From assembly GCA_046563655.1 (NCBI GenBank), contig CM102288.1:5580001-5644000 (forward strand): DNA of 64,000 nucleotides. Direction: 5' to 3'. The DNA comes from Yuukianura sp. NJ FZ-2021. Taxonomy: Eukaryota. Of this stretch, positions 1 to 64,000 are shown piece by piece (positions within the stretch are counted from its first letter, which is position 1; each line of letters starts with the position of its first letter). The position numbers were made by a program, and so were the translations under genes. The notes below the pieces were generated by a model that worked only from the letters and a program-made list of their open reading frames with translations, was not told the origin of the DNA and made no database searches.

Positions 1-342
1 GTATTTAAATAATTAATATAAAAAATTTATTTTTTTGTGTTTTTTAAATTTCACGTTATATACACAATCAGTTAAGTAAAAATTGATTAAAACGTGTAAT
101 AATATAATATAATTAATGAATTTTAATTAATTAATGAATAATTAATATAAAAAGTCGATTTTTCCATTCAAGTTTCTAAAAAAATCAATTTTTTACGTTA
201 ATTATTCATTAATTAATTAAAATTCATTAATTATATTATATTATTACACGTTTTAATCAATTTTTACTTAACTGATTGTGTATATAACGTGAAATTTAAA
301 AAACACAAAAAAATAAATTTTTTATATTAATTATTTAAATAC
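1..342. repeat. Long AT-rich inverted repeat (foldback/hairpin), may extend left of the window
   Basis: 1-~163 (gtatttaaataattaatataaaaaatttat...) is the near-perfect reverse complement of ~179-342 (...ataaattttttatattaattatttaaatac), with a short loop. Confidence 0.85.
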
Positions 343-793
343 TAATTAAAATTAATTAATTATATTATTAAAAGTATTGATTTTTATCAACATTCATTTA
401 TTTTTCACTTTTGCCATTTTTTTACCAAATTTAAATTAATTATGCCGCACCCGCCCCCGCGCCCCTTTTTTGCACGCGGGCGCACCCCTCTGCTACTCCA
501 AACTGATGAACACCTTATTTACCATAGATAGTACTTGTTTTGTTTTCAGTTTAGAACGCATCAGCAAAAAAGGGTGTGCACAAGTTGCACTAACAGGTTT
601 TTCAAAAGCTGTCGTTTTTGGAAAAAAAAACGAGCGGTTTTTTGAAACCATGAATTTCATGGGAAGGTTGGTGAGTGCGACTCGAAAACGAAAAACGGGT
701 TTTAAGTTTCCTTAGAAACAGACCGAATCCGTCATTTTTGGATAAACGGTTTTATGAAACCGGTTTTCATCTAAATGAGGTCCAGTTCCATTA

Positions 794-1392
794 AAAAGTT
801 GTGCAAAAATAAAAAAAAGATTTGATTTTCAGTTTTTCACTGTTGCACACTTACGTCAAAACTGTGCATAAGTGGGAGGGAGAAAACCTCCAAAAGCGCA
901 CAATTGAAACAAAATTGAATGAAAATAGGTTCGAAGTGAATCCAGTTAAGATTGTGTTGAGATGTGTGCACAAAAATGTCGATGACAACTTGGGAAATGT
1001 GCAAAAGGGACAACACAAAATGAGAATCAAAACGGTTTTGCTGCTCATTTTGCTTTGCTGTCACTGCAAAAAAATTTGCCTTCGTCTTTGGTTCCGATGT
1101 TTCACCGTTTTGATGCACAGGGGGGAATTTTGTTGTGAATGTGTACAACTACGATGAGTCACGTGTACAGAATATATGCGCTAAATGTACAACAAACTGC
1201 ACAGTATACATGCTTAGGTGCAAAACTACACAAAAGTGCATAAGTTAGCGACTTTTTTTAACGTTTTTCTGCAATGCAAAAAAAATGGATATGTCAAAAC
1301 TTTTTGAGTTGCAACTTCAACACTCAACTGTAAAGTTAAACTTCAAAAAAGTTGTGCAGAGTTGTACTGTTTTGCATCTTTGCACAACTTTT
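794..1392. mobile_element. Possible MITE-like element in a dynein intron
   Basis: 14-bp inverted repeat aaaagttgtgcaaa (794-807) / tttgcacaactttt (1379-1392) with internal tgtgca/tgcaca motifs; no clear TSD. Confidence 0.3.
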
Positions 1393-1398
1393 GGTTAC

Positions 1399-4300
1399 CT
1401 TCGGATAGAACATGATTGGATTTGTCCAACTGAAACTTGTCGATGATTTCTTCTCCAAGTGAAGCCGTCGCTTGAATTGAGAGTTCAATCAAGTCATCCA
1501 CTAGGTCCCGCGCTTTCAAACTTTTCGAATGAACAGTCTGAAAACATAAAAACTGAATTATGAATGGAGAAATATCAAATGCTGCCGAAAAAAAATTCAT
1601 ACAGTCGTTCCTTCTCGTATGCACTTGTAGTTGTTGTCCAGCAGATCGTCAAGTGTCCATGGCAAATTCAAAAACTCGGCACAGAGTATGATGTCTTCCA
1701 TCTCAGAAAATGTCCGCATGATTTGAAATTCAAAGAAGTCTCGTATCCTGTTCAAATTCGCATCATAAACAGCAAGGTTGCATAGAATTATGTAAGTAGT
1801 ATGCAGTACAATTATCTAATGTAGATATGTAAATATGTAACCAAATGATGTTAATTATGTTTTGTTACTGGAAGGACAGTAGTCCAAAGTCCTTGATGGT
1901 TTGGAGGAACGTTTGAAAGTAATTTTCAAAGAGAGGACTGGTCCAGTTGAGAGTAGTAAGTGCCGGTTGGAAGAGAGTCGCTAGCCGTATTATCATTGGA
2001 AACATAAATGGGCGGATTTCTCGCGCCACCAAACTCACAGCAGATTCAAATCTCTCAACTAGCATCTAAAAACACAAAGTACAAAGTAATTAGAGTGTCA
2101 TAAATTAATTGAATCCTAATTAATTACTTCATATCTTACGTCAAGCTTATCAGAGATGTCCTGGAAATGGTGTGACTTTGTCAGCAGGGCTTTGATTGGT
2201 AGCGGCACTTCCACTCCCATTTTGAGTAAGCAGTCACCTAAAACATTTTTTTTAGTGTTGGCCCTGATTAATTAGCATAATAACTAACTAGAAAAGAAAA
2301 TTTTGAATTTCACCTTCTGCTATCATTGTTGTAATTTGCTGACTCAAGTTGACATTGAGCGACTCGTCTTCTGGATCCAGGAACAGCAGCATCTCCTTCA
2401 GCGGTTCCTCAATCGTAGACAGCTAAAAAAAAGTGCAAAATTTTTAAAGTTTTGATCTTCCGTTTTTAAGCACATAAAATGCAAACCTTGAATTCGGATG
2501 TCCATCGCTTGAGGAGTTTGACTTCATACGAAGCTGCTTCGACTGCAAACATGTTGTACTCCTTGACTAGCTGACCGTACTGCGGCAGTTCCTTCAAAAC
2601 CGGGTGAGAAGCAAAGTCGTTCGTGAAGCTCTCTAGCTGTTGCACCATCGACCGAATCCACATCACTTTACCTAAATTACAAAATCTTGTGGTGACCTAA
2701 ACTTTCGAACCATATTGGATTTTGAAGTTTGGACCAATGCCATGGAGCTACTAACGTTATCATTAGCAACTCCTAATAGCTGAAATATGAAACTAAAACT
2801 GACCTCCGACTGGAGGCATTCCTCTGGGCGGATCAATTGTATCTCGTTTTTTCAAAAATATTTTCCTGGTAGTTCGAATTCTGGCGGCAAAGTATTTTGA
2901 AATTCGGTCGTACTTGTCGTCAAATGACGAAATGAGCGGCACCTTTAAAAAAATGTACGCTTTTACTCCATCACGTAAAATCACCACGCAATTTCAACAT
3001 CAACATAATACACACTTCAAATCAAGCATCAGCTGATGCTGAACTTTCGAACTTTTCAGCTTACCAGCTTCGTAACTTCTTCCATCCTCTTCAGGAACTT
3101 GATCGCTTGTGGACATTCCCAAACCTGTGATTGATTGTTAAAACATTAGCAGTTTAAACTCAAATTTAAGGTAATCGGAGTTTACTAATTAAGGTAATCG
3201 CCCTGTCTTACATTTTGGTAGCTGTTTTCCACCATTTTTCCCAGTACGACCCTGAGTCCCTCCGACTTCTCGATGAACTCTTTGTAGTCTTTGTCTACCT
3301 CTTTGTTTCTGTAGTCAAGGTGATTGTACTCCTTCTCAGTCAAGAGTGTCACGGTGACCTTGAACTCTTTTTCCTTCTCTTCCAGCGTATCATCCCACAG
3401 AAGACCACACACATGGGTCTCAAAGAGACGCTCGAATCCATCCAAAATGTCAAAAACAGACAAGATTCGACGCAATCTGTCGCAAAAGGAGTTGAACTTA
3501 CCGAAGACATAGTTTTCACTGATGCAGAAGTCGGGAGGTCTCTTGATCTTCCCCTTGTCGAAGCTCTGTCTGTAACATTTCTTGTAGGTTTTGTTCAACT
3601 CCAAGCAATCCAGAATCTGTTGACGAACGACACGACGAGGTTGGTTCCAGATAGTAAACTTCTTGCCTTTGGTCAAATAGTCCTTGCATCGAGCGATCAG
3701 CTGATTCGTCATCTGTAAATTCAAATTATAAGGGACGTTGGTTATAAAAACTGTATGGTAGGTGAAAATATAATTTAAATAAGTTTTACCTTGATGAGGA
3801 GATGAGAGATTCTCTCTGATGTGTTGTAGAACATAGAAGTTTTCTGGATCATCGTCACAGTTTGGATGAGGCAGTTGACATCATCCCGAATTGTCACTGG
3901 ATCGTCCAAGTAGAGCGACTCGGAAATGACATTTATCCTATCGATATAGGCTGCTACATCCTTTGCTTCCGTAAAGCAAAACAACACGCGTTGTTCCAAT
4001 CCTTTCCAAAGCTTGTTCACATCTGATCCTGAATACTGGACACAAAACAGCATCAGCTTCATTTCCGGTGACTTGAGTCTACGATGCACCAAGGCGAGCT
4101 TTGAAGCCCGACTCTTCCAGTACTCCACTTCATCTTGTGGCCCATTCCAGTCCATTTCCTTACGAAGTCGATTCGATTCTGAAACTATCTGGGTCACCAC
4201 GTTACCGTATCTCCGCATGAAAGATTCCAGTTCCACCAACTTATCCGATGTTCGGGCAATTCGTCTCAGCTCTTCTCCAGTTTCATTTCCAGTGACAATT

Positions 4301-5811
4301 CCTGGAGACTCTGTTAGCGTTGCATAGTCCACTTGAACAGACTCCAAAACACGTAGACTAGAAGCAAAAAGTCTCAACACGGGAATCAGATGTTGTCGAA
4401 TCGCTGTTCTGACACCGATTTTGTAGTCGTTGTCATCAGCTGTCGAAGAGAGGGCGAGCAGACATGGAACAAAGACATGCTCAAATGTTTTCCATAGTGT
4501 ACAAAACGGCAGACCGGCCTGTGTCGCATCCAGCTTCCCACACATGATTTCCTATTATTGTTTTTATATTAGTATCGTAATAAAATACGTAAATCGCAAA
4601 TGACACTTTCAATCAAATTAATTAACTAGCTCGGTTTAATTTAGCGGCAATCGCACACTGCAACATCAAAACGATCAGTAACTTTGATAAGAGACACGAC
4701 GACTATACCTTTGGATTTTAGCAACCTGCGAATCGCAATGATGAAAACTCATACCTTGTTAGTCGAAACGAGCTTTACCTAGCTTAATCGATTCCGTTTC
4801 GACTAATAGATTCATTAATCGATGATTAAACGATTAACGTGATAGTGTCAACTCCAAGTGTTGTATATAAACAAAGACTAGGATTGCACGATTTGTCCAA
4901 GGAAAGCGGACAAGAGAAGAGACACAACAAATTCAGCTGAGGAGACAAAGGAAATGGGGTTGGCGTAAGGTTTAACGATACTCGTTGTAGTCGCACGATG
5001 TAATCACTTTGTAGCTACAATGGGTGGCAATGCTGTTTGGCTACTGATGTTGCCGTTTAAGTTTTGGTGGGACTGGCTACAAATATTGCCACTTAGATGT
5101 AGGCAACTATTGTAGTTTAATTAATTAGCTAATTTATATTATCTTCAGCAGTTGTCAATAATTAAATTAAAACGAGCAGTTCACCTAATACCAAAAATAA
5201 GTAAAAACTTAACCTTGAACTTACCCTGAAGCAGTTCTCTTCTGTGATTGGTCGACTGGGTCCAGAGCACTTTAAGTAGTGAATTCCCACTCCCGTTAAA
5301 ACCTTTGTTTTTCCTTCTTCGCAGGCGACCATCAGTCGCTTCTTCTTGGCTGTGGACAATACCAGTTGCTTCGGCGGACTTCCACGAGAAGGCTTGCTTG
5401 TCTGGAAACAAACCGACGCATGCGTTAACATGCTTGTTTTGATTCTGTTGAAAAACAAAAAGTTCTTGCGCACTGAAAACTGAGACTTACAGGAGCATGT
5501 TCCGAAACTGGTTCGGAGCTGTCCAACTGGAAGTAGAGGACAAGTGAACAGGCGCCACGCGGAGTCAAAAAAGTACTGAAACTGGATCCCTTTTCAAATT
5601 ATTCTCAAATTGAAAACACGGAAATTTAAAAATTTCGAAACTTCAAAAAATTTAGACGTTACTTTCAACATCTAGTATGCCTTACCAATGCGGCAGCATG
5701 AATCTGTTCATGTAATTCACTCCTACTAATTTCAAGTGCATCAGCTAAAAATGAATACAAATACTCCAGACGTCCGTCACTTTCGGCTCGACGCTTCCCG
5801 CCGTCCGCCAT
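1399..5811 (-). CDS. Axonemal outer-arm dynein heavy chain (DNAH5/DNAH8-like), 5' part only, multi-exon; presumably continues beyond the left edge
   Basis: ATG at 5811 (MADGGKRRAESDGRLEYLYSFLADAL). Exons encode N-terminal dynein motifs GPQDEVEYWKSR, FYNTSERISHLLIK|MTNQLIARCKDYL, IWNQP, SENYVFGKFNSFCDRLRRI, DPPRGMPPVGG|KVMWIRSM; GT-AG introns; last visible exon ends at a donor near 1399. Confidence 0.88.
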
Positions 5812-6525
5812 TTTCAAATTTTATTTCAGAATTGAACTCTCCGTTCAAAAATTTTTCAGAAATTCGAAAGCAAGAATCTATTTAATTTTTAGTAAAAGTT
5901 TACAAGAACTGGCGTTTGTTGAATCAATACTACACCAATCTCCACATCCCAATTCATCGATTTTCTAAGCGCCCGTGCACATCTACCCTCCTTGACTAAT
6001 AATATTTTCTGGAAGGGTTTCCATGTAATATGGTCAAAAACAATTTCGTCAAAAGTGAAAAGTTCAAAAAATGAGATGATCAAACATTTGTGGCAAGTGC
6101 TACTTTTGATCACTTTCTTACAACACTACTACTACTGCTGAAAGAAATAAAATTGGCGCCAGTTGAACAACAACAAGAAAATGAGTTCTTTATTGAGTGC
6201 AAAATTAAGCCGTAAACGTCTTACGGAAGTACCAGAATGAGCATTAAGGTGTTGTTAAGATGGTATACATACACTTAACCACTTAAAGCAACAAGGTCAA
6301 ACGTCTGTTTACAAAAATATACCACAAGACAGACGCGAAGTAGGTCCAGAATATCCAGAGTCGTTACAGCGATCAGCACACAGACAGACAGACGGACAGA
6401 TAATGGCAAAAATATAAACTAACAAACTACTTTCGCTACTTAAAGAGCATGGCTAAGGTTGATTGAACATAAAGGCTGACTACCTCTAATCGACGACTCT
6501 TCGCCTGCGTAAACACTGACCTTAT

Positions 6526-8171
6526 TTAAAATGCACACAGGAGATCGACCACATTTGCAATGATGATGTCTTGCATGACGGATGGGAATGTGGGTTCGCT
6601 GATGTAAGTCGTCGATGAAATATTGATTCGGATTGGACGCAACGTTTGCAGAAATTTGTCTTGCATTTTGGACACCTTTCGATTTTTGGCGCGGATAAAA
6701 GTTTTGCGGAAATCGCTTGAACAAGCGAAAACGTTTGCTGACATGTCCATGAATATTTTCAATATTGTCACGTTAGCAACAATGAATCCAACTGCCAAGG
6801 TTGATTCCAAGAAGCCGCATTCCGGTGCACAGTAGATTGTGCAAAATAGCATCTCGATTATGCAAATGTATCCAATTATCATCACAGCTCCAAGATAGTT
6901 TTGCATTTCGATATTGAATTCTTGAAACAAAAGTTGCGCCACGTGATATTGACGCAATTGCCCAACATCGTTTTCGTCATCGCACAGTCTGTATTGCATA
7001 AAAGGAGAATAGACAAAGTCGCACAAAATAAGGACACACTAATCCGCTGATACGCTCTTTCGACTTGATTTTTCGTAAACAAGCAGATTGCTTTTTTCTA
7101 CAACAGGTTAGTTCATAACTCAAAATTTTTATTTTTGCTAAATAAGTTGCGCAAAACTGGTTCGCCTTTTTATAGTTATGATTTGTATGTATTGTAATGG
7201 GAAGTGGTTCAAAAATTTGTTTTGACTCAATTTTTGTAAAACTAGGAGTTAATGAATAAACCTGTTGTAGGAAATGCAATTGGTTGCAATAGCAATCTTG
7301 GATTCCGCTGTAACTTTAGCGGACTACTCGTTTGCGTCGAATCACCGAATCAGCGGAATAGTCTGCCCCAAATTGAAATTAACTGCTATTTACATGGGCA
7401 TACCGTGTAGCCAGGTCAGGAATGATGGCATTGGCCGCCCGAAGCGCCATCAACGGCATGCTTAAGGTGAACAAGAACATAAAGTCGATGAAGACGACAA
7501 TCATTGTGACCACACCGAGAAGGCCAACGGCGATTTCGTAGTAACTGCCAAGGATTTGGATCGTGTAGAATCGTGCCAATTTCATAGCATGAGTCTCCGT
7601 TTCAAAGTGTATGAAAACAAGAAATGGCACGATTGCTAATGACAACGACAACATCATCAACAGTGGCCGAATTACTTTGCCTGGATCGGCTTCCAGTTGC
7701 GCCTCTTCCGGAACAGATTCTAATTACATTCATTTTTAAACCGATTCTTACTGTAAATTTTAAATTTGTGCTAAAAAGTAAGAAATGGTCTTACTCAGTC
7801 CTAGCATGAATTCCAGGAATTTTTTCATTAAACTTGCCATAGCGTCGTGCTTAAAGAGCGCCAGAAATTGGAATACCAAGCATTCGCTTATCAATATTGC
7901 AAGACCGGAGGCCACGATACGATCTTTAGTAGGAATATCCGGCACGTTTCGGTCGTACAGAAACATACCGAGGATAACTAAGAAGTGGCCGACAATCAAT
8001 ATGCTTATACCGATTCGGAATCGATACCGGTTTGACGGATTAACGACTATTTTGACCAATGTTTCGCCAGTGGAATCGTTTTTTGTAAACGTAAAGAAAG
8101 TACGGAAAAAGACCAAGAGAGCTTCCAACGTTCAAATAGTTGAACAGTATCAACGATTTTTCAAAAACCAT
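6526..8171 (-). CDS. Gustatory/odorant-receptor-like multi-pass membrane protein, about 4 exons, apparent 1-nt frameshift near codon 25 (pseudogene or assembly error)
   Basis: Hydrophobic exons (7760-8128, 7379-7660, 6526-7026 ORFs); C-terminus KFLQTLRPIRINISS...IIANVVDLL resembles the 38-42 kb paralogues (SLQPLKIYV...LINVLL); ATG 8171 frame MVFEKSLILFNYLNVGSSLGLFPYF is out of frame with the downstream FTFTKNDSTG. Confidence 0.6.
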
Positions 8172-8281
8172 TTCGGTCGTTGCTTTCGTTGCGCAGGGAA
8201 TATAAAACTGCCGTATTTTTATAATTTCTGGGCTATTTTCGCTTTCTTCTGGACCTTTCAGCAGTTCAACGTCTTTGAATT

Positions 8282-9121
8282 CTATAGTCCAAGTCAAAAT
8301 TCCGTACAGATTGTTGATTCGTGAAATTTCTCCGTTGCCCCGACAAACACCCAAATTGACGAAAAATATACCGAGCAGCATTGTATCCAAGTTTGCACAA
8401 AGTTTTAATTTGCATTTTAACTAAATTTTAATTTATTTCTTAGTTAAGGGGCGACGGTAACGTAATTTAATTAAGAGTCATGCCCAACTCCGTATGGTTG
8501 ATCTTTGAATGGGGAAGTCTCGAGTATTTTTTACAACAACGCATTGCAATGGTTTGTTCTTTGTTTTGTATTTTCATCGAGCTTTAACAAATGCAATTTT
8601 TCGAAAAGTTCTTTACTCATCCACAATTAGAATGACAGTACTTTCGCATTAAATGCGAACGTACTGTCTACAAGTTAGCAAGGGAATCCCGTTCGGTGGA
8701 CGGAATTGCGTCCCCGAAAAACAAAAACGCTGGCAGAAAGAAAATTGTTCTGAATTCTTTTGATGAAGGTGTAATCCGAAGAATAATTCTCACTGCTTAC
8801 TCCACTCCAACAAAATTGTTCCAACAGTGGAATACGTCCAGAGTCCTGCGTGATGACCCCTATTTAACGTCAACTTAACGTCAACTTAAGTTCAAAGTTA
8901 GCAAATATGAAGGGAAGCCAGTGCCACTCGATCTAATAGAACTCGAATAATTTTTCCTATTTTTTTTTAGTTCGAATTGGGTAGCGCGTACCCACTTTAA
9001 ATTTACAGTACTTTTTCATTCAGAAGGGTGCATTGTGGTTAGTTTTGCCGTAGCGTAACCATGGGGAAAAATACGAATTTTGAAATAAACAATCTGTACG
9101 GAATTTTGACTTGGACTATAG
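8282..9121 (+). mobile_element. Internally deleted Tc1/mariner-type DNA transposon with a transposase N-terminal remnant
   Basis: Perfect 34-bp inverted repeats ctatagtccaagtcaaaattccgtacagattgtt (8282-8315 / 9088-9121) including TA ends; internal ORF 8696-8878 SPKNKNAGRKKIVLNSFDEGVIRRII resembles the GRPK/HTH region of DDE transposases. Confidence 0.75.
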
Positions 9122-9639
9122 CACTAGTTTTCACTAGTTTTTGTCGATGATATGCAATTTCAAATGCCACAGGAACCAGTTAATCGAAAATTGAAAAAAC
9201 ACTAATTTAAAAAAGTGGAACCACCTCCGTCATTGTGGTTGAAAAAGTGAAATTCATTTTTTTGTTTTACAAATTTAATAAATTGGAAAGCCAAGTTATG
9301 AAAACAAATAAATTATTAAACGTAAACGGATTTCACGCCCACTTTCCAATTAGAATTTGGAATTAGAATTCTAAAAAATTGGATCTGACTTCCGTCATTT
9401 CTGAAAAAAAACTTGTCGCTTTTTAAAACTTTTTGAGCGAAGCTAAACTTGCCAACACATTGATATTAAATACACAAAAATTTGAATTTTGAAGTTTAGT
9501 GTAGAAATACAAAAATGGCGGGTTAGAACGTAAAAAGAAACGAGTTTCGGAATCAATGAAATCTTTTTTGGCGGGAAAGTCACTCGAATACAAAAATTTC
9601 ATCACTCGTTTTTTCGACTTTTTTGTGTTTGATACTTTT

Positions 9640-9697
9640 TGTCGACATTTTTGTTTTTGATATTTTTGTGTCGACATTTTTGTTTTTGATATTTTTT
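9640..9697. repeat. Short tandem duplication (~29-nt unit)
   Basis: tgtcgacatttttgtttttgatattttt present twice in tandem. Confidence 0.6.
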
Positions 9698-10150
9698 ATA
9701 TTCTCTCATTTTGTCATTTCCCCTCCATTGTAGTACTAGTGTGCACAGGCAGACTCTATAACCCCTACCAAGGGCCAAAAACAAAGTGATTTTTCTTTTT
9801 CAAAAATAAAAAAGTTGAAAAGTGTTCAAAAATATCAGGAATTTGTTTTGCCTGGGGTGTTGGAAATCGTCAAGAAAAAATCACAACCAAAAATCATTTT
9901 GTCATTGAGTATTTTCCCTCGAGTACTGAGGTTGACTAACCCCTACGAAGGGAAAATAACTTAAGTGATATCGAGTTCCTCATAAGCCGACTACTAGCAG
10001 ATTGAATAAAATAAACACGATTTAACAAATTAACTTCTAGCCTTTTGCACAACCAATATTTGCCAATTTTCAGTGTAAGATTAGCCATCGGTATCGGTGT
10101 TGCTTTGAAGTTTCAAATTTCTTCAACGGGAAATTTTTCGTGGGTCAGAG

Positions 10151-12025
10151 ATGGAATACATTCCAAATGAGGCAACGGCATTATCCACATTATTTCATTT
10201 TTTTAGTAAAAGTTTCTCAATAGCGTGTAGATTAATTGAATAATAATTTACTCCTTGTAGATACTCGCGCATGTCATAAGTCATATGCACAAGGACGATA
10301 TTCCAACGTTGCGCCTCGTGAGTCACCGTTTCAATCAGCTGACAATCCCGTTTGTTCAAAAGTTGTTTAGGGTGGATTTTGGAAAAGTGGCGGACATGGT
10401 TAAATTTGTTTCGGTATTTCAACACAACCAAGCCTTTCTTCGGTTTCAGAAGTTCGGGTTTAGAGGTAATATCTTGTGCAATCCAGAGCTGCGTCGACCA
10501 TTGAAAGAGTTTTGTGCCAAAATGGGTGAATTCGTTACAAGCTGGGAAATACTGGATTCTTCCTACGCCCAAATAAGTACCATATTCTTGGAAAACGTCA
10601 CAACTTTGTTGGAAAACTGCATAAATATACAAGAAATAAGTTGCTACATTTCACAAAACGGGATGACTCCCTATGTAGCCAAAATTCCTTTACTTATCAA
10701 ACTACGCAAAATCAACATCCACTATTACTCGGAGGCAATTCCGTCCACTTCTGACTACACTCAACGTCTGAACCAAATTATAACGAACAAACCAAATCAT
10801 AAACTTCTGAATCGAATTATAAAGAACACGCCAAATCGTCCCAATATTTCAGTGAAGAGTGGACTACTAACACAAGCTGCAAACCTTCTAAATCAGTTGC
10901 ACATACCCAATAACCGAATCGCTGAGGTTGAATGGCATGGTGGGCACCAGATTCCGGCAAGCCCAGATGACCTAAAGGAAATATGTACTACACAACTGCG
11001 GATTGTTGTCTTGCACTTACTGATTTGGTCAGGAGAAAACGTCGACTCCAGATCGATGCCCATGTGGATGTGCAAACAAACTGAAAATGTGGCAGCATGG
11101 ATTGGAAAACTGAAATTTGTTCGCAAGCTTACTATAACGTTTCGACACTCCATGTCTATGATGATCTCTTCTCTTTCTTCCGGGTCGATTCCGTTCCCGA
11201 TTCAGCACATGGCGACTTTACAATTTCTGGAGGTTAGTTGTATATTCATTCCTGCAGTTCCGACTCAAAAGATTGAACTTCCAGCACTGACAGTCCTCAA
11301 GTCCACAAATTGCATCGGTACTTCAGCGGCAAACTTCTCCAGTTCCGTTTTTCCCAACGTAAAATTTGCGCAAATCAGTTTAGAAACTCAAGAAGAAATT
11401 GAAAACTGGCCACTGGTTATACCAAATGTTGAAAATTTGATAGTCAATTCTAAAAGCTTGGAAGGGATTTTTCGATTTCCCAAATTGAGGAAACTGGACA
11501 TAACTATCAACACATACATACTAGAAGAAACCGGTCGCTTGCACTGGAAGCAATTAACAGCCGGGGCTGAATATATGTCGAATACTGCCGTTCTCGATTC
11601 TCCGGTTGAACCGCGAAGCATTACGAATTCGGTCGATTCGTTTGGAAACTTGCCATGTAAGCGTGTTTAAATTTAGAATGAAATTGTAAGCTCATAACAA
11701 TATTTGTTTCATTTCTTGCTTTTAGTTTTGAACTGCTTGAGGTTTTCTAATGAAGGAGTGGACTGTTGGAAAGGACTTATTTACGCAAGTAGAATTGGAG
11801 AGTTAAAACGCCTCCAATGGCTAAGGCTCAGTATGAAAGAATTTGTTATGGTGAGTGGCAATTGATCACTTTTCGAGTTAATTAAATTTTGAGCTAACAT
11901 TAATTTATTTACAAATTTATATTTTCAAATTTCACCTTACTGTAAGCCATCATTTCCTATTTCAGGAGGAGAGATACTTGGAAGAATTGAGGAAATATCA
12001 CGAAGCAGTCAAGTTTGACTGGTAG
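10151..12025 (+). CDS. F-box protein with probable LRR-like C-terminal region, 4 exons
   Basis: Exon 1 10151-10171 (MEYIPNE) plus exon 2 from 10261 (ILAHVISHMHKDDIPTLRLVSHRFNQL) forms an F-box motif; LxxLxI periodicity downstream; exons ~11725-11850 and ~11966-12025 end VKFDW*. Confidence 0.72.
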
Positions 12026-12338
12026 TTCAATGATGTCAAAATGAGTTGTAACATTGTTCTTTCAACAGAGTATGTGAATGTTAAATGTTAGCGTTTTACT
12101 TCTTTTCTTTTTTTTACTAAGATTTACTTTATAAACAATGCGTTCGCATTCGTAGATTAAAGATGAACCAGGCCTTATACCAGGGGAATTCAACTCCAGA
12201 AACTGCAATTATCAATATAATGTATATTTTTCCTGTGAAAACTGATGAATTTGTCATTCGGTATGGCTAGAGTTGCTTCCCGGATTGTAGGATTTCCAAT
12301 TTCAACCCTAATTCGGTTCGTCGACTCTTTTGCATTTT

Positions 12339-14738
12339 TCACCCTCTCACTTTGTCAACTCCAGCAGACGTAGGAAACGGGAGTGTTTTAGTTTGTGATT
12401 GTTGGAAATGGCGTAAAATAGCAATTTGCCAACCATTGCATGCAGATTTCACTCGAACCAAGCAAAAATAAATCAATGATTTCAGTTCATAAAGAAATAG
12501 TAGCATACACAAACACAAACCTGACAGCATCATGTAAAAACACGTAATGATGTTACCGTCTAAATTGAGTTTCTTGGGTTTAGCCTTCACGAATTTTGTT
12601 TTCTCATGCTCATTAATGACCTTGTCTCGGAAGGATGGCCTAGTTATGGGTACCCATTTTGCCCATAACTGGTAAATACCAGAAGAGAAAAGTAATTGTA
12701 ACCTTCTGTACTCATGGCTATGCAAAACATGGTACCCAAGAGAAATTGTACGTAGAGGTTCCACTCCTTTGCGGAAACGGGCATACTGTGCGGCAGAATC
12801 CAACCTCTTGCGTCGCACTCTGGTCTCGTAAAGGGCCAAATACAAATCCAACTTTGACTCCGTTGACAACACGGCCGTTTTGGAACAAAACCCAGCCATT
12901 TCTAAAAGTCTTGTAATTTTAGTCGTAAAGTCGAGACGTGTTTCAAAAAACATAGCACTGGGACATCCAACAACAAGGTTTACAGGATAAGGTTGAGTCA
13001 AGCTCAACCTGTCTGGTAAACTTCTTTTTCTCGTATCATTGATATAATAGTATGTAAAAATAGTTAAACAATTCTGCAATATACTAACATAATCCCAACG
13101 TAATCCTGGACTATTTAAACATTGAAATGCTCGTGACTCGGTGAAATGTGCTAGTCGCTTCAAAGCTGTATTCTCAGCAATTTCTTTTCGGAAGTAATCT
13201 AGAGAAGGTTTGAGAACTATTCCGTAATTCTCCTGTTTTCGGCACTCACAAAAATAAAGTGTCTGTAGTTGCTCCGTGGAAAAATCATACTGTTGGTAAC
13301 CATGCAATACCAACCTTTCTCGTGTGTAATAATACCCTTCCCTGTCGGTTAGCACCACAAAGTCCTCCAACTGACTGAACCTTTGGTACATTTGTTCAAT
13401 GGGTTTTGCAGCAGTCAAGTACGATACAACTACTCCCTTGTATGCATTTGTCAGAATAACAGTCATCAGGAACCACAAACTAACAACAAAAATTCTACCA
13501 TTTCGGGCTAATTTTTGTTGCGGGTTAGAGGATATTTCAAAAAAACTTCCGAAATATACAAACAAAAAGTCTAAACACATCGGAACAGAATGTTTAAATT
13601 CAAACGTTGTGTTTGAGTGGACATGGATTACCCAAGTAGCACAGAATGTGAGTAAGACTCCCGTTAGAATTAGTGTATTCCACGACCACTTATCGTACGG
13701 TTTTGTATAAATTTCAAAACTGAGCATGTCAATTATACCGTCACAAGTGAAGAAACTTATGTTTTCCATTCTAACTGGAGCAAAAGACCGATTGTAGTAA
13801 GTGTGCGTCGAAAGTAGATCTAATCCTTTCGCTTCTTTGCGAATCCAAAACTCGTATTCTTCCTCGAGTGTTTTGAAACCTTGTAAATTTATAGTATTGA
13901 GCTTGTATCGTAAAAGTAATTGAATGTATTCATGTAGAGTTAGTAAATTTGCCAAGCGTACAAGCGGTTTGAACGGGTTTAAAAGTTTGGCGACGTAGAG
14001 CTCAACCTGCATAGATAAATTTTTACGCGAATGGAAGTCCCTTGCTGCCCGTAAGGCGATGGCTGGAATCTCCTTTTGAAAGCGGTTCAGCGACAATGTT
14101 TTGGTGGCGCTCAACAAGCACGAAAATTTTACTCTAGAATATTCAAAATATATTTCGGAAATTACAAATTCCGTGTTGCTATTATTGTCTTGTGTGAGTC
14201 TATACAGTAGAGTAAGTTCATGAAAAAATAACAGTGGATACGAGTGCATTCTGATGTTGCTGGTAAAATCACTTTTGGAATTATTCCAATTGATGACGTG
14301 AATCGAATAGCCAAAATTTCTCATTTGATGGCCGTATTTTGATTCGACTCCATAATGTGATTTGAAACAAGAAGCGAACTGAGATGACCCGCGGTATTTC
14401 AGCTGTCCACGAATACTGTTTGGAAATAAGAGAAAAATCTCCAAGTAATTTAGTTTTTTACCACTAATGTGCACGTTATCTATTTGGCCCCAGCTACCAT
14501 AAGCACTTTCACAGTTTCCATGTGCGTAGTGCATGTAGTACAACTTGACGGGAACGGCAAAACCTGAAGTAATCTCAGGTTGCTGAATGTTCTCGGCAAT
14601 GATGAAGTTGTCACTGTGTTCAAATTGGTTTACCAGTTCATGGAAGTTCACAATGTGGAACGTAGGTTTTTGGGCAATGGCTGAAGTAAGTAAACAAAAA
14701 CTTAAAGTTGCAAACGAATTTAACACAAAAGTGAACAT
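12339..14738 (-). CDS. Divergent ionotropic receptor (IR/iGluR-like), intronless, 799 aa
   Basis: Signal peptide; pre-M1 PYDKWSW followed by a TM; M3-like WFLMTVILTNAYKGVVVSYLT; S2-like LFSSGIYQLW; M4-like KLNLDGNIITCFYMMLSGLCLCMLLFLYEL. Confidence 0.75.
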   Translation of the reverse strand: MFTFVLNSFATLSFCLLTSAIAQKPTFHIVNFHELVNQFEHSDNFIIAENIQQPEITSGFAVPVKLYYMHYAHGNCESAYGSWGQIDNVHISGKKLNYLEIFLLFPNSIRGQLKYRGSSQFASCFKSHYGVESKYGHQMRNFGYSIHVINWNNSKSDFTSNIRMHSYPLLFFHELTLLYRLTQDNNSNTEFVISEIYFEYSRVKFSCLLSATKTLSLNRFQKEIPAIALRAARDFHSRKNLSMQVELYVAKLLNPFKPLVRLANLLTLHEYIQLLLRYKLNTINLQGFKTLEEEYEFWIRKEAKGLDLLSTHTYYNRSFAPVRMENISFFTCDGIIDMLSFEIYTKPYDKWSWNTLILTGVLLTFCATWVIHVHSNTTFEFKHSVPMCLDFLFVYFGSFFEISSNPQQKLARNGRIFVVSLWFLMTVILTNAYKGVVVSYLTAAKPIEQMYQRFSQLEDFVVLTDREGYYYTRERLVLHGYQQYDFSTEQLQTLYFCECRKQENYGIVLKPSLDYFRKEIAENTALKRLAHFTESRAFQCLNSPGLRWDYVSILQNCLTIFTYYYINDTRKRSLPDRLSLTQPYPVNLVVGCPSAMFFETRLDFTTKITRLLEMAGFCSKTAVLSTESKLDLYLALYETRVRRKRLDSAAQYARFRKGVEPLRTISLGYHVLHSHEYRRLQLLFSSGIYQLWAKWVPITRPSFRDKVINEHEKTKFVKAKPKKLNLDGNIITCFYMMLSGLCLCMLLFLYELKSLIYFCLVRVKSACNGWQIAILRHFQQSQTKTLPFPTSAGVDKVRG

Positions 14739-15043
14739 AGTTGGAGAAATTGAAGTTCAATGTTTTGTATACTTGTTGTCTGTTTGCCACCCTGATACAA
14801 AAATGCCCGCTTCTAAAAGAAACGATGTACTTCACCTTAACTTTCCTAAAATTAATTGCGTATTGTATGGAATAAATAACTATGAGTTTCACATTTTTAC
14901 ATATTTGTTCTGCATGCGATGACAACTCCATTTATTATTCAAATATGTCAGAAGTGGGCGGAGCATAGCTTTTTAGCAGAGAAGGAAAAACCGAACTCTT
15001 TGTGGAACACGCCTACACGTATGCTCCATGTCAAAATATACGT

Positions 15044-16654
15044 TTACCACATCATCCTCTTGGGCCCCATGGGTGTATCCCAGGAGCCGTACAAGTACTT
15101 GTAAATCGTCACTGCGTTAACCGCCGTGTACAACAAAAATTGGGCCGCTAGATGGCGCCATCCCACACCATGCAAATGAAACTGCAAGAAGAGGAAGGGA
15201 GGAACAAAGTAGCGGAATTCAAGCAGAAGCTGCGGAACGACATTCAGAGCTACGCAGACGCCAAACAAAAGTTTCTCTAGAAAACTCCCGCTCATTTTTG
15301 AAAACAAACCGAACCCAAGGAACACATAGACGGGAACTAAAAAGTACTTGAGCAGAGGGCACCACAAGCAAATGGAACAAGCTACGTAGCGTGCGTAATG
15401 CTTGGGATTTCCCACATGGAAATGGTGTAGCATGCACTTATAATGGACAATGGCAATACCTGTTAAAAATAAAAATATGGCAAGGTTTCGATGTTTTTTT
15501 AAATTTTCTAAAATTTGGCGCCACTGAGTAACTAGGAGAGGAATTTGGTAGAAGCCGCAGAATAAAAGAAAGTAGCCAAATTGGGGTAAGTTGAGACAAG
15601 CGTGGTGGTTACTCCTGTCGCCTACGACTATACCGTCATTCCAGATTACAAAAACTACAAAGCCAACTAACACAACTAAGTAGGTAAAACTTTGTTTTAA
15701 AAAAGTTACAAAAAATTTAACACAAATTTTGAAAATTACGGAAATTCTGAAATTTTGAAACACTAATCGCAACTGAACTGCTGAAATTTCACCAGACGAA
15801 GTCAGGAGACCTTCGGTTTTGGCACTGCGTAGAAACGTCAATCCAAAATGCCAACAAACCCAGACAATGTTCGTCTGTCTTGTCAGTACTGCCAGGGCAC
15901 CTAAAAGTTTCAAATTTTGAAAAATAAAAGTTTTTTTTTTTTTTTTCAAAATTTTAACAAATTCTGAAATGTTACCAAAACTTGCAGACATGTTGGTAGA
16001 ACCAATGAGGAAGTAGTAATGCATGAGCAGCAGTAGTAGAATTGAAAGGCTCTCGGTGTAGTACAGAAAAAAGTAGAAAAAGAGATTTGGAAAAATTGCT
16101 AGCGTTGCAGTTGCGAAAATCCTACGACTTTTTTCCATTTCCTGAAAATTTCAGAACAAGTTTTTCACAAAATTCAAAATTTGCAAATCTAAAACATATT
16201 ATGTTAGAATTACTGGAAATCTTATTGTGAAAATGACGTAGATCATGTGAAATATTCCAAAACCGTAGATTAAAGTGAGGAATCGGAGTTGCGTAATTGA
16301 ACACAAATTTCGAATTTCGAAAAAGAAATTAACTGGTTTCAAAATTCCAACTGAAAACAGATACAGTCCTGGTAGCGTCGTTATTTTTTGATTCCACTGA
16401 AACAGAAAAGCATTGGTTGTTGCAGTTTCAAAATTTTGAGTTTTCAAAAATCATCATGTTTACTTTTTTTAAAATTCAAAATGTGTTTTTGAAATTCCTA
16501 CCTCTTGAAAATTTCCGTTGCAGTAGACTTTGGTTTGGTTCCAGTGCGGCTTCTCATCCCCACTTGGAGCTGGAACCATTCTACTGTGTTCCGAATACAG
16601 CCACGCACAAATTACAACGAAAATTCCAAAAACGAGATTCAACTGATGAGACAT
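15044..16654 (-). CDS. ALG10: Dol-P-Glc alpha-1,2-glucosyltransferase (ALG10/DIE2 family), divergent, multi-exon
   Basis: Motifs YCNGNF|QWNQKITTLPGLY, FPNLFFYFFLYYTE, RQTNIVW, WNDGIVVGDRSNH, VPQLLLEFRYF, terminal RMMW. Confidence 0.85.
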
Positions 16655-17163
16655 TTTTGTGGAAAATATTTTTTTGTACTCTTTTTTTAAAAATCCAAGT
16701 CAGCAGTGTGCAAAATGTCGAATTTTGAGACTGAAGAAAACTTTTACACTCGCAACCTGACTTGACCTCGCATGTTCTTATGAAATAGCTTACATTTTAA
16801 CTGACCTTCGACTTAACTTTAAACGTTGAATTAGCATGAACTAATCGTTAACTCACAAATTACCGAAAGACTGCAGAAAATGGGACTGTTTCTTATTAGT
16901 TTCTTATTAGGGAAATTAGTTTCTTAAAGAATTTTAGTTGGTCTAAGAATTTTGAGAGCAAAGTGTTATCTTCTGACCAATTAATAAACAAAACTGCATG
17001 CTCAAACAAAAACTATGGTGCTAAAACAATAAAATGATAAAGACTAAAGTAAACTGGAGTCTATAACTTATGCTTACATGGAAGTCATTCCAAAGACTAG
17101 GTATGTCTAAAATGCTGTATATTGGTAGTAAGTTAGAAGTGACGCTTCTTTAGGCTAAAGTCT

Positions 17164-19982
17164 TCAATTGACGCTGCTGTCGCGTTCCTCAATCAAGAAG
17201 GAATCTTCGTACTGGCTTGGGTTAATCTCGGAATTCAAAATTCGGATTTTGATCTCTCCGTACATTTCCGTCTGAGTCATTTCCACATTCTTGTGGGCTT
17301 GATGCTCTAAAACACGTTTTGAAACAAAAAAAATAATTACTAATGATTTCAGGTGATTTGAAAGAAAACAGTTTTTAGAAGTGTCAAGCTTACTGAGCAG
17401 GCCAAGGAAGATTCGAGCTGCGACGATACGTTCAGTGCCAAGTGGTACAAGATCCGTAAAAGTGATAGTTCTTCCAGCAGGAAGTTGACCTCCGACAACT
17501 CCTTCGTTAGCAGTGACATCGATGTCCATGGGTTCCGGTGCTGGCTCAACCCCAGCAGCTCCTCCTTGGATCGACCGCCGTGGACTTGCCAGCATCGAAA
17601 ACTCAACTCCGCCGCCAACACCACTTCCATTCAACTGCGCTGATTGGTCTAAAGCTCCCAAGTCTCCAAGAAGTCCGGCGCTTCGACTAGCAGTAGCCTC
17701 TCTGCAAGACAAAACATAAATCTTAGAGCTTATAAGTCGAATAGTATAGTATTAGTATAGTTATACTTATAATTATATCATAATAATGAATTGCAATATA
17801 TTATTTTTACAGATCAGCGCGTGAAGCAACTTCGGCTCGACTTGGCTCTCCAATTTCAACGTCTGCGAGTACGCCAGAGACAGCATCATCTGCTGATTGT
17901 TGTCCTCGAAGCTGCTCTTCTTCACGCGTGTTTTTCAAGGAATCTCGCAGTGGAAAATTTTCAGAAAGTCCACGCACCATACCACTCAAATTCATTCCAA
18001 GCTTCCGGCCAGAATTTTCAATTGAAGGTAACCCGGGAGCCCAGTCTTTTAGAAGATGTCGAGGCGTTCTGATGTGCGCTGGGAACTTGTCAGTCTAGAA
18101 ACCACACAACTAACTCAGTAAAGGCACGTTAAATAACTTAGCATAAATCGATGCTCTTTAAACTTACAACTTGAACAAGAAGAATATCCACCGCCATAGC
18201 TGCCTGGGCCTCCCGCATCTTTTTCGTCGGAACTTCCTTTTCCGTGTCGAACGTGAGACGACGACCTTGACGACGTCGCCGTGGTTCCACTTGAGCAGGT
18301 TCCAAGGTTGGGAAAGAGTCCGGTTCCTAAAGTTAAAGCAATTAATCGATTAATCGAATAACTAACCGAAAAGTTTTTTTGGAGGAAATTTTTTGAACAC
18401 ATTTTCGTAAATCATGCACAGCATTTATAAAGTTTTGCAAGATTGAAAGAACTTACCCCTTGACCAACCGGAACTGGTGCAGTATCTGCCTGGATGTAAA
18501 CATTTGGACTCCGAGTAGAAGCAATTCGAGCCAGATTTCGTTCACTAGAATCCGCAGCGGCAGTAGTGTTCTTTCGACGTGGAGTTCGAGCTGAAGTGGG
18601 CTGAACATGATCTCCAGAGAACATCGTTTGAAAAGCATCGCCTTGCCCAATGTCAAGGTCCTGTGGAGCTTCAACGTTCTGCAGATCGTGTGAAGTTACT
18701 GGCGGTGGAGAGAGTGCATCCAAGTTAGGATCCAGAATTGTGTGGCCGGTGGTATCCAGAGTCCGGTTTCCATTGTAGCCCATATTAGCTTCACCCTCTT
18801 CATCACCATGAATTTCAACTACTTTGGCGGTGAGCATTCTGATAATCTCAGCATCAGACGGAATCGGGATTTGGGGTGTTGTGGATCTCCGTCTCCCCCT
18901 AGTAGCTGACGTGGTAGTGTTGTCCACAGTGGGTACTTCGCCGGACACGAGATTCTCGTCGGGATTTTGAAGTGGTGTTACTTCCCGCTGGGAGGCTAAA
19001 AATATCCCGAGAAAGTGAGTAAAGCTGTTCATAATTCTTTTGCATTGCTAGCAGCGCTGTATTGCACAGTGTTCTTGTTACCTTGCCTTCCTCCTTTTCC
19101 TTGTCGCCTTTTGGTTCCCGTTGTTGCAGGTCTCTGCATCTGAGGTGCCGGGCTTGCCCTAAAATATAAACAAACATACATTAGTAAGGTGTACTTGACT
19201 TTAAAAAAAAAATAATACACAAAATGTTAATTTGGAATCAAAAACTTATGGAAATATGTCTATCGACAGCTGATCATAGAAATATTTATATTACATGCTT
19301 CTGTGATCAGCTGTCTACAGTTAGCAAAAATAGACATTAATTTCACTATTTCGTACCCGAGCTCGTCATCTGGGTTCCGCATTTGCGGCATGACCCCGGT
19401 CACCGGATCAGGAAATATGGAATACACATACTGATCTCTGGTTAGTTCTGCGCGCAGTTGCTTCGCCTCACCTGAAAGTATAAGCAGTCTTCCCATCATA
19501 CAATTCGGTTAAATCTTGAGATGGCTATTAATTGGAAGCTCTTACGTATGTAGTGGTCCAATTTCCAATTAGCTATTTTGATCATCCCGCTAAACACTGA
19601 TAGGAGTCTGTGGAAAGAGACATTGGTTGTTTCATCGAAGAAGTGGCGAGAAGGGACGTACGGACGAATCTGCCGCCTAAATGAGAGAATCACAATCAAA
19701 AACATATTTTTAAAGCTGGATAGTAAGGCTCTCACGGTGAGAGTCTCACCACATCTCCGATTCATTGAATTCAAGGATGTGTTTCAGAAACCGCCTTCTT
19801 CTGACTCCATTGTCGAGACATCCTGTACCCACAAGCCAAGGAAAATGGAAAAGCCCATCCTCAGGGACAAGCAAATCCACTGTAATTGGGTCTGGTCGTT
19901 GTCGATTCGGAAGACCATCGGCTTCTTCTTGTTCCGGAGTTGGTGTTTTAGGTGGAGAGACGTACTCGCTGTACTCCGACAT
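17164..19982 (-). CDS. Rad21/Rec8-family alpha-kleisin (cohesin subunit), highly divergent, multi-exon
   Basis: N-terminal LLVPEDGLFHFPWLVGT...ILEFNESEMCRQI...VSFHRLLSVFSGMIKIANWKLDHYIREA matches the Rad21_Rec8_N pattern; C-terminal ITFTDLVPLGTERIVAARIFLGLL|KHQAHKNVEMTQTEMYGEIKI matches the winged-helix pattern; long disordered S/T/R-rich linker. Confidence 0.65.
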
Positions 19983-21677
19983 AGTTTCGAACCCACCGTA
20001 CCTGAACGTCTGATTTGTTACTGTCAGTGAGATTCTACGATTCAACAGATAACGATGACGGTGTGAGACAACAATTGAATTCAATTTTCAGAATGTCTTA
20101 CCGTCACCTCGTCCAGCTCCTCGTTCTTCTTCCTTTGTTTCTTTGTTCAAGGCAGCTCCAGCGTCAGTCTCCTCAACTCAGCGTCTCTCTTTTTCGGTTG
20201 GCACAATCTTTAACACGCTTTATTGTAACCACAGCAGGCGTTCTGTGGTAAGTAGCAACTAAGCTAGACTAGCTTTGATTAACGTCAGATACTTAACCTA
20301 AAGAGGCACCACAAATTACTATTCAGTGTAGTTTCCTGTGGTAGTCGTAGAGTAACGAGTAACTTGCTACACCGTACGGTTCAAACTAATTCCATTCAAC
20401 GCTACGCCAACTGACTCTCGCATTAGAATCTGTGGGGTGACCATTCCTCGGAATTCCTGGATACGCTTTTTAAACCGGAATTACATTTGTTGTAACCACG
20501 CATTGATTCGCAATAGTTCAACTTTTCTCATAACTTTTAATAGGTTAGGTCTATTTAAATATTTTGGAAAACTGTTTTCCTAAATTCCTTCGATTTTATT
20601 TTTGACAATCCCTCATTTCAATTAGTGGTAGCTTATTGTATTAATTTATCAAAATTTATGCTAATAGTTTTTTAATAATGGTTCATCTTCTAACATAGTT
20701 TCGAGATTTCGAGTTCAATATTAATACCTATAAGCATCTAACGTAAAATACTTTTTTTAAACAAAAAGTATTATAATATTGCCTCCGTGAAGCAGTATTC
20801 TGACAAATTTTTTAAGAAATTGAAAATTTTATTTATTAATGTCAAGAACTCACGAACATCTGTCATTTTTATCGTTTGAAGCATTCCGTCCTCCACACAT
20901 TGTTTAAATTCGAAAAATACCTTCCAAAAAAAGACAAACCATAAAATTTATTTGATTCGACAGGAAAAAAAACTTCCTCCAATACGAATCAAGCAACTCG
21001 CCCTTGAACGTTTGGGCGGAAGTTGAATTTTTTAAACTTCCTTATTCCCGGTGTTTCACATGATTTATGGAACATAAATCGATGTCTACGTGTACCAATC
21101 AAATTCCGACAACGTGAGGACACAATGTCACAATTTTAGTTGCAATTTTAAAGGGAATATCAGCAGATTGCATTCAATTTCGAACTTTGACTTTCGAAAT
21201 GGTGTCATGAACATTCGACAGAAGGGTGTAAAAGTATTTACGCAATAGATGGCTAACATTTTAGAGAAAAACGATTAATGTGAAGGCCATTCACTGTCTA
21301 AAATGGCTAAACTTTCAACTGACCTTCCTAATGACCATCAATACACAAGTGTTCTATGGCAACGTGTCACAAAGAGTAGTAAATTTTCATGATACTACTT
21401 CGAACGAAACATACACATTTTTTATATATTTTAAAATCCAACTTTTTGAATTCTGAAAATGTAACTGGCTCTTTTAGGTATTTGAGAGAGGTATTAGAGG
21501 GAATAAAATATTATAATTGTTTTCTGTACGGCGTTTAACATTACTGTTTTGAAACAATTTTCTGACTTTGATGTTTTGATGTTTATGTGTTTTTATTATT
21601 TAGCCATAACTTTTACGAATTTCCCGTTTTTCATAACTTCAACCATGGGAAAATAATGAATCCTACAAATCGTCCCC

Positions 21678-21684
21678 TATATAA
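21678..21684 (+). promoter_or_regulatory. Candidate TATA box of the subtilase gene
   Basis: TATATAA about 100 nt upstream of the ATG at 21786. Confidence 0.35.
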
Positions 21685-21785
21685 TTCCTGACAGCATCGA
21701 ACAAAGTCAAAAAACGATTCTCACACTTTCTAGAACAAATACACACTTTAACAAAAATTGAATAACGCACCTAGAAATCGGTAGA

Positions 21786-23370
21786 ATGACATTACTTTTC
21801 TATCTAATCTGTGGAATAGTTTTGAACTCAGCGTTGACTTTCGGTTTTGAGCGGAAAGTAGATCATGGTGTAACGCAGTCGCTGATGGCTAACGGCAGAG
21901 TTGCTGTCTTGATTTCCTTTGAAAACACGAATGGAGTGCTCTCTAGCCTGGCACAGAAAAGACAGCAGAAGAAACCTGGCATCGCCGCAATGGAGGTGTA
22001 CGAGACCCTGACCTCACTTGCCAACAGGTCACAGGCAACAGTTCTCACTCTTCTCAAATCTGACCAAAAGTTGAACTCGGTCAAGGTCAAACCGCTGTGG
22101 ATATCAAACCAACTCTACATTGAGGCTGCCGATGCTCCACTCATCGCTAGGATTGCAAAAATTGAGCAAGTGAAAAGAATCCATCAAGAAATCACGATTC
22201 CATTGAATGTACCGATTCATGCTGCAGTTTCTGAAGATTGGAAAATTGGCGACAGCGTTTGGGGCATTGAGAGAATGATGGTCAAGGAGGCATGGGCAAT
22301 TGGTGGAACTGGAGAAGGGGTAACCGTTGGAATCATTGACACCGGTGCAAGATCAACTCACGAAGCAATTAAAGATAGCTACCGTGGTGATTCTCACTCG
22401 TGGTATGACCCGTATTTCAAAAGCCAAATCCCAAGTGATGTTGAGGGACATGGGACTCATGTAACAGGAACAATCGCTGGCAGGTAATCAAAGAGCGTTT
22501 CGGTTGACATATGTAAGATAATTTTTAACAATTTGAGTTAATTTTGGTTAGGTATGGAATTGGCGTTGCTCCGGGTGCCAAGTGGGTTGCATGCAAGGGA
22601 TTTGGTCCATTTGGTGCATTGGAGTCCGCACTACTAGAATGTGGTCAGTTCATGCTTTGTCCACACAAATACGACGGAAGCGAACAGGATTGCGCGAAGG
22701 CTCCACATGTCGTGAGGTTAGTTCAAATTACACTGAAATGCAATATTTATGGTTGGAAAATTTTTAATATATGCCTGCATTTTTCAACTTGTATAATCTT
22801 TACAGCAACTCCTGGGGAGGAACCGGTGGAAACCAGTTTTATGATGCAGTGATACGAGCTTGGCATGCGGCGAACATCATTCCGGTTTTCGCAGTTGGGA
22901 ACGATGGGCCTCAATGTGGAACCATTTACTCTCCTGCCGATTCTCTGGCTGGTGTTATCTCGGTTGCAGCCACTACTCCAGCAGATGGGATTGCATGGTT
23001 TAGTTCCAGAGGACCATCATTCTTTGAAGGTCAACAGAAACCTGACATCTCTGCCCCTGGACTCAATATCATTTCTGCCGGAATTGAACATGATGATGAT
23101 TACCAATTTAACTCTGGGACATCAATGGCATGTCCGCATGTGGCGGGAGTCATCGCACTTTTTAAATCAATTTGCCCATCATCAGATTTTGAATTTCTAA
23201 AAAATGTCCTAACCACTAATACTGTGCAAAACCTGACCTTTTCAGCAAGTGACCAGGACTGCGACGTCAACAATGGTTATAAATTTCCTAATAACGTGTT
23301 TGGCAGTGGACGTGTCGACGCTTTGAATGCAATTCGGGAAGCTTCAGAGCGTTGTATAAATAACGCCTAA
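21786..23370 (+). CDS. Secreted subtilisin-like S8 serine protease (bacillopeptidase F-like), 3 exons (21786-22483, 22552-22716, 22806-23370), ~475 aa
   Basis: Signal peptide and prodomain; catalytic triad VGIIDTGA / GHGTHVTGT / SGTSMACPHVAG; GIGVAPGAKWVACKG, VSNSWGG, oxyanion-hole AVGNDGP, FSSRGP, KPDISAPG, PNNVFGSGRVDA. Confidence 0.92.
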
Positions 23371-23565
23371 GCTACTTACTATGTAGTAAAACCAGTAACA
23401 AGAATTGAAATGAATAAGCAATTCAGAAGACCTAGCCTAAGTTTTCTTTGGTTTTCAAATATGAATAAATCAACACTTTAATGCCATCAAGCTATAGGTT
23501 GCTCAACCTCACCGTTAACCCAAACACAGGTACTTGGCTTCACGCTTGACTGGTAGAACGCATTG

Positions 23566-25706
23566 TTAATATGAGCTCGGTTTTGTATCGTTGACTCGGC
23601 CCACTAAAGGTGCGCCCCATGGGCACCATTTGTTTCCTGGAAGGAAAGCTCCTCCCGCTTCGGCCAAGTGCTCCTCCAGGCCAGCCATGGACGCGTCACA
23701 CACTTCAACGGCCATGTCGGTGAAATGAACAGTTTTTGGATCTGGACGTTGTAAACAAAATTCAAATTAAGATCATTTTATCTCGCTGAAACACCGTAGA
23801 ACCTAAGGTTGTGGTGGTTTAAGCAGTGTTCCGAAGTGCTTTAAAGCAGATGCTCTGCTTGCTTGTTTTTTCTTTTAAAACGAACAGAAGCAAGCAGCGA
23901 CTTTCACACTTGCTGTTTTTAATAATTTGCTGTTTTTGAAAGATCAATTAATTAACCTTTTAAGGACAAATTCTTCGTTTTCTTAGATATAGCTGTCATA
24001 AACCAAATTTAGTTACAACATTTAACAAGCTTAAGGTGATTTTGGCGTATAACGCTTCAGTTCCAAATTAGTCGATTTCAGCCGCATTTCTTTCAGCGGC
24101 ATTCAAAGCAACTTTTTGCTTTTAAAGCATAAAATGCAAAAAAAAACTATTTACAGCAAATGCGAAGCATCGACTTTAAAAAACGCTTTTTACGGAACGC
24201 TGATTCCATCCCTCCAAAAAAAATTAGGTTTTTATGTGTTTCAATGAGGAAAAAAAAGATGGACGGAGGATTTTTGAAGAGGATAATTTGAGGAAGTACA
24301 GTGAGGCCTAGCTAAAAGTACACCCAAAAATCAGTAATTTGTTTGATTTCACAACTATGGAGGGCAAACGAGTGAAATAACAGGGGGCGGCAAAAATGCC
24401 TTAGCGACCAAAACCGATTCTTTATTTGTTTACAATTTCACTCACAGTGACGTCACTCCGAGTGAAAATACAGGTTCATCCGAGTTTTTAAGCTATTTTT
24501 AAGTTTGCGGCGAAAGTATTGAGACTAAAATGCTGAAAATTTTGAACAACACTGTAAATGAGTGAACTCGGAGTCAAAGAAATCCCATAGCAACTCAGTT
24601 TTGAAAAAACAATTTTCAACAACCGTACCTATAAGTATTCTATTTACCTTGGTGAAATAACGCAATTTTCGAAAAGTCCATCATAATGGATACTAAAGTT
24701 TCAAAATTTGAGTTAGTTTTCCCGTCGTGTTTACCTAAGTTTTAACTCGTTTCTATAGAAACAAAATAGAGGTGTACTCTTTTAGCTGGGCCTCTACTGT
24801 TCCGTTCATTTAACAAAATGTCAAAAAAAGCCAAATTGCGACAAAGACTTTGCTCCCATAAGAAAAGGAGTCTAAAGAAGATCCTCGCTCCCTCCCTGCT
24901 TCATTGAAAAAAGAAGGAAGTTCACTCCTGACACCTGACCTTTCCATCAACTCTCCGAAATTAGTGTTTGCGCGGCAAGCAGATGTTAAAATTCTTAAAT
25001 TATTGGACAAATTATTCCAGTAACAATGAAATACTACCATAAATCTGTATAAATTAAATCAAAATAGTAACACACTTTTGAAATTACTTTTAGCGTTGAT
25101 TTATTTGTGCGTCTAACAATTTAATCGTTGCAACATCTGCTTGCCGCGCAAACTCTAATTTCGGAAGTTTTTTGGAAAGGCCAGGTGTCCGTAAACTAGT
25201 TCCCTCTTTTCTCAGTGACGGAGGGAGGGAACGAGGATCTTTTTTGAGATATTTTTTTCTTATGGAGCAAAGCAATTATCGCAAATTTGGTTTTTTTTTA
25301 CATTTGTTAAATGAAAGGAACAGTATTCCGCAACTCCAACTAACTCAGAGTGCGATTCCGATTAAATTGCGGTGCGATTCAATTGGTGTCATACATTCCC
25401 ATGGCACATCATATTCCAATTCGTATGAAATAAAAAAAACTGTACAAAACGAAGTGTTTTACCAAAATGGTAACTCCAATCGGGATTATATGGAGCCTTC
25501 GTTTTGCAGATTATACCAATAGCAATCTTCCTTTTCTTCCCCATACGAATGAATTCGTCCGCTTCCCTAACAACTTCGGGATCATCCACTTTTACAATGA
25601 ACTTGTTCTCCTTAACTACGATGTCTTGCAGCAAAAATAAGTCGTCGCACATAACCTCTCCGGCTACGATGAGTCCCAGCATTGTAGCGACAACGAATCC
25701 CCTCAT
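23566..25706 (-). CDS. Small secreted BP74-like protein, 2 exons (25706-25463, 23741-23566), 139 aa
   Basis: Spliced [31 protein letters not shown]...[20 protein letters not shown]...[73 protein letters not shown] sites join in frame (244+176=420 nt); motifs recalled from the microbial BP74 N-terminal family. Confidence 0.78.
23824..24202. mobile_element. MITE-like element in the BP74-like intron
   Basis: Short imperfect TIRs cagtgttccg / cggaacgctg, internal aagc/gctt subterminal motifs; no TSD found. Confidence 0.35.
24297..24799. mobile_element. Tc1/mariner-type MITE, copy 1
   Basis: TA-cagtgaggcctagctaaaagtacacc ... ggtgtactcttttagctgggcctc; shares termini and internal sequence with the copy at 26673-26899. 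Confidence 0.75.
24795..25325. mobile_element. Foldback/MITE with ~200-bp imperfect inverted arms
   Basis: TA-ctgttcc...ggaacag-TA ends; 24795-~25010 is the diverged reverse complement of ~25110-25325 (shared gtttgcgcggcaagcagatgtt and agatcctcg). Confidence 0.72.
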
Positions 25707-26672
25707 TCTGATAATTTGTTTCAATTTGTCAAAGCTACAATATGACGCAAAATTTTATTTCAGAGAAATATCGGTAGCATTTACCACCTTTCAGAACTTT
25801 TTTATTGACTGATGTCGGAAGCGGGATGTCTATCGGAAACGTTTTTTTTTCGAAATTCTGAAACAAAGCTTGTATTGAATAGGCAATACGTACTAAAAGT
25901 AAGGTCAACCGACGCCACTCGTTTGAATCCTGTTTGCGTCGGCAATTGATTAACTTCACATTGAATGCAAGGTCTTTTGAATTATTTTTTTTTACAAGGT
26001 TGCGAACTTCCTCGGTATTTTTGAATATTAAAAAAGGTACAGAAAATGCAAAGCATGAGACAATCAAAATTTATTGAAAAGAGTAACTGTTAAAAAAGTA
26101 AGTTTAATTTGAAGTTTGACTTGAACCTAACGGGGGTCTGAGCTGAAAAACAATCAGTTAACGACAAGTTCCCCCGTTCCTCGCACAAAGAATTTCCAAA
26201 TTACAACTTTGTTCTACAAAAAACGTTTTCAGAAAAATAGTTTCTCAAAAAAAACCTTTTCAGAAAAATACGGCACAAGAAAAGGTTTCGTTTTTCGCAA
26301 AATAAACAAAGAACTATAAATTTTACGAAGCTAACTAATCTAAGGGACTGTGAAACACTTTTGTTTTAAAACTTATTCTTAGAAAAACTATTAAATTACT
26401 GTATTAAAACTGCTTTATCTAAAAACCTTTGCCTTAAGAATTTTAGGACAAACTTTAGGCATTAGCAGTTTTTGAGTCGCGGGCGCTAATTTTTTCGGCT
26501 GTTGAGCGGTGCAGCGGCTATTGAAGTAGGTCTTGTGAAATTATTTCTAAATTGTAAATTAAAAATTAAATTAATTTTTTTAATTATTTATTAAATAATA
26601 TCATTAAATAAATTAAATTAATTAATTAATTAATGATATGTTAGAAAAAAATTTCACAATTTCTGGAGAAAG

Positions 26673-26899
26673 TACAGTGAGGCCCAGCTAAAAGAGTATA
26701 CAAAAAATTCAGTAATTTGTTTGATTTCGCAACCATGGAGGGAAAACGAGTGAAATAACGCGATTTGCGAAGCGTCCATCATAATGGTGAACTAAAGTTT
26801 CAAAATTCGAGTTAGTTTTCCCCCCGTGTTTACCTAAGTTTTAACTCGTTTCTATGGAAACGAAATAGGGGTGTACTCTTTTAGCTGGGCCTCACTGTA
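26673..26899. mobile_element. Tc1/mariner-type MITE, copy 2 (shorter)
   Basis: TA-cagtgaggcccagctaaaagagta ... tactcttttagctgggcctcactg-TA: perfect TIRs with TA duplication. Confidence 0.82.
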
Positions 26900-28721
26900 T
26901 ATTGCCAATAACCACAATCTTTGTACATTTTTCTCTACTATAAAAATCTTTCTTCATGAAACTGTTTTTAGTGACTGCTTCTTTCCGTATTAACATTTTT
27001 AATAGAAGCATACTTCCTCCCGTTTAGACATATAACACAATTTGCACTTGAAATTTTACAAAGTGGGTCTTTAAGTTACTATTACAAAGATTAATATATT
27101 ACATGTATTTATAACTTTATATTATTATAATCATGTTCCACAGGAAGGTAGCCATCGTTAAATAATTAGTAGAGAACCAGTTTGAGGTTACTTCTGGTCT
27201 TGGTCTTGACAACTTCCTTCAAAGGATGCATCAAAAACGTAATCACGTTTTTGATTTACAGCACCTTCGCCTTGTGTTGAATGCAAAATTTATTCAAGCA
27301 TCCTGTTGGATTGCAGTTACTTTTGACTTAGACATTAAAAAATGTGCTTAATTTCAAATTTACCGGCATTCCTCCTTCCTAACCAACAGAAATTGAAGGT
27401 TATTGCACAAGTCAATGTTTAAGCCTTTGTTTCGAAGGAGAAAAGACTGGGAAGATGGGGATGGGATATCCCAGGAGACGCACTTTGGGGTTGAAAGAAG
27501 GTGCTCATTTCCTAATCCCAGGTCAAATCTTGGTACTACACAATGCAAATACAACAGTTTCATCTCACAACACTTATTTTGAAGAAAGAATCAGCAATTG
27601 GTCAGACTCAGAAGCCAAGTGGAGAAATTTCTACGACATTGGAATTTTCAAGACCTTTGGAACAATTCTGTTTCTTCATAGAAACAACTTTTCTAAAAAT
27701 GATTCAGTTTCAATTTTACTTTGCCGCGTGACACAACAATAATAACGTGGAATTGACATACTGAAAAAGTGATTCCTCAAATTTTTGGGCATCAGTATTT
27801 GAAAACTGTTGTCTCAATTGACATTTTTTGACGATCATCAACTTCATTCCAGTTGTGAGATTTTTAAAAGCTGATTTGTCCTTTCGCGAAATCGCGTTAT
27901 TGTAACAAACAGTATGAGACGCCGGCGTGCAGATTCGATTGAAAGGTATGGACTTCCGTTTTCACATAAAATTTTATCATTTTTTTTAAGTATGAAGCCA
28001 TAGAATGCTTTGAAAAAAAAATGAAAACACTATGCGTAAGATCCAAGTCGCACATGGCACGTTGCAAATTTTGAAAAAAAAAGTTGAAAAAACTGAATAG
28101 CTGGAGAAATAAACCACTGTTGTGAAATTTTAAGTACAAAAAAGAATACGAGATGTTTAGAAAAGTTTCCCCTCAAATTATTTCAAATTTACATGTTTCA
28201 CATTTAAATTCAATGGCGGGAAGAGTGACGACGATTTGAAACACCCGCGTTGTAATGTGCTCAGCGTACAACTAGAATCTATTTAAAAAATTTCAGTAAA
28301 AGTTTTTCAGAATCACACTAAACCAACTTAGTAAAATAATCCTAATTAAATACATTTTTTGGCACAAACTAATTGCCGTTTTTTCCTGTTTTCAAAATGT
28401 CAAAGAACGTTGTGTTGGTGGTAATTCAGCGGATACTGGTGATTTATTTGTATGACGTGGGAGACAAGAAGTTGTAAAGATGCAACTTAAAGTTAAATCA
28501 CATCCGGTGTGATTTGTTGCATTAATGTCAGTGTTGTAATACCTTTGAAGGTGGAATGGGCGTGGCTTAAGGGTGGAAACACATTGATACTTTAAGTTTT
28601 TGGCAAATATTGAATAATCCTCAGCTCAAAAGTGAAAGTCATGTCAATCCGCCCTTACAGAATCATTAGAAATTTCCCACTCCCTTCGTGCTCAATTTGT
28701 ATTCGTGTGTTGTTGTTTACA

Positions 28722-31700
28722 GGAAGGGCAGGGGGGCCTTGAGCCTAATTTTAGTCCTTTCCCTCTCCCTGCACGTAGCCACTGGACATGAAAACACCAC
28801 TTCAGAACAAACTTTGCACGACCTTGGACTCCTTTCACTTTCAAATTTCCAAAATCAAAATCTTCAAAACAAAACGGAAACTCTCAAGGTCACTTCTTCC
28901 CAGGCCATTTTTAGTTTTATACACAACAGATTTCAGCTTCCGGAAGGCAAAACAACGGAGGACCATGAATATCAAAATGGTAAGCATGAATTTTCTACTT
29001 TTAAAACGACACGGAAAATACATTCTTGAAAACAGAAAGAGTGTCTATAATCGAACGGCCGGAAATGATATAACCTATAAATATGATATTATGTAATAAA
29101 ATAATTCGTTTTGGACTAATAGAAAATGCAGCATCTCAGAATTCTGAAGCTTCTCACCCCGCTTTGGATGAAACTCATAAGGATGACATTGTGTAAGATC
29201 TAAAAATTTGTAATAAGTGTTTAAAAATTAATAAATTTGCAACAATTTCAAATCAGTTTGAAATGAAATCGTATTTTAACTAAAGAAAAAAAAATACATT
29301 TTTTACCTAGCAACCTGCCCTCTTTCATATTCTCCGAAGTGCTTCTTGTTTTCATTTTGGATAAAAACTTTGAATTTTCCGCTTTTTTTTAGGCCGGATG
29401 CAGACTTATTTGAATTTCCGGAAAAATTTCTGCAGACTACTTTTCAAATAGGAGAGCAAGGCTGGTTGACCCGTCAGAAAAGAATTGAAGATCTTTGGCT
29501 TCACAGTACAAACTTTCACATGAAAAAATATCCGCCTTGGATTTTGTTTTAGAAATTTTACATATTTTGGTTTTTCATTTTAGATGAGGGAGCTGATCCG
29601 AAGTCGTCGCTAGGAACAGCATTTGCTTTCAACGCTCCGAATGCGCAGTCGCTCCTTCTGTCCAACGCTTCCATTTTGCTTGAGTTTGCATCTAAAGCTC
29701 TTCTGAAAGAACTTAACGACGTTGCGTCTACTCCCAATTTAAGCACTTCGGATGCTCCCGCCAACACAAGGAAGAAAAGACTCATCAACTTTTTTCCCAA
29801 CGTTCCAAATAAAATGGCTCCGTCATCACTTACTAGAGTCGACATCACACCGTTTGTTCCAGCACATGAATACAGTAAGATTCTACAAAGAAAGCTATGT
29901 CGTAATGTCGTAACATGAAATTTCATGAGTTTTATCACATTAATCAAGTGTTACAAAAAGAGTATGCTGCAGTTACGTTAAGTCTTTACTTGAGTCGCAG
30001 TTGCATAAATCACAGCAAAATATGTTAAGTAGATTTGTCAAATTTGCATAAGACCCCGGTAATACGTACGTCAGATTTACATAAGTTTGGTATGTGAGTA
30101 AAGTCACACAAATATTTAAGGTGCATGCGCATATATGTACGTCACATTTTCATACGTTGTGGTTAGAGAAGTTGGAGCAACATAGGTTACATTTACACAA
30201 ATTGGGATTAGACAAGTTCCTTCTCGTTACATAAGTTGCATAACTCACAACAGGGTACAAATACATCACTTTTGAATTATATACTTTGTTGTAACTTGCA
30301 GTTGCCAAATGTGGAGTAACCGAGGAGTCGACTAGCTGTGATGCTGGGCAGCGATATCGCACTTATTCCGGATGGTGTAACAATTTACGACATCCGGCAT
30401 GGGCAAAATCAGTAACTACTTTTGATCGCATGTTACCTCCAGTGTATGACGACGGTATTTCCAGTCCTAAGCAACGGTCAGCTACAGGTCGAGCACTGCC
30501 ATCTCCACGCTATGTTTCGTCAATGGTACATGTAGATGTATCACACCTCAGTCAGAGACACACCCTAATGTTCATGCAGTAAGTCAAAATTTACATTTTT
30601 CACACTTTTGTACATAAAAAAATACGTAACGGACGGACAGACAGACAGGCATGGAACCAGAATGCAGCTTTCGATACTGAATAAGTAAAAAAATTCAATT
30701 TTTCCGCGCACATTTTTTACGAATTTTCTCACTTTTTTCAGATATGCTCAATTCTTGGATCACGATATCACTTTTACGCCCGTGAACAAAGGACCAGGAG
30801 ACAGAATTCTGAATTGCCGTGACTGTGACAGTCCACGTAAAGTTCATCCAGAATGTTGGCCAATTGCAGTTCCCGCCACAGATTCGTATTACCCTGCCCA
30901 GGCAGCATATGCTTCCGGAAAAAGCTACTGCATTCCATTCACAAGAAGTTTAGCTGGACAAGTGACTCTTGGCCCACGTCAGCAAATTAATCAAAACTCG
31001 GCTTACTTGGACAGCAGTCAAATCTACGGAGAGAACTACTGCAAGTCAATGTCGCTGCGTAGTGGCAGAGGACTGCTCAATGTCACCCAGAATGCAGCCA
31101 CTGGCGGGAAGATCCTGATGCCACAGGTACACAGTCGCGAGTAGACACAAAAAATTGAGCAAAACTTACACTCTACGTTTCCTTTTGGTTGAGATAAAGT
31201 TGATGTGTATCCGTCGTAACCATACGGTGTGGTAATTTTTTTTGCCAATGAGGTAATCTGGCGGTTACAAATTTAGATAAAAGACCAAAGAAACAAAGTG
31301 CATGTCTTATGGTATAATCGATAAAACTCTAGCTAAAAAGTGGGTACCCATCAACACTGATTTTAACTATTTCTTAGTTGGTGTTTACAAAAATTGTTGC
31401 TGTGGTTAAACTCCACTCCAGTGGGTACAACCGATGCACTTCCAACTTACGCCTTCAATAAGTTTAAATTATATTTCCCGCTCAAATTTTTTTGTTGTAT
31501 TTTTGCCAGGTGACACAGATGAAGGAATGCCGCTCACCTTCTGGATACTGTTTCTATGCCGGAGACACGAGAGCCAGCGAACAGCCAGCTCTAGCAGCCG
31601 TACACACCGTTTTCTTACGCGAACACAACCGAATCGCTGCAAATCTCCACATCGTAAATCCACATTGGTCAGATGAGAAGCTGTATCAAGAAGCACGAAG

Positions 31701-33458
31701 GATCCTTACAGCAATGGGCCAACATGTTGCCTACTCCGAGTTCCTTCCACGCCTCATCGGACTGAGTCGAGTCAATTCGTATGGACTTCAGCTGCAAAAC
31801 GAGGGATACTACGCAGGATATGACGCAAACTGTGCTGCGACGGCATACAACGAATTCGCTGCTGCAGCTTTCCGTTTTGGCCATAGTCTCATTCGTCCGA
31901 ATTTAGCTCGAATGGACGATCGGTACAACGGTATGAACCCACATATTTCACTGCGAAATGGATTTTTCGATTCCGACATGCTTTATAAGGTATGCACATC
32001 CTTACATTCGTTGTTGTTACATAAATTACATTTACATAAGTTATGACTACATAAAGTTGTAAATAATTACATCAATAGAATTGTTGATATGTTTAGTCTT
32101 TGATGGTGGACGAGATTCTGCGCGGACTTTTGGCGGAGCCAATGGAACAGATGGATCCTTTCATTACTAAAGAAATTACAAATCATCTTTTTGAGGATAA
32201 GAAACGATCGTTTAGCGGAATGGACTTGATTGCACTCAATCTCCAACGTGGGCGGGATCATGGACTGCAAGGATACAATGCATACAGAGCTGCTTGTGGT
32301 ATGACCAGAGTACGAGACTTCCAGGAACTGCAAACAGAGATACCCACCGATGTCATCACAAGACTTCAAATGGTAAGTTAAAAATCAACATGTCTATCAC
32401 TAATACAAGTACTATGGCATATTATATTCTATCATGTGTTACGTTTTGTCACGAAACGTTTTTGTGTCGATGTAGGTGTATGCCCATGTAGATGACATTG
32501 ACCTGTTCACTGGGTCAATCGTGGAGAGACCAGTTTCAGGTGGAATCGTGGGACCTACCATGGCATGTATAATTGGAAACCAATTCAAAAGACTTCGTCA
32601 ATGTGATCGATTTTGGTACGAAACGAATGATCCCCTTTTGCAATTCACGCCACAACAACTTGCTGAAATCCGGAAAGCAACACTATCAAAAATCATTTGT
32701 GAAAATTTTGACATGGCTTCGGAAATTCAAAAATCCGCCTTCGATGCACCGCATAATTTTCTGTAAGTGAATTCCGATTTCGTACTAAGGATTCCGATAA
32801 TCGATTTTCTGAAGTAATCGAAAGAAATTGTAATAGATTTCCCGATTCTTTTTTTGTTTGTTTAGCAATCCACGTCTTCCCTGTAATAAACTTCCAACTA
32901 TGAATTTCGAAGCGTGGCGAGAGAACCCTGCCAGCACTGGATCTTATGGAACTGGCGGATGCAAAATCGGATCTCGGTTTGTCGGAGTCGGAGAATCTGG
33001 CCTATCCTCACCGTGCGTTTCCTGCATTTGTACACTGGAAGGGGTAAGTCAAGCTAATGACCTTTGACCATTTGAATTGACATTTGTGTGATTAACGACA
33101 AGTAATCGTAATTGACGTTGACAACTAATTGCAAACGGACTCTGTAAATAGTCATCATACCCGCAGTCCCAGTCCGGTCCCTAATGTTTTTTGGTTTCAG
33201 ACAAAGTGCACCTCACTGAGAATCACGAGCTGCTCTCGCCTGGCAGCCGAAGCAAAACTCGAAGAAATTATGAATGATTCTGTTTGTACTTCCCAATGCG
33301 GTGGTTGGATACAGAAGAACACTGCGAGCAAACACAATGACCACAGACTGCAAGTACTTCAACCTCCTGCTCCATACACCTCAGCAGCACTAACACCAAG
33401 ACAGAGCAGAGCCAATATCTTTCAGAGACTACTTGGAGCTTACGCTGGACGAAGTTGA
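28722..33458 (+). CDS. Secreted animal heme peroxidase (peroxidase-cyclooxygenase superfamily), multi-exon; first exon uncertain
   Basis: YRTYSGWCNNL, LPSPRYVS, distal FMQ|YAQFLDHDI, GPRQQINQNSAYLDSSQIYG, GDTRASEQ (distal Arg), FLREHNRIA, AAFRFGHSLI (proximal His), LNLQRGRDHGL, DIDLFTG, CDRFWYE; Cys-rich tail SPCVSCICTLEG. Confidence 0.92.
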
Positions 33459-33647
33459 AGTCGAGACGGGTTTCTACCAATCAGATGAGAGAAAAAGACA
33501 AAATCAATTGAATTGATTCTTTCTTACTTTTTTACTGTTAGTTTTAGAGTGTTAGAGCGAAAAATATTTAGTGCAATTATTTTTATAATGAAATCTTGAT
33601 TCTTGAATGTTTCCAATTGTATAAACTTTACTTACGAAAACTGTAAA

Positions 33648-34295
33648 CTACCGTTTCTGGTCTCCAAGATCGTGAATACAGTCTTCGTCGACTTCGGGCC
33701 ACTTTTCTGGAAGGACGTCGAACAAATCGTCCTTAACATCTCCCTGGATAATTATTTCGTCTTCACCAGTCACAGAAGCACCACATGCAAAACGACTTGA
33801 CAGGAACTTAGCAGCAACTTTTAGGTCAATTCCAAATGTTCCTAGGCCAACCACCACTGTGACTGATTTCTTCTTCCCGCGTGGAGCACGGGACAGGGAT
33901 ATCTTCTTCGGGCCAGTTTTTCCAGCAGGTTTCTTAGATTTGACAAGCCCCTTGCCACCGCGTTTCTGTCTTCCTTTTTTCTCTTCTCCACCGCTGTCAC
34001 AGAGGCCTAAAGCTCCTAACTCCTTGGGCATGTTGGACTCTAGCCATTTTCGACAGTTGTCGTAGTCTGGGAAGTATTCGCAGTATTCTGGAGGAAGCCC
34101 GCAGTTTCCACAGTATACAACTTTGAGAGGATAAGAAATCGGAACAGGGGGTTCATCTTCTTCAGTGTCAATAACCGTGGCAGCAGCAGCAGCAGCTGAT
34201 AAGGCTTCTTCATCTTGTTCCCCACTGAGTACGTCAGTTGTCTCAATGTCCGGATCTTCGCTGGTCGTTGTCTTCTCATTCCCGTCTGGATTCAT
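33648..34295 (-). CDS. DENR: Density-regulated protein (translation reinitiation factor, SUI1 domain)
   Basis: [20 protein letters not shown] zinc motif, [47 protein letters not shown]. Confidence 0.95.
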
Positions 34296-35416
34296 AGTGT
34301 GAACTAAAATAGTAAATAGAAATAAAAATATATTAACATTTCTGACTTAAGCTCTGTCCGTAAGAAAATCAGTGAAGGGGCATTTTGCATGTAAGCTCCC
34401 TCCATCGTATTCAATCTTTCCGGCTGTACTACATACTGCTATATGTGTCAATTCTTTGAAATGAAAATCAACTTTACCTGGCGACTTTCTGTTTTCCTAC
34501 TGAAATTGCTTTGATCTGGTTTGATCCGAATACCTCGCATGCAATGTCGTGAAGATATAATAATCGATCCTTACTCTCGTGTTTCGCGATCTCGGCGGTA
34601 TGATGATGATGAACCTCGAAATTTCAATGTGATCAGAACAAAATCAACAACAGCAACTTATGGTTTACAGATTTATCAAATCCAAAATCACATCTGACCT
34701 TTTTAAAAAAAATTTGCCCGGGGTACAGTATTCCTAGGAAAAGTCAGAAACTGCTGAATAGGAAAACTCGGTTGACGAAACGAGTACAAATCGCAAGTGT
34801 ACTCGCAGATGTTAATCACTCCTAACTATTTTGTTGTGGTTACAATAGTTGACTACGTGTAACTGTAAAGTCTCAAGTAATGTACCCCATTTAATCTTAA
34901 GGGTCAACCTATGTTGCCACTCATTGCAGCCACCGAGTGGCTACACTTTAGAGATTACAACTACTGCGTTCGTTAAACCTCACCCCGCCTGAGAACTCTG
35001 AAATGGGACTTGCCGAGGTGCGTCTGCGTTATTAAAGGGAAGTCCTGAAATTTTATAAAACAAAAACGAAACATTCATTTGAAATTGCCTAATAAAAGTG
35101 CTAATACGCTGTTTACTTGGATAACAATTCCTCCAAACACGACTGCTGCCCCGTAGATTTGTTTTAATGTATAAACGACCTTGGTATCTGCGCTGTGTGG
35201 TTACGACGCATGCAACATTTGGGCAAGTCAACCGGCGTTTGTTTATTTTTGTTTTTGTGGTTTACTTTAGTTCAGTTGAACTTAACGTAACGTGAACGTA
35301 ACGTGGATTTCTTAGAACACCGATTAATCAAGTCTTTACTTGCGAGCAATTAAGTTCAGTTTCAGTCCAGTTTCTGAGGAGATGTTCTGAAAATTCGTGA
35401 AGACAATCATTCGAAG

Positions 35417-37385
35417 ATGGAAACGGAATTCGATACCGGTAAACAGGAGTTGAACCTCCTGACTTTACCGATTGTAATTTTTGACATCATTTGTTCCTAT
35501 CTATCCGTGAACGAACTGGAGCACATGTCAACAATTTCTGAGGATTGGAAATCAGCAGTCCACTACACGATCGCTCGGAGACTTGCAGCGGTAGAGAAAC
35601 TCCCTGAAGCGGAACGGGAGCACCATGCAAAGGATTTGGCAACACACACTGCTGATAATTTGAGCCTTCTAAAGAAGTATGAAGCCAACACGGTTATCGG
35701 AAAGGTGGAGCTAAGGAAGGCCAAGACAACTCATGACGTGTAAGGATAAACTTAATTCAGTGTCATAAAATTTATCTAACGCTAAAAGTATTTCTGACGT
35801 TCCTCAAGCAAGTTGTTGGTTATTTATTACAGAGAGTTCGCAAGTATGCCTGGAGGTGTATCCCGTGTGACTGGTGGGGGAAACCAACCGCTGAATGAAG
35901 TATTTCAGTTCTTTTTTACCCATGAATTGGTGTGTAGAAGGGATTTCAACCTCATTCACCAGCAACGTCTCTGGAAGGTTAGAAGTGTTATAATAAGTTT
36001 GTTATAATTTGCTTGACACCTAACAGTTTGCTCTCACTCAGTACTTACTGTTATTTTGTATAGTTAAAACCTGTCGGGACCTGTGCTAATGATGCTGCTG
36101 AATACACAATTGCGGACCACAATGACAAAAATAAAGCGATAGACAGGAGGTAACCTTTTTAGAAATCATGTTGATAGTTCACTGTAACAACGTTGCAAAT
36201 CAATGTGGACTAACATTGGAGTTTTTTTTTGGCTTTTTGGTAGAATCCTTGCTGTTTACCATAACAAAATACTGGTGGGATTCAACCAACAGGCAGCCTT
36301 TCACCGAGGTAGTATAGAACTATGCGAAATTGTCGACGTCTGTCACGACACTCAGACTGTAACCGTCAGGCGATTGTGGGAAATTTTTTTCCCTTTTAGT
36401 TCTTTCCTGCTTCGAATTTACTGTGATAGGGTACGTTCGTTCAAAAAAATAACGTTTTACATTTTTTTTGTTTTCGTACATTGGCAATTTTTTGGTGGTA
36501 TACTCGTTTAGGTTGTTGCGGTCTTCGGCACTGGATACGTCGGTATATGGTGTCCCAGGTCAGGTGATGACGCTGCGGAACACCTAATTTCCAAACAACG
36601 AATTTTGGGCACTGTAAATGATATTTTCCGAATTGGGAACGTGATGATCCTACATTCGGAACGGAGTAAGATATAACATTCCAACATACGGATATTGCAA
36701 CATTTTGATTTTTACGACGTTCAACTTCGATTTGAGATTTACATGTATTAATTTTTTATTGCACATTAGAGTATTTCCACATAATCGATGCTTTGACGGA
36801 GGAGCAGGACTTTGAGCTTACAGAAATTCAGTTCCTGGATATGTGTTTTACCGTTTTCGAATCTCGAGGCTTTGGAGCAGAATTTCAATTCACGTCTGTC
36901 GATGATGTACAGTTAGCAGGAAATGTCCTGCTCGTCAAAGTGAATGGTGAATGATCTGTCTTTTTTTTCGAATTATGTAATAACATTTTGTAATAATTTG
37001 TTCTTCTTTAGTATTAGCAAGAAAGAAAGTTTCGATGCAGGCCGTATGTGCTTTGAAGCTCAGACATTTCCCCACTCTCCAAGACTTTTTGACGGTTTAC
37101 AATTTTAATAAGTTGGTGAACATGGATGAGTCTGATATCATCGCAGCTCCTGGGGAGTCCACAATGCTTCTTATCCCGCCTTCAATGGTTCCTGGAAGGC
37201 TTGATCAAGATAACCCAAGAGTCAAAGCTTCCTTTGTGACACTACCATTTTCGGAACAGGATAAGGCTGATGTATTTGACATCGTTGACTCTCAGGGCAC
37301 TTCCAACACCAGTCCTGTTCAGTTCGACTTAAAACTCCTAAGATCTTGGATTACCCGCTCCACACTTTCCAAAACTTCCACTTAG
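35417..37385 (+). CDS. F-box domain protein, multi-exon, C-terminal domain unrecognised
   Basis: LLTLPIVIFDIICSYLSVNELEHMSTISEDWKSAV F-box motif; run of short GT-AG introns to a stop at 37385. Confidence 0.62.
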
Positions 37386-38000
37386 TAAATGAGTTCCCAA
37401 AACGACGTTTACTTTTATATGTTTTTGTAAAAAGAAAATTTTTTTTTCGTGTTGCGGTAGAAGTTATATAAAACGTGCCTTAGTTTCATCTGTCACTGGT
37501 TCAACATTTGAATCCTGCGTTGCTCTATCTGGAATAAATGTGGAGTTTTTCAAAGGATTTTCCCAAAAACCTGCAAACGCAATAATTAAACTACATTACA
37601 GTTGTGTGTTTTTCACTACTAACAAATATTAATTAAAATGAAGCTCAAGCTTTAAAAATATTAGTTTCATTTCCGCGCGCTAAGTAGCAAAACTTATTTA
37701 GCAATTAAAATTGCCCAAAAATGTAATCTTGAGCGTTGAAGTTGCATACAAAACTTTTTTCCAATTTCCACAAAAACTTATTAGCGTTTTTATTTCTAGT
37801 TGATCGTCTTTTATTTCTAGTTTCGCAACAAATGAATGTTGAAAGTCCGAAATTAATCGCGCGAGGAACATGGTACTAATCAACCTCATGTTGCAACGTT
37901 TTTCATTCTTAACAAAAATTAATTAAAACGAAGTTTCAATAAATTGTCGGAAAACCGAAATTTTATGATTTAGTATGTTTTCAATTCCAAAGTAAAAAAC

Positions 38001-39555
38001 ATGACTATTGATAGCAGCAGTAGATTAGTCCACATACGTTACATTGTACAGTACATTGCGTTTTTGTCAAAGTTGAACATTGTTCCACTCGAATTCAACT
38101 CCAGTGGACAAGTCGTAGTTACATCAACACTAAAACAAGGGTTGTGGCTCTTTATTTTAATGTTAAGTTATTGCAGACTAACATTGTTAGGTTTTGGTCT
38201 ATGCTGCTACTTACTAAACATCATTCAGGTAAAACTTGCAGACGCAATAATCACATTCTTCTACTTTTTAACATTCCTGATGTCTGTGGCAATTCATGGC
38301 GGAATAATGTTCAAACGAAGAGAGTTTGCTTACACGTTCAACCAGATCATATTTCTTCATGGTCAAATCGAAGGTAACTAGCCTAACACAACTAACATAA
38401 CATAATGTAACTTAACTAATGTAATCTTGACTATACTGTAACAAATATGTCACATTTTAGTGCGCTACAACGACAAGTTTAAGCTACTGTGGAAACAAAT
38501 TTCTTGGTTTGCAAAATTTTTTGCAGTGTCTACTGCCTTCAACGTATCGGTTTGTTTTGTATTTGAATTGACATTTCCGCGGAAACTTTTTCATCCCTGG
38601 TTCTTTGTTCCAAACTCCTTCCAACCTCGCTTCGGCTTGAAATTTTTTGTGGCCATTTTGGACGCTTACACTCTCTACTTTTTCGAAACGTTTGGCGTTT
38701 TTGTGGTTCTCTTCAGTATCATCTACGTCCTTCCAATCACCAAGGCAACAAGGATTCTTAGGTATACGATACTTCTTAAAGGCGGAGTTTTAACTTAAAC
38801 GACTTAAATAGCTCGAATTTCTTTGATTGACCATGAATGTAATTAATTAAAGTTAGATTAAATTTTACTCACACGGAGGTGTATTTTGTTGCATCATTTT
38901 CTGTTGAGCAAGTAACTTCTTTTCTTTTTCTTTTTCTTTTGAATGCTACGGGCGATTTTTTGTTTGCGAAAGTGACAGCAAACTTCTTTCTACTCGGAAA
39001 GTTGCGGAAAAATTTTTGTTGGCAAAGTTGCAGAAGATTTTCTGTTTTCTTAAGGAACATTTTTTTTTTATAACTAGACGCTTTCTAAATGATAAACATT
39101 TTTGACGCAGATTCGCCAGAAACTCTTCTATTCCTTTATACCGTCAATTTCAATTGGTTGATCTGCACTACAGAAACTGTTTTTCTCCCGTCCATTTCTT
39201 TACTATGATATCGATGCTTGGTTTGTCCTGGATTATACAAGCATATTTTCTCATAACAGACAAACACGGATTCCTGGGTATTCACTTGTACTTAATATTT
39301 GGCCTTGCAATACTAATGACAACAGGGGTTCTACTTGTGTGTATCATCACCTATGCGAAACTCCATACTGGAAGTGCATCGCTCATTTCAAGTTGGAAGT
39401 GCCATGCAACAACGGCAGAGGAAGTTCGGGCTTTGAAAAGTTTGCAGCCACTGAAAATTTATGTTCGTAGGTTCTTCTTCATTAAAAAGCGCACGCCGGT
39501 TGTATACTTTTGCTTTCTTTTTGATTGTCTCATAAATGTTTTACTGTCAACGTAA
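38001..39555 (+). CDS. Gustatory-receptor-like multi-pass membrane protein, 3 exons
   Basis: Hydrophobic exons 38001-~38373, ~38461-38761, ~39111-39555; LNIVPL N-terminal motif; C-terminal SLQPLKIYVRRFF...FDCLINVLLST; paralogous to 40338-42222. Confidence 0.7.
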
Positions 39556-39843
39556 GCTTGCGAAGGCTAGGTCGACGATGCTTTATTGTTATCTGCTATC
39601 TCTGTGCTATACATAAATTCATAAATACAGAAATTCAACAAATAAACTAAACAAAAATAGTTTTTAAAAGCAACTTATTTGAAGAATTCATTTCTTTCGG
39701 CAATGCCTTCATTTTGAAAGTTTTTTTTCTTTTAATTTGAATTTTAAATTCAAATTGTTCCTTCTTATGTAATCAAGGTCAGACTTTTCTTATTTCAATT
39801 TTTATATAGTTAATAAGTCGTTAGATTATTATTGTTTTGCCTA

Positions 39844-40170
39844 CAACTACTGGAGGAAATTCGGACTTGAAAAATATACAGCCGCTGAAAATTTTTGTTG
39901 GTTCTTATTCATTAGAAAGTGCACTTTTTCTTTCTCTTCGACTGTCAATATGAAGGTTGGTTCATTACGCTTATCTACCATTTCTGTGCTACAGCTAAAT
40001 TCAAAACCAAACTTAATTAAAAAAAACTAATTTAAAAAGCAACCTGTTTTGGAGCATTCGACTCTTTCGGCGGCCTCGATTTCATTTTGAAGGGTTTTTT
40101 AAAATGCCTTTTTTTAAATTTTTTTTTGAAATTTTTCTTGTTAATGCGATCAAGGTCACGCTTTTCTCAT
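39844..40170 (+). pseudogene. Degenerate duplicate of the 3' end and 3' flank of the preceding GR-like gene
   Basis: gaggaaattcggacttgaaaaatatacagccgctgaaaattt resembles gaggaagttcgggctttgaaaagtttgcagccactgaaaattt (~39418); downstream ctgtgcta, aaaagcaac, ttcattttgaa and atcaaggtca blocks are also shared; indels break the frame. Confidence 0.6.
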
Positions 40171-40337
40171 TTTCTTTTCTCATCATCCAAACGAAGACGC
40201 TAAATTTTGGCGGTAATGGAATTCTGAATTTTTTAATAGCGCGGGTGCAAAACGAAGTATAAAATGAACAGTTTGTAACCAGCGAATCATTTCTCTGAAA
40301 TTTAAAGAATGGAAAAATTTGAAACTATTAAGAAAAA

Positions 40338-42222
40338 ATGACTGGAAAGAGTCGATCAGGTATTAGTGACAAACTTAAAAATATTGAATTCATTGCTAAA
40401 TTCACAAATTTTGCGGCCAGTCTAAACGTTGTGCCGTTCAGGTTCAATAAAGCGGGAGAATTTGAACGTAGCTCCAAACTCCGTCAATCACTTTGGCTAT
40501 TTCTGTTTTTCTTGACTCTTTTCAAATTGGTTTCCTTGGGAACAGTTTTGGTTCAATGGTACTTCAACTTCATTTCCGTGACAATTTTCGACATTGTAGT
40601 TACAATTTATTTCATTTCAATTTACACTATCTCTGCGTCATGTCATGCTGGATTGATTTTCACACGAGACGAGTTCGTTTATGGATTCAACCAAATAATT
40701 TTCATAAATAATTTGAATCACGGTAAACCTTTGTATAACCTTTGGCAAAAAAACGCCTTATATTCGTCAAAATAGATTTTTTTTGTACAGTAAAGCATCC
40801 AAGAGAATACGAGAAATTGTGGCTACAAATGGCGAATCTTGCCAAATTTTTTGCCGTGACCCTGGTCAACATTACGAATATGGCTGCCGTGATGGGTTTG
40901 ATTTTTCCTCGCAGAATTTTCAATTTCTACTACTTTGTTCCTAATTTTTTGGATAATTTTGTTGTGTTGGTTCTTTTTGCTGTAATGGAGGCGTATGTCA
41001 TGTTCGGATTGTGTGGCATGGGTGGATTCATGGTCAGCTTTAGTCTTGCCTACATGCTACCCTGCATACTTACACTCCAACAATTACGGTTCTATATACT
41101 AAAATCAATAAATTTGTACTAATAATATAGCTATAATATAATAATAATAGCAAAGTAATGTTTCTCTAGATACGACACACAGTGGTCGGCTTTTGAAAAA
41201 AAAGTTCGTTAGTTTTTTGAAGCAAACTTTAATCAGAACGTTGCCATTCGCAACGGTGTCGGTTGAAAGAAGGAAACAGTGAACAATTTTCAATTTGTTT
41301 TATTTTAACATTTAATAGCAGTTCATTAACTAAATATTAAGCAAAACAAAAGCAAACTAAGCTTTCTTCTCGTTAGTAGCAGAGTCTAGAATAGACAATT
41401 TTGTCTTCAAATCTCAATATAAGATCAACTTATAAATGCCAAATCACAAACTCGCAAATTATGACTATTGCAACCAAGAAAATAAACAAGAATTTAGGAA
41501 TAGTTTGGATAAGCCTTGAGTCATAATTAAGCGATATCTACCGAGTTCCACCTCAAAATGTCGAAGACTAAGGCCTCCAGAACGCTAATCACCATTGGGT
41601 TTGTCATTAGAGGGTGAGGCATTTTGAGGCAAAAAATCAATCGGTGCCTCAATTTTTGGGTCAAAATGACACTGATAAGTTAGTTTGTTTACAAAATTTA
41701 TTTGATTCCCTGAGAACCAAATAATAAAGAAAACAACCACTGTGCGACACTCGGACAGACCGATTCGAAACGTTATATTCTGAGTCAAAAATTTCCCTGT
41801 TGACGTATCGTCAGTTTCAACTGCTTGATCGTCTCCATAGAGACTGCTGCTCAACAGTGCCTATTCCAACTCTGGTGGTCCAAGTGGCATCTGCAATAGT
41901 TATGCAACTTTATGCTCTCATAACAAAACGATTTGGATCTCTTGGTACTCTCATCTACTGCATGTTTGGAGCGACACTTACGTACGGTATTACACTGTTG
42001 CTGTTCTTCATCGTGATGGCTGGAACTTTGAATACTGAGAGTAACAAATTGATAGCGACGTGGAAACGGAACGTCAAAAGTAGCGAAGAACTGCGCGTAG
42101 TCAGAAGTTTCCGACCGCTGAGAATCTATGTTGGAAGGCTATACGTTATAACAAGTGACACGCCGATGACTTACTTTAGACTTCTTTTTGATTGTCTCAT
42201 TGATCTGCTATTGTCAACTTAA
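40338..42222 (+). CDS. Gustatory-receptor-like multi-pass membrane protein, 3 exons
   Basis: Same exon layout as 38001-39555; LNVVPF; C-terminal SFRPLRIYVGRLY...FDCLIDLLLST. Confidence 0.7.
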
Positions 42223-42726
42223 AGAGCTAGACGCATATTTTTCTCATATAAAGTGAAAGGTTCCGCATTCCACATCATTAGAGAAATAAATCGAAAAATT
42301 CCATTACAGAATCAGCGTCACTTAGTAACTTGAAAGTAATAAAGCTTATTCACTATTAAAAATTTAACATTGGTGGCCACTTCATTCTAAATTTTAATAA
42401 AAACGTACTTATGATTTTACAACCGAGTTTACAAATTACCTAACTTAAGCCTTACAATAAATATTACATTACTAAACATAAAATGTCAGCATAATAATGC
42501 ATTGAAGTGTAATAACCTGGGAATCAGAAAACTTTCGGAATAAAATATCAAAAATGTATCTTTACTTTAGCTTGAAAAGTTGTATTTTTGCTGCCAATAA
42601 TTGTTCCCCTAGCAACGGTGGCCATGTAACTTGCTACGAACGTGGAAACATTTTGTTTTGTCAAACTTTAAAAGAAAATTCCTCTTACCTTTGACCTGAA
42701 ATCAGCAGATACCGGACGCCAGCATA

Positions 42727-43764
42727 ATGGCGCCAGTAAATCCATGCTGCAGTTTTGACGTCAAGATTGGAGTCATTATCATGACAATTCCGTATGCGGT
42801 AAGGTCAAATATCCGACATATTCCTCTCTCTCACACTAAAACGCACGACTCAAAGTCAGACTTCGCTCATTTAAATTTTGTTTCAGATTTACAGTTTGAT
42901 TGAAATTTGTGCGGATTCGGTGTTGGTGCATGCCAGCTTGGATAGCAAGTTCGGACAATCACTTGGGTGGGGAATGATTTTCGTTCCTTCCCATAGCTTA
43001 TGGCTTGCGTTTCATTGGATTTGGTTAGGAGATGATTACAATACAGTCTTCATTGTTGCACTTGCGGTGGACTTACTCACTTTCGTCATCAGTGCTTTGA
43101 CATTCGTTGGAGCCCTGACCGTAAGTGACTCAAGTGCTCTTGCATTCACAAAAATTTGAAAAAAAAAAACTGAAAAAAAACAAGAGTTTTTTCTGTAAGT
43201 TTGAATTTGTTTTTGATTTTGCAGAAAGTGCGTTTGCTCGTCGGAGTTTGGTACCTCATTGTGCCTACTCACATCGCCTATGTTGTGACGTTCATAGTCA
43301 AAGCCCAGAAGCAAAAGATTCATTGGCCAATCCTGACCCTCCTCTTCATGCTTGTTTTGAAGGCGTACGAAGTGTGGGTTGCGCAGGCGCTGATCAATCA
43401 GATCGGCGCAGAAAAACGCGGAGAGATTCCTCCCAACAATGCGCAGGGTTTCAACCAACTCCAGCCAGTCCAGTATGCGTATCCACAGCCTTATCCAGCG
43501 ATAGCTGAACAACCACCACCTCCTTACTATCAGCAACAAGATCAACAACAACAACCTCAACAGTACTGGCAACAAGGTCAACAACCTCCGCAGTACTTTG
43601 AACAAGGTCAACAACTTCCGCAGTACTTTCAACAAAGTCAACAACAACAACCTCAACAGTACTACCAACAAGGTCAACAACCTCCGCAGTATTTTCCACA
43701 AGGTCAACAACCTCCGCCACCACCTTACACACCAAACCCACCACCTCAGCTTCCTAAGGCATAG
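42727..43764 (+). CDS. Multi-pass (~4 TM) membrane protein with Q/P/Y-rich repeat tail, paralogue A, 3 exons
   Basis: MAPVNPCCSFDVKIGVIIM start; hydrophobic segments; VWVAQALINQI; tail with PPPPYY, QQGQQPPQYF repeats and PPPPY. Confidence 0.78.
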
Positions 43765-44294
43765 GTTTCACTAATTGGCCCGCCGACGACCAATCAAAAT
43801 CCAGCAATCGATGCTCACTCACGGACCAATCAGGAATTTCCAATTTCCCGACTTTGTTTTCATCTAAAAAAAATAATTTTTTTAAAACGTGTTTCAGAAT
43901 TTAATAAAAATTGGGCAGTAAAAATAAGACGAAGCGTTTTTACAATAAACCTAAATGTGAAACTGATATTGAAAGTTATTCAAACACAATTTGTAACATA
44001 TTTTTCAAAAAAAATATATGTTAGTAAAAAACCTATACAAGTTTGAGTTGTTTTTTTTATTAACTTATCTTCCATTTCATCCCGAATTCAGTTATTTCCA
44101 GGAAAAATTGGGGCAATGTGAAACTCCAGTTTTACATTACCTTAACAACAGCCGCCATGTTTGTTTCTTCGTAACCAACAAAAAATTGTTTCTTATTTTT
44201 TGAAAAAAGAAACATTTTTATATTTCTGTTGTAAAAAAAATACCAATTTTTTTGATTTGGCTTATACAAGAAGTCAGAAACCAGGCACTTTTCA

Positions 44295-45481
44295 ATGGCG
44301 CCTGCAAATCCCTGCTGCAGTTGTGACGTCAAGATTGGAGTCATAGTCATGACAGTTGTGTATGTGGTAAGGTCAAATATACAACACATTTCTGTCTCAC
44401 GCAAGCGCACAACTCAGAGTCAGACTCATCTTGACTCACGACTCAAAAGTTATGACTCATAATCAAAAAAGAGTCACGGCTGAAAAACATAACTAGAATC
44501 GCTTCGTTTTTAATCGAGTTATGGTCTTGAACCGTGACTCATGAGTCAAGAGTCGTGAGTCATTGAGACTTCCTGGCCTTTGACAAGTAGTATAAGGTTT
44601 GAGGGAATCATACTAATGTTAAATTTTGTTTCAGGTTTACAGTGCACTTGAAATTTGTGTGGATCCGTTCCTATTGGCTGTGAGCAAAGATAAAGATTTC
44701 CTCGGTTGGACTGAGCTGTTCGCACTTGTCATACCCTACCCTAACTTATGGATGCTGCTACTTGTGGAACAACGTGATTATACTAAGTTCTTAATCGTCG
44801 TATTGGCCGTGGACTTACTCACCCTCGTCATCAGTGTATTGACATTCATTGCAGCTCTGACCGTGAGTGGCCCAATCGATCCTGTATTCCAAAAAATTCA
44901 AAAAAAGAAGCTTTTTTTGAAAGTTTGGAATTTGTTTGATTTTGCAGAAAGTACAGTTGCTCCTCCGCGTTTGGTATTTGATTGTGCCTACTCACCTCGC
45001 CTTTGCTGTGGCGCTTATAGTCCTAGGCATCAGAAAAACCATCTATGGACCAATCACGATCCTCCTCCTTATGCTAATTTTGAAGGCGTACGAAGTGTGG
45101 GTTGCGCAGGCGCTGATCAATCAGATCGGCACAGAAGAACGAGGAGAGAATCCGCAACGGAATGCGCAGGGTTTCAACCAACTCCAGCCCATCCAGTATG
45201 CGTATCCACAGCCGTATCCGGCGCTAGGTGAACAACCACCACCTCCCTACTATCAGCTACAAGGTCAACAACAACAACCTCAACAGTACTGGCAACAAGG
45301 TCAACAACCTCCGCAGTACTTGCAACAAGGTCAACAACCTCCGCAGTACTTGCAACAAGGTCAACAATCTCCGCAGTATTTTCAACAAGGTCAACAACCT
45401 CCGCAGTACTTTCAACAAGGTCAACAACCTCCGCCACCTCCTTACATACCAAACCCACCACCTCAGCTTCCTAAGGCATAG
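44295..45481 (+). CDS. Multi-pass membrane protein with Q/P/Y-rich tail, paralogue B, 3 exons
   Basis: MAPANPCCSCDVKIGVIVM; last exon and 3' flank nearly identical to paralogue A; 30-nt tandem unit encoding QQGQQPPQY(L/F). Confidence 0.78.
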
Positions 45482-46004
45482 GTTTCACCAATTGGCCTAC
45501 CGCAAGCCAATCAAAATCCAGCAATCGATGCTCATTCACGAACCAATCAGGAATTTCCAATTTAACAACTTCGTTTTCATCTAAAAGAAAATAAGTTTTT
45601 AAAACGTGTTTGAAAATTTAATAAAAATTGGGCAGTAAAAATAAGACGAACTTTTTAGCAAACCTAAATCTGAAACTGAAATTGAAAAATAATACAAAAC
45701 AATTTTTACCATATTTTTCAAAAAAAGAAATTGTGTAAAAAACCTATTCAAGTGTTAAATATTCCATTTCTTCCCAAATTCACTTTATTTCAAGGAAAAA
45801 TTGGGGCAATGTGAAACTCGACTTTCGTTGTCATAACACCAGCCGTCATGTTTTCTTTTTCCTAGGAAATAAAAAAAAATTGTTACTTATATTTTGTGAA
45901 AAAAAAACAAACAAAAATTTTTCATAATTTTGTTGTAAAAAATTACCAAATTTTTCCGATTTTCTTATTTGGCTTACAAGAAGTCAGAAATCAGACACTT
46001 TTCC

Positions 46005-46934
46005 ATGGCGCCTGTAAATCCCTGCTGCTGCTGTGACATCAAGATTGGAGTCATAGTTATGACATCTATATTTTTGGTAAGTAATCCGTCCATCGTCCAT
46101 CGCTTACCGTCCACCGTCTATTCCATGACGTCCACCGTCCATTGCCTACCGTCCACTGTCACACTTTGATTTTATTTCTTGTCAGTTTTTCGACGTAATT
46201 GAAATTCCCCTCACAATGGCCATTCTCATTACTAGCGACTACTCTTACACCGATGCCAACAATGAAGTGCTGCAACGTCTGCGTGGAGACGAGGAATTTG
46301 CGATCGCCATGGTCTACTTGGTGGCAAACTTCGTTGAAATCGTCGTCACCATCATCACGCTGATTGGCGCGTGTAATGTGAGCTCTTGTCCAATCACATT
46401 CTCAAATTCTGGAAAACGTTTTTTTTTTAATTTTGCTGTTTGTTACGTTTTTAGCGAATTGTTGGGATGATTCGTTCCTGGTACGCCATTGTGCTTGTGT
46501 ACCTGTGCTACGCTGGCGCCAGTTTCAGAAAATTCAAGATGGATTACATCTACTTTTGGGTCATCGCGGTCGTCTTTGTTGGACTATTTATAGCCTACTT
46601 CGTGTGGGTTGCGCAGGCGCTCATCAACAAAATTAAGGCAGAAGACCGCGGAGAAATTCCTGCCGAAGGGCAAGCATTCAACCAATTCCAACCTGCCCAG
46701 TATCCATATCCCCAGCAAAATGCTGGATACCCAGTCCAAGGTCAACCTCCACCGCCATATTACTCCCCACAACGTCAACAATCTCCGCCTCCATACTTTC
46801 AGCTGCAACAAGGTCAACAATCTCCTGTATACTTTCAGCAACAAGGTCAACAACCTCCTGGGTACTATCAGCAACAAGGTCAACAACCTCCAGCATTCGC
46901 TGGAAATGAAAAAGGAAATGCTGGTCTACAGTAA
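46005..46934 (+). CDS. Multi-pass membrane protein with Q/P/Y-rich tail, paralogue C (more divergent), 3 exons
   Basis: MAPVNPCCCCDIKIGVIVM; VWVAQALINKI; PPPPYY, SPPPYF, QQGQQ repeats. Confidence 0.78.
46086..46160. repeat. Degenerate 7-nt microsatellite (ccgtcca/tcgtcca) in intron 1 of paralogue C
   Basis: ccgtccatcgtccatcg...ccgtccaccgtct...cgtccaccgtccatt...ccgtccactgtc. Confidence 0.55.
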
Positions 46935-47802
46935 CACCGAACTCAAAATCGAAAGTCACTTAAAAAAGTAACAACTTTTCTTTTCTCACGCTACACAAAA
47001 AATGATAATGTAAAACTAAAACTAAATTGTCTAAATTAAAACTACTAATAAACGCTTGGTCAACAAAAATGCCACAATAGTTTCCGATGACGATGCGTCG
47101 TGATACTTAACAAGATTTATTTTTAGTAGAAAACTCATAAAGCAGTTTAACTTGCTGGCAAAATTTGGCAGTAGGTCAGTGACTGTTTCTGAGGAAGCAA
47201 CGGCAAAGGTTGACGTAAACTTTATCGATCATTATTGTAGCCACCACGCTTATACCTCTGCAGTGTATAAAGTTAATTCCTTTCCAAAAAAAAATGAATG
47301 AATAAAGTTATATTAATAGTAAGTTAATGGAATTAGTTTCTAATTTTACTACTGTTTCCATTAATCAGTTGATTGTGTTCCTGTCGGAGTGAATTCTTTT
47401 GAATCCGTCTGAATTCTAGCGGAGTCCAAGGATTAGTGTGATCCCAATAATGTGATGAATCAAGTTCGAACTAAAGGTTACTTATTCACACAGCTGACTT
47501 CATTAGAATTACGAAGATCATTAAAGTTAAGGTGACGAAGACGACGACCACTTAGCTCGCGTGTCAACAAGAACAAGGTCTTTACATCCCAGTTTGCTAA
47601 ATTAAGTAAATCAAGTCATTTCCAGACGATTGCTCAGGTCATTTGGTATGTAAGACGATTTCATTTCGTTATCATTTGAACAGTTGTTTACTAGTACTTG
47701 AACTTGTTTCTTATTCAGATACGCATTGAGTTCCACTCCAACTTCAACACGTAACAGAGAGACGGATTATTACTGGCAAATCGTTTGTATTGATCAAAAG
47801 AG

Positions 47803-52978
<5,176 letters not shown>

Positions 52979-53202
52979 TGAAAGAATTTTTAAACCATTG
53001 GTAGGCCCTTGGCCTTACGCGACCTTGACCCTTGTTTCGACGTATGTATTTATGCATCCACTTTTTACTACTAATGCTGACTATACTTTTATAAATTGAA
53101 GAATCTTAACGTACTAAAAGTGCTAACGTGAGTGGAAATAAACTTTTATTAGTTAAATCCAGCATCGACAATGTTTTTTTTTATTACTAGTACTTGCGTA
53201 GT

Positions 53203-53400
53203 TTATCGTAGCGCCTGCGCTTCACGCTGATTTATGTCATTAAGTGCGTCAAAAAACTCTGCTTTTAGTAATTCTTCTTCCTCCTGAAGTTTCTTCAACA
53301 GTTTCAACAACGGATCTTGTTCCTTTCGCTTTGCCTTGATTCTATTCAACATAAGACGCAGACGCGCCTGTTTGTTGTTGTTACAGGGCAGGGATTCCTG
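53203..53400 (-). CDS. Possible last exon of an unrecognised small spliced gene (coiled-coil-like)
   Basis: Acceptor ttttgactttcag then ESLPCNNNKQARLRLMLNRIKAKRKEQDPLLKLLKKLQEEEELLKAEFF...*; minus-strand AATAAA downstream; AAG|GTCAGT donor at ~53517. Confidence 0.3.
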   Translation of the reverse strand, partial: QESLPCNNNKQARLRLMLNRIKAKRKEQDPLLKLLKKLQEEEELLKAEFFDALNDINQREAQALR

Positions 53401-55535
53401 AAAGTCAAAAAGAAATGGAATCATTTGAAATGGAAACTGAAACGAACCCACCGAAAAAATTAATCCGAACAAGCTTAAACGAGAATTCAGGTAATGCTGT
53501 GTAAAAGGTCACTGACCTTGGGTCAGGGAATACAAAAAAAAATATACTAATACAGTCCGTCACAGCTGCTACTCGAAGCGGAGTGGTCGCATTTACAATG
53601 TGCTAAAACTGTGATGTGGAGGTGTCTGACTATTCCTGAGACACATTGGACTAGCTTTAATACGGTAAAAATTCGGAGGATTAGAGACTTTTCTCATACC
53701 GGAGTTAAACCAAATCCCAATTTCTCGTACATTGCGCGAGGCTGTATGAGAATTCTTACCGCAAAGGTTTGGTTTACCGCCGGTGGACTCTTCTCCATTC
53801 CCATTCCTGCAGTATTGTAGTGGAATTATTTGATTGCCCTTGTTCCGCACCACGATCTGCCAAAATAACATAAAATTACAATTAGTGTATCAGGTAGAAA
53901 CTTACGGTAATAATAAAATCTAAAGTGACACAAAACTTTAGATTTTACGGTATTCCGACAAGAAAAAAATGTTGCAATTTGAGAGGGTCTACTGTACAAT
54001 TTAAACTGGAATACCAAGGAAAAAAATTGTATGAAGCGTTTGTCTTGAAAAATTCTACGGTAAGTTGTTAAATCTTTACCTCACAAATTTGCAACAGGTT
54101 ACGTAAACTGAAGAAATTTTATTGAAAAATTCACAATTTCGACAGAATAAGAGTCCCCCTCTCCTTCCCGAGTCTACACTAAACTGAATCATGCCGTGCA
54201 ATTCAAGTCCCCTTCCAGGTGAATTTCAACGTCTCCTTTGTTTTTTTTTTAGTCAGAAGAAGGGCTCCCACTCTCAGGATGGGACTTCAAAGGAATTCAA
54301 TACAAAAGTTTTGCACCCTAAACCTACTCCAATGATGCAGAACCCAAACTTTCATTGATACAGATCTGTACTGCTGCTATTTCCTTTACATTTCATTGAA
54401 AAGGCGGAGTATGAAGGTAGGGTGGCGGGATTGTAACAAAGGGTACCTTACAGAAGAAAATTTTCTAAATCCAGAGACTTTGACCTTGTGTCTCCTGACA
54501 AACTCAAGAATTAAACTCTAAAACCGGTGAACTTAAATGAGACAACGTGGGGAACTGTAGGCGTCATTCCGACTCCAATTCATTAGGCTTTACAGATGAC
54601 CCCACCTAATGGCACGCGTTCACTTTCCCTGTAGAGCGCAGCAGTAAGTTTGACCTTTGTGCAAAACGGAACCTGATTGGTTTGTAGCATAGAAAAGTTC
54701 TCACGGGTGATACGACTTGAAATTCTAAAATATCTCTGAAAGCCAAGCGTTATAGTTACTTTTTTACGCGTTAACTCCTTCCAAACTTCAACCTTTTTAC
54801 AGTAAATCCCCCGTAATGTAAGAACTAATAAAAATTAGAAGTTCCAGAATGAGGCGTCCCACTGTATGAGAAAGCGAGGTAGAACAATCTGAGGAATCCG
54901 AGGATTGGCTACCCACATTCAACAAATGTCAAAAGAAACATTGTGGTTGGAGTAAGGTTTAGAGCGAGTAATTGTATTCCCTCAATAATGTCTCTACTTA
55001 ACATTCCAAAATCCAAACATAACTCCATTGCACTGTCATGCCAAGATTGTTTCAGATTTAATTTTTGTCCTTACGTTAAACTCATTTATTTTAAGTAAGT
55101 TTATGTCCAACAGGAAACTCAATTAGTAGCATGGTAAACACGATTTTGCATCGGTTATAATATCCACTCCAAGTTCTTACTATACAAATAATAACGGGGA
55201 TACAATTCTTAGAGTAAAAATTTACTTCAGCCAGTGTCAGTTTCAATTCAAAATATTAGAAAAATCAAAGTTACATAAAAAAACAGTAAATAAATAGAGA
55301 TGTGCAGGCAATTAATTGGGGGTGTTGTTTTGAATTGAAACTTTGTAATTTAAGTTTTGTAGGTCGGAAGCGGATTACAGGGCTAGGTAAAGCAAACAAC
55401 ATTTTCAAATCGAGAAAATTACGCTATAGGGAAAGTTACATCGGCTGGTAATTGGTAAACGAAATCACAATTTGTTTTTGTTTGTTTCTTTGTCTAGGTT
55501 TTTCCTGATTCTAACTTCAGCCCGCAGGAACAAAT

Positions 55536-58500
55536 ATGTCAAGTTCAAGTCCAATCAAACCTCCTCGAGGTCAAAAGGTCGGAAGGGAAACTGGGATTCT
55601 GATGACGGTAATCAAGGCCTTACTGTCAAGTGCCTCTGCAGCTGAACGTGATGGAATTAAAACCACGGTGGAGCAAGACTACAAAGTGCTGGACAAGAAC
55701 TTGGATGCTCTTATTCTAAACAAGCAGCAAGCACTCAACACCGTTATGCAGGTTCGTTTTCCTAATTTGTAGATGATTGTCATTGGATATGATTTTTGAA
55801 CCTAAAACTGTTGATTTTTGGAGTCAGACGTTTCGTCACATGTGTACTGAAATCCAATCAGCCAAGGAACGAGTAGCAGGAGTGAAAAGCAACTTGCAGA
55901 AGTGTAAAATGCTGCTCCAGTGTCGTCGTGAGGAGTTGGAACGTCTCTGGCTGGAAGGAATTGAGCACAAACATGCTCTACATCTACTAGAACTGATGTA
56001 AAGGTCAAAAAATGAATCATGAATGTTATGATTTCATGCGTTGAAGTTACACATCTTACAAGAGGGTTTTTTTTTATTGCAGCGATAAGATCAGGAGTGC
56101 TCCGCAGCAGTTTAGCAAAGCAGTGGCTCGGCGACAGTACATTCCAGCGACGGATGTACTTATGGGAGCCATCAACAGTTGGAACGACGACTTGGAACAA
56201 ATTGAAGGTCTGAGGGAGCTCAAGGCTGATTTAAAAGCTAAGAAGGAGGTAAATTTATTATTACTTACAGACATAGTTGCATTTGACAAAGCCAATTGAG
56301 AAACAGGCGTTACACTACTCAACTGAATCTGAAATGCTAATTTTTTATTAACAGAAGCTATATCGTTTGCTAATTGAAGAGTTCAATACCGAAGTTTTCA
56401 TCAAATCGGCGCCTGCTATTGGAGAGCTGAAGAGGCAGGGATCAGGAGTATTCTCTCCCTTTCAAAGGTCCAATTCAGATCGGAACAGTTCGGGAAGGAA
56501 CAAAATGAATCAAATTAAAGCTCGCAAGATTTATCTGGACGTGACAAATGGGAATTTGAGCAAGTAATTCGTTAGAAACACCTTCTATTCAATCGGCTGC
56601 TTGCTCATCATGATTAGCTAAACGTTAAATGATCTTGTGTTGATGAACAGGAATGCTGCATCTTCAGTTAATACTGATCCAAATCCTGCAATGGATGAGC
56701 TATTGGTCACTCTAACGAAATGCATCGTCGACCTCAAACTAACTGCGAAGTTTAAAGAGGTAAACAAAACGCTGTCAAATCGTTATCAATCTTTTTTTCA
56801 CAAAGTTGTTTAATTAAACCAACTTTGTATTTTTACTTTGAAATCGCTCTAGGAATTACGGATGCAGTTGGAGGAGAAGTTACTCGGTGCAATCAACAGC
56901 ATTTCTCAACAAGTCATTGATTTCTACGATGTCGGTGGAGTTTCAGAAACTTCTCCATCGTCTCTGCCACTCTCCGATTTTCTTAAAGTTGGTTTCAGTT
57001 CATGCAAACTCATTTCTGTATCTTGGCATTTGACAACGATTTGAAACGTCTGACTTATAAAGATAGGAATGATTTTAATTTGATAAATTTTGATTACAGC
57101 TAACTTTTGTCCATTTCCGTCTCATTGTAAACTACCATCACAAGTTACTGGGTCTACTGGATGCTGCGGACAAGGCATGCCAAAGACTTCCGGGCATGTC
57201 ACTAACGGATCTGTGGGCCCAAGTTCAATCAGTTGTAAAAGTCAATTAATTCATGGGTTATCATTCCTTTTTAAGTTTTATATTGAAAGTTTGTGATTTT
57301 TAGCTCCAGTCAACTCTGAAGCTCTACTTTGACCTAAGCGACAGTAAGGTAATTAGTGGAAGCACATTTGAGAATGAAACTTCGTCTCTTGTGGATATCA
57401 ATTCATTCTTTGCCAAAAAGAAACAACCAAAGTACGTTAACTTTTTCAGAAAACAGCTGACTTTGGTAAGCTAAAGTGGAAATTCTTTAACGGTGTTAAA
57501 TTTTTAATTTTGTAGACCAAAGAAAGTTCCTCTGTTCAAGTTTGAATATTCTCTGCATGGACTGGGCAATGTGGGAGATTTGGAAGTAAGTGTTTATAGT
57601 TTACGTCAAAAGAAGAAAATTTTTGTGAAAAGTGATTTTTTTTTTAAACTGTGGCGAATTTTAGGAAACGGGGAGGAACAATGCTAAGAGTCGGCATAGA
57701 TTTTTAGTTTGCAAATCCAATCCAAGGAACATCATTCTCATCTACAACATTGTGCAGGAGTTTGTTCTAGAAATCGAAGAAGCTCTCGAGGGGTAAGACG
57801 AGTTGTGGTGAAGGCGAAATGATGTTTTGATGAAATTGAAATTGATCTAGCAAAGTAGAATTGATAAGTTAATGATACATAGTTAAAAGTAATTCAAATT
57901 AATTGTTAATGTTGTTTTTGTTTTCAGTGAAAAATGTGAGCTGAGGAAGTTCATGACACTGAACGTGAATCGCGTTTTTGTTCAACAAGTTTACCAAGAG
58001 ATTTCTACTGCCATTGAAGTTTCACGCAGAAATCCGGACTGCTGGAAAGAAGTAATTTCAGTAGATGAATCCAAACATCTCAAAGCATCTCGTCCAATAC
58101 TTCAAGTAATTTAGTGTAATTACTTCTAATTACTTGAATTACTTAATTATTAGCGGTGGACAGCACAGCTCCCTGTTCATCTCAAATGTGAAAAGTTGCG
58201 TTTTTTACGTGTTTCTTTCCTTTCCTAGGGAGTGGCACTGATTGGTCGCAGCGTTCTGGACATTTTGAAACTAGCTAAAGATTTGCCCTCACATTCAGAC
58301 CAACTTTTGAAAATTCTGGATCCAGTTCTCACTGCATATCGAGGAAGTTGTTTTGAAGTGTTTGGAAGCATAATTCGTTTGGAAGAGAAGAAGGTCATAT
58401 CTGCGTCAATGGTGGAGGATGCAGACATCGAGCGACTGCTCAAATCGCTTCCCAATTGGAGCAAATTGATGAACAGACAAGCAGAGAACACTGATGACAG

Positions 58501-59724
58501 TCCGGAAGACGTTCGGTCTCAGAATTTAAGAGAAGCTGATTTGTTCGTGGGTCTGTTCGGCGGGAAATCCATTTCACAGCAAGATGTCATGACGGATGTG
58601 AAACTCCTGGAGCAGTTGGCTCGGTTTCATGAGAGCATGGTGAAACTTTTACACAAAAAATTTTTATTATGGTTTAAAATTTTGAAAAACTAAATATTTT
58701 TTGAATTTCAGGAATGGATGGCTGAAGTTGTAGGATCTGTGGAGCAAATTTTTTGGGGCGGAGCAGACATAATTCAAAGCGACGAACTTGGTGATTTGCT
58801 TGGCAGAGTTCAAAAGTTGGCGGCGTTGTTTCGAGAGTTGGGTTCAACCTGTCTATTGATTATTTACTTGGAAGTAAGTTCAAATATTCAAAGTTTTCTT
58901 TCTCCAGTTTCAAATTGTAATTTCCGAAACTGAAACTATTGAAATTTTGATGATTGCATTTTTTCAGATTCGCGTTCAGTCGTTTTATTACCTTAGTCCG
59001 ATTCCACACAAATCCGATTTTGCTCCCGGGCTGGACAGTCAAGTTGGTGATTCAGAAGTCACTCAACTGACCAAGTACTTGACAGAAGTCGAAGCTCTAC
59101 TGGTCAACTCCTTGCAATCAGTCAAGACCAAGGTGAGTGACACGGTAGCACGCCATTGCTCAGAATGAAATGCTTCGAAACCAATTGCTCCGAAAGGTGC
59201 TTTTCTCCGAAATGGGATTAGTGTACATCGTTTGTGGTTTTTAGTATGTTTTTGGAGGACTGGGTCAACTCATTTCGACAATTATTGTGCGAGGAGCGGG
59301 AGATATAAGGAGAATCAATGACAACGGAGTGAAGAAAATGTGCAGAAACATTTTCCATATTCAGCAAAGTTTGTGTGCCATCACGAAGTCACCCGAAGTA
59401 TCTCTTGATATGGCCAGACAGTTTTATGAAATATTTCTTCATCCGCTCCAGGTTTGTCTTTACTTACAATTTTTTTTATAAAATAATTCTGTTTTGGTTG
59501 AATTTATTCATTCTATTCATTTTTTTTTCTTTTTCAATATTTTTTTGAATCTTTAGGAGCTGTTTGATGCTATTCTGGAAAAAGGCCCACAGTTTCGTGA
59601 GATCGAGTACATGAATGCTGTGCAACTTTTGTACAGAAGCAAACCTGGTGCTTCCAAAGAGCCACTCAATGACCATCTCACTCGACTGTCAAACATTCTG
59701 GGCGATGTTGGTGTTACTGTATAG
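55536..59724 (+). CDS. EXOC4: Exocyst complex component 4 (Sec8), multi-exon
   Basis: SPIKPPRGQKVGRETGILMTVIKAL, NLQKCKMLLQCRREELERLWLEGIEHK, EGLRELKADL, LFKFEYS, TCLLIIYLE|IRVQSFYYL, GVKKMCRNIFHIQQSL, LDMARQFYE, ILGDVGVTV*. Confidence 0.92.
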
Positions 59725-59859
59725 GATTAACGTAAGAACTTAGGTTTAAAATAATCTGCAAATTAGTTGGACTGAATTACAATTATAGTTACTAATTGTA
59801 ATTCGAACTAATAAAAAATAAATAATTAAATACAGAATTTTTTTTTAATTTTAGAATTT

Positions 59860-62800
59860 TCAGTGGAATTGGAATCCGTTGTGCCGGATGATTTTGGCAT
59901 AGTACGTGGCAGAGTCCTTTGCTTTCCTCGTTCGCTCCGTACTCGTGAAGTCCACATGATGTAGTCCGAATCGAACCCTTTCAAATTTAAATTTTCAAAA
60001 TTTTGAAGTGGGTTTGAAATTATGAAAAGCGTGGTTCTTACGTGTATCCGGCGAACCACTCGAAGTTGTCCACGAAGCTCCACACAGCGTATGCCTGTAC
60101 GTTGCATCCGTCGTGAACAATTGCTTTGAGCATGTTGTTGATGTAGTCGCGCAGGTAGGACACACGCTGGGGGTCATGCACTTCCTCACTCTGCTCGCCG
60201 CCCGCTCCATTCTCTAGGAAATTGAATTAGTTGTATTAGTTTATTTATACATTTTATTAGGTCACTTGCAACTGGAATTAGTTATGGGATTACCTGTGAC
60301 GAGAACAACTGGGTTGCCATAAGTCTTTTTGACCCAGTTCAGCGCCTTTCGAAATCCCCCTAATCCAAAAATAGTTACAAATGGTTGAAGCTGTACTGGC
60401 AATACTGGTAACTGCTTTAAATGTACTGGCAATACTAAGCAATACTAGCAAAAACAGGAAAAAGCAAAGCAAAAGGTTTAACAGAGCGCTGGTTACGGAA
60501 GACTGCTTACATGGGACGACCTTGAACCAAGGATTGGCAGTTCCTTCCCAAGATGGATCCACGTATGTGTAAATATCTTGGTCTCCAGTATGCCCAGGAG
60601 TGGAATTCCTCTCATACCGAACCAATTCTATCAAACAACAGCATATGTCGTTAGGTTAGGCAGGCTCAATTAATAATTTGGTTCTTACGCGTAGTGTAGT
60701 GGTTCACTCCCAGGAAGTCATAGGATCCTCAAATAAATTGATATAATATATTGCATTATAAATATATATTAATATAACATGTATAAAATATGTATTTTAT
60801 TATATATTATTTAAGTACCCCTGAGTATCTTCTGCCACAGGGGGTTGAAGGTCGGCAGTCTTGAGTGCGGCAGTCCCTCTGCCTTGCTCTTCCTGTCTAC
60901 AAACTCCCGCATCACTTCTGGGTAGTCGCCAAAGGTTATGGGGGAGGCAATCCATCCAAACTAAAAAAAAAATTCGAAAATTTAAGAAAAATCAAAATTT
61001 TGAAGAAAAACTCTTTTTCGAATTACATTAGTTTTTTTTTAACCTGGAATTGAAGTCCGCGTTCTGCTGCAGCGATGTCTCTCCTGTGTTTAGTTCCTGG
61101 TTCGAGCCAGACGTAGTCAAGTGTAATTCCGCAGCGTCCAGCTTGTACCGGTTTGAAAACTGCGTCGTACATTCTGTATGCAAATGCATGTGCTTTGAGC
61201 ATTGTATGTGCGCATGTGTATGGTTTGGTGGCGTCCTTGATCCCCGGAGGGAATGTGCCCAGCTCGTAGCTGCCAGTGCAGTGGATGACAGGTTCGTTGA
61301 AAGTGGCCCACGTTTTGACCCGGTCACCGAAAGTCTCGAAGGCAAAGAAAGCGTATTCCCCAAAGTACTGGACAAGGTCCTCGTTCAGCCAACCACCTAA
61401 GTTCTGCAGAGCGAGCTACATACAAAAAAAAAACGAAAAAAGTAAGGTTTTTGGAAAAAAAAATGTTTTTGGTTTGAAAAGTAATACTAGAAGAAATTTT
61501 GGATGCGAACTCACTGGCAAGTCGAAGTGGTAGAGAGTCACAACTGAAAACAAAAACGGAGTAGAAGTGATTTGATTATAGACAGGTTGGAATTTTTGAT
61601 TTTGTACAAGAAAAGACGAAGTGTGATTGGTTCAACGTAAAAGGTTCGAAACCGATTAGACCAAAAGTGAATTAGTTCGAAAGGGAAATTGGGAAATGGA
61701 TAATTTGACACAATTTGTGTCGAATCAGTTCTATCCTTGATGTAATTGATTATTTGACCCAATGGTCCTTGACAAACGAAAAGTTTGATTTTGATTTGAT
61801 CCAATTGCTTTCGAACCAATTGCATTTGAAGGAATAAAGACTCACGTGGTTGGATGTCGTGTTTTAGAAGGAGATTGATGAGGTTATTGTAGTAGTCGAT
61901 CCCAGCGTGATTTTTTGATCCAATTCGGCCATCCGGCATCAGTCGTGACCATCGTCCGAATGGCTCAATACAAATTTTCATTTCCCTTGATTTTGACGTT
62001 GCCAGTTTTCTATGGAAAAATACCAGAAAAGGACCATAGATCGCAAACTCACCTGTCGTGTCAAAGGTCAAATTTTCACATAATTTATTTTAATTGTGAA
62101 ATCTATGTTATCACGCTTGCTGAACTCGAATATGATAATTAAAAAATTCAAAAATCGATTCCTAGTTAGTTAATTAATTAAAATCGTTAATTAACATTTC
62201 CCTAATTAAGGCTGCAATACAAGCATTAGGGGTGAAATTTGGTTGCTGAAAACGAATTTGACCTTTAAAATGCTGAAAAACCGATTCCTAATTAGTTAAT
62301 TAATTAAAATCGTTAATTAACATTTTCCTAATTAACACTGCAATACAAGCATTAGGGGTGAAATTTGGTTGCTGAAAACGAATTTGACCTTTAAAGTGCT
62401 GAAAAACCGTTAATTAACATTTTAATTACGATTTAAACGATTTAAACGAATTTAAACGATTTTAATTAATTAACTAATTAGGAATCGGTTTTTCAGCATT
62501 TTAAAGGTCAAATTCGTTTTCAGCAACCAAATTTCACCCCTAATGCTTGTATTGCAGCCTTAATTAGGGAAATGTTAATTAACGATTTTAATTAATTAAC
62601 TAATTAGGAATCGATTTTTGAATTTTTTAATTATCATATTCGAGTTCAGCAAGCGTGATAACATAGATTTCACAATTAAAATAAATTATTTGAAAATTTG
62701 ACCTTTGACACGTTAGGTGAGTTTGCGATCTATGGTCCTTTTTTAGTTTTTTTCCATAGAAATGTGGCAACGTCAAAATCAAGGGAAATGAAAATTTGTA

Positions 62801-63523
62801 TTGAGCCATTCGGACGATGGTCGTGACCACGACATAGAAAAACGGTAGAAGTTCACCTACGGAAACACATTTTCGAAAAAGATTCTTTTTTGAAAATTTT
62901 GAAATTGAAATTCAAAATTTGAAAGTTACCCCCATTTTCTTGAGTAGTTTGACATCCACTGGGTATCTGTAGTAAGAGTCACAGGCAATGTCGCCCGTAG
63001 TTCCGTCCACCACTGGACTAGGCTCTTGATGTACAAAATCATCCCAAATACTCGGCCCTTTCCCGTCAGCATTCCAACCACCTAAAAACGTATTTCAAAG
63101 TAAGTTTCAAAATTTTGAAACAATTTTAATAGAAGTCAAAAATTATAAACAAATTTTCAAAATTTGTTTATGATTTTTGCCTCTGGCGAAAGCTCTTCTG
63201 TGTTGAACCTTTACCTTCGACTTGATACGCCGACTAAAAATCCAAGAATCAAAAATAGTTTAGTAAATACATTAATTTTTCTTTTAAATTTTTTCAGTTT
63301 TTCATTTTTTTTTTGTTGCAGTTTTTGAAATTTTTTTTTGTTGAAAATTGAACTTTAATGTTACCGTTCCTGCTCCCCATTGGAATCCTGGCGGGAACGT
63401 TCCTTTGAAAAACCTTCCATTGAATTGGTCGCGATACGATTCGTTGTGTCCACAGACACCACGCATGCGCGAAAAACTCGCCTGGACGCACAGGAACAAC
63501 AGCAGGCTGCGCATGTCTGTCAT
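59860..63523 (-). CDS. Glycoside hydrolase family 1 beta-glucosidase (myrosinase/lactase-like), multi-exon; one coding exon interrupted by a transposon in this haplotype
   Basis: Signal peptide; FPPGFQWGAGT|SAYQVEG|GWNADGKGPSIWD, GDIACDSY, YRFSMSWSR, acid/base TFNEP, DFLGVNHYT, nucleophile VT|ENG, WSFVDNFEW, RFGLHHVDF. Confidence 0.9.
61950..62819. mobile_element. Non-autonomous foldback DNA transposon (~870 bp) with 8-bp TSD gtcgtgac, inserted in a GH1 exon
   Basis: Ends CATCGTCCGAATGGCTCAATAC ... GTATTGAGCCATTCGGACGATG; near-identical inverted arms over >300 bp; internal ~123-bp tandem duplication; gtcgtgac at 61942-61949 and 62820-62827. Confidence 0.92.
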
Positions 63524-64000
63524 GTCCGAGGTTTAGTCTGACTCTACCTGCTTATGCTCACGACGTACGAATCAAACTGACGATAATCAGTTTTCTAACT
63601 TCAAACTCTGTTCTAAAATTCCTCACATGAACCTTGTTCTAAAAAAAACAGAAAGGTGGAACATAAAACAAAAACACTTTTCTTCACCAGTTCAAAAAGA
63701 AAAGAAATTAAGCACAACCTGTCAATCCAAAATTTTTATAATGTGAACAATAGAGGTTGAATTTTGATTTGGATCACAACCTAATTTTGGAGTAACTGAA
63801 AAAATGAACAGTCGCCCTCAGCTTTTATTCGATTTTTGTCTAAAGGCATTGGAATCTGAAAATATTTCATAGCGTTTAGAATAAGTGCCTTAAGTGATTC
63901 TTATGATAGCATTTACATTTTGCTTTGTGTATTACAACATTGCAGGTTCACTCTGTAGTCGTTTGATGTTTTTCGTAATGTTGTCTGAGCCTTTCCACTT

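Follow-up and report, generated by a model that had tools for sequence, protein, structure and literature searches.

A two-exon gene for a predicted secreted BP74_N protein, likely of microbial origin, in an animal genome

Introduction

The window analysed here, a stretch of 64,000 nucleotides of contig CM102288.1 from the Yuukianura sp. NJ FZ-2021 assembly (GCA_046563655.1), raises a question in several parts: does an animal gene encode a domain of microbial type at this locus and, if so, where might the gene have come from and what could its product do? Open reading frame tracks are of limited help with genes of this kind, since small acquisitions that are split by introns may escape both these tracks and the protein databases. 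We have therefore combined a reconstruction of the gene with searches for relatives, phylogenetic analysis, fold comparison and an examination of the neighbouring genes.

Results

The minus strand of the window carries a two-exon gene whose coding parts (Table 1) join into a 420-nt frame (244 + 176 nt), that is, 139 codons followed by a single terminal stop. The sequence-only reading had placed the splice junction at 25463/23741 and this choice was borne out: when GT donors in 25400-25560 were combined with AG acceptors in 23650-23900 and products were required to have 100 aa or more in an open frame, 58 in-frame pairings passed, and the canonical GT..AG join at 25463/23741 was the top-scoring one, its product reaching 136.3-136.4 bits (E 3e-40) with a local family HMM vs 127.0 bits for the next-best pairing. 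The join also agrees with the homologues. In a tblastn comparison, aa 38-91 of the homologue P0004 matched 25622-25464 and aa 92-146 matched 23742-23578, the two segments being contiguous at aa 91/92. In the multiple alignment, the single column absent between the exon halves is the conserved D of the HLDP motif, which comes from the codon split by the intron (G/AT, Asp). The motifs quoted in the earlier reading are all found in the exon translations, namely [11 protein letters not shown], the D of the split codon, PKTVHF, EVCDA and [20 protein letters not shown]. The hydrophobic N-terminus sits before the start of the conserved domain (aa 24), like the leaders of the stand-alone homologues in the alignment.

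Table 1. Coordinates of the gene and of the repeats in its intron (positions in the window).
Feature	Position	Strand	Description
Exon 1, coding part	25463..25706	-	244 nt from the ATG (at 25706) to the donor; aa 1-81 and first base of codon 82
Exon 2, coding part	23566..23741	-	176 nt; last two bases of codon 82 (Asp), aa 83-139 and the stop TAA (23568-23566)
Intron, phase-1, spliceosomal-type	23742..25462	-	1,721 nt, GT (25462-25461)..AG (23743-23742), GC 0.356
Probable signal peptide, ~aa 1-20	25647..25706	-	M-R and a 14-residue hydrophobic core; from sequence alone
ATTAAA, possible polyadenylation signal	23477..23482	-	84 nt past the stop; consensus match only
Foldback (MITE-like) inverted repeat in intron	24795..25325		531 nt; from the repeat search, self-match of 74.7% over 546 nt
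Two intron repeat segments	24290..24381 and 24652..24800		88-91% identity (blastn) to 26666-26898

The gene belongs to the BP74_N family (PF23621), which is the BP74-type domain that the sequence-only reading had named from the motifs. In the Pfam comparison (profile length 114 positions, gathering cut-off 27 bits), aa 24-81 of exon 1 matched profile positions 5-61 with 43.5 bits (E 3.2e-11) and aa 1-49 of exon 2 matched positions 63-111 with 60.9 bits (E 1.3e-16). Each exon singly exceeds the cut-off, and the domain is whole and collinear, the lone gap being filled by the split codon. NCBIfam has no family for the exons (a single row at a chance-level value of 0.13), nor for five bacterial and dictyostelid members, and the top ESM Atlas cluster for exon 2 (score 0.76) is unnamed. 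As part of the explanation that we favour overall, with somewhat better than even confidence, the product would be a secreted protein of 139 aa, as predicted from its N-terminus, with a single BP74_N domain of the stand-alone, CmbC-like type.

The residues that define the family are largely retained. Over 211 domain rows, the spliced protein keeps the consensus residue at 23 of the 27 columns with a conservation of 85% or more, among them both cysteines (C96 and C121), N74, E94, D97, W120 and W123, and the family signatures YNP..W, EVCD and GG.FLPG..WCPW are kept. Of the four exceptions, two together amount to a reversal of charge: the R (201/211 rows) and the E (205/211 rows) of the family are D50 and R130 here. 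Departures from the consensus occur in 10 rows at the R column, in 6 at the E column and in 4 at both, and a charge swap at two coupled columns fits a maintained contact. An R at the conserved-E column is rare, being present in two of the 211 rows only, the spliced protein and the dictyostelid protein P0014. This pattern bears on whether the gene could be a decaying or silent relic, that is, an open frame that has lost its expression or function. The longest end branch of the tree (see below), the alteration of two positions with 95% and 97% conservation and the invasion of the intron by repeats would all agree with decay. We nevertheless consider a relic improbable because (i), the frame is intact over both exons, with canonical splice sites and an in-frame start, (ii), 23 of the 27 conserved columns are kept, both cysteines included, and (iii), the two radical changes form a coupled pair in which the charges are swapped rather than destroyed.

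The relatives of the gene are microbial wherever they could be named. An exhaustive search of cluster representatives returned 282 of them at E <= 1e-3; none was a near-identical relative, and the best identities to exon 2 were 60-67%. Over the domain (114 columns), the top identity was 49%. Names were looked up for 30 of the 150 listed representatives, which gave Heterostelium album (2), Cavenderia fasciculata (1), Streptomyces (1) and Streptomyces/Kitasatospora (1), the other relatives being unnamed metagenomic proteins. There was no animal or fungal relative among the named ones of these 30, in a protein collection that includes NCBI, UniRef and EukProt proteins. In the species-representative prokaryote genomes, relatives are encoded at 273 of 406 pattern matches. 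The 80 loci that were kept come from Actinomycetota, Myxococcota, Acidobacteriota, Pseudomonadota, Cyanobacteriota and Bacillota together with one archaeal MAG, and the bacterial relatives are mostly from soil phyla. Samples of whole genomes contained relatives in 12 of 201 genomes of the phylum of locus L004 (two of them unpublished, G003 and G050) and in 31 of 201 genomes of the phylum of locus L006; relatives were found in none of the 14 control genomes. Two further searches yielded no close relative either: the 5.8-billion-cluster collection returned no protein of 101-2000 aa that closely matches exon 2 and no protein of 44-142 aa with words common to exon 1, and the JGI metagenome contigs, queried with exon 1, gave one distant relative (43%) and no close one among at least 598 pattern matches.

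The surroundings of the gene are those of an animal chromosome. An ORF at 12339-14756 that resembles an ionotropic receptor (IR) has its closest Atlas matches (score 0.97) in clusters whose members are 99-100% Eukaryota, with Arthropoda as the most common group, and Pfam recognizes DHC_N1, ALG10, An_peroxidase, DENR/SUI1, MH2 (SMAD) and GH1 in the same 64-kb window, so that arthropod or metazoan genes stand on both sides of the BP74_N gene. All the named relatives being bacterial or dictyostelid, the locus was rightly described as a microbial-type domain in an animal genome. The GC content of the CDS (0.476) lies inside the range of the native exons (0.39-0.485). The intron had been called TE-filled, which is borne out in part, by the foldback and the two repeat segments (Table 1). 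Outside the intron, both segments occur as one unit in the block at 26666-26898, which lies upstream of the gene. In principle, contamination or an assembly chimera could have brought in the BP74-like sequence from a microbe in the sample, and the otherwise microbial family would fit such an origin. We regard it as extremely improbable: the CDS is interrupted by a 1.7-kb GT..AG intron with repeat segments that are present again 1 kb upstream on this contig, the gene is flanked on either side by arthropod or metazoan genes and its GC content matches that of the host exons. The flanking genes, the intron with its local repeats and the host-like GC rather indicate that the gene is physically integrated in the host chromosome. 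The gene may be domesticated, as its intron, its host-like GC and the conserved residues that it retains suggest.

The phylogenetic analysis supports no particular donor. In the careful tree (82 rows x 139 columns; 200 bootstrap trees), the spliced protein emerges from a polytomy on the longest end branch (1.58) and belongs to no supported set. In both trees, the shortest path from the spliced protein leads to the dictyostelid P0014, and FastTree pairs the two with an SH-like value of 86, which does not make it a supported set. A clade that unites the spliced protein with both dictyostelid rows has no support, and the AU test does not reject it (p-AU 0.251). The sequence-only reading had proposed that the gene was horizontally acquired. 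The microbial nature of all the named relatives speaks for this, while the tree provides no supported sister or donor clade. We thus consider a horizontal origin from microbes likely but not proven, since the tree does not resolve a donor and the nearest, dictyostelid row lacks support.

Because P0014 is the nearest row and shares the rare R, a passage of the gene from one eukaryote to another, or its vertical descent from early times, is conceivable. An ancient eukaryotic gene would have been inherited vertically by the Amoebozoa and the arthropod lineage and lost, or left unannotated, nearly everywhere else, with no transfer at all. The position of P0014 in both trees, the R at the E column that it shares with the spliced protein only and the clade that the AU test does not reject speak for such descent; moreover, annotation easily misses small two-exon genes, and the present gene is itself absent from the protein collection. 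However, the named matches contain no animal or fungal member despite the NCBI, UniRef and EukProt content of the collection, the two dictyostelid rows group together in 0 of 200 bootstrap trees, and the diversity of the family is far greater in bacteria. The unsupported pairing with P0014 may also be an attraction between long branches of AT-rich-type composition. Vertical descent appears quite unlikely to us in view of these data.

The convergent neighbour of the gene encodes a bacillopeptidase-F-like S8 protease, the two genes lying tail to tail with their stop codons 196 bp apart. The named animal relatives of this protease are all Collembola. It is tempting to speculate that the two foreign-type genes form a pair, in which the BP74_N protein would be the inhibitor, the chaperone or a substrate-targeting factor of the S8 protease. 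The tail-to-tail arrangement over 196 bp invites this idea, as do the protease-related fusions present in 7 of 51 longer bacterial representatives, which involve Peptidase_S8 (P0100; cluster member P0280, 642 aa), Peptidase_C25, Peptidase_M10_C with RTX and, in three cases, Kazal. The bacterial loci argue against it: a tblastn search with the S8 of the window found no S8 gene within 6 kb of the BP74_N gene at any of the 80 loci, and the S8 HMM finds a neighbouring S8 in 1 of 80 (L010). The S8 of the window shares just 30% identity with the S8 portion of the fusion P0280, and convergent genes have no common promoter. The three Kazal fusions fall together with an archaeal MAG row in a single supported clade (98/93) and hence probably reflect one event. 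We judge a protease partnership unlikely. We also considered, and rejected, an operon of S8 and BP74 genes transferred together as a conserved bacterial arrangement, on the counts of 0/80 and 1/80 loci and the 30% identity to the S8 of the fusion. A scenario that combines acquisition from a dictyostelid-like soil amoeba with a working pair would make this the first animal gene of the BP74_N/CmbC type, its product being an extracellular regulator or substrate-targeting factor of the adjacent, independently foreign S8 protease in the digestion of microbial biomass; this joint scenario is very improbable in our estimation.

Structural comparison gave a hint as to the fold. The AlphaFold model of the closest relative, P0014, which stands in for the spliced protein, is confident. 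Foldseek found no match to it in the PDB at E <= 1e-3, and in the VIA wide fold search the best Z was 3.9 (rmsd 3.2 A, 68 residues aligned), below the level that the tool treats as meaningful. The top VIA rows are OB-like chains (toxin B subunits, SilF, SSBs) tied within 1 Z unit, which is a hint at a possible small beta-barrel in the N-terminal half. A sequence-profile search of the PDB reached E 0.48 at best.

In the 51 longer representatives, Pfam places BP74_N with DUF4434 (2), GH25, S1/P1 nuclease, Peptidase_S8, Peptidase_C25, Kazal (3, one also with PepSY), hemopexin, RTX repeats (2), CBM_5_12, TIG, Big_2, BACON, a NedA-like galactose-binding domain and CarboxypepD_reg. The gene neighbourhoods show no recurrent bacterial partner: among ORFs of at least 200 aa within 4 kb, the widest clusters span 3 taxonomic families and 3-6 of the 80 loci. 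For the dictyostelid protein, a review reports CmbC in conditioned buffer and in the slime-sheath matrix of Dictyostelium (PMC7079120).

Discussion

How could such a gene have arisen and what could it do? We propose that the animal lineage acquired it horizontally from a microbe of the soil, which would have been bacterial or amoebozoan. It would then have gained a spliceosomal intron, which repeats would have invaded later, while its base composition became host-like. The protein would be exported, its two conserved cysteines being probably disulfide-bonded, and would act as a small extracellular module for ligand binding, the most likely ligand being a glycan or a cell-wall or matrix polymer. 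This last step draws on the bacterial proteins, in which the domain is promiscuously appended to secreted hydrolases and to modules of the adhesin type, and on the occurrence of CmbC in secreted and matrix fractions. Taken alone, the exported, disulfide-bearing binding module is a tentative proposal, possible rather than probable, and the conserved polar N, E and D could just as well belong to a site of catalysis or metal binding. As a whole, the sequence of transfer, intron gain and use as an extracellular binding module is the best explanation of the locus, and one that we hold to be reasonably probable.

The find is not surprising in kind. Reports of foreign genes in springtails run into the hundreds. 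The Orchesella cincta genome paper gives 253 for this springtail and describes the bacillopeptidase family as foreign and expanded (PMC4987106), and the S8 protease adjacent to the BP74_N gene is from one of the reported families. BP74 and CaM-BP15 are absent from supplement file 2 of that paper. The present gene resembles the acquired genes of springtails and other soil arthropods, such as those of the Orchesella cincta bacillopeptidases, in being a microbial-type gene for a predicted secreted protein, with an intron and a host-like composition, in a genome like that of a soil arthropod. If its origin is as we propose, one more microbial domain family would join the genes that soil arthropods took from microbes. 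BP74_N has neither a solved structure nor a fold match, and an animal copy under selection would provide an added reason, and an added system, to study the domain.

Comparison with the known members of the family helps to place the gene. We found no published functional study of BP74_N or "BP74-related" proteins in the literature, and the name CaM-BP15 was met in one entry of a microarray table. The dictyostelid CaM-BP15/CmbC proteins, exemplified by Heterostelium album XP_020434996.1 (P0014, 130 aa) and Cavenderia fasciculata XP_004361377.1 (P0136), share a signal-type N-terminus and a lone BP74_N domain with the spliced protein, at a similar size (130-141 aa vs 139 aa). P0014 shows 65% identity to exon 2 and lies closest to the spliced protein in the trees, a kinship without statistical support. 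Unlike CmbC, the spliced protein has D in place of R at the conserved "AR" position and carries a longer, unconserved C-terminal tail. The calmodulin binding of CmbC is "putative" in the source's own name. The bacterial stand-alone proteins annotated as "BP74-related" or "calmodulin-binding protein", such as Streptomyces WP_365625481.1 (P0018) and those of Myxococcus, Streptosporangium and Rhizobium (among loci L002-L080), belong to the same Pfam family and have the same one-domain, predicted-secreted layout. They are 51-71% identical to exon 2 and, unlike the present gene, are intronless and mostly from high-GC genomes. BP74 of Dictyostelium discoideum, the namesake of the family, is a much longer protein, with which the present gene has the N-terminal domain in common by the Pfam definition, whereas here the domain stands alone. 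The larger architecture of BP74 is seen in P0120, which is 645 aa long and S/N-rich.

Structure and integrity of the BP74-like gene

The sequence-only reading had joined a donor at 25463 to an acceptor at 23741 to obtain a protein of 139 aa, and this model stands: the predicted spliced frame (244 + 176 = 420 nt) gives 139 codons and one stop, terminal only, and of the 58 in-frame GT/AG pairings near both sites the proposed one scored highest with the family HMM (136.4 bits vs 127.0 for the next). The bacterial homologue P0004 runs unbroken over the splice junction, aa 38-91 corresponding to 25622-25464 and aa 92-146 to 23742-23578. All the motifs quoted in that reading were recovered in the translations of exons 1 and 2, and its assignment to the BP74 type is borne out by Pfam, each exon singly exceeding the gathering score of BP74_N (PF23621, 27 bits): aa 24-81 of exon 1 match profile positions 5-61 (43.5 bits) and aa 1-49 of exon 2 positions 63-111 (60.9 bits). 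The codon divided by the intron falls at position 62 and encodes Asp, the consensus residue of 'HLDP' in the family alignment A1. A homologue search of the 64-kb window found no second copy of the domain.

Coordinates of the BP74-like gene and of surrounding features
Feature	Position	Strand	Remarks
BP74-like gene, exon 1 (coding)	25706-25463	-	244 nt; starts with ATG at 25706; followed by GT at 25462-25461
BP74-like gene, intron	25462-23742	-	1,721 nt; phase 1; GT..AG; divides codon G/AT
BP74-like gene, exon 2 (coding)	23741-23566	-	176 nt; AG at 23743-23742 just ahead; ends with TAA
Foldback in intron	24795-25325		531 nt
Short repeat, intron copy	24290-24800		divided in two by ~270 nt
Short repeat, upstream copy	26666-26898		88-91% identity to two intron segments
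S8 subtilase gene	21786-23370	+	exons about 21786-22483, 22551-22716, 22806-23370; two short introns
IR-like ORF	12339-14756	-	805 aa; intronless
Multi-exon ORF set 1	37974-39555	+	rich in hydrophobic stretches
Multi-exon ORF set 2	40332-42222	+	alike to set 1
Paralogous ORF 1	43174-43764	+	
Paralogous ORF 2	44921-45481	+	no match in Pfam scan
Paralogous ORF 3	46455-46934	+	

The intron had been described as filled with transposable elements, which holds in part: a foldback and two segments repeated upstream of the gene were located in it. A non-autonomous element of small size, into which other DNA has inserted, probably accounts for the short repeat.

The frame is intact, the splice sites are canonical, and the consensus residue is kept at 23 of the 27 columns conserved at 85% or more, both cysteines among them. 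Two departures are radical, R to D at aa 50 and E to R at aa 130, in columns where R occupies 201 and E 205 of the 211 family rows. The charges are exchanged, not lost, as if a contact between the two residues had been preserved; ten rows depart from the consensus at the first column, six at the second and four at both, the joint departure suggesting a salt bridge. Together, the intact frame, the kept columns and the exchanged charges argue indirectly for selection on the gene.

Genomic context

The window is clearly a piece of arthropod chromosome, and the earlier placement of the gene in an animal genome is supported by its company: the closest Atlas clusters of the IR-like ORF are arthropod ionotropic receptors (score 0.97; Lig_chan at 26.9 bits, slightly below the Pfam cut-off), and genes identified by Pfam on the contig include dynein heavy chain, ALG10, animal haem peroxidase, DENR/SUI1, SMAD MH2 and GH1. 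That the BP74-like gene is a contamination or an assembly chimera is very unlikely, since arthropod-type genes share the contig and the GC content of the coding sequence (0.476, GC3 0.507) lies inside the range of the measured native exons (0.39-0.485; intron, 0.356).

Two tandem sets of ORFs look chemoreceptor-like from their sequence, the four ORF pieces scanned having no Pfam match at E <= 1e-3. Three tandem paralogous ORFs follow, each hydrophobic over its N-terminal half and Q/P-rich in its tail, which carries 'QQGQQPPQY'-type repeats.

The BP74-like gene is convergent with an S8 subtilase gene with a signal-type N-terminus, 196 bp separating the two stop codons. The last exon of this neighbour is 51-59% identical to nameless JGI contigs of ~1.5 kb and 42-50% to springtail 'bacillopeptidase F' (Orchesella, Folsomia, Allacma), the closest named animal relatives; oomycete subtilisins also matched. 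Judged by this gene, the sequence suggests a springtail-like soil arthropod. The Orchesella cincta genome paper reports that its bacillopeptidases were acquired horizontally and later expanded (PMC4987106); the window would therefore hold two foreign-type secreted genes, tail to tail.

The arrangement does not appear to be a transferred bacterial pair. An S8 gene lay near BP74_N in 0 of 80 loci by tblastn and in 1 of 80 by HMM, the window S8 is just 30% identical to that of the sole S8-BP74_N fusion seen, and the bacterial neighbourhoods compared revealed no recurrent partner gene.

Relatives and origin

Word-index searches of the protein collection returned nothing for exon 1 and, for exon 2, just three proteins, all longer; neither the product of this gene nor a near orthologue is therefore present in that collection. 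When 1.84 billion cluster representatives were searched exhaustively with HMMER, exon 2 matched 282 of them at E <= 1e-3, of which 42 reached E <= 1e-10, with top identities of 60-67% and no near-identical protein. Names were checked for 30 of 150 representatives among the matches listed: those with names are two Heterostelium album entries, Cavenderia fasciculata CaM-BP15 (P0136), a Streptomyces 'calmodulin-binding / BP74-related protein' (P0018) and Streptomyces/Kitasatospora hemopexin fusions (P0090), the rest being nameless metagenome proteins; none of the 30 is an animal protein. JGI metagenome contigs held no near relative of exon 1, the single relative being 43% identical.

Relatives are encoded at 273 of the 406 places where the search pattern matched species-representative prokaryote genomes. 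Eighty of these loci were retained, belonging to Actinomycetota, Myxococcota, Acidobacteriota, Pseudomonadota, Cyanobacteriota and Bacillota and to one archaeal MAG. The family is patchy among bacteria also: BP74_N occurs in 12 of 201 sampled genomes of the phylum of locus L004 (two of them, G003 and G050, unpublished), in 31 of 201 of that of L006, and in none of 14 control genomes.

Horizontal acquisition, as first proposed, is favoured by the distribution among named relatives, while the tree gives the window protein no supported sister. FastTree (211 domain rows) paired it with P0014, a CaM-BP15/CmbC-type protein of the dictyostelid Heterostelium album (SH-like 86, not starred). IQ-TREE was run on 82 rows (one locus per genus, nearest representatives, fusion proteins and eukaryote rows; additional loci from a genus already present were omitted, as were all other representatives); with the bootstrap short of fully settled, the window protein lay in a polytomy, in no starred set, with the longest end branch (1.58) and P0014 again nearest by path. 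Forcing it into a clade with two dictyostelid rows cost 16.4 log-likelihood units and was not rejected (p-AU 0.251). R in the column of aa 130 is common to the window protein and P0014 only (2/211), which agrees with their pairing. Since the diversity of the family is nearly all bacterial, a soil bacterium is taken as donor by default, but the source may also be amoebozoan. A foreign origin is likely and gives the most economical account of the distribution.

Microbial-type secreted genes are well documented in soil arthropods, and the BP74-like gene would be one more; what is new is BP74_N as the family, in a gene missed by ORF tracks and by the protein collection.

Possible function

An AlphaFold2 model of P0014 (55-row alignment) was confident (pLDDT 92.2, pTM 0.81). 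A convincing match of this model to a solved structure is absent: Foldseek gave none at E <= 1e-3, a wide VIA search reached only Z 3.9, with small OB-like barrels, under the tool's level of meaning, and a sequence-profile search of the PDB had no match. Our literature search found no paper on the domain.

Pfam analysis of 51 longer bacterial and metagenomic members revealed fusions to a wide variety of secreted enzymes and binding modules (DUF4434 twice, GH25, S1/P1 nuclease, Peptidase_S8, Peptidase_C25, Kazal three times, RTX twice, PepSY, hemopexin, CBM_5_12, TIG, Big_2, BACON and a galactose-binding-like domain); tandem BP74_N domains also occur in some. Such a range of partners is typical of an accessory module that acts outside the cell and is promiscuous in its associations. 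Dictyostelium CmbC is reported from conditioned buffer and slime-sheath matrix in a review (PMC7079120), and a microarray table enters it as induced by nitrosative stress (PMC2920877). As a best guess, the BP74-like product could be a secreted, disulfide-stabilised protein binding a glycan or a wall/matrix polymer, a reading we regard as rather doubtful. Alternatively, its role may be catalytic or metal-binding, as the invariant N/E/D residues suggest, or that of a protease partner.

Three fusion proteins (P0022, P0108 and P0118) and locus L057 form one BP74_N clade in the 82-row tree (98/93*), with an N-terminal Kazal-type inhibitor domain; one row is an archaeal (Aenigmatarchaeota) MAG. In P0022 the C-terminus adds a PepSY domain, BP74_N being joined there with two protease-inhibitor-type domains.
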